Source: a virus. From it: a stretch of DNA of 39,863 bases. The position numbers were made by a program, and so were the translations under genes. The notes under the pieces are model-generated. The model ran no database searches. It was not told the DNA's origin and was given only the letters and a program-made list of their open reading frames with translations. The DNA lies in the IMG/VR virus record IMGVR_UViG_3300045988_016972; one strand, written 5' to 3'. This document shows positions 1 through 39,863 of the stretch, piece by piece. How positions within the stretch are numbered: position 1 is the stretch's first letter; each line of letters starts with the position of its first letter.

Positions 1-175
1 CACACCCGATGCGGCGGCGTTGCCACTCTCACCCGATGCGGCGGCGTTGCCACTCTCACCCGATGCGGCGGCGTTGCCCCTCCAACCCGATGCGGCGGCG
101 TTGCCACTCACACCCGATGCGGCGGCGTTGCCACTCTCACCCGATGCGGCGGCGTTGCCACTCACACCCGATGCG
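1..175. repeat. 27-bp tandem repeat (CACCCGATGCGGCGGCGTTGCCACTCT and variants); 6 full units here, and the array continues at 39784-39863
   Basis: Direct reading shows units at 3-29, 30-56, 57-83, 84-110, 111-137 and 138-164, plus a partial unit. They encode a 9-aa repeat on the minus strand. Confidence 0.95.
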
Positions 176-501
176 TTTTTCTCGGTTGCGCTCTCGCACT
201 TGTCAAACACAAACCGCACACCGGCGTTGATAACGCCTTTCAGCCCGATTTCTGCGCCGATCTTGATATGTTTGCCGCAAACCTTGCTGTCACCGCTGTT
301 GCGTTCGCCGTTGTCATCCACATCAACCTCGCAGTACCGGCTATCTGTCGGGCTATAGTAGCGGAATGTGTCCAGCGGGTTTTCGCAGGCATGGAATCCC
401 TTTTTGCAGAGGGAGGCGTTTGCCTCCTCGTACTCCCTACCTACCTCGTACTGGAATCCTTTGCATTTGAGGTCTTTATCAAATCCCTTGTATGCCTTCA
501 T
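1..501 (-). CDS. N-terminal part of a repeat-containing phage protein of unknown function; it continues at 39808..39536 once the 55-nt overlap is removed
   Basis: ATG at 501-499 is preceded by AGGAGG with a 7-nt spacer. Translation is MKAYKGFDKDLKCKGFQYEVGREYEEANASLCKKGFHACENPLD..., followed by 9-aa SGNAAASGE/V repeats. The frame is open to nt 1 and in phase with ORF 39536..39811. Confidence 0.75.
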   Translation of the reverse strand, partial: MKAYKGFDKDLKCKGFQYEVGREYEEANASLCKKGFHACENPLDTFRYYSPTDSRYCEVDVDDNGERNSGDSKVCGKHIKIGAEIGLKGVINAGVRFVFDKCESATEKNASGVSGNAAASGESGNAAASGVSGNAAASGWRGNAAASGESGNAAASGESGNAAASGV

Positions 502-520
502 CGTCTTTTCCTCCTGTTAT

Positions 521-619
521 TTACTTGCTGGGTCTGTCCAGTTTGTCCACCAGCCGCATAAACCAATGGCTGACCGTAGCCGCGCCGATGATGACAAGCG
601 TCAATGTGTAACCGTCCAT
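521..619 (-). CDS. Small membrane protein (32 aa)
   Basis: ATG at 619 lies 5 nt after GGAGGAG and directly follows the stop of the upstream gene. The sequence MDGYTLTLVIIGAATVSHWF... has a hydrophobic core. The longer 521..703 ORF lacks a ribosome-binding site. Confidence 0.5.
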   Translation of the reverse strand: MDGYTLTLVIIGAATVSHWFMRLVDKLDRPSK

Positions 620-621
620 GT

Positions 622-819
622 TTACTCCTCCCGCTCCGCAATCCACTTGTCCAGCAGATTGGGGAAAATCTGAAAAACACGCCGTTTCCCTCCGATAACG
701 CACAGGCCAAAAGGATACACACCCTGTTCAATCCCGTTCGCCAGCGTGTCTTGCGAAATGCTCAGTCCATGCACCCGAAGATGCTCCATGCACTCTTGCA
801 GCGACATCGTCTTAATCAT
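622..819 (-). CDS. Small DNA-binding protein, excisionase/AlpA-like winged HTH (possible Xis or early regulator)
   Basis: AAGGAGGA ribosome-binding site. The 65-aa pattern ...SISQDTLANGIEQGVYPF...GKRRVFQIFPNLLDKWI resembles the excisionase-type HTH layout. It sits immediately downstream of the cro-like gene. Confidence 0.4.
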   Translation of the reverse strand: MIKTMSLQECMEHLRVHGLSISQDTLANGIEQGVYPFGLCVIGGKRRVFQIFPNLLDKWIAEREE

Positions 820-1034
820 CGTTCCTCCTTATTCGCCGCCCGGATAGCTTCCGCAGCAGCCTTGATCTCCTCCTCCGACACGCCGTACAGCTTTGCCATT
901 TTCTTGTAATACTTCCGTGCCGGTGCCCAATCTCCGTATTCCCAATGTCTTACGCAGGACTGGTCAACAAACAGTTTCTTGCCTACCTGTGTGCAGGAAA
1001 GATTTGCTCTATCCCGCATTTCTCTCAATGTCAA
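816..1034 (-). CDS. Cro-like XRE-family HTH regulator (start uncertain: TTG 1034 or ATG 1019)
   Basis: LREMRDRANLSCTQVGKKLFVDQSCVRHWEYGDWAP is a classic HTH_3 pattern. AAGGAGGGAG lies 9 nt upstream of TTG 1034. The gene is divergent from the cI-like gene. The upstream part of ORF 816..1235 looks non-coding. Confidence 0.7.
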   Translation of the reverse strand: MTLREMRDRANLSCTQVGKKLFVDQSCVRHWEYGDWAPARKYYKKMAKLYGVSEEEIKAAAEAIRAANKEER

Positions 1035-1470
1035 ATTGCGCTCCCTCCTTATATGTGAGATTTCATTGACTGCGGCGGGGAAATGTGGTACTCTCCTGAT
1101 AGCCCGTGTGGCAAAATCAAAGGAGGTGGACTTTTGACCAAACTTTTGACCTTGCCCGTTCCAGACCGTGGGGACACGGCGTGATGCAAATGGGCTTTGC
1201 GGAACCCATCCCGCAAAAGTGAGCGGCACTCCCAAAGAAGCACGGCTGTTTCATCGTGTACCTCTCGTAGAACCGGCAAGCGTCCACGCAGTGAAGCGTG
1301 TAAAAAAACGCAGCTTGCAACTGTCGGGTCATGCAGTGAAGCAGGTATCAAACTCACGCCGACAGTGCGGAAGGTTGCAAGGGTGTTCTGGTGAACAAAT
1401 TTGGGGGAATACCGTCTGCGGAAACAGCCCGCAGGCGGTTTTCCTATCCCCGCCGCAGTCATCGCCCACC

Positions 1471-1494
1471 GAAACCTCATATTCATGAGGTTTC
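1471..1494. promoter_or_regulatory. Perfect 10-bp inverted repeat GAAACCTCAT-ATTC-ATGAGGTTTC abutting the -35 box; candidate operator
   Basis: Read directly. It ends 4 nt before the TTGACA at 1499. Confidence 0.45.
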
Positions 1495-1498
1495 ACAC

Positions 1499-1527
1499 TT
1501 GACACTCCACAAAAACTGCGGTACAAT
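1499..1527 (+). promoter_or_regulatory. Consensus sigma-70-type promoter TTGACA-17 nt-TACAAT directed toward the cI-like gene
   Basis: TTGACA at 1499-1504, a 17-nt spacer and TACAAT at 1522-1527. Confidence 0.6.
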
Positions 1528-1620
1528 ACCTTCGCCAAAAGAAATTGTTAAAAGCCGCTTTCGTGGGGGCTGGTGTTTTTGTACCCTTTTTCGGTGGGCC
1601 TGATATAAAGATACCTCATA

Positions 1621-1659
1621 TTCTCACGATTTGCAATAGGTAATCGTGAGAAATATGTA
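1621..1659 (+). promoter_or_regulatory. 11-bp perfect inverted repeat (TTCTCACGATT/AATCGTGAGAA) overlapping a second putative promoter TTGCAA-17-TATGTA; candidate operator/PRM-like element
   Basis: Inverted-repeat arms at 1621-1631 and 1642-1652. TTGCAA at 1631-1636 and TATGTA at 1654-1659, just upstream of the repressor start. Confidence 0.4.
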
Positions 1660-1693
1660 TTTTGGTAATTGTGACAAATTTGGTTGGTGTTTT

Positions 1694-2062
1694 ATGGACA
1701 TTATGCTGGCACGCATACTTTCTCTTATTCCCAAGAAGCCTGACGGGAAGTTTGTGCATGGGGCATTAAAAGAGTTCGCAAACAAACTGAACTTGAAAAG
1801 CGGAAATGTAGTATCTGATTGGATGAATGGGCGTAGCACTTCGTATACTTTGTATGTCTATCAGATTGCCGACATCTACAATGTATCCGTGGAGTGGCTA
1901 AAGGGCGAAACGGATGACCCGGGCATAAAAAAAGCCCCCGATCCGAAGATCGAGGGCATGGGAGCCGGGAGGCAAGCGTTACTTGCCGCTGTTGATGATT
2001 TGACCGATGAACAGTGTGAAAAGCTGCTGGGGATTGTGCTGGAGGCTAAGAAGGTGCTGTGA
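1694..2062 (+). CDS. cI-like phage repressor (XRE HTH, no peptidase domain); start uncertain (1655/1694/1703)
   Basis: LKEFANKLNLKSGNVVSDWMNGRSTSYTLYVYQIADIYNVSVEWLKGE is an HTH_3 pattern. The gene is divergent from the cro-like gene and lies in the lysogeny module with the integrase. Confidence 0.65.
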   Translation: MDIMLARILSLIPKKPDGKFVHGALKEFANKLNLKSGNVVSDWMNGRSTSYTLYVYQIADIYNVSVEWLKGETDDPGIKKAPDPKIEGMGAGRQALLAAVDDLTDEQCEKLLGIVLEAKKVL

Positions 2063-2074
2063 TACAATATGCAA

Positions 2075-2368
2075 TCACAACTGCCATTGCGGTTGCCGCA
2101 TTACTTGATTAGCTACCGACCAGCTGACTGTAGGGTCTTTTTCGTAATCGCTGCACGGATTATTTTTGCCGCAGCCGATTATATAATAGTCACCACGAAT
2201 AGACCGCCGATAAACAACATGGCTGCAATCCGCACACGCAAGGCTTTTGCACTGCGGGAGCCCGGCGGATTCAATAAATGCGGACACACGGGTTTTGCGT
2301 CTTTCTTCGGAAAGCTCGATATTCAGTCTTCTAATTTCATTCTTTAACTGCTTCCTTGTCTTGAACAT
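2075..2368 (-). CDS. Hypothetical 97-aa protein with a coiled-coil N-terminus and a Cys-rich C-terminus
   Basis: AAGGAGG lies 7 nt upstream of the ATG. Cysteines occur in ...CKSLACADCSH...GCGKNNPC.... The gene is antisense to the surrounding lysogeny genes. Confidence 0.55.
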   Translation of the reverse strand: MFKTRKQLKNEIRRLNIELSEERRKTRVSAFIESAGLPQCKSLACADCSHVVYRRSIRGDYYIIGCGKNNPCSDYEKDPTVSWSVANQVMRQPQWQL

Positions 2369-2486
2369 CCTGCAACCTCCTTAAAACATATTCGACCTGA
2401 GCGTCTGTCAGTGTTTCAATTTCCGTTTTCAGCCGCTCTCGTACAAGTGTTTTATTAAGTATACCACATTCTTTAGAAAAAGTCAT
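2337..2486 (-). CDS. Hypothetical 49-aa protein, overlapping the start of the next gene by 32 nt
   Basis: GGAGGG lies 10 nt upstream of ATG 2486. Sequence: MTFSKECGILNKTLVRERLKTEIETLTDAQVEYVLRRLQDVQDKEAVKE. Confidence 0.4.
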   Translation of the reverse strand: MTFSKECGILNKTLVRERLKTEIETLTDAQVEYVLRRLQDVQDKEAVKE

Positions 2487-2782
2487 TATTTTTATGCCCT
2501 CCGAGTAAAGTATTATCACCTATACACGCCAGAGGTGGGTTTGTTGCCCTGTTTCGTGCAACAAAAATAAAAAATTAGAAAATTTGTTCGATTTGCCCTC
2601 CCCACCCCCGCACCGGACAGGGAGGGCTTTGCCCACGATTCACCTATCGGCTTATCGTTTGCATCGCCACCATATCAAAAACAAATCGGGTGGTGCAATC
2701 CCCGAAAAGGCAATATCCCCAAATTTGGGGTTTGTAAAATAAAGCGGGCTTTGCCCGAAAAAGGGGAAGAAGGCAATAAAAC

Positions 2783-3364
2783 ATGGAGAAAACATTGCAG
2801 GACACTTGCCGGGACGCAAAACTGGAACAGCACATCACGGCGCAGGAGATAGCAGACCAATCCGGTGTGCCTTTGTCCAGCGTTAACAACTTTTTTGCAT
2901 CCACATCTAAAGCACCAGGCGTGTATGCCGCCGGGCCTATCTGTAAGGTGCTGGGGGTGTCCCTGGACCGTTACTTCGGCATTGTGGAAGTGGTTTTGGC
3001 GCAAGACCAAATCAAGCAGCTCCAGCAAGACCACGATGAAGATGTGCGCCTTGCGCGGATAGAGGGCGCATACGATGAGCTGCACAAATCGGCGGAGGAG
3101 CAGAAGAAAAAAGAAAAGCGGCAGCGCACGATGCTCTATATCACATCGCTGCTGTCCGCTATTTTGCTGGGCATAGTTACATGGTATATGGCGTTTGATT
3201 ACCGTATGCAAAACGATGGACTGATCCGCTCCGGGACAGTCGGTACGATTGCATGGGTTATCATTGCGCTTTTGGCGGTGGGTGTCGGCGTAATTACATC
3301 CGTGCTTTTGCTCACTTTTGCGGCGGACAAAAAATCCAAACAAGGCAAGGAAGCAGAAAAATGA
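2783..3364 (+). CDS. Membrane-anchored HTH protein (N-terminal XRE-like HTH, coiled coil, two C-terminal TM helices)
   Basis: ITAQEIADQSGVPLSSVNNFF... is an HTH. A charged helix (QQDHDEDVRLARIEGAYDELHKSAEEQKKKEKRQR) follows, then LYITSLLSAILLGIVTWYMAF and TIAWVIIALLAVGVGVITSVLLL. Confidence 0.65.
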   Translation: MEKTLQDTCRDAKLEQHITAQEIADQSGVPLSSVNNFFASTSKAPGVYAAGPICKVLGVSLDRYFGIVEVVLAQDQIKQLQQDHDEDVRLARIEGAYDELHKSAEEQKKKEKRQRTMLYITSLLSAILLGIVTWYMAFDYRMQNDGLIRSGTVGTIAWVIIALLAVGVGVITSVLLLTFAADKKSKQGKEAEK

Positions 3365-4455
3365 GCAACTGCATTAAATGCGGAACAACTCTTGTCCCGG
3401 GCGCCGTATATTGCCATCTCTGTGGGAAAAAACAGGTAACAGAGCGGCGCAAGGCTCTGAAACGCGCCAACGGAACAGGCTCGGTCTACAAGCTGACAGG
3501 CCGCAGGAAAGCCCCCTGGGTGGCCGCAAAGAACAGGGTGGTCATTGGGTACTACGAGCGCAAAACGGACGCACAAGCGGCCTTGGAGCGGCTGAACGGC
3601 AAGAGCCTAACGGATAGGTACAACATGACCTTTGCCGAAGTCTTCGATGCTTGGAAAGCAGAGCATTACAAAGAGATCGGCAAGCAGGGGATAGAATCAT
3701 ATAACAACGCCTACCGCATATTTACGCCGTTGCACGGAAAAAAGTTTCGTGATCTCCGCACCGCAGACTTCCAGGCCGTACTTGACCCACACATGGCCAA
3801 GAGCCATTCCACCGTGAACAAGTACAAGCAGCTCATAACGCAGATGTCGAACTGGGCAATCCGAGAGGAAATCTGCACAACAAATTTTGCAAAGTTTGTC
3901 CGGCTTCCAGAAAATGTAAAAAAAGAAAAGGACATCTTCACGGAGGAAGATATCCGTAAATTGGAATCCGACAACAGCGATGCGGCGAAAATTGTCTTGA
4001 TGCTGCTGGCAACGGGTATGCGCATCGGGGAACTGTTTTCCCTGCCGCTGGCTGACTGTCACGGTGATTATGTAATCGGCGGCGAAAAAACCGAAGCCGG
4101 CCGAAACAGAATTATCCCCATTCGGCCGGAGGGGAAACAGTACTTTGCCTACTTTGCGAAGCAAGCAACGGGGGAGCTGCTGTTATCCGGCTACGATGGG
4201 CAAAAAGTCCCAGCGAACTTCCGCAGGCGTGATTTTTACCCGCTTCTTGACAGGCTGGGAATAAAGCGCAAGACCCCGCACGCAACACGCCACACATACG
4301 CGTCCCGGGCGGTAAAAGAGGGATTGCCCCCGGAAATGCTGCAAAAAATACTCGGACACGCCGATTATTCCACCACCGCAAACATATATACGCACATCGA
4401 CGCGCAGACACTTGTGGATGCTGTTACTAACACGTTACTAACAAATAAAAAATAA
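3361..4455 (+). CDS. int: Tyrosine integrase with an N-terminal zinc ribbon and an arm-binding domain
   Basis: ATGA overlap with the upstream stop. CIKCG...CHLCG is followed by GSVYKLTGRRKAPWVAAK (arm-type domain). The catalytic context is ATGMRIGEL, HATRHTYAS and LGHADYSTTANIYTH. Confidence 0.9.
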   Translation: MSNCIKCGTTLVPGAVYCHLCGKKQVTERRKALKRANGTGSVYKLTGRRKAPWVAAKNRVVIGYYERKTDAQAALERLNGKSLTDRYNMTFAEVFDAWKAEHYKEIGKQGIESYNNAYRIFTPLHGKKFRDLRTADFQAVLDPHMAKSHSTVNKYKQLITQMSNWAIREEICTTNFAKFVRLPENVKKEKDIFTEEDIRKLESDNSDAAKIVLMLLATGMRIGELFSLPLADCHGDYVIGGEKTEAGRNRIIPIRPEGKQYFAYFAKQATGELLLSGYDGQKVPANFRRRDFYPLLDRLGIKRKTPHATRHTYASRAVKEGLPPEMLQKILGHADYSTTANIYTHIDAQTLVDAVTNTLLTNKK

Positions 4456-4468
4456 ATAATAAAGAAAA

Positions 4469-4501
4469 GCCTTGAAACCGTTGAGTTTCAAGGCTTTTTT
4501 T
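4469..4501 (+). terminator. Rho-independent terminator after int
   Basis: 10-bp stem GCCTTGAAAC/GTTTCAAGGC with a 6-nt loop, followed by T7. Confidence 0.8.
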
Positions 4502-4545
4502 GGTGCCCCGTCGGGGATTCGAACCCCGGACACCCTGCTTAAAAG
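4501..4545 (-). other. attP core: 3' portion (anticodon loop to CCA) of a tRNA-Lys(UUU)
   Basis: The minus strand reads CTTTTAA-GCAGG-GTGTC-CGGGG-TTCGAAT-CCCCG-ACGGGGC-A-CCA. No matching 5' anticodon stem, D arm or 5' acceptor is present, so this is a fragment. It is directly adjacent to int. Confidence 0.7.
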
Positions 4546-4694
4546 GCGTAAGCCAGTTCGACAAACGCAGTATATTATTGCAATAAAGCGGTATTACACG
4601 GTATTTATTGGTGTTTTCCCTGTAAAAATGTTATGCTATACCGCCCCGTATCGTTTGGGTTACTATCAAATTACTATCACTTTTCGGGCGATAT

Positions 4695-5006
4695 TTACCC
4701 ATTGCGATACATGCTTTGGCAGCTCTTTACATCCTTTGCTTTGTCGATTTGCTTCTCGTGCAGATAATCATAGATAGCCTGCATGGAGGCGGGCGGTTCA
4801 CCCTTTGCCTTGCGATACTGCTCAATCTGGCGTACAACTTCTCCATGTAGCAAATCCATGTGCCGCATTTCTTCCGTGGACAAATCGTAAAACAGTTTCG
4901 CAAGCGTGGGGTCGGATTCCTTGTATTTTAGGGCGCACTTTGCATATACTTCTGCATCGTGGATCTCGCTATCGATAAAATTTTCCAATTTCTCAATAAC
5001 TTTCAT
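4695..5006 (-). CDS. Ferritin-like/four-helix-bundle type hypothetical protein (103 aa)
   Basis: GGAGGTG ribosome-binding site. The motif LAKLFYDLSTEEMRHMDLLHGEVV is typical of the ferritin-like/rubrerythrin-like E..H pattern. Confidence 0.45.
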   Translation of the reverse strand: MKVIEKLENFIDSEIHDAEVYAKCALKYKESDPTLAKLFYDLSTEEMRHMDLLHGEVVRQIEQYRKAKGEPPASMQAIYDYLHEKQIDKAKDVKSCQSMYRNG

Positions 5007-5018
5007 CCCGCACCTCCG

Positions 5019-5420
5019 TCAAATGCGCTGTACCCGGAGGGCAACATTACTAACTGTGGATGCCGCGCCAGTCAGTACCAGCGACAGCGCAGAGCCGGAT
5101 GCGCAACACGCCTGACGCACAAGAGCGGGGAATGCCAGCGCAACAGGCGCGCCAGCCGCAGCATTTGCGGAAGCTGTCGCACCGGGAACAACCACTCCGT
5201 CCTTGATGAGCGTTGCAGTGACCGTCCCTGCCGCCGTGGGGGATACAGTGATGGACACATCGACATCATAATATCCTTTGCCAACGATATTGACAGCGTT
5301 TCCGTTCAAAGAAATATCACATCCATAGCGGCGGATAAGACTGCCCAGAGGGATAACCCCATTTACGGCAACCTCCGTGGGGGTCTGCATAGCAGTGTAA
5401 ATCGCAGATTTGCAAGACAT
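5019..5420 (-). CDS. BclA C-terminal-domain-like (C1q/TNF-like jelly-roll) protein without a collagen stalk
   Basis: AAAGGAG ribosome-binding site. The segment ...NAVNIVGKGYYDVDVSITVSPTAAGTVTATLIKDGVVVPGATAS...LSLVLTGAASTVSNVALRVQRI parallels the exosporium BclA CTD pattern. Confidence 0.5.
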   Translation of the reverse strand: MSCKSAIYTAMQTPTEVAVNGVIPLGSLIRRYGCDISLNGNAVNIVGKGYYDVDVSITVSPTAAGTVTATLIKDGVVVPGATASANAAAGAPVALAFPALVRQACCASGSALSLVLTGAASTVSNVALRVQRI

Positions 5421-5440
5421 TGTAAAATCTCCTTTCTAAA

Positions 5441-5468
5441 TTAAAAGGGCGGGACACCAGCCCCGCCC
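5441..5468 (-). terminator. Intrinsic terminator inside the accessory cassette
   Basis: Minus strand: GGGCGGG-8 nt-CCCGCCC followed by TTTTAATTT. The ribosome-binding site of the next gene follows immediately. Confidence 0.6.
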
Positions 5469-5501
5469 ATAACCCGGCCAAAATGGGCCTATCGTTCTGT
5501 G

Positions 5502-6113
5502 TCAGATGTTTGCGCCGCAGCAGCTGTTGCAGCCGCAGAAGGGGGAATTCCCGGCGTTGTAAGTATAGCCGTTGGGATAGCGCACCACACCATACATCCG
5601 GTTATCCATCTCAAGGCTGGCAATGCGGGCGGACTGCTCCGCAATTCGCTGCTCAAGCTGGGACTTCTCCAGCGCCGCAAACTTGGCTTCGATGTTGGCG
5701 TTTACGCCATCAATGGCCCGCTGGGTGTCGCAGCAGCACTGCGCCATTTGGCTCTGGATGCTGTTTCCGGTCTGCATGATGGTCATGTTGGTGCCGTTCT
5801 GCGCCAAAGCCATCTCCTTGCCCAACTGCCCGATGCCGCCCTGCATCTCGTAACCAAGATTGCAGATGCCGTTACCGATGTTGGTCAGGCGGTCGTTGAG
5901 CTGGCCGAACTGCTGGCCAAACAGAATCTCCTGCTGGCTGGCAGCGGTAGCGAACTGCCCGAACTCACCCTGACGATTCCATCCGTTGCCGCCAAAACCA
6001 AACATGAACAGGAACAGAACAACGATAAGGAACCAGCCGGAGCCCCAGCCGTTTTCTTCGTTTGTACCGCGTGTCACAGCGGCAATATCGCTAAGAGACA
6101 TACCGTTCTCCAT
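5502..6113 (-). CDS. Membrane-anchored coiled-coil protein with a Gly/Trp-rich TM segment and a Cys-rich C-terminus (unknown function)
   Basis: AAAGGAG lies 8 nt before ATG 6113. NGWGSGWFLIVVLFLFMFGFGGNGW resembles the YjcZ-like sporulation peptide motif. The protein also contains CCCD and a C-terminal FCGCNSCCG. Confidence 0.55.
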   Translation of the reverse strand: MENGMSLSDIAAVTRGTNEENGWGSGWFLIVVLFLFMFGFGGNGWNRQGEFGQFATAASQQEILFGQQFGQLNDRLTNIGNGICNLGYEMQGGIGQLGKEMALAQNGTNMTIMQTGNSIQSQMAQCCCDTQRAIDGVNANIEAKFAALEKSQLEQRIAEQSARIASLEMDNRMYGVVRYPNGYTYNAGNSPFCGCNSCCGANI

Positions 6114-6163
6114 GTGGAAAACTCCTTTCATAAATTTTTATAAATAAACCGTGTCGACCCGGC

Positions 6164-6382
6164 CTATTTCAGGAATTGCATAAAGTCCTTTGCTTGTTTC
6201 TGCAAATCAGCAAACTGCTCTTTGCTCATTTGCCCGGAAGTTAGTAATCTCCCTATTTCCTGCTGTGCTTTTTGCGGGGTCATGCCGGCAGCAAATTTTC
6301 GGAACTCTGCCACCATCGCAAGGGGGTTATTCGGCTTTCGACTTCCGTTTCCCATCAGCATTTGCATCATTGGATTTGCCAT
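6164..6382 (-). CDS. Hypothetical 72-aa Met/Gln-rich protein
   Basis: GGAGGA lies 8 nt upstream of ATG 6382. The gene overlaps the 3' end of the upstream gene by 56 nt in another frame. Confidence 0.5.
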   Translation of the reverse strand: MANPMMQMLMGNGSRKPNNPLAMVAEFRKFAAGMTPQKAQQEIGRLLTSGQMSKEQFADLQKQAKDFMQFLK

Positions 6383-6725
6383 TGATTGTGTCCTCCAATC
6401 TCTTTACGCGCTCTTCCAGACTGCTTACATCCACAGGCGGGGTAGCCTGATACGGAGAAACCGTGTAAGGCGTTACCGTTGCATACCCTGCGCCATCCGT
6501 CTGTTTCATCCACACGATAGGGTCATTCTCGTCCATCAGCAGAATGGAACTGTTTGGGGCCATTCGGAAAGCCTCTGCGCCGTTTCTGCCGTTTACCCTT
6601 GTAATTTGGCACGCAAACGCTTGCGGGGCTCCTGCGGCGTTCTGGGGGGCATAATTGCCGTACTGGCCGTTATATCCCATTGGCTGATATGGATTCTGAT
6701 AGTAAGGATTAAATGCCATCAACAT
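6327..6725 (-). CDS. Hypothetical protein with a Q/N/Y/P-rich low-complexity N-terminus
   Basis: GAAAGGA ribosome-binding site. MAFNPYYQNPYQPMGYNGQYGNYAPQN... is followed by a globular segment (RVNGRNGAEAFRMAPNSSILLMDENDPIVWMKQTDG) and a charged tail. Confidence 0.6.
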   Translation of the reverse strand: MLMAFNPYYQNPYQPMGYNGQYGNYAPQNAAGAPQAFACQITRVNGRNGAEAFRMAPNSSILLMDENDPIVWMKQTDGAGYATVTPYTVSPYQATPPVDVSSLEERVKRLEDTINGKSNDANADGKRKSKAE

Positions 6726-6856
6726 ACCGTCCTTTCTTCACAGAACAGTTCGGCAAAATATACATATATCCGCAATTCTTCCGGGTCTGGGAACAAGGTC
6801 AAAATATCCCTTGCCATTTGCTCCGTGTAACCGCAAGCTATAAGCCGTTCGTACAT
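6719..6856 (-). CDS. Small ORF (45 aa), first gene of the accessory cassette; not in the supplied ORF track
   Basis: My own translation is MYERLIACGYTEQMARDILTLFPDPEELRIYVYFAELFCEERTVC. AAGGTGG lies 4 nt upstream. The stop overlaps the next start by 7 nt. Confidence 0.35.
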   Translation of the reverse strand: MYERLIACGYTEQMARDILTLFPDPEELRIYVYFAELFCEERTVC

Positions 6857-6886
6857 TTTGCCACCTTCTTTCTGCTTTTATGGTAC

Positions 6887-6913
6887 AAAAAAACAGGCAC
6901 CCGAAAGTGCCTG
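6887..6913 (-). terminator. Strong rho-independent terminator separating the lysis region from the accessory cassette
   Basis: Minus strand: CAGGCAC-TTTCGG-GTGCCTG followed by T7. Confidence 0.8.
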
Positions 6914-6948
6914 AAAAGTGTCAAAAAAAGCAAAAATCCCCCCGCCGG

Positions 6949-7194
6949 TTAAGGCAGGGGGATAAATAGTTCCTGTGCAATTTTATGATACGCTCTGCAT
7001 CTGTGCCGCTTTACGGTTTCAACGGACATATTCCGCTCCATAGATACCTGTACGCAACTTTTGCGGCGCACATCGCATTCTATGACCACCATTGCTTCAT
7101 TGTCAGGAAGCAAAAAAGAATCAACAAAAGCAACGGCTCGTTTTGGCGGCAGATTTGACAGAAAATCCCTTACGGCCTTGTGGTTTCTGTTCAT
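6949..7194 (-). CDS. Sigma-70 region-4-like HTH protein (81 aa)
   Basis: ERNMSVETVKRHRCRAYHKIAQEL resembles a sigma region 4/ArpU-type HTH. The ribosome-binding site is weak, so the start is uncertain (TTG 7200 or ATG 7194). Confidence 0.4.
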   Translation of the reverse strand: MNRNHKAVRDFLSNLPPKRAVAFVDSFLLPDNEAMVVIECDVRRKSCVQVSMERNMSVETVKRHRCRAYHKIAQELFIPLP

Positions 7195-7285
7195 ACACAA
7201 AACAAATAGCCGTGGAGGTGCGGATGTTTATGCACGGGCGTGAGGCCGGCGTAGCGGTGTCCTCTGCGCCCTCCAGTGGATTATT

Positions 7286-8137
7286 TTACCCCTCTCGGAT
7301 GTAGCCCTCGAAGCCAGCGTCTTTCAAGCGCTGGAGCATCTTCTCGGCGTTCTCGCGGACGGCAAATGCGCCGACCTGGACGCGGTAGAGCTTATCGGTG
7401 GCGGGCTGCTCGGGGGCGGGCTCTACCGGCTCGACAGGAGTGGGCTGCTCCGGCGCATCGCCAGTCAGGATAGCGTTTACATGATTCTGTACGGTGTCGT
7501 AGTCATACCCCGCTGCCTCCAGGCGCTGGCGGCGGTCGGAGCCATTGCCCCACTCACCGCGGATCACCTCCCGGGCAACCTCGTCCACGGACTTGGCAGG
7601 CTGGGCCTGCTCCTTCTCCCGGAAGGTCACGCCGAAGTAGTCGCAGATGCCCCGGGCAATGGTCTCCCCGATATATCCAGTATGGTTGATAATCCACTCG
7701 GCAGATTCAACGCTATCGTGGAACTCGCACTCGATGTAGGCGGTGGCGGCAGAAGGTACGCGCACCTCGTAGAGGGAAGCGTCCACCCGAATATTCTCGC
7801 TTGTGCCGGGGGTGATGGGAGCGAGACGATTGAAAATCGCCTGACAGGCCTTCATGCCCTCGCCGCTGCTGCTAAAGCAGAACATCCGGGTGCCGGTGAC
7901 CGTGCCGTTAAAGGCGTTGGTGTGGATGGGCACATGGAGGTCGGCACCGAAGGCGTTGGAAGCCGCGCACTTCTCCTGCATGGATTCATCGTGCATCAGC
8001 TTCACGGTCACGCCGCTGCGCTCCAGGGCGGCCTTGCAAGCCTCGGCGATCTTGCCGCACTGTACGCCCTCGGTGGTATTGCCGTAGGCGTAGCGGTTAT
8101 CGTACTGGTTGCTGGGGGACAGAAATACCTTAGGCAT
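7286..8137 (-). CDS. Endolysin: N-acetylmuramoyl-L-alanine amidase (Amidase_3-like) plus a CW_7-like repeat plus a SPOR-like domain
   Basis: The N-terminus reads MPKVFLSPSNQYDNRYAYGNTTEG...HVPIHTNAFNG...ECEFHDS. It is followed by VIRGEWGNGSDRRQRLEAAGYDYDTVQNHVN (Cpl-7 type) and a C-terminal YRVQVGAFAVRENAEKMLQRLKDAGFEGYI (SPOR type). The start overlaps the holin stop. Confidence 0.85.
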   Translation of the reverse strand: MPKVFLSPSNQYDNRYAYGNTTEGVQCGKIAEACKAALERSGVTVKLMHDESMQEKCAASNAFGADLHVPIHTNAFNGTVTGTRMFCFSSSGEGMKACQAIFNRLAPITPGTSENIRVDASLYEVRVPSAATAYIECEFHDSVESAEWIINHTGYIGETIARGICDYFGVTFREKEQAQPAKSVDEVAREVIRGEWGNGSDRRQRLEAAGYDYDTVQNHVNAILTGDAPEQPTPVEPVEPAPEQPATDKLYRVQVGAFAVRENAEKMLQRLKDAGFEGYIREG

Positions 8138-8348
8138 TGTCGTTACCCCCTTCATCCACCTCCGGCAGACCCGCCACACTGGTGAGCAGGGACAGGATGC
8201 CTGCCAGCAGAGAGGCGCTGCCCACCATCACCCAGTTCACCTCGCCCATTACGGCGCTGGTGCCGATGGTGGCCACGGCGGTCTGTGCCACGGTCTTGAC
8301 GGCGCGCACGGCGGCGGCCTTTACCCACTGTTTCCAATTCTTTTTCAT
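8130..8348 (-). CDS. Holin (LL-H/phi-LC3-like type)
   Basis: MKKNWKQWVKAAAVRAVKTVAQTAVATIG... contains two hydrophobic segments. The gene lies immediately upstream of, and overlaps, the endolysin. Confidence 0.7.
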   Translation of the reverse strand: MKKNWKQWVKAAAVRAVKTVAQTAVATIGTSAVMGEVNWVMVGSASLLAGILSLLTSVAGLPEVDEGGNDNA

Positions 8349-8388
8349 TTGTTGCTCCTTTCTGTGCCCGATTCGGACACCACAAAAA

Positions 8389-8637
8389 TTAATGATTGTT
8401 TTCTAAATCCGCGATGCGGTGGTTGGCGACCTTGATCTGCTCCTCCAGCACCGGGACGCGCCGCGCAAAATTGTTGTGCTCCCGGACTTCCCGGGTCAGC
8501 TCTTCCAGCTTTGTCTCGGTTACGGCCTGCTGCATGTCCAGTTTGGCCTGCACCTCCCGGGTGGTCCTGTTGCTGGTGATGATTACCCCCAGCAGCGACA
8601 GGCCGCCGGTGATGATAGCCACGACGATTGTTTCCAT
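8389..8637 (-). CDS. Membrane-anchored coiled-coil protein of the lysis cassette (XhlA-like role, speculative)
   Basis: The N-terminal TM is METIVVAIITGGLSLLGVIITS, followed by a heptad-rich helix. It lies between the tail fibre gene and the holin. Confidence 0.45.
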   Translation of the reverse strand: METIVVAIITGGLSLLGVIITSNRTTREVQAKLDMQQAVTETKLEELTREVREHNNFARRVPVLEEQIKVANHRIADLENNH

Positions 8638-8687
8638 TCAGTAATTTCCTTTCTCCTCTTGGGCTTGGTTTGTTTTGCAGCGTTGGG

Positions 8688-10646
8688 TTACTTCCATCGG
8701 GCTTTTACATCATAGTAATAAGCCCTGTAACCAGTTCCGGGGTTTCCGTCATAGTCTCTGTTGTACACAGATATACTTCCGTCAGCATACAGACCTCCGC
8801 AGGTAATAATATTGGGAAGAGCTGCTCGATTATCGTCATTACCGTACCAGTTCGTCACCGTCACAACGCTATTTGCCTCAGCTACAATTGGAAATGGAGC
8901 CGCCGGGCTTCGGTGCCAACCGGTATCCAAGGTGAAGCCCTGCTCCTTGCCCCAGTATTCGCAAATACCGCTGGCCCATTTGCGGTAAGTCCAGATGCCG
9001 CTGGTGCCTTGCTCCAGCACATAGTCCCCATAGCCCAAATCGGCCCGCAGTTCCGCTGGTGTCCGGTAATATACCCAGCCGGCATTATCCAGCACCGCCA
9101 CCTTTGGTGGTGTTTTGCCCAGGTCTGTGGTCTCCGTGGTTTGTAACCATGTGCCGGTCAGATATTTGCCTCTTAGGGTCCCGCTGACTTGCAGGCCCTT
9201 TTCAAAATACGCATTCCAGGCCACATCCAGCCGATTTTCTCCGCTCTCGCTGGCGTACCGCCCAATACCCACGGCTTTACCGTTCTCGCCCAGGTGGAAG
9301 GTCATTTCAGAAGTGGGGATTCGCGTTTCCACCGAACCGCTCTCACCCAGCTTGTCTACCGCCTGAATCTCGATGGTATATACCACCGATACCGATAGGG
9401 TGACACCGGGCACAACGCCTGCGTAATCATTGCCAGCAGATTCGGCCAAAAGCGTGATCCAGCTTGACCAACTGCCACCCTCTGCCGCATAGCGCAGACG
9501 CAATGTGCATTTATTATTGTTGGCCAGAGGGGAAAAGGACTTGGAGCACTCCACATAAAGCGCCGTGCCATCTTCGCTTATCGTCCCGTCAGAGGTAGAC
9601 CGTGCGCACACAAATCTTCCCGTGTTGCCGTTACGCACCACAGAGGGCGTATTGTACGCCAGCACCGTGACGGTTTTAGATGCTGTAGTGGAAAACCCTC
9701 TGCTGTCCGTTGCCGTGCCGGTGATGGTCAGCACGCCCGGCGTTTGCAGTGCGTCACTGGTGACTGTTTTCCCGGAATAGGCTTTACCCTCTACGGAGGC
9801 GGAATATTGCTTTATGGTCGCGCCGAACTTGCCGCTGGCCGTGTGCGTGATTTTGGCCTGTGTTCTGCCCTGGATATACAGGGCGTTGAACGGCGCAGGC
9901 AGGGCGCTGACAGGGGCCACGGCAATAGCTTCGCTGGGTCGGGTGGCCGCATTATTGGTGACGGTAAATGTCCTTTCTACGGTGTCGTAGTAATAGGTGC
10001 TGCCGATTTTGGTACGCAGCAGGAACACGACTTTTCGCGTTAATGTCGTGTTGTTGCGCAGCACGGCCCGCTCCGCATTGGTAAGCTGGAAGGTGTAGCT
10101 GCCGCCGTTGGTGCTGACGGCTCGGTAAGCAATATCCGATGCCGACCCGGTCAGAGATATGCACACATCCAACGCAGACACCGCCGAGCCAGCCGGATTG
10201 GCATAGGCAATGGCCGGGTTGTCCACATCCGTAAAGTTGGGCGCGGATGTGATGGTAGCCGCCCGGGGTATGGCAGGCAGTGCAAAGCTCTCCGCCGAAG
10301 CGGTATAATCTCCGTTGCCGTACAGCCAGCCGGAAAAGGCAGAAACGGTGAAGGTCTTGCTACCGTCATTGTTGTGGGCAATGTCCAGTGTGCCGGAGGC
10401 AAAGGTGCGATCCTTGTAATCTGTGATGTCGGAATATGTGCCACCGGAATACACTGTTTGACCGTTAATGACCACCGCACCCATTTTTATGGCGTTTGTG
10501 TAATACTGCTCCTCGGGGTGCAGACCGCAGGACCAGGAAATGGTAGTCTTATTCCCGGCTATGTCCTGACTGCCGCTGATCTCCCACTTGACCCAAAAAT
10601 AGGAGCCATATTTTGTGTTTGTTTTTACGGTTCCGCTTGTTGCCAT
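8688..10646 (-). CDS. Tail fibre/receptor-binding protein (652 aa)
   Basis: It is the last large structural gene before the lysis cassette. The N-terminus TNTKYGSYFWVKWEISGSQDIAGNKTTISWSCG is typical of siphovirus distal tail/fibre proteins. The sequence is beta-rich and Thr/Ser/Gly-rich. Confidence 0.6.
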   Translation of the reverse strand: MATSGTVKTNTKYGSYFWVKWEISGSQDIAGNKTTISWSCGLHPEEQYYTNAIKMGAVVINGQTVYSGGTYSDITDYKDRTFASGTLDIAHNNDGSKTFTVSAFSGWLYGNGDYTASAESFALPAIPRAATITSAPNFTDVDNPAIAYANPAGSAVSALDVCISLTGSASDIAYRAVSTNGGSYTFQLTNAERAVLRNNTTLTRKVVFLLRTKIGSTYYYDTVERTFTVTNNAATRPSEAIAVAPVSALPAPFNALYIQGRTQAKITHTASGKFGATIKQYSASVEGKAYSGKTVTSDALQTPGVLTITGTATDSRGFSTTASKTVTVLAYNTPSVVRNGNTGRFVCARSTSDGTISEDGTALYVECSKSFSPLANNNKCTLRLRYAAEGGSWSSWITLLAESAGNDYAGVVPGVTLSVSVVYTIEIQAVDKLGESGSVETRIPTSEMTFHLGENGKAVGIGRYASESGENRLDVAWNAYFEKGLQVSGTLRGKYLTGTWLQTTETTDLGKTPPKVAVLDNAGWVYYRTPAELRADLGYGDYVLEQGTSGIWTYRKWASGICEYWGKEQGFTLDTGWHRSPAAPFPIVAEANSVVTVTNWYGNDDNRAALPNIITCGGLYADGSISVYNRDYDGNPGTGYRAYYYDVKARWK

Positions 10647-10650
10647 TCTG

Positions 10651-14319
<3,669 letters not shown>

Positions 14320-14322
14320 GGC

Positions 14323-14694
14323 TCACCTCTCGATGAAGTTCATGGAAAGCCCCTCCCATTGATATTCGCCATCAATAAGGCTATACATGGGTGCTGTCCT
14401 GTCGCCAACATAGGCGGTCATTTGCCGTTCAGAACCGGTCATAGCATCGGGATATTTTACCTTGAAAAAAACCTCGTCTACAGCCTGCAGCAATGTGGAC
14501 ATCGGTGCGGATTTTATGGGCGGCCACGATAGAGTTAGCTTACGCTTGCGCCCTACCCGGTCACGAAACAAGTCTCCGTTTTGATTTCTCCCCGTTCCAT
14601 CTGCGTCAACATCCTGCATGCCCCACGAATATTCGCTGGGGTCAGGCAGCGGGACATTCGTCCCGTCTGCCTTTGTAATGGTTAAAATTGCCAT
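14323..14694 (-). CDS. Small distal-tail-protein-like component (123 aa)
   Basis: The assignment rests only on its position between the tape measure and Tal genes; no motif was recognised with certainty. Confidence 0.4.
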   Translation of the reverse strand: MAILTITKADGTNVPLPDPSEYSWGMQDVDADGTGRNQNGDLFRDRVGRKRKLTLSWPPIKSAPMSTLLQAVDEVFFKVKYPDAMTGSERQMTAYVGDRTAPMYSLIDGEYQWEGLSMNFIER

Positions 14695-14703
14695 TTGACC
14701 TCC

Positions 14704-17628
14704 TTATGTAACAAGAGGACTTGCCCCAGTCGCCCGGACAACGGCGTTGTTCTCTCTGACCACTGTCTCAAACAATTTCTTTCCAGTCACGCTGTCGAGA
14801 ACAATGGTCACATGAACTTCTCCAGATCCGCCGGATTCTTCGCGGACAATCTTCCGAATAAGTCCTTCCGGGGCCTCGATGTTATTTCCGTGGGTCTGAT
14901 CGCCAAGCACGGCAAGGAATTCATCGTTTGCGGGAATAACTGCGCCTTTAGCGAGACGCGGGAGTACATTTTCGCTGATATAGGAAATGTTTACTCCAAT
15001 AGATTTGCCCCCTACAAACGGCACCCACGAAGGGACATCGAAACTGATCTTGTTCATCTGCTTAATGAGCCAGTTAAGCCCTTTGATGATGATGTTGATT
15101 GCTCCATTAAGCAGATCGATTATGGTGTTCCAAATACCCTTAAAAATGTCCTTAATTCCTTCCCACGCTCTGTCAAAATCGCCCGAGAAAACACCGGAGA
15201 TAAACTTGATTAGCCCGGAGAAAATCGTCTTAATTTCATCGATAACATTCCCAACGGTCTGCTTGATGTTGCCAAAAACGGCGGTTACAATAGCCTTGAT
15301 TCCGATAATAAGCGGCTTGAGCTTTCCATTTGTTTTATTGTCGATCCAGTCCAACAAACCGTTAAGCCAGTCCCTTATGCCATCAATCACAGCACCAACC
15401 GCATTTTTCAGCCCACCGAAAATTCCGGCAATGCCAGCAGCGGTGCGCTCCGTATCTCCGGTAAAGATTCCAGCAAAGAAGTCAATAAACCCTTGCAGAG
15501 TCTCTTTAACGCCGCTGATAAGTTCTTGTCCGTGCCCGGTCGCCGTAGTAATGCTAAAAAGCAGGGCTGCAATCATTGCGATTAGCAAAGGAATCCAAGA
15601 CCCAATCAGTATACCGATCCCGACACCTGCCGCAAGAATCCCTGCAATAGCAAGCATTTGGTTCTGGAAATTCCATCCGCTTTTCTCTGCATCAGAAAAC
15701 GCGACAGCCAGCACAGCAAGACCGGAAACAATAGCTGTAATTCCTCCAGCAACCGGCCCAAGAGCAACATATAGCCCGGTCACGGCAAGCGTCATGCCGA
15801 AAATCATACCGGTCATGTTTTCTTCTGTAACGCCGTTTACGATTGAATCGAGAATATTTTGCACCAGCGTAAGCGCGCCAAAAATACCGACAGCCAAGCC
15901 AATGGTTTTCTGCAAATCAAGGCCGAGTTTTGGGCCAAGTTTCCACGCCGCAAATCCAGCGCCAATGGCAAGAATCCACGGGAGCGCATTTTTGAGCTTC
16001 TGCGTGACTTCATCAATCTGCTTACTTACAGCATCGCCAATAAAATCATACTCAGGCAATTCAAAGTCAAAACCGCTGCCGCCGGACACGCCTGCAGAAC
16101 CAGACCCGGACGCAGTGTTGCCGTTCAGAATGTTAAGCTCATCAAAGCCCATAACGGACTTTTTCAGTTCTTTTGCCGCGCTGGTGGCATCATCAAGGCC
16201 AGCTGCGGTGTCTTCTGCCCCGCTTGCAAGATTCTTTACACCGGAAGTATCAATGTCCGACAACTCAAATCCGAACAATTTAGCGATAGCGTCCGCAAGT
16301 TTCCGAATTGCCTTAGCTATAGCAATGGCGATCGGCAAAAGCTTCATCAAGATAGGAATAAAGATATTACCGATAGACCTGACTGTCATCTCAATCTGTG
16401 CCTTAAAAATGCGCAACTGGTTAGCTGGCGCTTCTAAGGTTCGAGCCATGTCGCCCTGCGCCGTTGTTACCTGTGTCATAATGGCGTAGTAACGCAGCTC
16501 CGCCTTTTCTGCCTGCGTCATGGCGGAAACAGACTTTTCGATTCCCAGCGTCAACGCGGTTTGTTCCAGTTTGGCTTGCGACAGGTCATAGCCCAATCTA
16601 CGCAACGGTTCCAATTCGCCAGAAACACCGGATTGCAGCTTTTGCATAGCATCTTCAACGGAGATGTTGAAGAACGAAGAAATGTCATAGCCGAGCTGTG
16701 TAAGGTTCTTACTCATAAGGTAAGAACGGTCTGCGACAGAGCCGAAGCCGGACAGCAAAGTGTTAAATACGCCCTGATTCCGCATCCATTTTGCGGGGTC
16801 AATGCCCATTATATCGCCAACATTTTCCGCATACTCTTTGGCTTCTTTTGCGTATTGACCCATAGCCACGGTAAACAGGTTCAAATCCTCTTGGTAGGCA
16901 TTTGATTCAGTGATGGCCTTGCTGATTCCTTGGCGCACCATACGAATTCCGGCCACAACCCCTGCCGTTTTTATGCTTTTGAGGGAAATCCCAAATCGGC
17001 TCGTTTGGGTGGATCCTTTGTTTACCGTGTTGTTGTACTTCTCTGTCGTTGTTATGAGCCGCTGAATTCGAGACGGCATGGCGCTAAATCCATCGGCTAC
17101 ATGTTGCATTTCTGTGGCAAACGGTCTCAGCGCATTTGCAAGCCGGGTCATTTGGTTTGAAAACTCGTCAATGTCTGCGGCGCGGAGTTCGCGCACAACG
17201 TCCGGAAAAGCGCTGAGCTGGTTGATGTACGAACGCATGTGCGCACCTTCCAGTTCGGATAGAGGGCGCAAAGCATCTGCGACATTGTAGAGTTTGTCTA
17301 TATCGCCATCGGAAATCCCGGATATTGCCGTTCCGAGCGCTTGCATATTAGTCCCAAGCGATTTTGGAATCTTAACGGTTCCAACATCGGATATGGCCTT
17401 TAGCCCGGAAGCGATAGATTTAAGTTTTTGCCCAACTGCACCGGACCCAGACAGCGCTTTATTGAGCGCAGCAATCTGATTTGCAGCAGTTCTTACGCCG
17501 GACGCTCCGCCGGAAGTGGCCGTCTTTAGGGAGGACAACGCTTTTTCAAGCCGTCCCAAAGACGCAACGGCACTGTCGCTGTTCTCTTTGATTTGAAATT
17601 CAAGTCCGCGAATTTCAAGATTGTCCAT
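14704..17628 (-). CDS. Tape measure protein
   Basis: 974 aa, helical and Ala/Gly/Ile-rich with central TM-like glycine-zipper segments. It lies downstream of the G/GT chaperones. GGGAGGTGA ribosome-binding site before ATG 17628. Confidence 0.85.
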   Translation of the reverse strand: MDNLEIRGLEFQIKENSDSAVASLGRLEKALSSLKTATSGGASGVRTAANQIAALNKALSGSGAVGQKLKSIASGLKAISDVGTVKIPKSLGTNMQALGTAISGISDGDIDKLYNVADALRPLSELEGAHMRSYINQLSAFPDVVRELRAADIDEFSNQMTRLANALRPFATEMQHVADGFSAMPSRIQRLITTTEKYNNTVNKGSTQTSRFGISLKSIKTAGVVAGIRMVRQGISKAITESNAYQEDLNLFTVAMGQYAKEAKEYAENVGDIMGIDPAKWMRNQGVFNTLLSGFGSVADRSYLMSKNLTQLGYDISSFFNISVEDAMQKLQSGVSGELEPLRRLGYDLSQAKLEQTALTLGIEKSVSAMTQAEKAELRYYAIMTQVTTAQGDMARTLEAPANQLRIFKAQIEMTVRSIGNIFIPILMKLLPIAIAIAKAIRKLADAIAKLFGFELSDIDTSGVKNLASGAEDTAAGLDDATSAAKELKKSVMGFDELNILNGNTASGSGSAGVSGGSGFDFELPEYDFIGDAVSKQIDEVTQKLKNALPWILAIGAGFAAWKLGPKLGLDLQKTIGLAVGIFGALTLVQNILDSIVNGVTEENMTGMIFGMTLAVTGLYVALGPVAGGITAIVSGLAVLAVAFSDAEKSGWNFQNQMLAIAGILAAGVGIGILIGSWIPLLIAMIAALLFSITTATGHGQELISGVKETLQGFIDFFAGIFTGDTERTAAGIAGIFGGLKNAVGAVIDGIRDWLNGLLDWIDNKTNGKLKPLIIGIKAIVTAVFGNIKQTVGNVIDEIKTIFSGLIKFISGVFSGDFDRAWEGIKDIFKGIWNTIIDLLNGAINIIIKGLNWLIKQMNKISFDVPSWVPFVGGKSIGVNISYISENVLPRLAKGAVIPANDEFLAVLGDQTHGNNIEAPEGLIRKIVREESGGSGEVHVTIVLDSVTGKKLFETVVRENNAVVRATGASPLVT

Positions 17629-18384
17629 GCTTTTCACCTCCCGGCTCGAATTTCTTGTTATTTGCAATCATGAACATTTCCATGATTGCTTTTGCACGGC
17701 TATCATTCTTCTGCTCTTTCACTTTTTTCTCCGCAGAATTATCGCTTTCGCCCACCTGATAGGGGGAATCTCGATACGGAATAGGCTTTGCGCCTTTCTT
17801 TGCGAACGCATGAAGAATGGGCGATACATCCGCCAAGGCTTCATAAAAATACGCACCCTGTAGCCATGCCTGTTGGTTGTCCAAGTCCTGTTTGATTTTT
17901 GCCGCCTTGCGATAGTATTTGACCAATTCGCAATCCATTTCCCAGAACTGCTCGTAGGTCATGCCTATTGCAAGGTAATACGGGAAAACCTCATAGAACT
18001 TTTCCGTGTAAGCGTAGAGGGGGGGAAAGCCCCCCTCTTTATTGGGCGGCGGCTCGCTTACCAGTCCACCGTCCAGCTGGCGTTTCCCTCGGCTTCAGGA
18101 TCATCCATGAGCGCTACGATGGGATCGCTATACATCTCCACCAGCTTGCCAAGCATATCGCCCTTGTTGGGGAGCTGGGCGTAAATCTTGTCGATAACAT
18201 CCCGCTTTACATAGCGGTGATGTGCCAAAAAAGCACCGGCAAACAGGGCGGGCAAATAGGTCATGGGCTTGCGCTGCAATTCCTCGATCTCGAAGCCCTG
18301 CCGCTCCATCATTTCCACGGATTTTCTGGTGTATTCCAGCACATATTTCACATCGTTGTGCTCGATGGTCATTGTCTTTGCCAT
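17615..18384 (-). CDS. Tail assembly chaperone G-T fusion produced by a programmed -1 frameshift
   Basis: The -1 frame is open from 18094 down to the stop at 17615. ORF 17615..17962 has no ribosome-binding site of its own. The slippery site G_GGA_AAC lies in the 0 frame at 18082-18088. Confidence 0.65.
18058..18384 (-). CDS. Tail assembly chaperone (gpG-like)
   Basis: 108 aa, between the major tail protein and the tape measure. It contains the slippery heptamer near its 3' end. Confidence 0.75.
   Translation of the reverse strand: MAKTMTIEHNDVKYVLEYTRKSVEMMERQGFEIEELQRKPMTYLPALFAGAFLAHHRYVKRDVIDKIYAQLPNKGDMLGKLVEMYSDPIVALMDDPEAEGNASWTVDW
18082..18088 (-). promoter_or_regulatory. -1 ribosomal frameshift slippery heptamer GGGAAAC
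   Basis: The X_XXY_YYZ pattern is phased correctly with the gpG frame (GAG GGA AAC). A 9-bp G/C hairpin (AGAGGGGGG-CTTTC-CCCCCCTCT) lies downstream at about 18021-18043. Confidence 0.6.
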
Positions 18385-18393
18385 AATTCCTCC

Positions 18394-18828
18394 TTACTCG
18401 CTGTCATCCAAAGCGATGACAGAGGTGGGCGCGATGGTGATATTCATTCCAACCACTTCGTTTACGCCGCCGCCGGTGGGATACACGGAAAGCTGCCCCT
18501 TGAAGGAGAACTTACCATCAGAGCCGGTGGGGGTAACAGCGCCGCCGGTCTCCGTGCCGCCAAACCACACGGCATAATCCGCTTCTGTGCCCTCTTTTGC
18601 TTTCAGAGCCTTGTAATCGGCCAGCGTGTAGTTTGCCGTGAAGCTTAGACCGTCCATAGACTGAATACCGGCGATGTAGGTCTGCATCTTGTCAGACAGA
18701 GTGGTGGTTTCCAGCATTTCGGGATCACCGCCAAGGTCAGGGAACTCCTTGATGTCTACCAACTTCGTCCATGTACCTCCGGTAGATGCCTTCTGCATCA
18801 GGAAACATTTATAAGTACTGATTGCCAT
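18394..18828 (-). CDS. Major tail (tube) protein
   Basis: 144 aa, placed before the chaperones. The N-terminus is MAISTYKCFLMQKAS...WTKLVDIKEFPDLGGDPEMLETTTLSD, typical of TP901-1/phi13-type tube proteins. Confidence 0.75.
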   Translation of the reverse strand: MAISTYKCFLMQKASTGGTWTKLVDIKEFPDLGGDPEMLETTTLSDKMQTYIAGIQSMDGLSFTANYTLADYKALKAKEGTEADYAVWFGGTETGGAVTPTGSDGKFSFKGQLSVYPTGGGVNEVVGMNITIAPTSVIALDDSE

Positions 18829-18831
18829 AAT

Positions 18832-19233
18832 TTACCTCCTAAAAACTGTTTTTCCGTCCGTTTCGGCACGGTATCGTGCCACTAAGCGATAGATTGACGC
18901 ACTGTCCATGTTCGGGACGGGTGTCATGGAAATGCGTGTAAAATTCATTGCGTACAGCATCTTGTCAATTTCCGACAGGATACTTCGGCATTCCGCTTTG
19001 CTTTTGCCGGACTTGTTGGAATAGACATTGACTTCATACATGACGGTCGCAAAACGCTCCGTATCAGAGCTGTCCTGATTAAGCGTGGTTGTGTAATTGT
19101 CCTGCTCCACAATGCTTGCGTGGGGGAACTTGGGGGGAGATTTTACATATGCCCCGGAAACATCTATCCCCTTGAACTTCTTTCGCAGGGCTTCTGCAAT
19201 CGGGGTAAAAATCATCCGTTCCACATCAATCAT
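18832..19233 (-). CDS. Tail completion/terminator protein (SPP1 gp17-like position)
   Basis: Position and size (133 aa) in the head-tail joining block. Confidence 0.5.
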   Translation of the reverse strand: MIDVERMIFTPIAEALRKKFKGIDVSGAYVKSPPKFPHASIVEQDNYTTTLNQDSSDTERFATVMYEVNVYSNKSGKSKAECRSILSEIDKMLYAMNFTRISMTPVPNMDSASIYRLVARYRAETDGKTVFRR

Positions 19234-19751
19234 CGGAACACCTCCTTTACGATTTCGCCAAGCCGCAACTCCAACTCCTTTACGGCGTTATACATGGGCA
19301 TATTGGCCGGATTACCATGTGTAAGAACAAGCGTTCCCTTTTCTCTCTCGCCTACAACGGTTCCGTTTGTTCCGGGATCTCCGTAATAGCCCCATGTTGT
19401 CTGCTTTCCGTGTCCTTGGCCATATTCGCCGCGCGTCATTCCCAAATCCCTTGCTTCCGGGTGATTATCTGGGTATGTGACACCTGTTCCGAATTCAATA
19501 AATAAGACCGTGCCGCCAACGGCGACAACGACCTTTATTTTTCCTCGATCTTCAACAGACACGGTCACATCGTTTGTGCCGTCGTATTCGGCATCCGCAA
19601 AGCCTGCGCTTGCTACTTCGTATCCCTCTTGCGCAAGGCGTTCCAAAAGCCTTGTACAGCCGTTTTTTAGCCATTCTCGGTATTCCCGCACGGAATCAAT
19701 CATCTGCTGTACGCCGGATGGAGAGAGGGCGGTAACAACCTTGTGCTTCAC
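19230..19751 (-). CDS. HK97 gp10-like head-tail joining protein
   Basis: Position in the module. The N-terminal helical part is followed by ...FIEFGTGV..., which is typical of the gp10 family. Confidence 0.55.
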   Translation of the reverse strand: MKHKVVTALSPSGVQQMIDSVREYREWLKNGCTRLLERLAQEGYEVASAGFADAEYDGTNDVTVSVEDRGKIKVVVAVGGTVLFIEFGTGVTYPDNHPEARDLGMTRGEYGQGHGKQTTWGYYGDPGTNGTVVGEREKGTLVLTHGNPANMPMYNAVKELELRLGEIVKEVFR

Positions 19752-20119
19752 GACACATTCACCTTGCTTATGGCAATAGAGATGGAATTCAGAGACTTGG
19801 CCACACGCTTTACGATGTAGTCATAAATCGGTTTTCCATCGTCATATTCCGGAGCTTTGTCCACAAACAGGACGGTATCTTCTGTGATGGGGCAATTTAT
19901 ATCATCCGTGACGATAACTTTGTCATAAGACACGAATTGACCAAATTGCTCCACTTGCGCGGCGCCGGATGCCGGAGAGATATTGGCTCGCATTTTTACT
20001 GCGTCCTTGTATTTCACAGACATTTGCCCGGTTTCGTAACCGTCATCGGACACATTCATGGTTTTCCCGTCATACAGGAGATACCAAAACTCGGTTTTAT
20101 TCCGATCCATACATCTCAT
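19748..20119 (-). CDS. Head closure/head-tail adaptor protein
   Basis: Position and size (123 aa), with overlapping start and stop codons on both neighbours. Confidence 0.5.
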   Translation of the reverse strand: MRCMDRNKTEFWYLLYDGKTMNVSDDGYETGQMSVKYKDAVKMRANISPASGAAQVEQFGQFVSYDKVIVTDDINCPITEDTVLFVDKAPEYDDGKPIYDYIVKRVAKSLNSISIAISKVNVS

Positions 20120-20427
20120 TTCACCACCCCCGCATAAGGGACAATGTCACGATAAAGAGAGGGTGGAACATCGCCGTCCTCATAGGAACGAGAGATTCCA
20201 TTTTCGCTATGCGCCGTCTCGCCCTCAGCTCCCCGCTTATTCAGCAGGTATGCGGCGATTTCTACTTGTGTCATGTGATACCGCTCGGGGATTCCCTTGA
20301 TTGTGTCATCAAACGGATACAGCTTGCGCAACACCTTGTTTTCGGCAATAGCAAGGTAGGCGGAAAGCACATCCCCTTGCTGGCCTGTCATCGTAGACAA
20401 CAGGACGATTTTTTCGTCTTCAGTCAT
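20116..20427 (-). CDS. gp6-like head-tail connector protein
   Basis: 103 aa, directly after the capsid gene. It contains ...LSAYLAIAENKVLRKLYPF..., typical of the connector (QLRG) family layout. Confidence 0.55.
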   Translation of the reverse strand: MTEDEKIVLLSTMTGQQGDVLSAYLAIAENKVLRKLYPFDDTIKGIPERYHMTQVEIAAYLLNKRGAEGETAHSENGISRSYEDGDVPPSLYRDIVPYAGVVK

Positions 20428-20443
20428 GCTTTCCGCCTCCTTA

Positions 20444-21469
20444 TTAGGCCGTAACAGCCTTTGTGTTCACAGGGTTGCTGGCATCGTTAGCAATAAACAC
20501 GCTGCGGCTATAGGTGGGCGCAGTGAAATCGGTAGAAATACCGGTGAACTTGCCGTGATACCATTCGGGGCCGTGGTCAAGGCCGACCTGGCCGAACAGC
20601 TGGTACTTCTCACCAGCGCCGGTCTTGGACAGCTGCTCCAGGAAGAAATTGCCCTTGCCGGGGACAGGCTGGTACACAGGGGCGATAACATCCAGATTCA
20701 GCAGCAGAGCGGTGCCAGCGGGCAGGCACTCGCCAAGATACAGGTAAACAACGCCCAAAGGAGTGACCACGCTGGACAGGGCAATGCCGTTGATCTCTCG
20801 GGCAACAGGGACAACGGTCAGACCGTTCTGCACGGCATCGGCATTGATCTGGAACATGGTCACGGCATCGCACCACAGAGCCAAACCGTTGGTGGGAGCG
20901 TTTGCACCGTAAATCTTCTTCACCATGTCAGCCACATCCCACAAGCCCAGAGGCTTGGATGCCATAGCGGTAACATTGGTAGTGATAGCGGTGGTAAGGC
21001 CTCTGGTCTTGTTGATCTTGGAATCGTCCGTAGCCTTGTTGTATGCGCCCTGGATGAAAGTAAACTCCATATCACGGGCGATCTTCTGAATCTTTGCGCC
21101 CACCTGGAAATCCAGCTCATTGATGGGGTTGGCCTGCTGATTCTCGACATTTACGCCGGACAGAGTGCCCATGTTGGACATCTTGGCGTAGGAAATACCA
21201 ACGGTCTCCTGGAAAATCTGCGTGACATTGGTTTTCTGGGTGCGTGTCACCACGGAAGCATCCGGAGCGGTCAGAGACGCAGTCTCGCTGATAGCGGGCT
21301 GAGCACCGCCAGCGGAGCTATATTCCTGCCCGGTGACAAACTCCACATGATTGGTGGTCTTTGCTCTGCTTCCGATGATGGAAGAAAGAGGGGTACGGGC
21401 GTTGCCCTTGTTAAAGAGCATACCGGAGTAATTCAGCACTCCGAAGCTGGTAGCAAAAGTATCTGCCAT
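20444..21469 (-). CDS. Major capsid protein (HK97-fold type)
   Basis: 341 aa, following the scaffold gene, with composition and position typical of a capsid protein. Confidence 0.8.
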   Translation of the reverse strand: MADTFATSFGVLNYSGMLFNKGNARTPLSSIIGSRAKTTNHVEFVTGQEYSSAGGAQPAISETASLTAPDASVVTRTQKTNVTQIFQETVGISYAKMSNMGTLSGVNVENQQANPINELDFQVGAKIQKIARDMEFTFIQGAYNKATDDSKINKTRGLTTAITTNVTAMASKPLGLWDVADMVKKIYGANAPTNGLALWCDAVTMFQINADAVQNGLTVVPVAREINGIALSSVVTPLGVVYLYLGECLPAGTALLLNLDVIAPVYQPVPGKGNFFLEQLSKTGAGEKYQLFGQVGLDHGPEWYHGKFTGISTDFTAPTYSRSVFIANDASNPVNTKAVTA

Positions 21470-21485
21470 TTTGATTCATTCTCCT

Positions 21486-22058
21486 TTACTGTGTATTGTT
21501 GTCCTGATTCATAAGGCGGGTATAGTACGCCGCCTCCGCAAAATTGCCGGTGCTTTGCGCATCGGCAGCCTTTTTGGAAAAGTCTGCACCATTCGACCCG
21601 GCTCCGGCTTTGGGCTTGGGTGTGCCCTGCATTGCACTGGCCTTTACCTGCTTTGCATAAGCCTCAAGAAAGGTCTGCTGGTTTGCAAACACCTTGTCGG
21701 TGTCTCCGTCAGCCATCGCCTTTGCGGTGTCCGCCGCAAGCTTTTCATCATAGCCCTGTGCGATGAACTTGGCCGTGAACTGCGAAACGGTCTTATCCCG
21801 CCGCAGCTCGTCAAGCTCCTTCTGCATAGCGGCAATGTCCTCCGCCTGCTGCTGCTTCTTCTGCTCATCCTCGGAAAGAAGCTCGTTGTGCTTCTTCTTC
21901 CAAGCAGCGGCCTCGGAATTCGCCTTAGAAACTGCCGCTTTCTGCTTTTCCAGCTCTGCGGCGTTATCCTCATACTCGAACGCTTCCAGAGCTTTCAGCT
22001 TGTCATCCAAAGACATTTCCGCATAGCCCTTGATCTTGCTGGTGTCGATTTTTGCCAT
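21486..22058 (-). CDS. Scaffolding protein
   Basis: 190 aa, highly charged with Ala/Lys/Glu-rich coiled coil, lying between the portal and capsid genes. Confidence 0.75.
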   Translation of the reverse strand: MAKIDTSKIKGYAEMSLDDKLKALEAFEYEDNAAELEKQKAAVSKANSEAAAWKKKHNELLSEDEQKKQQQAEDIAAMQKELDELRRDKTVSQFTAKFIAQGYDEKLAADTAKAMADGDTDKVFANQQTFLEAYAKQVKASAMQGTPKPKAGAGSNGADFSKKAADAQSTGNFAEAAYYTRLMNQDNNTQ

Positions 22059-22182
22059 TTTGATTACCTCCTGCGTTTAATAAGGCTGTTCACTCAGCAC
22101 TATTTTCTGTTTTTGCGGGTTGTCTCCCGTTTGCGTTTTTAGGTCGTCCCTGACCATTTATCGCCTTGCGGCGGTTAAATCG

Positions 22183-22217
22183 AAAAATAAAAGGGGCTAC
22201 CCTTTCGGATAGCCCCT
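22183..22217 (-). terminator. Rho-independent terminator between the portal and scaffold genes
   Basis: Minus strand: AGGGGCTATCC-GAAA-GGGTAGCCCCT followed by TTTTATTTTT. Confidence 0.7.
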
Positions 22218-22273
22218 CGGCTGTCGGTCAAGCCCTTGCAAGACCCACTCAGTATTTCTTCTTTCTTCGGACT

Positions 22274-23722
22274 TCAAGCACTACGATCTTCCCGTTCTCC
22301 ACTTTCACCTCCGCTTGATTGCGGCTCTTGAGAATTTCGTTGATCGTCCGTACCATCTCCGGCGTTAATTCCATTGTTCCCTCCGTTTTCCTCCAGATAT
22401 TCCATGCTCATCTTGTACGCAAGCTGCGGGTCGCTGAACAGGCCGCAATGCGTAAACGCAAGCTGCGGCGCAATTTTACCGTTGCCCAGCATGGTAACCA
22501 GCACATTCGCCTTTTCGGAAATATTCTCATAGTTTCGACGGGTAAATCTGATTTCGATTGCGGACAGCTTCAGGGACAGACCGCTAAGGTCATTGCAAAT
22601 CCGCAAAAGCACCTTTAGGAACTCTTTTTCGGAACGCTTGAACACCAGCTCGGAATCTTTTGCTCTTGCTTCTGCCGCAGACCAGCCGTCACGCATGATG
22701 ACCGCAGAGCCGGTGTCAGAAGTGGAAGAACCTCCGTTTCTGTTGGGCATCCCGCAGATCGTCAGCACCGTATTATACAGGTTGTCCGCAAGGGTTTGTG
22801 TCTGCGTTTGATTCAGCTCCGTAACAAGGTTCTTGATCTCCGCTTTCTTCTGCGGGTCAATGTCCTCAAACTGAATTGCGCCGTCTTGCCGCAGTGCGGA
22901 ATACTGTTCCTCGGAAATACGCACATTGTGGAACAGAAGTAAGGACTGCACGAACTGCTCTACGCCGTCCATGCGGTTGGATTCCACATTGTTGATTGCA
23001 TCCAGCAGATTCAGTACGATTTCAAACGCACCAAGTCTTGCGCGGTTTGCCGGGTACTCGATGATGGGGATTCCCAAAATTTGCGGCTCACTTCTGGTGA
23101 TTTTCCATGTGTCGGTCACTTCATAGAAATGGTCTTTCGTATAACAGCTGAAAACGACTGCCCCATCTTCCATCTTGACATACTTGACCGCCATGAGGGG
23201 GGGATTGCCCAGCTGCACAGAATACACCACAAAGCAGAACCGGGGGTCTAGGGTATAAATTTCAAACGGGGCTTCGTCCTCATCTTCCGGGGTGTCCGGC
23301 ATGACCATGCGATAGGCCGTGCCGCAGATGTGGAACCAGTCCGCCAGTTCCTTATCCTTTGCCGGTTTGTCCTCGGACAAAACATAATCGTTCAGCTTTG
23401 TCACCATTTCAGCCACTTTTTCATCGGCTATCCTGCTGACATACTGTACAGGCTCTCCCATCAAATACCCGACCTTAAAGGACACAATTTCGTTTGCCCG
23501 GTTTTCAACAATCTTGTTGTTGATCTCCGGGCGCACATCCTTTACTCTCGCAAGGATGGGCTGGTCGCCTTTATAGTACCTGTATAAATATTCCATGTCC
23601 GCCCGGTTTGCGGTGTGGATAACCATTGCCTTTTGCAGGATATTTGCAATATTTCCATCGTTTACCTCGGTAACATCGGAATAAATGACCTTTCTACCAA
23701 ACATCTGTCTCAATATCATCAC
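22274..23722 (-). CDS. Portal protein (SPP1 gp6-like)
   Basis: 482 aa, immediately downstream of terL, with an acidic C-terminal tail. The N-terminal region ...YLYRYYKGDQPIL...ENRANEIVSFKVGYL is typical of SPP1-type portals. Confidence 0.85.
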   Translation of the reverse strand: MMILRQMFGRKVIYSDVTEVNDGNIANILQKAMVIHTANRADMEYLYRYYKGDQPILARVKDVRPEINNKIVENRANEIVSFKVGYLMGEPVQYVSRIADEKVAEMVTKLNDYVLSEDKPAKDKELADWFHICGTAYRMVMPDTPEDEDEAPFEIYTLDPRFCFVVYSVQLGNPPLMAVKYVKMEDGAVVFSCYTKDHFYEVTDTWKITRSEPQILGIPIIEYPANRARLGAFEIVLNLLDAINNVESNRMDGVEQFVQSLLLFHNVRISEEQYSALRQDGAIQFEDIDPQKKAEIKNLVTELNQTQTQTLADNLYNTVLTICGMPNRNGGSSTSDTGSAVIMRDGWSAAEARAKDSELVFKRSEKEFLKVLLRICNDLSGLSLKLSAIEIRFTRRNYENISEKANVLVTMLGNGKIAPQLAFTHCGLFSDPQLAYKMSMEYLEENGGNNGINAGDGTDDQRNSQEPQSSGGESGEREDRSA

Positions 23723-23725
23723 CTC

Positions 23726-25378
23726 TTAGAACGGTCTTTTGAATATCTCAATCTTGCCGCTGATACGGTTTCTGATCTCGTTTTCCAGTAGCGACAGGGA
23801 ATCGGGAGCGTCATCGTGTGCCACCTTTCCGCTTCTGACATAGGTGGTCACTTCCTGCATGAAGCCCCAGTATTGACACCCTCGCTTGTATGTGGACGGA
23901 TGCTTGAAGTAGAAATGCTTCTTGATTCCGTCCGATGCAAACTCAATTCTTGTCTGTTTGTTGGAAATCGTCCTTTTTGTCCGTATGCTGGTGTTGAATC
24001 CTGCGTTTTTTACAAGCTCCGCAACATCTCTTGCGAAATACATACCGGCGTTGTTGGATTCAAACAGTGCATCGCCCACTTTGTTGTCAATCAGGCACTT
24101 TGCGCATTCCGGCTTTGTGACCTCTGCGGGAGAATCATCGTAAACCACATCAACGATGTAGACTTCCTCTCCGTATAAAGCCGCAACAGGCATCGCCGTG
24201 CTGTCTTTTCCGCTTTCTGCGGTGTCTGCCACGGCAATAATCGCATCCGGGTCACGATCTACCGGCAGTTCAAAGAAATAGTTCAGCTCCGACTTATTGA
24301 AAAGCAGCCCCTTTGCTTCAAAGGGCTGCTGCTGAAATTCGCTTTCAAACTGTTCCGCACTCAGAAGCTCCCTCTGCTCACGGAAATAAGCGGTGGTAAA
24401 TACCTTTTTCCCCTCCCGCTCATACTCATAATTGCTTTCGTCTGTAATGGGGTCAAGGGCAGGAATTTCAATAGCTTTCCACGCCCAGCCGCCCTTTTGC
24501 GCTTCCTCCTGTAAATGCCCGATTGGGTCATACAGGGAATATCTCGTCCCGGTCGCCACAATAGGCGTGCCCTCAATGGCGCGGCCTAAAATATCTCCGG
24601 AAATTACCTCCCACTTATCATCCAGCCGTTGACGGTTTTTCGCTTCCTCTCTGCCCTCCACGCAGTCATCCAAATAAAGGACATTGGTTGCCTCCGACAA
24701 ACCCACCTGCCGTGCGTCAATCGACCGGCACATGACCGTGGGGAATCGGGATTTTGACCGCAGATTGATGATTTTCGTGTCTGCGTTGGTCTGCACCAAT
24801 GGAGCATCTGGGAACACATCGTAGAACAAGTACTCGTTCGGCGTTTGCAAATATTCCAGACAGCCGTTATAGAAGCTTCGCACAAGATCATCGCCCGTGC
24901 CTTCCATCAAAGACGATTTATCCGGGTTTCTCCCGGAAATCATGTTGATGAAATTGATTCCAAGCTGGCTTTTCCCGGCTCTTTTCGGAAGCGAAATGGT
25001 CAGCAGCCTTAATTTGCCGTCAAGAACATCTTGATACCCTTGCACAATAGGTCTTAGATACCGCCTGCGTGGAGCGTAAAACCGCTTCTCCGGCTTTCTG
25101 TCCATCTCCACATACAGCAGGAAGGTATCGAAATCATGCGGCGCGTCAAACAGCATGGATTGCTTATGCAGCGTGTAGAAATACTCCGCGTCTTTTGGGT
25201 TTCCGTTACGCAACGCTTCGGAGGTCATCTTTCGGACTTCGGAATTTAACTGGTGCGCCGCAGCAAAATCTTCCGCTTCGTACCCAATGCACAACGCCAG
25301 CAAATCCTTGTAGGCTTCCCGGTCATGCGTTTTCTCTATGCGGTTTTTGATGCTTTCCGCAATCTTCCGATAATCCAT
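23726..25378 (-). CDS. terL: Terminase large subunit
   Basis: Walker A-like LPKRAGKSQ. 550 aa, upstream of the portal gene. AGGAGGA ribosome-binding site before ATG 25378. Confidence 0.85.
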   Translation of the reverse strand: MDYRKIAESIKNRIEKTHDREAYKDLLALCIGYEAEDFAAAHQLNSEVRKMTSEALRNGNPKDAEYFYTLHKQSMLFDAPHDFDTFLLYVEMDRKPEKRFYAPRRRYLRPIVQGYQDVLDGKLRLLTISLPKRAGKSQLGINFINMISGRNPDKSSLMEGTGDDLVRSFYNGCLEYLQTPNEYLFYDVFPDAPLVQTNADTKIINLRSKSRFPTVMCRSIDARQVGLSEATNVLYLDDCVEGREEAKNRQRLDDKWEVISGDILGRAIEGTPIVATGTRYSLYDPIGHLQEEAQKGGWAWKAIEIPALDPITDESNYEYEREGKKVFTTAYFREQRELLSAEQFESEFQQQPFEAKGLLFNKSELNYFFELPVDRDPDAIIAVADTAESGKDSTAMPVAALYGEEVYIVDVVYDDSPAEVTKPECAKCLIDNKVGDALFESNNAGMYFARDVAELVKNAGFNTSIRTKRTISNKQTRIEFASDGIKKHFYFKHPSTYKRGCQYWGFMQEVTTYVRSGKVAHDDAPDSLSLLENEIRNRISGKIEIFKRPF

Positions 25379-25390
25379 TTGTCCTCCTGC

Positions 25391-25426
25391 AATAAAAAAT
25401 GGACTGCCGAAAAATCGGTAGTCCAT
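25391..25426 (-). terminator. Intrinsic terminator immediately upstream of the terL ribosome-binding site
   Basis: Minus strand: an 11-bp stem (ATGGACTACCG/CGGCAGTCCAT, one mismatch) followed by TTTTTTATT. AGGAGGA and the terL ATG follow directly. Confidence 0.65.
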
Positions 25427-25447
25427 TCTATTTGGTTTTATGCAAAG

Positions 25448-25891
25448 TTAGTTTACAAGTTCACAATCTGACCAAGAACCTGCGCTATAACAAGTCCCCT
25501 CAAATGTGATTTCGTCTCCGACTTTAATGTTTTTCAAGGCTTCCTCTTGGTCTCTCTCAAATTCGGCAAGAAATACAACGATTGTATTCCCAATCTTCTT
25601 TTCCATCGTCAGGGTAGCCCCGCCGGTCATGTTCATAAGCCCACTGGTTTCCATCCCGTTGATTGTGGCGGTTACCTCATACCGTCTGCCTTTGTATAAA
25701 TCATCTGCCACAAGCTCGTTATCCTTGTAAGCCTGATAAATCTCCTCAAAGCTTGCCGGTGTGTACTGGTCTTCTTTGGCAGGTGCCTGTTCGTCATCTT
25801 TGTTGCTGTATGCAACAGCAAGGGTAATAATTAGCAGGATGGTACATACGATTATCATTTTCTTCTGCTTGGCAGGATTCGATTTTTTCAT
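25448..25891 (-). CDS. Membrane-anchored/secreted OB-fold (tRNA_anti-like family) protein
   Basis: The N-terminal anchor is KKMIIVCTILLIITLAVAY. The C-terminal segment ...YKGRRYEVTATINGME...IKVGDEITFEGTC...CELV matches the OB-fold tRNA_anti-like pattern. Confidence 0.55.
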   Translation of the reverse strand: MKKSNPAKQKKMIIVCTILLIITLAVAYSNKDDEQAPAKEDQYTPASFEEIYQAYKDNELVADDLYKGRRYEVTATINGMETSGLMNMTGGATLTMEKKIGNTIVVFLAEFERDQEEALKNIKVGDEITFEGTCYSAGSWSDCELVN

Positions 25892-25913
25892 TTCTCTTTC
25901 CTCCCTCTATTCA

Positions 25914-26501
25914 TCAACGCCGTCTCGGAATCCCTGCGGAATCCTCGTAGTCCCACATCCGGCGGTAAAAGGTTCTGCTGCTCACATTCAGCAGTTTCAC
26001 CGCGTGAGATGTTGTAATCTCCCGTTTGTACCATTGGTCATGCACCGACTTAACAAGGCTGTCTTCAATCTCGATCGGCTTGCGGCCTTTGTACTTGCCA
26101 GCCGCTTTTGCCGCCGCTATGCCCTCTCTCTGCCGCTGCAAGGTCTGCTCCCGTTCCAGCTCTGCCATTGCACCAAACACCGTAAGCATGAACTTGCCCT
26201 GCGGCGTATTCGTATCAATGGATTCCTTCTGCGATACAAAGCCCACACCTTTTTCTGTGAGCTGCTCTACCAGCGTCAACAAGTCCCTCGTGCTTCTCGC
26301 AAAGCGGCTGATGCTTTCAACAATGACCACATCTCCCTCTCGGACGAAATCCATCATCGCTTCCAGCTGCGGCCTGCCTGTACGGCTCTTCCCGCTGGCC
26401 TTGTCAATGTAGACACGCTCAACTCCAAGGTCTTGCATAATGACCTCTTGGCGGATTGTGTTCTGCTCCTCCGTGGACACTCGAATATATCCGACTTTCA
26501 T
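25914..26501 (-). CDS. Small serine recombinase (resolvase/invertase family)
   Basis: MKVGYIRVSTEEQ carries the catalytic Ser. Also present: ...DVVIVESISRFARSTRDLL..., ...GAMAELEREQTLQRQREGI... and a C-terminal HTH (AVKLLNVSSRTFYRRM). At about 195 aa it is too short to be a large serine integrase. Confidence 0.85.
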   Translation of the reverse strand: MKVGYIRVSTEEQNTIRQEVIMQDLGVERVYIDKASGKSRTGRPQLEAMMDFVREGDVVIVESISRFARSTRDLLTLVEQLTEKGVGFVSQKESIDTNTPQGKFMLTVFGAMAELEREQTLQRQREGIAAAKAAGKYKGRKPIEIEDSLVKSVHDQWYKREITTSHAVKLLNVSSRTFYRRMWDYEDSAGIPRRR

Positions 26502-26575
26502 GTGCATCGCTCCCTTCCTTCATCTTGTAAGGACAGTGTAGCACACGCAAGCCGATGTGTCAATAGGGCATATGT

Positions 26576-26674
26576 TAAAACCCGCCTTTTATTTTTTGGC
26601 AGATTTTCTAAAACCGGCTTTTTTATTTTTGGCGGGATTTTTAAAACTCGCCTTTTGTTTTGCGTTCGCCATTC
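26576..26674. repeat. Three tandem ~33-bp direct repeats (TAAAAC-N5-CTTTT...TTTGGC...) upstream of the recombinase gene; res-like site candidate
   Basis: R1 26576-26608, R2 26609-26641, R3 26642-~26674, aligned by eye at about 26/33 identity. Each contains an AAAAC..(G)C..TTTT dyad-like core. Confidence 0.6.
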
Positions 26675-26848
26675 ACGGTTGACCCCGGCCTCGGCTCCCG
26701 CCGCATATCCCCCGGCCCCCTACACCCGGCCCAGGGTAACCCCCCGGCGGGGCTGTGCGCCGTTAGGGTGTACCGTAATGCGCATAATGCACAATGCGGC
26801 AATAAAATTATTATGCACATTTTATGGCTACAATATGCGGCAAAACTA

Positions 26849-26878
26849 TTGACACATACTCTAATGGCATAGTATAAT
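26849..26878 (+). promoter_or_regulatory. Near-consensus promoter TTGACA-18 nt-TATAAT driving the plus-strand cassette genes
   Basis: TTGACA at 26849-26854 and TATAAT at 26873-26878. Upstream direct repeats ATGCGGCAA (26794-26802, 26835-26843) and (A/T)ATGCAC motifs are candidate operators. Confidence 0.65.
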
Positions 26879-27025
26879 ATCAGCATACAAGACGAGGGCG
26901 CACCCGGCAGCCGACCAAAGCACACCGGGAACGCCCCCCAACCAGCCAACAGGCCAGCACGGAGAGTATACCACATCCGGCAGCCGTTGGCAAGAGATAA
27001 GGCCATAGGGCCGGGAGGTAATACA

Positions 27026-27655
27026 ATGTCTTACAATTTCAAAATCGGAGATCTGAAAGAAAATGCCCGTTATACTGTTTCCACTGTTGACAAGTGGGAC
27101 GGAAGCACCAAAACCGAGGAAATGACCGGGGCGAGCTTGAAGAGCTTTGTAAACGGTTGTGCCCACCTATACGACATCCACGCCGAAGAAATCAGCGAAG
27201 AGGAAAAGACCCCCAACCGCACCGCTGAGGAGATCACCGCCGATATTATAGACTTCTTCCGGGCTAACGAGGACATCTACACCGACGCAATGGAAGAGCT
27301 TGACAGCTACAACGGATATTTAGGGGATGACCGTTATTACTCAATGGATGAGCTGGACGAACTATACAGCAGCACAGAGCCAAGCGAACTATTACGCCGG
27401 GCATATTACGGGTATGATGAAGAGACATACACCACGGACAGCTCCGGCAACAAGACATACGGCGAATTCAATCCAAATCGGGAATATTTCCGGTATAACG
27501 GATACGGCAATCTTGTTTCTGCTGATTATAAAGACTATTCCGGGCAGCTCGACAATTACGCCGTTGAGAGCATGAGCGAAAACCGCTCCTATATTGACAG
27601 CATTGAGCACTCGGACGAACTCGCCGCACTGTTTGACGAATTGGAAGAGCTTTAA
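27026..27655 (+). CDS. Highly acidic, Tyr/Asp/Glu-rich protein (209 aa) of unknown function
   Basis: GGGAGG ribosome-binding site before ATG 27026. The sequence has long acidic runs (EEISEEEKT, DELDELY, ELAALFDELEEL). No family was recognised with confidence. Confidence 0.65.
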   Translation: MSYNFKIGDLKENARYTVSTVDKWDGSTKTEEMTGASLKSFVNGCAHLYDIHAEEISEEEKTPNRTAEEITADIIDFFRANEDIYTDAMEELDSYNGYLGDDRYYSMDELDELYSSTEPSELLRRAYYGYDEETYTTDSSGNKTYGEFNPNREYFRYNGYGNLVSADYKDYSGQLDNYAVESMSENRSYIDSIEHSDELAALFDELEEL

Positions 27656-27670
27656 AGGGGGGCATGGAAC

Positions 27671-27937
27671 ATGAATCTTGATGCCATCATGGCCGAACTG
27701 GCCCAGTATATCCGGATGCAGGAGGAGGCCGCCGCAATGGTGGAGAGCCTCAAGGACCAGATCAAAGAGCGCATGACCGCCGCCGGGGTGGAATCCCTGG
27801 CGGGGTCAGAACACAAGGCCACCTATAAGGCGGTTACTTCCTCCAGAGTGGACACAGCCGCCCTTAAAAAGGAGCTGCCAGAGATCGCAGCCAAATACAC
27901 CAAAACGACCACCGCCCGCCGGTTTACTTTTGCTTGA
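27671..27937 (+). CDS. Small coiled-coil protein (88 aa), unknown function
   Basis: MNLDAIMAELAQYIRMQEEAAAMVESLKDQIKERM... It is a clean ORF 13 nt after the previous stop. Confidence 0.6.
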   Translation: MNLDAIMAELAQYIRMQEEAAAMVESLKDQIKERMTAAGVESLAGSEHKATYKAVTSSRVDTAALKKELPEIAAKYTKTTTARRFTFA

Positions 27938-27962
27938 CCCGCTCCGGCGGATGTGGTACAAT
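27934..27962 (+). promoter_or_regulatory. Near-consensus extended -10 promoter TTGACC-17 nt-(TGg)TACAAT
   Basis: TTGACC at 27934-27939, TG at 27954-27955 and TACAAT at 27957-27962. Confidence 0.6.
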
Positions 27963-27985
27963 CGAGATGTAAGGAGGTGTCGCCC

Positions 27986-28054
27986 TTGATCCTGTTGTAT
28001 ATCCTGTTGCAGCCTATTCTTCTGCTTTTCGATCTGGCCAAACTCCAGAAGTGA
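27986..28054 (+). CDS. 22-aa hydrophobic peptide MILLYILLQPILLLFDLAKLQK (type I toxin-like minigene); not in the ORF track
   Basis: AAGGAGGTG lies 6 nt before TTG 27986. The minigene has its own promoter and is followed by two terminators. Confidence 0.45.
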   Translation: MILLYILLQPILLLFDLAKLQK

Positions 28055-28060
28055 CCACCG

Positions 28061-28095
28061 CCCCGCATGGCGTAAGCTGTGCGGGGTTTTCCTTT
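28061..28095 (+). terminator. Rho-independent terminator
   Basis: CCCCGCA-12 nt-TGCGGGG followed by TTTTCCTTTG. Confidence 0.75.
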
Positions 28096-28098
28096 GCT

Positions 28099-28126
28099 CC
28101 CGGTGTATTCCGGGGGCTTTTCTTTT
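28099..28126 (+). terminator. Second tandem terminator
   Basis: CCCGG-TGTATT-CCGGG followed by GGCTTTTCTTTT. Confidence 0.55.
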
Positions 28127-28396
28127 GCGTGCCTCATTTGCCATTTTAACGGCCCTGCGCGGCGTTTTTGTCGTGGTGGCTATCCCTATATTGCCGCGCA
28201 CTCTGTGCGCGCTGTGTGCCCTGTCTTTGCGCTTGCGTTGTGGCTTTGTTTCCCGCGCCGTGGCTTGCCGCCGTTCTCGGCCCCGGGTGGCCTTTTCGCT
28301 GGCCGTCCACTGCTCCGGCGGTGCGGTCGCGGTGGCTGGTGGTGTGGGCACCTCCATGCTGGCCGTCCGGTGGCTGCTATGGTGTGCCCCTCTTCC

Positions 28397-28638
28397 AAAG
28401 TCGCCGGGAAAGTCGCAAAAGTCGCTGGCATAGTCGCTCGGCTCTGTGCGAAAGTCGCTGCGAAAGTCGCTACGAAAGTCGCTACGATCTGCGCCAAAGT
28501 CGCCCGCTTTTCCCCAAAATCATAGTCGTTTACAAAATTCCGTGTATAAAGGCGGGATTTTCTTTGCCCCATTTCCTTAAATTAACGGAAAGCCGCTCAA
28601 AAGTCGCTCGTTTTCGGCTCATTTTGCCTCAAAGTCGC
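28397..28638. repeat. Array of 10 copies of (A)AAGTCGC (GCGACTTT on the minus strand), partly with 12-bp spacing, starting inside the 3' end of terS
   Basis: Copies lie at 28397, 28409, 28418, 28432 (AGTCGC only), 28451, 28463, 28475, 28496, 28600 and 28631. Confidence 0.9.
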
Positions 28639-29188
28639 TGGCTTCAATGTACTTGCGCTGGAGCTGTTCGGGGGTCAAGCCCTCAATCTGCGGCTGATTC
28701 GGGGTCAAAACCATCTCCTGCTTGTCTACCATGCCGTAATAGTTCTTTGCGCGGAAGCAATAGGCAAGGAAATTCAGCTTCCCGGAAACCACAAGTTTTG
28801 CGTCAAAAGTCTGCAAAAAACCCTTGGCTTTTTTTATGATGGTTGCCGTTTCGGGGCTAAATCCCTTGCGTTTTCCGTATAGCCAGTCCTTAACCGTGCT
28901 AATTGAGTAGCCTGTTGTCATGTATAGTTCCTCTACTGTTGGGGTCTGTCCTGTCTCAGCGCACCGGGCAAAATAGTCGTTTATTCTCTCTGTAAGTTCT
29001 TCGTCACTCTTTACCTTTGGCTGTCTGTATTCTACAAGGGCTTCTGTAAGGAGGCGAGATACAAGGGCTCTATCTTCATCGCTGCTAAGGTCAGGCAGGG
29101 ATTGAGGGAAGTTTCTTTTCCCGCCTCTGCCGGTCTCCGGTCGGTTATCCTTTGCTTTTGCGATGGCGGTAGGCTTCTTTGTAGCCAT
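28619..29188 (-). CDS. terS: Terminase small subunit
   Basis: EELTERINDYFARCAETGQTPTVEELYMTTGYSISTVKDWL...IIKKAKGFLQ...LNFLAYCFRAKNYYGMVDKQE matches the Terminase_2-type small subunit pattern. Confidence 0.7.
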   Translation of the reverse strand: MATKKPTAIAKAKDNRPETGRGGKRNFPQSLPDLSSDEDRALVSRLLTEALVEYRQPKVKSDEELTERINDYFARCAETGQTPTVEELYMTTGYSISTVKDWLYGKRKGFSPETATIIKKAKGFLQTFDAKLVVSGKLNFLAYCFRAKNYYGMVDKQEMVLTPNQPQIEGLTPEQLQRKYIEASDFEAK

Positions 29189-29289
29189 TATGTATCACTC
29201 CTGTTCTATGTAATTCCCCTTTTACTCTGTTTCCGTGTTTGTCTCATCCGTCATGTCCTGCATCTTCGGCTGCGCCGCCTTTTTTGTTT

Positions 29290-29529
29290 TTATTTCCCTG
29301 TATCTTTAACACCGTAGCAATACTCATACCACATCAACGGCGTTTCTTTTTGCTGTTCTGCGTAGAGTGTGTCAAACATCTTCGCAATATCTTCAATAGC
29401 GTCGCCATACTCTTTGTGCAAATGTGTTTTGAATTTCGTAATGAGCCGCATATTGATTTTCATGATCCTATCTATTTCGTCGGCGGAATACGTTATCTTG
29501 TTGATAATGTCCTTGTGGTCGTCGTTCAT
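29290..29529 (-). CDS. Hypothetical protein (79 aa)
   Basis: ATG 29529 has a GGAGACGGAGA ribosome-binding site and overlaps the upstream stop. Confidence 0.5.
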   Translation of the reverse strand: MNDDHKDIINKITYSADEIDRIMKINMRLITKFKTHLHKEYGDAIEDIAKMFDTLYAEQQKETPLMWYEYCYGVKDTGK

Positions 29530-29759
29530 TCTCCGTCTCCCTCTTGCATCTCTCGATCTACGGACACCAGGCTCTGGAAGCAATGAAAGTCGTCACAATA
29601 CCCACAGGTGGCGGCAATGTCCTGATGCTCTTTGTCCTTGTGGAGTTTGCAGCCAACAGGCCCAGTAGTTACACGCTTACCGTCAACTACTACTGTACCG
29701 TGTTTGACGTGGGTGCAGAAGTCACAGCATGGTGTGCAGTCTTTACCGCAGAGAATCAT
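29526..29759 (-). CDS. Cys-rich small protein (77 aa), probable zinc-binding
   Basis: Ten cysteines are spread through the protein (LCGKDCTPCCDFC, GCKLH, CGYCDDFHC). Confidence 0.5.
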   Translation of the reverse strand: MILCGKDCTPCCDFCTHVKHGTVVVDGKRVTTGPVGCKLHKDKEHQDIAATCGYCDDFHCFQSLVSVDREMQEGDGE

Positions 29760-30142
29760 TTGCCGTCCTCCAAAATCCCGCTGATTGTGTCAGCATTCGC
29801 CTTGATGATATCCATCACGATGTCGGACTGGATATTGTGCGCAAAAACGGCCTTGTCCGCCGCGTCTGCATTATAATAGCCGGTGAACACCGTGCCGTCT
29901 GCTTTTGTCGCTGCAAAGCAAATACAGCAAGGGTCAATCCCTGCGATAGTTGCTATGCTTTCTTCAAGCCATTTGGCGTATGGCTGCTTTGTAATATCGT
30001 CCACGCCATCCTCCTGTTTTGTCACCAGCCCCCACCCCTTGGCTACAGTAACAGTCTTTACCCTCCCATGCGGCCTTCTGGAAGCTCTCAAACATGGGTT
30101 ACACAGTTTGCCCGCATGGGGCAATGTCTTTTCCCCGTCCAC
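29756..30142 (-). CDS. Hypothetical protein (128 aa; start uncertain)
   Basis: The ORF is contiguous with its neighbours. The first ~28 residues, which include three Cys, are atypical, so a later start is possible. Confidence 0.45.
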   Translation of the reverse strand: MDGEKTLPHAGKLCNPCLRASRRPHGRVKTVTVAKGWGLVTKQEDGVDDITKQPYAKWLEESIATIAGIDPCCICFAATKADGTVFTGYYNADAADKAVFAHNIQSDIVMDIIKANADTISGILEDGK

Positions 30143-30143
30143 T

Positions 30144-30797
30144 TTACGCAGACAGACGCTTTGTGTTTGTCTGCATAATGAACTCTTTTACTTGGTCATA
30201 TCCCCATCCGCAGTCTACAAGACCGCTCACAAGGCGCTCCATAGACTGCACAGCAGTCAGTTCATCGGAAGAAAAGCAATCACGCGGATTCCCTTTTGTA
30301 TCAAGGCCGTATTCCTCCCGCAGTTGTTTTGCGTCCTTGCCAAATAGCGCCTTGTAAATACAGTTCGTATAGACGGAATATGCGTGCCCGTGCATACGGT
30401 CATTTTCTGCGGACTGCTGCAGTGCTTTTGTCAGAGCATGCCGTACCGCTACGCCTTTTTCTCTTTCGATCAGTTTCCCGCGCAACGCAGCTTCCATCGC
30501 ATTAAACTGCTTTATGTACGCTTCCTTAAATTTCATGGCAAGATCACCGGTATAACTCATCGCGAGAATGGTAAATCCATCCCTTGTCATAAAATACATC
30601 GGCTGCTTTTTACCTTGCGCGTTATCGTAGAAGGACTGCCCAAAATTGGACAGTCGAAAATCTTCACTGCAGCCCAATTCGCGTATGTCTCTTAAAACAT
30701 GCCTGTGGTCTTTGCCAAATGTTTCAGAAACATCAAGGCTTGTACACACCGCGCGATCTTCCTTCCCGACTTTCATAATTTCTACCAGCATTTTCAT
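30144..30797 (-). CDS. Rha-family phage regulatory protein with an additional C-terminal domain
   Basis: AVCTSLDVSETFGKDHRHVLRDIRE...FTILAMSYTGDLAMKFKEAYIKQFNAME is the Rha N-terminal signature. Start is at ATG 30797 or 30791, after a GAAAGGA ribosome-binding site. Confidence 0.75.
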   Translation of the reverse strand: MKMLVEIMKVGKEDRAVCTSLDVSETFGKDHRHVLRDIRELGCSEDFRLSNFGQSFYDNAQGKKQPMYFMTRDGFTILAMSYTGDLAMKFKEAYIKQFNAMEAALRGKLIEREKGVAVRHALTKALQQSAENDRMHGHAYSVYTNCIYKALFGKDAKQLREEYGLDTKGNPRDCFSSDELTAVQSMERLVSGLVDCGWGYDQVKEFIMQTNTKRLSA

Positions 30798-31297
30798 CAA
30801 TCCTTTCTCGTTGATTTTTGTTTGGCAGACTATTTGGGGCACATCCCTTGCAGCGGTATGCCAGCGCATTGTTTGTGCGGCATCGCAGTCCTGCCCTGCT
30901 TTAGCGCTTCAGGGAAAGTCCCCGTCACTCGCTGTGGTCTCCCCTTACGGGGCACCTATGCCGCATATTGTCCGTCTGCCAGCGCATCGCCTGTTGTTTT
31001 ACACAATCGGTCGGGTGCCACCACGCATCAATACTGTCCTACACAGCGGCTTTGTCCTAAGACAACCGCCACCACACCACATCCGCGCCTCGGATTTCTC
31101 TCAAGCACGATGGTACCCAGACCGGCCACGGAACTTTTCAGCCCTGCGCCGGTACGTCGGTCGCATCCGTTTCTTCATTCATAGCCGGAGCCAGCCAAAT
31201 AATTATTATTCGTCCTGCCGCTTTCGTACAGCGCACAGGAAAGACCACTTTCGCAGGCTTACGCTCCGTGCGGCTACGAGGCAAGAGGTCACGCCTA

Positions 31298-31374
31298 TGG
31301 CAGGGACGGTTGGGAATCGAACCCACCCAAGCGGTTTTGGAGACCGCCTCGCCAGCCTTGGAACATTCGCCCCT
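31298..31374 (-). tRNA. tRNA-Trp(CCA)-like element with a non-canonical D arm
   Basis: Acceptor AGGGGCG/CGTCCCT. Perfect anticodon arm GCGGT-CTCCAAA-ACCGC. T loop TTCGATT, discriminator G and CCA. The D region (AATGTTCCAAGGCTGGCGAG) has no 4-bp stem, and the T stem has an extra or mismatched position. Confidence 0.5.
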
Positions 31375-31557
31375 GTATCCCGCGTTTACGGATTCGTCAC
31401 GGAGCCTCCTCCGCGTTCTAAGTAACGCTCGATTCAACGCGGGCAAATCGAACGGCCCTTCGCGGAGCCACGCCCTGCTGACGGGACAAATCTGGACGCA
31501 TCCTGCCGGTAATGGCTTCCCGGCTTTGAGCCCCTGTACGCTGTCAGCTTTGGGTCT

Positions 31558-31650
31558 TGGTGCAGACGGCTGGACTCGAACCAGCGACCAATGGCATTCA
31601 ATCGCATATCCATTTGCGCGATAAAGCTCTACCGACTGAGCTACGCCTGC
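31558..31650 (-). ncRNA. tRNA-like element (93 nt) lacking a canonical anticodon arm
   Basis: Acceptor GCAGGCG/CGTCTGC, D arm GCTC-AGTCGGTA-GAGC, T arm GCTGG-TTCGAGT-CCAGC, then A-CCA. Forty nt lie between the D and T arms instead of about 23. Confidence 0.55.
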
Positions 31651-31813
31651 ATATAACAACAGCCCATAGGTTTCCCTACAGGCTGTTTGTGCCGGTACGC
31701 CCGTTCCCGGGGCCGCTTGCGCGGTGCGCCCAATACCGGCGGCGCATAGAAGGGAGGAAAAGTGATGATTGGGAAATCGCGTGAATGACCATGTCCTATC
31801 ATCCACTGTACCT

Positions 31814-31822
31814 ATTGTAGCA
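31814..31822 (-). promoter_or_regulatory. Extended -10 promoter element TGCTACAAT at the 5' edge of the ncRNA locus
   Basis: Read on the minus strand 6 nt after the stop of the RinA-like gene. The -35 is poor. Confidence 0.35.
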
Positions 31823-31827
31823 CATCA

Positions 31828-32292
31828 TTAGGCGGAATCTGTATCACCTTTCACGAGTAACCCTGCATATTTCGCTACATCATGCAGAAATCTTTCCTTC
31901 CTCCGGCTGAATGTTGCCTCGCTAATCCCAGGAATCACGATCTTGTTGCGAGAGTATTTGTGCTTGCCCTGGCAGTTGCGCATAATTCCATATATTAGCT
32001 GCCGCCGGATTGTATCGCTGCCGATATCTCTGCCGCAGCGGTCTATAGCGTATTCCACCGCCAGCATCTTCTGCGTCTCCGGCCATCGCTCTATGGCGGC
32101 CAGCTGCTCCGCCTTGCTCTCGGCGGGTCTACCAGCGCCCGATCCAGTTGGCATGCCCTCTGTAGCGCTATGCGTCCCGCCCAGGATATCCGCCCGGGCC
32201 TCTCGATACGCCCGCACCCGGCGCGGATACCCACGCACATAAGCAATGCACTCTAACCGCACGTCATAAGGCAGTGTCGCCTTTTTGCTCAT
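31828..32292 (-). CDS. RinA/ArpU-like late transcriptional activator
   Basis: 154 aa. The N-terminal segment ...CIAYVRGYPRRVRAYREARADIL and the C-terminal HTH-like ISEATFSRRKERFLHDVAKYAG parallel the RinA layout. Confidence 0.5.
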   Translation of the reverse strand: MSKKATLPYDVRLECIAYVRGYPRRVRAYREARADILGGTHSATEGMPTGSGAGRPAESKAEQLAAIERWPETQKMLAVEYAIDRCGRDIGSDTIRRQLIYGIMRNCQGKHKYSRNKIVIPGISEATFSRRKERFLHDVAKYAGLLVKGDTDSA

Positions 32293-32302
32293 TTGCCCTC
32301 CT

Positions 32303-32464
32303 TTACTCCGCGCTGTTTACCAGCTTATATTCGCCCCGCAGGGCCTTTTCGATGTCCGCCATCCTTACATATCCGTTGTTTTTGGCCTCCACCAGATCCA
32401 CAAGGCACTTCTGTAAGTATTCCAGGCTACGGGTGTCGTGCTCGTTCGGCGTTTCCTCCCGCAC
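32303..32464 (-). CDS. Small ORF (53 aa, GTG start); frame assignment ambiguous
   Basis: My own translation is (M)REETPNEHDTRSLEYLQKCLVDLVEAKNNGYVRMADIEKALRGEYKLVNSAE. Its stop is embedded in the next gene's ribosome-binding site. An overlapping ATG-initiated frame (MDAVKFIEERNRMCG...) starts at 32498. Confidence 0.3.
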   Translation of the reverse strand: MREETPNEHDTRSLEYLQKCLVDLVEAKNNGYVRMADIEKALRGEYKLVNSAE

Positions 32465-32514
32465 ATTCTGTTCCGCTCCTCAATAAACTTCACAGCATCC
32501 ATATTGTCAACCTC

Positions 32515-32715
32515 CTATCTCATGTGTCGTTTCCCGGCCTTTGCAAACCTCGCGCTCTGCCGCACATAGCGCTCCCGTGCGGCGGTGTTGGCTTGATCCA
32601 CCCAGGGCTTTTCCTCCAGCCGCTGGGCCTCATACGCCCGGAACGCCTCGCAGCTCTGCCGGCAGGCTCCGCATGGGAGCCTGTCCGGGCAATCCTTCAC
32701 ACAGGGGCTTTTCAC
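32515..32715 (-). CDS. Cys-rich small protein (about 66 aa; start uncertain)
   Basis: Contains SPCVKDCPDRLPCGACRQSCEAF. A GTG at 32715 lies 10 nt after AGGAAAGGA. Confidence 0.4.
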   Translation of the reverse strand: MKSPCVKDCPDRLPCGACRQSCEAFRAYEAQRLEEKPWVDQANTAARERYVRQSARFAKAGKRHMR

Positions 32716-32717
32716 TT

Positions 32718-33323
32718 CTACCACATCCTTTCCTGCGCCGTATGATCCGCAAACCGCTGTTCTTGCAGTTGGAAATATGTCGGTTCGATCTCGCACCCCA
32801 CAAACTCAAAGCCGAGGTTGTAAGCCGCTATCCTGCTGCTTCCACTGCCCAAGTGTGTATCCAGTATGCGCCAGCCTTCTTTGGCGTACTTCATCAGCAG
32901 CCACTCGTACAATGCCACGGGCTTTTGCGTTGGATGTATTCTTTGCCCCTTTTCTTGCAACGGCGAGTAATAAAAAGTTCTCGCAGATGTATCGAAAGAA
33001 GTCCAGGCAAATTCGCAAGATGCAAAAGAAATATCTTCCGGCTGCTTTTTGTCCCAAATAACAAATCCCCTACAAGGCGGAAGATCGTAATAATTTCCCC
33101 CCCATATTATTTGGTTTTTGCTGCATCTTTTTAATTCGCTAAAATACACATCACCCGGAGTCGCATCGTCCCATCTTGTTTCAGTGGCATTGTATTTTTT
33201 CAATCGGCCACTATCATGAATGCTAATTCCATAAGGTGGGTCAACAATGGCAAGATCAAATGCTTTATCCGGTAGCGCCTGCATATACTCCATGCAGTCT
33301 ACGTTCAGCGCGATTTGATTCAT
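32718..33323 (-). CDS. Orphan DNA methyltransferase (N6_N4_Mtase type, DPPY motif)
   Basis: Contains FDLAIVDPPYG and HPTQKPVALYEWLLMKY...ILDTHLGSGSSRIAA. No adjacent restriction endonuclease was recognised. Confidence 0.8.
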   Translation of the reverse strand: MNQIALNVDCMEYMQALPDKAFDLAIVDPPYGISIHDSGRLKKYNATETRWDDATPGDVYFSELKRCSKNQIIWGGNYYDLPPCRGFVIWDKKQPEDISFASCEFAWTSFDTSARTFYYSPLQEKGQRIHPTQKPVALYEWLLMKYAKEGWRILDTHLGSGSSRIAAYNLGFEFVGCEIEPTYFQLQEQRFADHTAQERMW

Positions 33324-33769
33324 TCGCTCCACCTCACGATCTTTTCCTGGACGCCCCACTGCAGGGCGTCCTCGTGGCTGTCAAAATACAGATCCAGCCG
33401 ATTCCCGGCAATGGCGCCGCCGGTGTCCTGCACGGTGTATGTATGGCCGTCCAGTTCGATTTCCGTACCCATCGGCAGCACATCCGGGTCTGCGGCGATC
33501 GTCACGCCCTGTGTGGCTTTTGCGCCGGTGGCTGTGTAGCCATTTGCATACGCCCCACAGCATTTTTCACAGGGGCAGTACGCCGTTACGGTAAATACGC
33601 ACGTCCGCGTCTCCTGGGTCTCCTGCGGCTCATCGCGGGGCATAACCACCCCCGGCGGCACAACTACAGTCTCCGGTGTTTGCCCGCTGTCCTCTGTGGC
33701 AGATGCAATGCCCAAGGCCCCCAAGATTGCTACAAGCAGCGCCGCGATTAACACGCTTCTTTTCACCAT
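33320..33769 (-). CDS. Secreted 3D-domain (RlpA-like double-psi beta-barrel) protein
   Basis: The signal peptide is MVKRSVLIAALLVAILGALGIASA. FTVTAYCPCEKCCG...TATGAKATQGVTIAADPDVLPMGTEIEL...YTVQDTGGAIAGNRLDLYF is the 3D-domain signature. Confidence 0.75.
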   Translation of the reverse strand: MVKRSVLIAALLVAILGALGIASATEDSGQTPETVVVPPGVVMPRDEPQETQETRTCVFTVTAYCPCEKCCGAYANGYTATGAKATQGVTIAADPDVLPMGTEIELDGHTYTVQDTGGAIAGNRLDLYFDSHEDALQWGVQEKIVRWSE

Positions 33770-34347
33770 TCCACCGTCACACGCCCTTCATCCGGCATCA
33801 GCACCCGCAAATTTGCCAGCAAGGCTTCCCGGTCTCCACTCATCTCCAGCCGGGCATGCAGAAGCTTTACGCCAGTATTCGGCTTTTCGGATTTTGGCGC
33901 ATCGGAGATGATGTGCCCCCCCTCAGCCTGCGCATCTTCCGTATGTGCGGCCACCGCATCCGCGTTAGCCCACTCTGTAACTTTGCTCTGCCACATTTTT
34001 TCGTTCCGGCCGCCGCGCCGGAATGGCGTACCTACTAATTCCGCCTCGCGGCGTATAGTTGCATCACAAGCGCCCATTTCCTCCGCCAGCCATTTGGCCG
34101 TACCACCGAAAGATTGCATGTTGCGGAAAAACTCACGCTTCAGATCCTCCGGCATAGCCTTAAATTCATGCCACGGCATAGGCCGCGTGATATTATAGCT
34201 TTTCACTTCTCCGTTTTTCTCCTTCCTCTGCTTTTCGGTGAGGGTATCGCTGGGGAGCGAGCACCCACCGCGTTTTCTGTTGATGTGAGCAAATGCGCCC
34301 ATCGCTATGCGTTTTTTCTGCATGCAGTCGTAATCAAAATCATTCAT
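33763..34347 (-). CDS. Hypothetical protein (194 aa)
   Basis: A clean ORF overlapping both neighbours. No family was recognised. Confidence 0.5.
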   Translation of the reverse strand: MNDFDYDCMQKKRIAMGAFAHINRKRGGCSLPSDTLTEKQRKEKNGEVKSYNITRPMPWHEFKAMPEDLKREFFRNMQSFGGTAKWLAEEMGACDATIRREAELVGTPFRRGGRNEKMWQSKVTEWANADAVAAHTEDAQAEGGHIISDAPKSEKPNTGVKLLHARLEMSGDREALLANLRVLMPDEGRVTVEW

Positions 34348-34720
34348 AGTCGGCTATGTACACCTCCGTGCGGGGATTCTGCTTGTCGTACAGCACCCGA
34401 CTCCCGTCGTGGCTAACGATAATGCCGCTGTGGTCGTCCAGAAGTACACCGGCCCTTACCAACACATCGTCGATGGATTCCAGCAGATTGGTCAAATCCA
34501 CTCGCCGCCGGGTAGGCATATAAAACAGGCATTTGACCTCCACAGGCTCCTCAATGGGACGCTGCACTCTGGCCCTTTTACAGTGCCATACAGCTTCCGC
34601 CTCGTAGTCCATATACTTCTGGGACGGCATTATAAACGGCTTCCCCGTTTTGCTGCTGTGCATGATCCGCATAGAATTTTTCTTTGTGATTGGTGCCAGC
34701 GGCACCGTGATCTCAATCAT
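34340..34720 (-). CDS. rusA: RusA-family Holliday junction resolvase
   Basis: MIEITVPLAPITKKNSMRI...KYMDYEAEAVW...VKCLFYMPTRRRVDLTNLLESIDDVLVRAGVLLDD matches the RusA pattern. GAGGAGGGAG ribosome-binding site. Confidence 0.75.
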   Translation of the reverse strand: MIEITVPLAPITKKNSMRIMHSSKTGKPFIMPSQKYMDYEAEAVWHCKRARVQRPIEEPVEVKCLFYMPTRRRVDLTNLLESIDDVLVRAGVLLDDHSGIIVSHDGSRVLYDKQNPRTEVYIADYE

Positions 34721-34907
34721 CGTCTCCCTCCTCGATGGACACCGCCACATAGCCGGGCCGTCCTTTGTACCGTCTACCGCTGTTGTATACTGCCTTGTAG
34801 ATAGAGCGCCAGTTAATATGGCACATATTGGCAAGCTCAATGATGGAATCAGACACCGCCTCCGGCAGCTCGTACTTGTCCCGGCTTACTCGCATGTAGA
34901 TTGTCAT
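34713..34907 (-). CDS. Hypothetical protein (64 aa)
   Basis: An ORF that fits between its neighbours with overlapping stop and start. Confidence 0.4.
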   Translation of the reverse strand: MTIYMRVSRDKYELPEAVSDSIIELANMCHINWRSIYKAVYNSGRRYKGRPGYVAVSIEEGDDD

Positions 34908-34908
34908 A

Positions 34909-35232
34909 TTACACCGCCAATCCGTCCAGCAGTTCCTCCACGGTCATCTGTCCCGGCACCTGCATGGCCTTTGCAAGCATGCTGTATGTGTCCAGCTCGT
35001 CCAGTGCCCGCTTGCGGTACATGGCAAGGAGCATCTTCTTCTCCTCGTCCGTCTCCGCCAGTTTATACCCGCCATCAGGCAGAGCCACAATGGGCACCCC
35101 CTGCCGCCGCTGCGCCCGGATCATTCGCCGGTTCTCTCTGTCCGGCATCCCGGTCAGTGCTTCAAGGTTTTTCCGGGTGTATGTAATGCCGGGAACCATG
35201 CGTAATGTGGTCATGTCATTCCTCCTCGCCAA
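34909..35232 (-). CDS. Hypothetical protein (107 aa)
   Basis: A clean ORF in the early operon. Confidence 0.45.
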   Translation of the reverse strand: MARRNDMTTLRMVPGITYTRKNLEALTGMPDRENRRMIRAQRRQGVPIVALPDGGYKLAETDEEKKMLLAMYRKRALDELDTYSMLAKAMQVPGQMTVEELLDGLAV

Positions 35233-35729
35233 ATGGCAATCATGCTGGGAAACGGCGCCGTTCCCATCGGCTTTCCGTCCAGCTCAAATTTCAGCCTACC
35301 TCGCAGGAATCGAATTTCCGCATTACCCAAAACATAGTCGTGAAAGCTGGCTCTGTCTGTCCGCGCCGGAATCAGTAGAACAACCGTTGTCCCCGGCTTC
35401 TGTCCCTCGCGGTAGCATTTTTCCGTCCACAGTCCGGTTTCCTTGTTCCCGTAGGGCGGGTTACAAAACACCGTTTCGCCCTCCCAATTTTGCCGCAAAC
35501 CATCATCATTTTGCGTGAAATACCGCGCACACTTGTGGTTTTCGTCACTGGCGGCAGCGTCCAGCGTGAAATGAAACTCCGCGTCCAGTTCGTCAAACAA
35601 CTTTTGCGGCGTTTCCCAGAAATTCTTATCGCTGGAAAACAAAGCTTCGTTCCGCAATGTCATTCCTCCTCCGGGTTGATTTTCGTAATATCGCCGAGGT
35701 GCTTCATCTCCGTTCCCCCCATCAATCAT
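35211..35729 (-). CDS. Phage Dam-type N6-adenine DNA methyltransferase
   Basis: Contains FWETPQKLFDELDAEFHFTLDAAAS...FCNPPYG...VLLIPARTDRASFH...IRFLRGRLKF. ATG 35729 overlaps the upstream stop (ATGA) and follows a GGAGG ribosome-binding site. Confidence 0.8.
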   Translation of the reverse strand: MIDGGNGDEAPRRYYENQPGGGMTLRNEALFSSDKNFWETPQKLFDELDAEFHFTLDAAASDENHKCARYFTQNDDGLRQNWEGETVFCNPPYGNKETGLWTEKCYREGQKPGTTVVLLIPARTDRASFHDYVLGNAEIRFLRGRLKFELDGKPMGTAPFPSMIAIWRGGMT

Positions 35730-36421
35730 TTCAGCCTCCAATTCTGCTTCTTCCCGATGTTCAGCATATAATCCCTCGCCCGCTGGTTAATTCTGCTCCC
35801 GATGGCTTCATCCCAGCTCAAAATACGGTCAATGGTCAACTCCGTAGATATGATCGTGATTGCATCCGGGTCAATGTACCGGGCATTCAGCAGGTCAAAG
35901 GCGATGTTTTTGTCGGCATCCGTAACGCTGCCCTTTAGAAAGTCGTCGATATACAGCGCACGGACGGTTTTCAGCGGGTGCATGGCTTCGGCGTATGCTT
36001 CCGCATCGTTTACCTTTGCCTTGATTGCCGGAATATCTCCCCGCCATTGCACATACCGGACAGGGATTCCGCCGTCCATCAGCTTGGCACAAATCGCCGT
36101 ACACAGGTGGGTTTTCCCAGTTCCGGGAGAACCGCCGATGAAAAACCACTTGCCCTTCCAGTCGGTCAAATACTTCTCCGCCGCTTGCTTTGCGGCCTGT
36201 TGCCAATACTCCTGCGTTTGGAACGCCTCGAATGTACAGTTATCCAGCAGACCGGCCAGCCCGGAACGCTCCATGCGAATTCTGTTTTGCCGGATGATCT
36301 CGCATTTGCAAGTGCTGCTCACCAGTTCGCCGCTTTCCGTGCGCCGGACGGTGTAGCCCAGCCCGCCGCAGATGTCACAGCCATGTTCCGACATGGTATT
36401 CTTGCTTTGTTGGCTGTTCAC
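35726..36421 (-). CDS. DnaC/IstB-like AAA+ helicase loader with an N-terminal zinc finger
   Basis: Contains CDICGGLGY...CKC and the Walker A motif GGSPGTGKTHL. GTG 36421 is preceded by AAAGGAGGAAG. Confidence 0.75.
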   Translation of the reverse strand: MNSQQSKNTMSEHGCDICGGLGYTVRRTESGELVSSTCKCEIIRQNRIRMERSGLAGLLDNCTFEAFQTQEYWQQAAKQAAEKYLTDWKGKWFFIGGSPGTGKTHLCTAICAKLMDGGIPVRYVQWRGDIPAIKAKVNDAEAYAEAMHPLKTVRALYIDDFLKGSVTDADKNIAFDLLNARYIDPDAITIISTELTIDRILSWDEAIGSRINQRARDYMLNIGKKQNWRLK

Positions 36422-37052
36422 CGGCTTCCTCCTTTCTGCGCTTCTCCCATGTTCTGACGGCAGCCTTCCAGTCCTTCATGCGGTTTTTCCCAACCATCCA
36501 TCCCTTGCTGGCGTAGAAATCGACGAACTGCTGTGCGTCAACCGCAGACCCCCGTTCGGAGATATAAGCCTGAACCTCGTCCAAAGAGGGCGGAGAGAAG
36601 CGCGCCTCGCGCGCATTATTCTCGCTTCTCGATTCTCGTATATCGATTCCCGATTCTCGATTCTCGAATACGGGAACATCTGCATTCATTTGTTTGCAAA
36701 TGATTTCATCTGCTTGCGTAGGCTCTACAGGCTCAGGATATTTGCTTTCCTTTGCTCTCTGGTTCTGATACTTACCCCATGTTGGTAGGTAGAGGAAGCG
36801 CTTGCCCTGTGAAGTATAAAGGGTAACCAATCCAGCACTCGCCAATCCATGAAGGGCGTTTTCTACAGTTTTCAGAGTAAGATTTTCTTTCAAAGGAAAT
36901 AGCCTGTTTTTGATAATTGCGGCCCGTCCGTCATAGCGCCCGAAATCATCGCAAGAAACAATCAGCCGATAGAACAAGACCTCCTCGAACCACGAAAGCC
37001 CATCTATGCTGTCGCTGGTGCAGATGCTCTCGCGTATGATTCTGTTCGGCAT
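36375..37052 (-). CDS. Phage replisome organizer (DnaD-like N-terminal domain)
   Basis: MPNRIIRESICTSDSIDGLSWFEEVLFYRLIVSCDDFGRYDGRAAIIKNRLFPL is the replisome-organizer N-terminal signature. The gene contains internal iterons. Confidence 0.75.
   Translation of the reverse strand: MPNRIIRESICTSDSIDGLSWFEEVLFYRLIVSCDDFGRYDGRAAIIKNRLFPLKENLTLKTVENALHGLASAGLVTLYTSQGKRFLYLPTWGKYQNQRAKESKYPEPVEPTQADEIICKQMNADVPVFENRESGIDIRESRSENNAREARFSPPSLDEVQAYISERGSAVDAQQFVDFYASKGWMVGKNRMKDWKAAVRTWEKRRKEEAGEQPTKQEYHVGTWL
36617..36665. repeat. Iterons (about 6 copies of (C)GATTCTCG and variants) inside the replisome organizer gene; putative origin of replication
   Basis: ATTCTCG lies at 36617, 36631, 36652 and 36659, with variants at 36624 and 36645. 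A CATTTG-TTTG-CAAATG inverted repeat follows at about 36686-36701. Confidence 0.55.
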
Positions 37053-37064
37053 CGGCGCACCGCC

Positions 37065-37442
37065 TTAGAACGGCAAATCGCCGTCGTCCTCGGAAATCTC
37101 CGTGAAGGTCTGCGTAGGCTTCTGCGTAGCGTCCTTGCTGCCGCAGAAATGCACCTTGTCGGCAGTCAGCTCCACCACTGTGCGCTTGTTGCCGGTCTTG
37201 TCCTCATAGTCCCGGCTGGAGAGCTTGCCCTCCACGATGATCTCCTTGCCTTTGGCAAAGTGTGTGCAGATCAGCTCTGCCGTTCCCTGCCATGCCACAC
37301 AGGGGAGGAACAGCTTCGTTTCTCTGTCCTTTACCTTCTCGCTCCACGCCACGCGGAAGCTGCACACCGTTGTCCCGTTCTGTGTGGCTCTGCGTTCGGG
37401 GTCAGCGCAAAGCCGCCCCTGCAAAATCATTCTGTTTACCAT
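37065..37442 (-). CDS. ssb: Single-stranded DNA-binding protein
   Basis: The OB-fold N-terminus is MVNRMILQGRLCADPERRATQNGTTVCSFRVAW. The acidic tail is EDDGDLPF. Confidence 0.85.
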   Translation of the reverse strand: MVNRMILQGRLCADPERRATQNGTTVCSFRVAWSEKVKDRETKLFLPCVAWQGTAELICTHFAKGKEIIVEGKLSSRDYEDKTGNKRTVVELTADKVHFCGSKDATQKPTQTFTEISEDDGDLPF

Positions 37443-37453
37443 CTTTTTCCTCC

Positions 37454-37744
37454 TTACAAATAACTTTTTCCGAATTCTCGCCGGAAGTCATCTTCCGTCC
37501 ACCCCTGCTCCCGCATGGCCTTTAACTGACCATATCGGCGCAGCAGACGCATTTGATTTCCGTTGCGGTGTACGGATAGACTCCCATTTCTATGGCACCG
37601 GTCGCCGCAGAGATACACCACAAGGCCGTATTTCTCGCTTTTGTTTCGGTATGCCCCACCGAAGATGTGGTGCCGCTCCAGCGGGTCACTTGCGCCATTT
37701 CTGCCACAGAGAAAACACCGTCTATTGTCAGTCACCTTTATCAC
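37454..37744 (-). CDS. Zinc-binding HNH-like small protein (96 aa)
   Basis: Contains CFLCG...LERHHIF...LCGDRCHRNGSLSVH. The family was not identified with certainty. Confidence 0.35.
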   Translation of the reverse strand: MIKVTDNRRCFLCGRNGASDPLERHHIFGGAYRNKSEKYGLVVYLCGDRCHRNGSLSVHRNGNQMRLLRRYGQLKAMREQGWTEDDFRREFGKSYL

Positions 37745-38288
37745 CTCCCAGCGGCTGTGCTTCGCCCCAGCGGGATTTCAGGGAATCCAGCTCTTGCGGG
37801 GTCAGCGTCTCGATGTCTGCCTCCTTGCAATCGGCAACAATTTGGTCAATAAGGCGGCTCATCTGCTCCACATCGTAGGTGCTGGAGCCGTACCAGACGG
37901 TCACATTCACGCAACCGGGAATTTTGCTGGGCCCTTGCTCTGCCATCCAGCCCGTTCCATTGGATTCCCATTTTCGGCAGAACTCATCCGCCGCCTTTGA
38001 TACAATGCACAGAACATCACTTACGCCACCGATGATCTTGATTTCCTCCCGGTACACATCATTCCTCGGAATCCCATAGTGCGCCGCCAGCTTGTCCAGC
38101 AAAACCCACGCATAAGCATTTGCGTCAAGGCTCCTGCCCTTGCGCTTGATCTGCGCCACATACTGCTTGTCCGGCTGCAGCTCGTCGCACACGGCCATTG
38201 CCGCCCGGGGGGACTGTACCCGGAGGCACAGCCACGCCCCATCGCTGTCCTGCTGCCACCTGGCGGCGGTCACATCAGCCTGCAGCAT
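37728..38288 (-). CDS. ninB: NinB/Orf-like recombination mediator
   Basis: QIKRKGRSLDANAYAWVLLDKLA parallels lambda NinB TIQERNRSLDQNRKLWACLGDVS. The C-terminal LKSRWGE parallels WKARWGD. The gene is adjacent to erf. Confidence 0.55.
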   Translation of the reverse strand: MLQADVTAARWQQDSDGAWLCLRVQSPRAAMAVCDELQPDKQYVAQIKRKGRSLDANAYAWVLLDKLAAHYGIPRNDVYREEIKIIGGVSDVLCIVSKAADEFCRKWESNGTGWMAEQGPSKIPGCVNVTVWYGSSTYDVEQMSRLIDQIVADCKEADIETLTPQELDSLKSRWGEAQPLGGDKGD

Positions 38289-38865
38289 TGTCCTGCTCCT
38301 TCTTTGCTGCCTTCATGCAGTCAGCGCACATCTGCGCTCCGTAGCGGCCCTTGGAATACTTAACCATATCCTTTACCGTCCACATTTCGCCGTTGCGCTT
38401 CCTTACAGACACGATGTCCGATCCGCACCGCTCACACACAGGCGCGGCGTTCCGTTCTTTCTCGTCCAGTTCGTCGGAGGAAATCTTGTCCGGGTCCTCC
38501 CCGGTGGGCAGTGCAAAGGTCCGCAACCACATATACTTGAAAGCGTATGTCATGGCCTTGCCGCTGCCCTTGTCCTGCGTGTCCGCGCCATCGCCGCAGG
38601 ACGCGATTTCGATGTATTCTTCCGGGTTCTCCACATTCACCATGCGGTACAAAACATCCACATGGGTGATGTTTCCGGTTCTCGTTGCCGTCTGTGCTAT
38701 GGGATATACGACCAGTTTGTGCTTCAGCAGCTCCGCCCGCATGATGGATGTGACTTTCTCCTCACTCAGGGCTTTATACTTGGTGCTGCCGAACTCTACA
38801 TGATCGTCCTTTGCAAGATACTGGACATCCTGCATAATCGCAGCGATTTTCTCGTAGATATTCAA
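38275..38865 (-). CDS. erf: ERF-family single-strand annealing protein with a C-terminal zinc ribbon
   Basis: Contains MNIYEKIAAIMQDVQYLAKD...KYKALSEEKV and GDGADTQDKGSGKAMTYAFKYMWLRTFALPTGEDPD. The C-terminus carries CERCG...CADC. Confidence 0.7.
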   Translation of the reverse strand: MNIYEKIAAIMQDVQYLAKDDHVEFGSTKYKALSEEKVTSIMRAELLKHKLVVYPIAQTATRTGNITHVDVLYRMVNVENPEEYIEIASCGDGADTQDKGSGKAMTYAFKYMWLRTFALPTGEDPDKISSDELDEKERNAAPVCERCGSDIVSVRKRNGEMWTVKDMVKYSKGRYGAQMCADCMKAAKKEQDNAAG

Positions 38866-39065
38866 AATTCTTCCTCCTCTTCAATGATTTCCAGCGGGCA
38901 GTGCGCACCAATGATTCTTGTGTCCATCAGATACTCGCCCGTTCTCCTGCACTGGTTGCGGGAATATGTTTCCAGCAGAGGGCAGAGGTTACACGCCATA
39001 TGCCCCTCCGGAAAGTAAATCTCCACGGATGTCTTGATGTACCGAGATACGCCGCCCTCGCTCAT
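38862..39065 (-). CDS. Hypothetical Cys-containing protein (67 aa)
   Basis: An ORF with overlapping start and stop on both neighbours. Confidence 0.4.
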   Translation of the reverse strand: MSEGGVSRYIKTSVEIYFPEGHMACNLCPLLETYSRNQCRRTGEYLMDTRIIGAHCPLEIIEEEEEF

Positions 39066-39256
39066 TCCCGCGCCTCCTCGATATACTCCTCATTGTTGCT
39101 GACGCACTCACCACAGAGCCAAACCCCCTTGTAATGCAATGCACAATCCTCTTGGATAGGCTCCCCGCAGCAGTCGCACACGGGGCGCCGGTCGGTCTGC
39201 CTGTCCTGCTCTGCGGCGTAGCACTCCGCGTCCCATACCGGGTCAGTTGTCCACAT
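39062..39256 (-). CDS. Hypothetical zinc-ribbon-like protein (64 aa)
   Basis: AAAGGAGGA lies 8 nt before ATG 39256. Contains CDCCG...CGEC. Confidence 0.45.
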   Translation of the reverse strand: MWTTDPVWDAECYAAEQDRQTDRRPVCDCCGEPIQEDCALHYKGVWLCGECVSNNEEYIEEARE

Positions 39257-39539
39257 CGGATGCATCCTCCTTTTCCGGCTCCAGCTTCCACACATCCCGG
39301 GTGACCTTGGACACCTGGGGAATATCACCCCAATACAGGGCGTTCAAGAAATCGTCCTCACCGGTTCCGCACAGAACAAAGTGCGGCGATGTGATGACCT
39401 TGTACCCGGAATATACGGTTGCCTTGTTGCTGCCGCTAACCAGGTCGCCTACCTCGGCCACATCGCACTCCGACCGCATAATTACCCGGACGCCGCACCT
39501 ATCAGCCACGATGGCGTAGTAATGTCTTTGCATCTTCAT
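39243..39539 (-). CDS. Hypothetical protein (98 aa)
   Basis: ATG 39539 overlaps the upstream stop (ATGA) after GGAGGTGGAGGA. Confidence 0.45.
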   Translation of the reverse strand: MKMQRHYYAIVADRCGVRVIMRSECDVAEVGDLVSGSNKATVYSGYKVITSPHFVLCGTGEDDFLNALYWGDIPQVSKVTRDVWKLEPEKEDASDVDN

Positions 39540-39863
39540 TCCTCCACCTCCAAAATCTCGCCGTTTTGCAGCGTGTACCATGTATTTTCCTTGACGGCTT
39601 CTCCGTCCACCCTTACGATTTTGGCATCAATGATGTTTCCGTCATCGTCACGCTCCGATACCACAAGCCAGTTTCCCACAGAGCCTCTTGCAAGGCTATC
39701 TTGGCCCCATGCAACGGCGACGCACTGATTGCCAATCGCGGATGCTTTGCCATACAGGCCGGTCACAGCAGCCGTGCCACTCTCACCCGATGCGGCGGCG
39801 TTGCCACTCACACCCGATGCGGCGGCGTTGCCACTCTCACCCGATGCGGCGGCGTTGCCACTC
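39536..39863 (-). CDS. C-terminal part of the repeat-containing protein that starts at nt 501
   Basis: SGNAAASGE repeats are followed by GTAAVTGLYGKASAIGNQCVAVAWGQDSLARGSVGNWLVVSERDDDGNIIDAKIVRVDGEAVKENTWYTLQNGEILEVEE. The frame is in phase with 1..501 through the 55-nt overlap. Confidence 0.75.
   Translation of the reverse strand, partial: SGNAAASGESGNAAASGVSGNAAASGESGTAAVTGLYGKASAIGNQCVAVAWGQDSLARGSVGNWLVVSERDDDGNIIDAKIVRVDGEAVKENTWYTLQNGEILEVEE

Follow-up and report, generated by a model that had tools for sequence, protein, structure and literature searches.

Gene content of the interval between the terminase genes

The window, i.e., the whole 39,863-nucleotide stretch of viral DNA analyzed here (IMG/VR record IMGVR_UViG_3300045988_016972), carries both terminase genes on its minus (late) strand: terS, a small terminase of the P22 gp3 family (28619-29188; Pfam GP3_package, E = 5e-8, above cutoff; phrog_606), and terL, the large terminase (23726-25378; phrog_38 terminase large subunit, E = 1e-44), which adjoins an SPP1-type portal gene. 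All the features that a preliminary description had listed between them (25430-28618) were recovered at or near the positions given there. The true terL start is at 25378, preceded by GGAGGA; a start at 25426, giving a longer ORF, was rejected because that ORF traverses an intrinsic terminator. This terminator (25398-25427, minus strand, a 13-bp stem with a T-run) stops 8 nt short of the terL ribosome-binding site, as previously proposed, and closes the recombinase/OB-fold unit described below. Nearly all lineages have a hairpin and T-run 10-20 nt upstream of terL, the sequences of these hairpins being unrelated, and late transcription would have to pass this conserved terminator by read-through in order to reach terL.

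Two genes of the interval lie on the late strand, and both were correctly recognized before. The first, a variable gene (25448-25891, minus strand), encodes a 147-aa OB-fold protein (Pfam tRNA_anti-like, E = 2e-11) whose sequence shows a hydrophobic anchor at the N-terminus; it resembles a superinfection-exclusion protein (phrog_8545, "superinfection exclusion Sie-like", E = 1.6e-7). Among relatives, this gene is either absent or swapped for other membrane-anchored proteins or lipoproteins at the same site. The second (25914-26507, minus strand) encodes a small serine recombinase of 197 aa (Pfam Resolvase, E = 9e-45; phrog_125 DNA invertase), the nearest solved structures being Gin (E = 1.6e-30) and gamma-delta resolvase (E = 7e-26). 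Together with its cognate site it occurs at this position in three clades, in versions 100%, 56%, and 30% identical, and it is dispensable, as some relatives lack it.

The recombinase gene is separated from the plus-strand operon by a divergent control region (26508-26848; Tandem Repeats Finder, promoter scan, and motif typing), containing the recombinase promoter (26535-26563, minus strand, promoter scan), A/T-spaced palindromic units of 33 bp (26575-26656), a G/C-rich segment (26680-26760, 79% GC), and ATGCGGCA/ATGCGCA motifs (26768-26842). The 33-bp repeats had been counted as three res-like copies; they do exist, but with 2.5 copies (period 33, 80% match in Tandem Repeats Finder) "three" is generous. 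Two recombinase variants, A and B, share a catalytic domain that is 91-97% identical at the DNA level, whereas the helix-turn-helix (HTH) domain (59-73%) and the upstream region (53-76%) have both been replaced, and the motif type (ATGCGGCA vs ATGGGCA) agrees with the HTH type in 27 out of 27 loci. The recombinase is thus accompanied by a repeat-rich region that co-varies with its DNA-binding domain, in favor of a Tn3-like reading as a resolvase with its control region, although with only two states the agreement could partly reflect linkage and shared descent. The 33-bp units are identical between the HTH variants and so may not be the recombinase's sites. In Tn3, the resolvase binds between tnpR and tnpA; here, the recombinase would bind the divergent intergenic region, which would be both its res-like site and its operator.

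A convergent plus-strand operon with a structured leader RNA

The plus-strand operon starts at a consensus sigma-70 promoter, TTGACA-18-TATAAT (26849-26878, plus strand), that scores 12/12 in the promoter scan and retains its -35 and -10 elements in 52/52 aligned relatives. Both plus-strand promoters noticed earlier thus hold, the other being an extended -10 promoter (27934-27962, plus strand; 10/12 with a TG extension) located before a minigene. Downstream of the operon promoter lies a structured 5' leader RNA of ca. 140 nt (26883-27029, plus strand; folding and covariance model) composed of three hairpins, P1, P2, and P3, with a minimum free energy of -56.1 kcal/mol (z = -5.4). With the covariance model (R1), the window and each of 57 clade 1/2 loci yield a single copy, and no copy is found outside these. 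P1 occurs in three sequence types and P2 in two, all with the same fold, P3 displays a compensatory GGAC/GUCC change, and G-U pairs are tolerated on the plus strand only. In addition, 82% of cells are paired (vs 27-49% with partners slid), and the covariation score of 0.075 was matched by none of 500 shuffles. With no match in Rfam, the leader is an undescribed structured RNA with compensatory changes. It contains a C-run to which the leading Gs of the Shine-Dalgarno sequence GGGAGG can pair, and this three-hairpin leader would probably gate translation. Inside P2, facing the operon promoter, is a late-strand promoter-like site (26965-26993, minus strand; TTGCCA-17-TATACT with TG; promoter scan, inverted repeat I4) that has the same spacer motif, CGGATGTGGTA, as the minigene promoter; its clade 2 equivalent, read from the alignment, is TTGACC-17-TACACT.

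The first gene of the operon occupies a variable slot (27026-27655, plus strand), here encoding an acidic 209-aa protein (pI 4.1; phrog_4534, function unknown) that is carried by only ca. 4-6 of 80 relatives. The remaining relatives have first genes of 131-267 aa with the ATG in an identical position, i.e., at least ten alternative first genes begin at one common ATG. The suggestion that the acidic protein is a possible anti-restriction protein found no support, as Pfam, PADLOC, and PDB gave no match and only a low-confidence fold was obtained. Next comes a conserved 88-aa protein (27671-27937, plus strand; gene present in 53/60 scanned intervals) in which a small alpha/beta domain comes after a long N-terminal helix; this helix spans residues 3-38 (pLDDT 95) of the AlphaFold2 model (pLDDT 95.5). 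The family comprises 843 representative clusters, nearly all of them stand-alone proteins of 88-91 aa. Its modeled fold is similar to the C-terminal domain of phage exonucleases of the YqaJ type, with matches to that domain of COG5377/YqaJ phage endonucleases, to the phrog_434 C-terminus, and to uncharacterized phage proteins, and the fold is also common to Gp157-like proteins. No functional annotation was found for the acidic protein, the 88-aa protein, or any of the alternative first genes.

The operon ends with a 22-codon minigene (27986-28054, plus strand) that follows the Shine-Dalgarno sequence AAGGAGGTG and encodes the hydrophobic peptide MILLYILLQPILLLFDLAKLQK (GRAVY +1.5). Its peptide is retained in ca. 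25 distinct relatives despite many synonymous changes, and its start codon may be TTG, ATG, or GTG with the codon position unchanged. Together with two tandem intrinsic terminators (28060-28117, plus strand, terminator scan), this conservation and the strong Shine-Dalgarno sequence confirm that the minigene is real. The terminators are 90-97% conserved, with a plus-strand consensus fold of -36.8 kcal/mol (z = -9.5).

Owing to the Gin-like recombinase, one could also consider a phase-variation switch in which DNA inversion toggles expression. The inverting segment might be the entire plus-strand operon or just the 279 bp that separate 12-bp inverted repeats at 26555 and 26846. DNA invertases are indeed what the recombinase matches best in PDB and PHROG, the perfect 12-bp inverted repeat CTATTGACACAT (I6) overlaps the -35 of both divergent promoters, similar promoters are oppositely oriented at 26993 and 27934 (I4), and minus-strand genes flank the plus-strand genes on both sides. 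Yet the opposite orientation of any segment is seen in none of ca. 80 independent assemblies except one rearranged genome (L039), which has its breakpoints within terS and within the GC-rich spacer rather than at the 12-bp inverted repeats. Moreover, a 3.4-kb sequence should by chance contain ca. 0.3 such perfect repeats, half of the CTATTGACACAT repeat consists of the shared -35 hexamer, and the exact 11-mer GGCGGGATTTT, common to the repeat unit and the invariant block described below, is in direct orientation. We regard such a switch as very unlikely.

A phased repeat array at the 3' end of terS

At the terS end of the interval is a direct-repeat array (28397-28640; motif count, conservation, and phasing) of AAAGTCGC (GCGACTTT on the late strand), with nine exact copies and additional degenerate ones spaced 9, 12, or 21 bp apart. 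The array had been reported as ten octamer copies; its existence and location hold, the count being nine exact copies plus degenerate ones. All nine window copies are confined to 28397-28638 on one strand, the last codons of terS already hold copies of the motif (one at 28631-28638), and shuffled sequences contain on average 1.6 and at most 4 copies. A CGACTWT array (copy number 4-10) is present at the 3' end of terS in all Oscillospiraceae-type relatives, the Lachnospiraceae branch carrying a different repeat, GCAGAAR, in its place, and it always abuts or overlaps the terS end regardless of what follows. Its copies are helically phased (coherence peak at ca. 11.25 bp, R = 0.80, 30 arrays).

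Between the terS-proximal and the main repeat clusters, the alignment of relatives reveals an invariant 40-bp block (28521-28560) with 97-98% column identity, in contrast to 60-85% in its flanks (32 distinct relatives). It holds AAAATTCCG-N-CGGGATTTT, an imperfect palindrome, as well as a weak promoter-like site of the late strand (9/12 in the promoter scan), and its core, TTTATACACGG, is retained in clade 2. On the other side of the array lies a GC-rich (65%) spacer of variable length (28120-28396) with many indels. The part at 28130-28395 had been described as GC-rich and free of ORFs; long ORFs do occur there, but none is conserved in frame or position among relatives, so that the stretch is non-coding. 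Neither strand yields more than a negligible consensus RNA fold (-15 to -18 kcal/mol over 284 nt).

In phage P22, the pac site is located within gp3, and DNA with an intrinsic bend is selected by TerS rings (PMC9611059, PMC4737164). Here, the array is placed at the 3' end of a terS gene of the P22 gp3 family, and we infer that the CGACTWT array, the 40-bp block, and the spacer together probably form the pac region, at which TerS subunits arranged in a ring would engage and wrap the DNA. Four TerS types with mutual identities of 26-47% all have CGACTWT, and one locus (L073), whose TerS is nearest to the GCAGAAR group, nevertheless carries CGACTAT repeats. The motif does not follow the TerS core sequence, and for this reason TerS-specific recognition of the array stands as a candidate only.

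It is less probable, with a small but real chance, that the array instead regulates late transcription as an operator or activator array, or that it is a partition site like those of plasmids or a set of replication-origin iterons. The sharing of one motif among such divergent TerS proteins and the weak promoter-like match in the invariant block point in this direction, and in some clade 2 loci (ca. 9) the last repeat and the -35 of a late-strand promoter (TTGACA-17-TATAAT) overlap, which would fit a transcriptional operator array. However, the position at the terS 3' end is constant whatever comes next, no partition genes were seen in the phage, which has a tyrosine integrase, and a separate 27-bp array of ca. 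10 copies adjoins the replication genes and is a better origin candidate. The helical phasing also suits wrapping around a TerS ring (PMC4737164).

If the array is a pac site, packaging might proceed from it towards terL, so that in first-headful virions the island would be part of the terminal redundancy and would be the first DNA to reach a new cell. In that case, the plus-strand operon, aligned with DNA entry, would express nuclease-modulating or anti-defence proteins before the remaining genome arrives, and the recombinase would circularize the genome through its site at both redundant ends, in likeness to P1 Cre-lox and the early genes of T7/T5. At distances from the array of ca. 1.7 kb (promoter at 26849) and 1.7-2.0 kb (control region), both elements would be within a 4-5% redundancy of a 40-kb genome, and the operon points to pac and away from terL. 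A strong constitutive-type promoter, the rapid, anti-defence-like turnover of first genes, the 88-aa fold common to a phage exonuclease domain and Gp157-like proteins, and the recurrence of the recombinase with its site in three clades would also agree. Nevertheless, small serine resolvases such as those of Tn3 and gamma-delta normally require supercoiled substrates and full res sites, the recombinase is not universal among relatives, and no slot gene matches a known anti-defence or defence family. Given, in addition, that packaging direction, redundancy size, and pac identity are all assumptions here, and that any benefit would be limited to the first headful of each packaging series, we hold this scenario to be unlikely.

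A fixed accessory island of human-gut temperate phages

The preliminary description had likened the interval to a plasmid- or transposon-derived module (resolvase plus res, an addiction-like minigene, and a possible anti-restriction protein) captured inside an otherwise contiguous terS-terL operon. A small serine recombinase adjoining repeats, a genuine hydrophobic minigene, an acidic protein, and convergent genes with host-type promoters are indeed what such a cassette might contain, and the sole DNA-level match of the interval to plasmids is a 140-nt piece of the recombinase gene (ca. 70% identity) in recombinase genes of Xylella and Methylotuvimicrobium plasmids. However, comparison with related phages revealed the split to be conserved: terS and terL are 3.15-4.84 kb apart in 71/71 IMG/VR relatives with both genes visible and 2.9-6.1 kb apart in 11 prophages of Oscillospiraceae and Lachnospiraceae genomes (terL identity 64-78%), i.e., the genes adjoin in none of these 71 loci and 11 prophages, and the separation persists among relatives as distant as 64-69% in terL. 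The split was also seen in prophages of Dysosmobacter, Moryella, and Oribacterium. Since the arrangement recurs in more than 70 independent contigs, an assembly mis-join is excluded. Throughout clades 1 and 2, the two closest, the backbone (promoter with leader, the 88-aa gene, the minigene with its terminators, and the repeat array) is collinear, and its orientation is constant among relatives. Although described as foreign-looking, the interval is not compositionally foreign, because its GC content equals that of the phage (0.518 vs 0.525). A tblastn search of 72,556 plasmids gave no match to the acidic or the 88-aa protein, the latter belongs to a phage family, and transposase and terminal inverted repeats are absent from the interval. 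The reading as a recent capture is therefore already largely refuted, and we consider it highly improbable.

The interval is instead a fixed, gene-swapping accessory island common to a human-gut temperate phage lineage and not a recent insertion, i.e., a moron or accessory hotspot, which is an already known kind of locus. In the fuller model that we find the most plausible and consider reasonably probable, this ancestral island is a gene-exchange hotspot of three insulated units set between the packaging signal beside terS and terL, the first late structural gene, with terminators insulating each unit from the others and from late transcription. The first would be the pac region, i.e., the one-stranded phased array, the invariant 40-bp block, and the GC-rich spacer. 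The second would comprise the convergent plus-strand operon (sigma-70 promoter, leader, exchangeable first gene, 88-aa protein, 22-aa peptide, and terminators), and the third, on the late strand with its own promoter, the recombinase and an exchangeable membrane-anchored surface protein, ending at the terminator before terL. Driven by host-type promoters, the latter two units would not depend on the late programme for their expression and would act as prophage or early "moron" genes. Exchange is concentrated in two variable slots (27029-27650 and 25440-25793), and gene content differs even between close relatives, which bears out the earlier view of an accessory module outside the packaging machinery.

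The terS-terL split as a lineage trait

The window holds a near-complete temperate siphovirus-type genome with most of its genes on the minus strand, a plus-strand tyrosine integrase (3253-4455) and, among its other genes, an amidase endolysin, Erf, DnaC-like early genes and an SPP1-type portal gene. The small terminase gene terS (28619-29188, minus strand) belongs to the P22 gp3 family (Pfam GP3_package, E=5e-8, above cutoff) and the large terminase gene terL (23726-25378, minus strand) matches phrog_38 (E=1e-44). The 3.2 kb between them (25430-28618) had been read in the preliminary description as a recently captured plasmid- or transposon-derived cassette, in which case related phages might be expected to carry adjacent terminase genes. 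An IMG/VR scan seeded with terL recovered 80 loci (terL identity 78-100%, clades 1-3), and a scan of species-representative genomes recovered 16 prophage loci (terL 64-78% identical) from Oscillospiraceae (Dysosmobacter, Faecousia), Lachnospiraceae (Moryella, Oribacterium) and others. The two genes lie 3.15-4.84 kb apart in all 71 IMG/VR loci where both are visible and 2.9-6.1 kb apart in the 11 prophage loci with a detected terS, i.e., no relative with adjacent genes was found in either set. In addition, the GC content of the interval does not deviate from that of the phage (0.518 vs 0.525), and the acidic and 88-aa proteins encoded on its plus strand have no tblastn match in plasmids (PLSDB). 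Recent foreign capture is thus not borne out, and with the gap present in every relative we regard the split as a hallmark of the lineage and the island as a gene-exchange hotspot. Mis-assembly, the other explanation raised at the outset, is ruled out by the recurrence of identical junctions in >70 contigs from several datasets as well as in isolate genomes. We found no published account of genes between terminase subunits in such an arrangement. For annotation, terS and terL need not adjoin, and prophage and terminase callers built on adjacency will overlook the terS of these phages.

Alignment of the interval with its relatives (blastn) reveals a collinear backbone, i.e., a promoter and leader segment (26846-27028, matched in up to 60 loci), an 88-aa gene and the stretch 27953-29206, broken by two replaceable slots (27029-27650 and 25440-25793). 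The first gene of the plus-strand operon and the OB-fold gene that occupy these slots are swapped or missing among relatives, while their flanks remain 80-100% identical. The features noticed initially are all present, with the corrections given below: on the minus strand an OB-fold/tRNA_anti-like protein with an N-terminal hydrophobic anchor (25448-25891) and a 197-aa serine recombinase (25914-26507), and on the plus strand two promoters (one a perfect TTGACA-18-TATAAT), an acidic 209-aa protein (27026-27655, pI 4.1), the 88-aa protein (with an N-terminal helix of 36 residues in the AlphaFold2 model) and a minigene followed by two terminators.

The phage lineage is very abundant in human-gut metagenomes: close homologues of just the 88-aa protein number 1,785, and some occur on >100 contigs. 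Neither a terL >78% identical (terL scan) nor the leader pattern formed by its third hairpin and the Shine-Dalgarno sequence (pattern search) occurs in representative bacterial genomes, and the host of clades 1 and 2 is therefore not among the genomes represented.

A probable insulated accessory island

On the best-supported reading, pac/terS and terL flank an accessory island that is both ancestral and insulated and is made of three units and two exchange slots. Its own promoters (26849, 27934 and 26563) and terminators (28060-28117 and 25398-25427) are predicted from consensus matches only. Surface-protection and small effector genes would likely be expressed from these host-type promoters independently of the late programme, under the control of a resolvase-type regulator and a leader RNA. 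Elements of this kind are already known, i.e., the morons and lysogenic-conversion cassettes of lambdoid and HK97-type phages and the accessory/defence hotspots of P2/P4-type phages. Autonomous promoter-gene-terminator units set between conserved genes, presence or absence that differs among close relatives, and cargo that includes superinfection-exclusion-like membrane proteins are shared with them. What sets the island apart is its unusual position between terS and terL, a conserved backbone (structured leader, 88-aa gene, minigene and recombinase), the phased repeat array, the domain swap of the recombinase, one unit convergent with late transcription, and cargo without a match to known defence families. 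If this reading is right, the island offers a hotspot with fixed borders for finding new superinfection-exclusion, anti-defence and host-modulating genes in Oscillospiraceae phages. The corresponding gap in a Moryella indoligenes prophage (L093:5205-7155) contains an FtsK/SpoIIIE-like ATPase (phrog_1358, E=2e-60), a 152-aa protein with a poly-Glu tail end and two small genes, all on the strand opposite to terL.

On the terL side, the terminator noted directly in front of the gene was confirmed, its end lying 8 nt from the ribosome-binding site. A strong hairpin with a T-run is found 10-20 nt upstream of this site in nearly every lineage, and the stems are unrelated. Such a terminator would act as an insulator between the accessory unit and the late genes, and would have to be read through by late transcription. 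The PR'-tR'/Q system of phage lambda provides a comparison for late control of this type: here too a terminator lies directly upstream of late structural genes, read-through would be needed, and position is conserved while sequence is not. The two differ in that ~1.1 kb of accessory genes separates promoter from terminator in our phage, and no antiterminator, Q-like gene or qut site was identified.

The gene between the recombinase and terL always encodes a membrane-anchored protein or a lipoprotein with an exchangeable ectodomain; in the window it is the OB-fold protein (phrog_8545, 'Sie-like').

A domain-swapped serine recombinase

The recombinase (197 aa) has the features of the small serine recombinases, i.e., an N-terminal serine, a C-terminal helix-turn-helix (HTH) and a length in the range of ~180-200 aa. 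Residues 5-139 match Pfam PF00239 (E=9e-45), the motif YIRVSTEEQ is present, and the protein aligns with Gin and gamma-delta resolvase. Two variants occur in clade 1, with catalytic domains 91-97% identical at the DNA level and HTH domains that differ (…SHAVKLLNVSSRTFYRR vs …AYAVKRLGVSRNTFYRR, 59-73% at the DNA level). The upstream region (26560-26890) is likewise replaced (53-76% identity), and ~450 bp of conserved DNA separates it from the HTH codons. In 27 of 27 loci the A-type HTH is accompanied by ATGCGGCA/ATGCGCA and the B-type by ATGGGCA/GGGCAT, a co-variation expected if the recombinase binds the divergent control region, much as Tn3 resolvase binds res between tnpR and tnpA; linkage and the existence of two states only limit the strength of this argument. 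If it holds, a natural swap of DNA-binding domains matched by presumed sites would be useful both for understanding recombinase specificity and for engineering it.

The 33-bp palindromic, A/T-spaced repeats of this region do exist, in 2.5 copies and not the three counted at first. They are identical in both variants and do not co-vary with the HTH, and may instead be architectural or bound by another factor. In common with Tn3/gamma-delta, the small serine recombinase and its neighbouring unit are transcribed in opposite directions on either side of a ~300-bp repeat-rich intergenic region, with motifs that follow the DNA-binding domain. Unlike in these transposons, there is neither a transposase nor terminal inverted repeats, three canonical subsites are not definable, and a second res, which resolution would require, is not evident. 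Each genome has one control region, and an exact 11-mer of it (GGCGGGATTTT) recurs in direct orientation at 28551; a second res copy would be supplied by a dimer or a terminally redundant molecule. Excision between the direct GGCGGGATTTT copies was considered and rejected, as the intervening operon is missing from no relative.

Given that Gin is the nearest solved relative of the catalytic domain, and that it too is phage-encoded, an inversion switch of the Gin/Hin/Cin type also has to be weighed. Blastn segments are collinear in ~80 relatives, with neither an invertible segment nor orientation polymorphism, and no tail-fibre genes lie nearby. The only rearrangement, that of relative L039, lies elsewhere, with breakpoints in terS and the spacer. 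Such a switch is thus unlikely.

Versions of the recombinase in clades 2 and 3 are 56% and 30% identical, respectively. Some loci lack it, and in others a ~270-aa gene doubles it: a second serine recombinase of this size (Resolvase and Recombinase domains, phrog_95) is located upstream of the 197-aa gene in L002, L020, L042 and L044, and one at L086:6309-7124 lies upstream of, or in place of, that gene.

A predicted structured leader RNA

The most conserved DNA of the island is a 140-nt segment that links the consensus promoter to the first ATG of the plus-strand operon. It is predicted to fold into three hairpins, P1-P3 (z=-5.4), with a C-run able to pair with the leading Gs of the Shine-Dalgarno sequence. 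P1 occurs in three sequence types (GGGCG-CCCGG…CCGGG-CGCCC, GAGCG-CCGC…GCGG-CGCTC and GGGC-GC-CCGG…CCGG-GC-GCCC), P2 in two with distinct inner helices (CCAAC…GUUGG and ACCAG…CUGGU), of which a chimera in relative L008 still pairs, and P3 in several variants that include a double change (GGCC/GGCC to GGAC/GUCC); every variant gives the same topology. G-U pairs, e.g., CCAGC/GUUGG, suggest that it is the plus strand that functions as RNA. Pairing is maintained in 82% of cells as compared with 27-49% in slid controls (MAFFT and covariance-model alignments), and the covariation score of 0.075 was reached in none of 500 shuffles, even though the alignments under-count covariation owing to a 1-nt register shift in clade 2. 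The same shift between clades explains why RNAalifold on the MAFFT alignment missed the structure, and per-hairpin folding was used in its place.

A covariance model of the leader finds one copy each in the window and in 57 loci of clades 1 and 2, and none in clade 3 or prophage loci. No Rfam family reaches its gathering score in the leader, and matches in 26840-27060 are at chance level (E>=3.9). P2 also contains a promoter-like site on the late strand (26993 to 26965), which faces the operon promoter from ~70 bp away and shares a spacer motif with the promoter of the minigene, so part of the conservation of the leader may serve this late-strand site. Given the few independent variants, we consider the three-hairpin structure well supported but not proven, and the leader a candidate new cis-regulatory RNA.

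Cargo of the convergent operon

In the relatives, the operon runs from the promoter and leader through a first gene, the 88-aa gene and the minigene to two terminators. A 74- or 91-aa gene often follows the first gene, in some cases a 53-aa gene also precedes the 88-aa gene, and a 77- or 89-aa gene sometimes lies between the 88-aa gene and the minigene. The commonest first gene encodes 139 aa, with alternatives of 131, 160, 166, 206-213, 239 and 252-267 aa that have no reliable Pfam, PHROG or PADLOC match; for ten of these alternative slot genes, searches of Pfam, PHROGs, NCBIfam and PADLOC were blank save for two sub-threshold Pfam matches. For the acidic protein that fills this slot in the window there are 2,880 unnamed homologues, in which the N-terminus varies and a C-terminal domain of ~140 aa is conserved, and the same four collections return only phrog_4534 (unknown function). 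Its proposed identity as an anti-restriction protein (ArdA/Ocr) finds no backing in either Pfam or the PDB (no match with E<0.4 for an AlphaFold2 model of pLDDT 64), the acidity of the protein being the sole resemblance.

The 88-aa protein is a member of an extensive phage family, made up of stand-alone proteins of 88-91 aa. Its AlphaFold2 model (pLDDT 95.5) has no PDB neighbour by sequence or by fold, and in BFVD it resembles COG5377/YqaJ-type phage endonucleases over their C-terminal domain, with a weaker resemblance to Gp157-like proteins. The PHROG match, to the C-terminus of phrog_434, agrees with this result. A role linked to nuclease activity or recombination is a reasonable inference from the predicted fold, and no more.

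The minigene encodes the peptide MILLYILLQPILLLFDLAKLQK (22 aa, GRAVY 1.5). About 25 distinct relatives retain the peptide, the Shine-Dalgarno sequence and the start position while the DNA differs at many synonymous sites, e.g., GATCTGGCCAAACTCCAGAAG vs GACCTTGCAAAGCTCCAAAAA. The constancy of the peptide through synonymous change indicates a real gene, as had been proposed. Its product may act as a type I toxin, modulate the membrane or have another role. Type I toxin-antitoxin loci, e.g., Fst/par, Ibs/Sib and Ldr, likewise combine a short hydrophobic peptide, a strong Shine-Dalgarno sequence, an own promoter, a terminator immediately downstream and a mobile element context. Unlike in these loci, no antisense RNA gene or promoter was identified, and the minigene often closes a longer operon. 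A promoter scan detected no minus-strand promoter 3' of the minigene, and late read-through from terS would be antisense to it.

The GC-rich spacer on this side is indeed 65% GC; it is not ORF-free as first described, since long ORFs occur, though none is conserved. It has no consensus RNA structure, and a structured RNA was rejected (consensus fold of ~-15 kcal/mol over 284 nt and no Rfam hit).

A phased repeat array as candidate pac region

The octamer array next to terS had been counted as ten copies; the array is real, and all nine exact copies of AAAGTCGC in the window fall in 28397-28638 and on a single strand (shuffles, mean 1.6, maximum 4). In every Oscillospiraceae-type relative a CGACTWT array begins in the last terS codons (…ASDFE or ASDYE) and runs downstream, with 4-10 copies at spacings of 9, 12, 21 or 33 bp, and in relative L073 it is a pure 10-bp tandem. 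Across 30 distinct arrays the copies are phase-coherent at ~11.25 bp (R=0.80), which places them on approximately the same face of the helix. The main cluster is separated from the terS-proximal copies by a 40-bp block (28521-28560), 97-98% invariant as compared with 60-85% identity in the flanks. The Lachnospiraceae branch has a GCAGAAR repeat in the same place, starting from the TerS C-terminal codons and followed by GC-rich DNA, i.e., arrays occur at the 3' end of terS in all lineages, with a different motif in this branch. In L090-L097, the GCAGAAR direct repeats lie 0-120 nt around the terS stop, and complementary CTCTGCG and CCTCTGC are found farther downstream in GC-rich DNA.

It has been proposed for SF6/SPP1 that a ring of HTH motifs selects an intrinsically bent segment through many weak contacts (PMC4737164). 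Repeated, phased contacts would suit a TerS ring that chooses bent DNA in this way, and as the array fits this model we infer that it represents the pac region. In P22, pac is located within gene 3, and binding by TerS is weak and difficult to demonstrate on short oligonucleotides (PMC9611059). As in P22, the TerS is of the gp3 family and the presumed signal is in or beside terS; P22 has a single asymmetric 22-bp site inside gene 3, whereas the window has 8-11 direct repeats that extend from the last terS codons to 240 bp beyond. The P22 pac oligonucleotide AGAGAAGATTTATCTGAAGTCG ends in AAGTCG, the core of the octamer (PMC9611059), a weak resemblance that may be coincidence. If the assignment is true, a phased-repeat candidate pac could open the long-debated recognition of DNA by TerS rings to tests in a phage with a gp3-family TerS.

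The motif is not tied to the core type of TerS, as TerS proteins only 26-47% identical have CGACTWT in common. A strict co-variation of TerS with motif is contradicted by L073, whose TerS is closest to the GCAGAAR group and whose array is of the CGACTWT type, so that co-variation can be claimed at the level of lineages only. In the window a 128-aa ORF (28186-28572) reads the array as ATF repeats; its frame and extent are not conserved, and together with the 10-bp period in L073 this rules out a coding repeat. A transcriptional role may also be considered, based on ~9 clade 2 loci where the last repeat and the -35 of a consensus promoter on the late strand overlap. In L055-L057, L059, L065-L067 and L070 this promoter (TTGACA-17-TATAAT) lies ~120-330 nt past the terS stop and drives a 99-aa Cys-containing protein (MTGYYPHLLECTMCDD…). 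The 3' end of terS with the array (window-equivalent 28360-28654) is inverted at L039:4627-4870, with flanking deletions that truncate terS; this is either a defective/rearranged genome or an artefact of assembly in the presumed packaging region.

A further reading would make the island a phage 'leading region', located just downstream of pac in the packaging direction. The island would then lie in the terminal redundancy and, in first-headful virions, at the end of the DNA that enters first. The inward operon, with its consensus promoter and leader RNA gate, would supply rapidly evolving proteins that modulate nucleases or counter defence before the genome arrives. The serine recombinase, with its cognate site in each of the redundant ends, would close the entering DNA into a circle, and the whole would pair a serine-recombinase counterpart of P1 Cre-lox with a strategy like that of T7 or of plasmid leading regions. 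As in P1 Cre-loxP, the presumed packaging start is no more than ~2 kb away from a site-specific recombinase and its presumed site, so that both could fall in the terminal redundancy. Unlike Cre, the recombinase is a serine and not a tyrosine enzyme, and unlike P1 our phage integrates through a tyrosine integrase and has no plasmid life. We consider this scenario improbable and retain the insulated accessory island as the preferred reading.

Other repeats and RNAs of the genome

Both ends of the window fall within a single 27-bp tandem array of ~10 copies (CACCCGATGCGGCGGCGTTGCCACTCT, 6.4 copies at 3-175 and 3.3 copies at 39775-39863), i.e., the contig is circularly closed. Lying beside the early/replication genes, it is a candidate origin iteron set and a better candidate for an origin than the CGACTWT array. 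A 7-bp tandem repeat (ATTCTCG, seven copies, 36618-36667) was also seen in the early region near a DnaC/IstB-like gene. Near the lysogeny end of the genome there is an Rfam match to FuFi-1 RNA (RF02986, 1177-1443, plus strand, 93 bits vs a gathering score of 59.6), and two phage tRNA genes are encoded on the minus strand at 31298-31374 and 31558-31650, a tRNA-Trp(cca) and an unusually long, 93-nt tRNA-Ala(cgc).

Follow-up and report, generated by a model that had tools for sequence, protein, structure and literature searches.

Which genes occupy the gap of about 1 kb between the gene for a 154-aa protein and rha (30798-31827, minus strand) is the question raised by this locus, which lies in a 39,863-nt stretch of viral DNA (IMG/VR record IMGVR_UViG_3300045988_016972), referred to throughout as the window. 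In the initial annotation, the gap was proposed to encode one large ornate RNA with embedded tRNA-like modules, either of the ROOL or GOLLD class or of a new class. Comparison with about 150 related viral contigs revealed instead a packed row of RNA genes, in which tRNAs or tRNA look-alikes alternate with conserved folded RNAs. On the minus strand, an extended -10 box and a structured leader come first, followed by oddT (a 93-nt tRNA-like gene that lacks an anticodon loop), the RNA Spc, tRNA-Trp(CCA), the RNAs B1 and C, and the rha 5' UTR. Judged from these alignments, the region is modular and consists of several RNA genes rather than a single ornate RNA. It is proposed here, with a probability of roughly 0.55, that they form a co-transcribed array heading the late (packaging) operon, in which the tRNA-like units would serve as processing punctuation and release stable RNAs.

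Genomic Setting and Coding Potential

The virus was identified as a temperate siphovirus by Pfam and PHROG searches and gene context, and its hosts appear to be gut Oscillospiraceae. Between about 39.8 kb and 7 kb, every gene is on the minus strand, and the region is co-directional with its flanking genes, as had been noted. It is located where early genes give way to late ones, a short way upstream of the terminase genes; the Rha protein matches Pfam PF09669 at 1.3e-31, and the TerS, TerL, and portal genes follow directly downstream of it. The upstream gene had been described as RinA-like, a label whose sole basis is one weak PHROG match (E 9e-4) and which is not retained here: neither an informative name nor a Pfam domain was found among 159 homologues of the 154-aa protein, and the protein has no recognisable domain and no sequence or domain similarity to Q. 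A constant protein partner was not found within 6 kb of the array in related contigs.

The earlier statement that the region holds no credible coding frame was borne out. Neither the 222-aa ORF at 31138-31806 nor the antisense 259-aa ORF matched Pfam or PHROG, and the homologous regions of related phages yielded covariation-supported helices and no conserved coding frame. In B1, the short ORF changes frame between relatives, the core is invariant at all codon positions, and indels do not come in threes. Gene callers place spurious ORFs across such arrays, for example a 149-aa call in the contigs L267 and L268.

All ten sequence motifs listed in the initial annotation were recovered on the minus strand at the positions given there, including the extended -10 box TGCTACAAT (31814-31822), a junction at 31691-31740, CTGC-GAAA-GTGG, CCCC-GTAA-GGGG, CCGCGTT/AACGCGG, and GGCACC/GGTGCC. 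The reported density of GNRA-capped hairpins (at least 4 bp) also exceeds chance: six are present, against 0.79 +/- 0.9 in mononucleotide shuffles, none of 500 shuffles reached six, and the mean across the whole window is 1.19 per 1030 nt (region about 7-fold enriched). The expectation of conserved, covariation-supported RNA structure in a phage and tRNA-adjacent setting held as well, with tRNAs flanking the RNAs.

In Rfam 15, the window matched only tRNA, and no match was obtained for ROOL, GOLLD, HDV-like, or any other family. ROOL and GOLLD gave no match at E <= 10 in 30600-32000 or in the B1 region of the related locus L009, and none at the gathering threshold in the window or in 12 related loci; HDV, hatchet, twister, and other ribozymes likewise gave no Rfam match at E <= 10. 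Membership in ROOL or GOLLD is therefore not supported, and because no Rfam family but tRNA was matched, the "new class" branch of the earlier either/or is the correct one. A terminator and promoter scan of the minus strand found no strict intrinsic terminator, in agreement with the earlier remark on the stretch before Rha, and no -35/-10 promoter.

The Leader Downstream of the 154-aa Gene

The extended -10 box stands directly after the stop codon of the 154-aa gene, and its sequence was confirmed. The pattern TGnTAnAAT is retained in most leader-bearing relatives, although the 3' end of the upstream gene diverges; in L003-type relatives the box reads GGTGTAAAAT, one base off this pattern. It is regarded as a putative promoter.

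The structured leader (31651-31790, minus strand) was delimited by comparison of relatives. It contains a CU-rich tract (31748-31764), a closing stem GCCGGUA/UACCGGC (31734-31740 with 31691-31697) that encloses two GNRA hairpins, and a GAAA-capped hairpin followed by GUUAUAU; this hairpin had been correctly recognised, with a stem given as 12 bp that in fact comprises 13 bp (31658-31687). A pattern scan with CCGCGCAAGCGGCC was too unspecific and returned mostly chance matches, and a context filter was then applied, by which 13 related contexts were found to carry the leader behind a homologue of the 154-aa gene; five further contigs were reached via the homologues of that gene. Leader and promoter-like box are conserved there, also in loci with a different array downstream. 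Variation or replacement affects the inner arms, and the closing stem and the terminal hairpin persist. Compensatory changes include UGUAGG/CCUAUG to UGCGGG/CCUGCG in L082 and, in arm 2, an alternation of CUC/GAG with CCC/GGG. The tail GUUAUAU of the window fails the terminator scan, and L003-type relatives have UUUUUAU at this place. A pairing of the CU-tract (31751-31763) with the invariant loop of B1 (31133-31145), complementary at 11 of 13 positions, was also considered; the CU-tract is kept in loci without B1, so this pairing is probably not required.

These features invite the explanation that the region serves mainly in cis, as a regulatory 5' leader of the late operon. The promoter-proximal junction and terminator-like hairpin, comparable in layout to lambda Q/pR'/tR' or HK022 put, would then act as a switch for antitermination or attenuation run by the 154-aa protein, with passenger tRNAs and spacers making up the rest. 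That box, leader, and hairpin with U-rich tail always stand directly after homologues of the 154-aa gene, at the early/late boundary, fits this explanation, as do the compensatory changes in the hairpin and the good U-tract of L003-type relatives. It is nevertheless considered unlikely as an account of the whole gap: it covers 31651-31822 only, B1, C, and Spc are conserved with covariation in leader-less loci of other gene contexts, and the unconserved inner arms, the failing U-tract of the window, and the domain-less 154-aa protein also speak against it.

tRNA-Like Units and the Spacer RNA Spc

Two tRNA-shaped elements had been perceived in the region, and both are real according to ARAGORN, the second being an ordinary-looking tRNA-Trp. 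The first, oddT (31558-31650, minus strand), is called tRNA-Ala(cgc) by ARAGORN and scores 46.8 bits with the Rfam tRNA model (cutoff 29). Its acceptor, D, and T arms are normal and its ACCA end is encoded; instead of the anticodon arm it carries a 34-nt insert where the tRNA model has 17 nt, and the Rfam tRNA alignment showed no 5-bp anticodon stem with a 7-nt loop presenting an anticodon. The insert may form a pseudoknot from AUCGC/GCGAU (31618-31622 with 31601-31605) and AAUGG/CCAUU (31610-31614 with 31590-31594), the latter appearing as AAGGG/CCCUU in L003-type copies. Members of the oddT family have their ends in common (GCAGACG...CGUCUGCACCA), and their anticodon domains, of about 20-40 nt, are unrelated to each other and mostly without a recognisable 7-nt anticodon loop.

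The tRNA-Trp gene (31298-31374, minus strand; anticodon CCA, encoded CCA end) is slightly atypical in its 6-bp anticodon stem. Standard detectors of a cloverleaf, here with the expected anticodon loop CUCCAAA, gave a divided picture: ARAGORN calls the element Trp(cca), and its best match in the Rfam clan is tRNA-Sec, with a score of 36.8 bits that falls short of the cutoff (47) and no listing at the gathering threshold. The same gene is found in more than nine related loci.

The interval from oddT to tRNA-Trp is filled exactly by Spc, a 183-nt structured spacer RNA (31375-31557, minus strand) that was defined by comparison of seven distinct copies. They fall into two subtypes, in which sequence blocks are conserved and internal hairpins are swapped, and in other loci Spc stands between different tRNA(-like) units. 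Its helices include GCUGAC/GUCAGC (31543-31548 with 31477-31482) and the distal CCCGCGUU/AACGCGGG (31436-31443 with 31379-31386). The latter is kept, whereas the proximal 7-bp helix CCGCGTT/AACGCGG, which had been listed before, is lost in half of the Spc subtypes.

The B1 RNA

B1 is a structured RNA of about 295 nt (31002-31297, minus strand) that starts on the base after the CCA of tRNA-Trp; the gaps between the units from oddT through B1 are 0 nt in the window. From 5' to 3', it comprises a variable 5' domain, the hairpins CCUGU..GCAGG (31214-31239) and GGCUGG..CCGGCU (31183-31196), an invariant 46-nt core AACGGAUGCGA...GGGCUGAAAAGUUCCGUGG (31126-31171), a long-range helix (31105-31124 with 31008-31026) with an inner hairpin at 31046-31069, and the 3' end GAUUGUG (31002-31008). 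The covariance model built for it, R1, scores 192 bits on 31002-31171 of the window and gave 82 full-length matches in 93 sources searched, at most one per source. An 18-mer of the core occurs in at least 119 IMG/VR contigs, and a literature search for it found no match.

The modelled helices are well supported, with 91.1% of cells pairing against 31-48% when the partners are slid. Among the 40 modelled pairs, 27 are changed on both sides, including all 14 of the long-range helix, the sequence of which differs between lineages. Compensatory changes keep the helices across at least nine lineages, which together with the invariant core indicates that selection acts on the folded single strand and not on sites in duplex DNA. 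One candidate helix in the 3' domain, AUCCG/CGGAU, was dropped (65% of cells pair), and the previously listed CTGC-GAAA-GTGG hairpin competes with a covarying helix CGYAG/CUGCG.

The 5' neighbour of B1 was classified automatically in 62 of 94 distinct contexts and is a tRNA in 39, oddT in 7, and C in 16 (16/94 of all contexts). With two exceptions, the 62 have an NCCA|B1 junction, and in nearly all of the remaining 32 contexts a T-arm with a terminal NCCA or NCAA can be seen by eye. In every lineage, the first helix of B1 sets in 1-2 nt past the CCA, and in related loci the next tRNA starts 9-15 nt past the 3' end of B1. The same 5' start can follow different units: UAGGCG is found after Trp, Cys, Gly, Thr, and oddT, and GAUGUAUG after Trp, Met, Ile, and C. 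Direct contacts between B1 and the tRNA end were sought as well. The invariant GG that follows CCGU was compared with the CCA upstream as a possible pairing partner, with covariation at the discriminator, and this pairing was rejected because the picture by eye was mixed; the 3' CUGUG tail showed no covariation with the CA|NNN junction; and matches of a home-made descriptor for an HDV-like fold at three tRNA(-like) 3' junctions were at chance level. The nested double pseudoknot of such ribozymes (P1, P1.1, P2, P3, P4; catalytic C in J4/2) was not found in B1 by Rfam HDV-type models or a descriptor scan. The RNA B2 of L003-type relatives was also considered as a homologue of B1, and R1 gave only 10.9 bits over GCUGAAAA..CCGUGG..UGUG; on this score, B2 and B1 are separate families with a motif in common.

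The flush junction raises the possibility that B1, and perhaps Spc and B2 too, works in cis as a processing ribozyme, which would cleave at its own 5' end and free the CCA 3' end of the tRNA. In function it would then be a large counterpart of the theta ribozymes, which are HDV-like and lie flush with phage tRNA 3' ends. Identical B1 starts after many different tRNAs mirror the combinatorial pairing of tRNAs with theta ribozymes (PMC10879173), and the absolutely invariant core and the first helix so close to the CCA would suit such a role. Moreover, exonucleases could not trim the 3' side through a structured trailer, which would make an endonucleolytic cut necessary. Against these points stand the searches for ribozymes described above, a first hairpin loop of 8-10 nt that is too short for P2 and P3, a length that far exceeds known self-cleavers, and the 2',3'-cyclic phosphate that HDV-type cleavage would leave on A76. 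Cassettes of unrelated sequence adjoin tRNAs likewise, so adjacency is not specific to B1. Self-cleavage is regarded as a minor possibility. A bolder and equally doubtful idea is that B1 and its sibling cassettes are large RNAs of a new class whose direct target is the adjoining tRNA 3' end. They could be either cis-cleaving ribozymes that make CCA-OH, a structurally unrelated counterpart of theta, or the cargo of a cassette exchange that joins modules at NCCA, with anticodon-less tRNA-likes and C as handles.

The C Cassette and the rha 5' UTR

C is a cloverleaf tRNA-like RNA (30872-30965, minus strand) represented by 41 copies (35 distinct) at differing positions within their arrays. Its 8-bp closing stem UGCGGCAU/AUGCCGCA (30958-30965 with 30876-30883) encloses three arms, including CCCC-GUAA-GGGG, and its tail is ACAA in the window and ACCA in most copies. 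The cloverleaf is supported by covariation: 96.6% of cells pair, against 32-49% when slid, and six pairs are changed on both sides. A long-range pair GGCACC/GGTGCC, suggested earlier, spans two independent cassettes and is not retained.

An 11-mer, ATGCGCTGGCA, had been reported to occur twice; it does so, and the actual repeat unit is a 14-mer, ATGCGCTGGCA[G/T]AC. Copy 1, ATGCGCTGGCAGAC (30974-30987, minus strand), lies in the linker between B1 and C, and copy 2, ATGCGCTGGCATAC (30856-30869, minus strand), starts the rha 5' UTR cassette ("Tail"). The 5' UTR proper spans 30798-30855 on the minus strand and contains a ribosome-binding site, GAGAAAGGA (30801-30809), with the ATG of rha at 30797. 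The two copies bracket C as a 14-bp direct repeat, and L117 and L113 have a single copy and no C, that is, an empty site; the junction of C, 14-mer, and Tail is also present in L091. A target-site duplication was considered and stays one option. The 14-mer is unduplicated at other cassette junctions (L076, L091), so that a duplication is not required.

The repeat, the empty site, the shuffled order of cassettes, and the location just upstream of the terminase genes could also mean that the cassettes are selfish or neutral, being mobile RNA-gene modules or recombination scars that have spread among the tRNA arrays of phages and do nothing for the phage, or DNA-level sites (pac/cos, recombination). 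This is quite improbable, since the helix-preserving changes in B1 and its invariant core point to selection on folded RNA, and the unduplicated 14-mer at other junctions is a further argument against it.

Cassette Order in Relatives

The pieces of the array are found separately and in different orders in relatives. The order is Lead-oddT-Spc-tTrp-B2b-B1 in L016, tGln-C-B2-oddT-tTrp in L003, tTrp-B2b-C-B1 in L066, B1-C-B2 in L076, and B1-Tail, without C, in L117. B1 also occurs without leader, Spc, or C, and the leader occurs in loci without B1. The view of the whole region as a single large ornate RNA with embedded tRNA-like domains, of the ROOL/GOLLD type or a new class, has the phage setting, the internal tRNAs, the dense GNRA hairpins, and a B1 with conserved 3' and variable 5' parts, like GOLLD (PMC12286853), on its side, but it appears largely refuted and is highly improbable given the independent and permuted cassettes, the unconserved long-range pairs between them, and the absence of ROOL or GOLLD matches in the window, L009, and 12 relatives.

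A Proposed Punctuated RNA Array

The comparisons described above show a modular anatomy with conserved units, covariation at the RNA level, flush junctions, and shuffled cassettes, and the reading of the region as a co-transcribed, punctuated array builds on these. Transcription would probably start at the conserved extended -10 box, just past the 154-aa regulator gene. The transcript would pass the leader with its terminator-like hairpin, then oddT, Spc, tRNA-Trp, B1, and C, and would end in the rha-terS-terL mRNA. The tRNA and tRNA-like units appear to retain the acceptor and T-arm "top half" and usually the NCCA end, the parts that tRNA-processing enzymes read; retaining only these, the tRNA-like elements would serve as punctuation. 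RNase P is predicted to cut the 5' ends of these units and the 3'-end machinery to cut at NCCA, by which Spc and B1 would be released as discrete, stable, highly folded RNAs and the late mRNA would receive a defined 5' end. Processing punctuation had already been suggested for the tRNA-like modules, and it gives the best fit to the comparative data, as every cassette adjoins a tRNA(-like) end. For B1, the best guess is a role in trans, in which its invariant junction (GGGCUGAAAAGU/CCGUGG/CUGUG) would bind a factor, from host or phage, that belongs to tRNA or translation metabolism. The RNase Z of Bacillus is inhibited by an encoded CCA, and the putative enzyme for the cut at NCCA| is therefore in question. 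Further points could count against the array: most transcripts could end at the leader hairpin, the flush packing could be mere genome compaction, and cassette shuffling could reflect selfish mobility and not function.

Comparison with Known Systems

The tRNA islands of gut phages are already known for enigmatic RNAs, namely ROOL, GOLLD, and theta ribozymes. To these are added several families new to Rfam: the ~295-nt B1, with very strong covariation in more than 100 Oscillospiraceae phage contigs, the cloverleaf C, the 183-nt Spc, and a tRNA look-alike family that keeps only the "top half" read by processing enzymes. Their arrangement suggests that tRNA-like handles may allow phages to obtain many stable RNAs from one transcript by cleavage, and such a modular handle system may explain why structured RNAs cluster with phage tRNAs.

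ROOL, with a conserved multi-pseudoknot architecture of about 580 nt, and GOLLD resemble this locus in being encoded by phages or prophages next to tRNA islands, in being highly structured with many GNRA-type contacts, and in that their function is not known. Both form nanocages by cryo-EM, and in GOLLD, where a linker can contain tRNAs, the 3' region is conserved and the 5' region variable (PMC12286853). B1 is divided in a comparable way into a conserved and a variable portion. The units here, however, are 90-295 nt long, independent, and shuffled, whereas GOLLD is a single RNA of more than 800 nt, and the covariance models of both classes were unmatched.

Theta ribozymes are small, minimal HDV-like double pseudoknots, of which about 90% are from Bacteroidota phages; they lie within +/-1 nt of the 3' ends of gut-phage tRNAs, of which 4.5% encode CCA, and a role in tRNA 3' maturation has been proposed for them (Kienbeck et al., 2024, PMC10879173). 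B1 is similar in that its 5' end adjoins a tRNA(-like) 3' end in 62 of 62 classified contexts (94 in total), with many combinations of tRNA and trailer. It differs in its length of about 295 nt, its occurrence in Oscillospiraceae phages, and its position almost always after an encoded CCA.

In lambda (Q, pR', 6S RNA, tR') and in HK022 (put), a late regulator, a promoter, a short structured leader, and a terminator-like hairpin precede the late genes. The same layout, with a putative promoter, is present here in 31651-31822 only, and the 154-aa protein, in contrast to that likeness, does not resemble Q.

The use of tRNAs as punctuation or processing handles is known from mitochondrial transcripts and from MALAT1-mascRNA, where tRNA-processing enzymes set the ends of embedded non-tRNA RNAs, and the tRNA cluster of phage T4 carries the stable RNAs "species 1 and 2", which have no known function. 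The array described here would share with these systems the non-tRNA RNAs between tRNA(-like) units, in this case predicted from sequence. It differs from them in that oddT and C are new sequence families and that typical spacers are much smaller and less conserved than the cargo RNAs found here.

GENOMIC SETTING AND KNOWN RNA FAMILIES

The window is a temperate siphovirus whose genes are nearly all on the minus strand, the integrase being on the plus strand. The minus-strand order is a DnaC-like gene, methylase, a 154-aa gene (31828-32292, directly before the gap), the gap itself (30798-31827), Rha (30144-30797, directly after the gap), TerS, TerL, portal, tail genes and lysin. The sole annotation of the 154-aa protein is a weak PHROG match to 'transcriptional activator', and none of its 159 homologues carries an informative name or domain. 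Elsewhere in the window, a 1222-aa tail-region protein (10651-14319, minus strand) contains collagen triple-helix repeats (Pfam PF01391, 3e-37), which are typical of some Firmicutes phage tail fibres, and a full-length FuFi-1 RNA (Rfam RF02986; 1177-1443, plus strand; 93.3 bits, cutoff 59.6), unrelated to the array, lies near the prophage integrase end.

The motifs listed in the initial annotation were all recovered in place on the minus strand of the gap, which contains six GNRA-capped hairpins of at least 4 bp, against 0.79 ± 0.9 in shuffled sequences (0 of 500 reached six) and a window average of 1.19 per 1030 nt. The region had also been described as ORF-free with embedded tRNA-like modules, in agreement with the long ORFs across it, which have no Pfam or PHROG match, and with the two elements reported by ARAGORN, tRNA-Trp(cca) at 31298-31374 and a 93-nt 'tRNA-Ala(cgc)' at 31558-31650. 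A scan of the region for a strict intrinsic terminator found none, as anticipated, and a consensus scan of its minus strand found no -35/-10 promoter. Only a tRNA was matched in the gap at the Rfam 15 gathering threshold. The suggested membership of ROOL or GOLLD was not supported, with no match at E <= 10 on 30600-32000, and the same range gave no match to HEARO, raiA, tmRNA, introns or any self-cleaving ribozyme. Against Rfam, 12 related loci yielded tRNAs only, and the most divergent lineage of B1, the RNA described next, yielded no match.

STRUCTURED RNAs OF THE ARRAY

B1 (31002-31297, minus strand) is composed of a lineage-specific 5' domain, two hairpins (CCUGU..GCAGG and GGCUGG..CCGGCU) present in all lineages with differing sequences, the invariant core AACGGAUGCGAnnnnnnnnnnnnGCGCAGGGCUGAAAAGUUCCGUGG, and a long-range helix. 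In this helix of 15-20 bp, the segment right after CCGUGG pairs with the segment just before the 3' CUGUG, and its sequence is entirely different in at least nine lineages. No conserved ORF was found in B1: no position of the core varies, and the short frame that opens with ATG changes from one relative to another. For the core and 3' domain, a covariance model (R1; 175 positions, 40 pairs) gave 82 full-length matches in 93 sources, never more than one per source, including the window match at 31002-31171 (192 bits). In the R1 alignment 91.1% of cells pair, compared with 31-48% after the partners are shifted by 1-3 columns; the fit of the alignment to the model inflates the paired percentage. 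The count of distinct pair types is free of this inflation, and reaches 4-6 at many positions that change on both sides. Both sides change in 27 of the 40 pairs, including 14/14 of the long helix and 6/9 of the inner stem-hairpin, and none of the shuffles equals any measure. A further proposed helix, AUCCG/CGGAU, was rejected (65% of cells pair).

A second RNA family of about 285 nt, B2, was found in 13 viral contigs (L003 2606-2890, and L127-L143). It has in common with B1 only the junction motif GCUGAAAA..CCGUGG..UGUG, and a small hairpin replaces the 3' domain. The 3' two-thirds of B2 (B2b) is also found by itself, immediately behind tRNA or tRNA-like ends that finish ACAA, not ACCA.

The leader recurs directly 3' of homologues of the 154-aa gene. 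It includes a box (TGnTAnAAT, with a one-base mismatch in L003-type copies), a CU-rich tract, a closing stem (GCCGGUA/UACCGGC) and a long hairpin whose tail is U-rich. Relatives can carry other inner arms in the junction. Compensatory changes occur in the hairpin, and in L003-type phages a proper U-tract follows it. Tentatively, the layout is that of a late promoter with a leader and terminator behind it. Of the 13 positions of the CU-rich tract ACUUUUCCUCCCU (31751-31763), 11 are complementary to the invariant B1 loop AGGGCUGAAAAGU (31133-31145, minus strand); the tract is kept in loci without B1. It also resembles the anti-Shine-Dalgarno tail of 16S rRNA and, on the plus strand, reads as a strong ribosome-binding site before an ORF of 7-8 codons with no conserved peptide. 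UACCGGC, the 3' strand of the closing stem (within ACGGGCGUACCGGCACA), recurs on the minus strand in CCAUUACCGGC (31505-31515) of Spc, the structured spacer RNA, and in ACCGACGUACCGGCGCA (31148-31154) of the B1 core; it could be a common motif or an alternative partner for the leader GCCGGUA.

Members of the oddT family, tRNA-like elements, have a common acceptor (GCAGACG/CGUCUGC, then ACCA), D arm and T arm. Their anticodon domains are unrelated sequences of about 20-40 nt, most without a recognisable 7-nt anticodon loop. Most members would be unable to decode. The retained part is the one recognised by RNase P, 3'-end enzymes and the CCA-adding enzyme. In the window copy, two stems that cross each other are predicted within the 34-nt insert, and one of them shows covariation with L003-type copies (AAUGG/CCAUU to AAGGG/CCCUU). 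The tRNA-like unit C folds as a four-way junction with an 8-bp closing stem and three arms, and ends ACCA in most copies, ACAA in the window; 96.6% of its cells pair, against 32-49% when slid, and six pairs change on both sides. The seven distinct copies of Spc fall into two subtypes; blocks and long-range helices are conserved, and hairpins are swapped. For the window tRNA-Trp(CCA) (31298-31374, minus strand) the best-scoring model is tRNA-Sec, at 36.8 bits and below its cutoff. The anticodon stem has 6 bp, the D stem is rich in G.U pairs, and the T stem meets the acceptor irregularly. Many related phages carry this same odd tRNA.

JUNCTIONS BETWEEN UNITS

B1 has 94 distinct upstream contexts, and in 62 of them the unit on its 5' side could be assigned automatically: 39 have an ARAGORN tRNA (Gly, Trp, Met, Ser, Cys, Thr, Gln or Ile), 16 have C and seven have an oddT-type element. 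All but two of the 62 read NCCA and then directly B1; the remaining 32 contexts, examined by eye, nearly all have a T-arm and then an NCCA or NCAA end. An identical B1 start was found after many different tRNAs, and downstream tRNAs start 9-15 nt past the B1 end. In the window, oddT/Spc, Spc/tRNA-Trp and tRNA-Trp/B1 are separated by 0 nt.

The best-supported reading is a co-transcribed array with tRNA and tRNA-like units as putative processing punctuation, which the initial annotation had offered as a secondary suggestion, not as its headline. The array would be transcribed as one RNA, and these units would free B1, Spc and C from it as stable RNAs. No protein gene was found as a constant neighbour within 6 kb. 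In the most interesting rival reading, B1 would itself act as a processing ribozyme, with a role analogous to that of theta ribozymes (PMC10879173); the flush junctions with tRNA(-like) 3' ends and the combinatorial pairing of B1 with different tRNAs speak for it, and the large size of B1 and the absence of any known ribozyme fold speak against it.

CASSETTE ORDER AMONG RELATIVES

Relatives were first found by BLAST against phage records, as three uncultured human-faecal phages each sharing pieces of the region; the piece after tRNA-Trp is about 81% identical in two of the three, with a different upstream tRNA. The 18-mer GGCTGAAAAGTTCCGTGG from this piece occurs in at least 119 IMG/VR contigs, and the corresponding 22-mer in only four species-representative genomes, all Oscillospiraceae, Oscillibacter or Eubacteriales MAGs. 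Mapping of window segments onto all fetched loci revealed discrete cassettes whose order differs: Leader - oddT - Spc - tRNA-Trp - B1 - C - Tail (the rha 5' UTR) in the window, Leader - oddT - Spc - tRNA-Trp - B2b - B1 in L016, tRNA-Gln - C - B2 - oddT - tRNA-Trp in L003, tRNA-Trp - B2b - C - B1 in L066, B1 - C - B2 in L076, and B1 - Tail, without C, in L117 and L113. Contigs reached via the 154-aa protein homologues keep the leader and differ in their arrays, as in L266 (Leader - X - C - tRNA-Trp, then a gene; no B1). The single co-evolving RNA of about 1 kb proposed initially is ruled out by this permutation and by the leader without B1.

The X cassette (L266 3636-3745) is a hairpin-rich stretch of about 100 nt, GCCGUGCGCUCG...CCCACACGGCAC, located between leader and C in some relatives; X-like sequence also lies 5' of oddT-type elements in L002. 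In L267 and L268, public gene calls include a 149-aa ORF (3491-3940) that runs over leader, C and tRNA-Trp, 3' of the homologue of the 154-aa gene; the call is probably spurious and due to the RNA array, as with the window ORF 31138-31806.

The 11-nt repeat noted earlier is indeed present twice, but is actually a 14-mer, ATGCGCTGGCA[G/T]AC, bracketing the C cassette. It marks cassette junctions: L117 and L113 have the empty site, with no C, and the 14-mer lies in B1-14mer-C-B2 of L076 and C-14mer-Tail of L091. Insertion with target-site duplication is a possible origin, though not a required one.

COMPARISON WITH KNOWN SYSTEMS

No paper carrying the B1 core sequence was found by literature search, and the RNA families of the array are absent from Rfam 15; they may overlap with the 10,006 candidates that Fremin et al. 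(2023) left unnamed. RNAs of this kind, structured, with no assigned function and lying inside phage tRNA islands, are already known.
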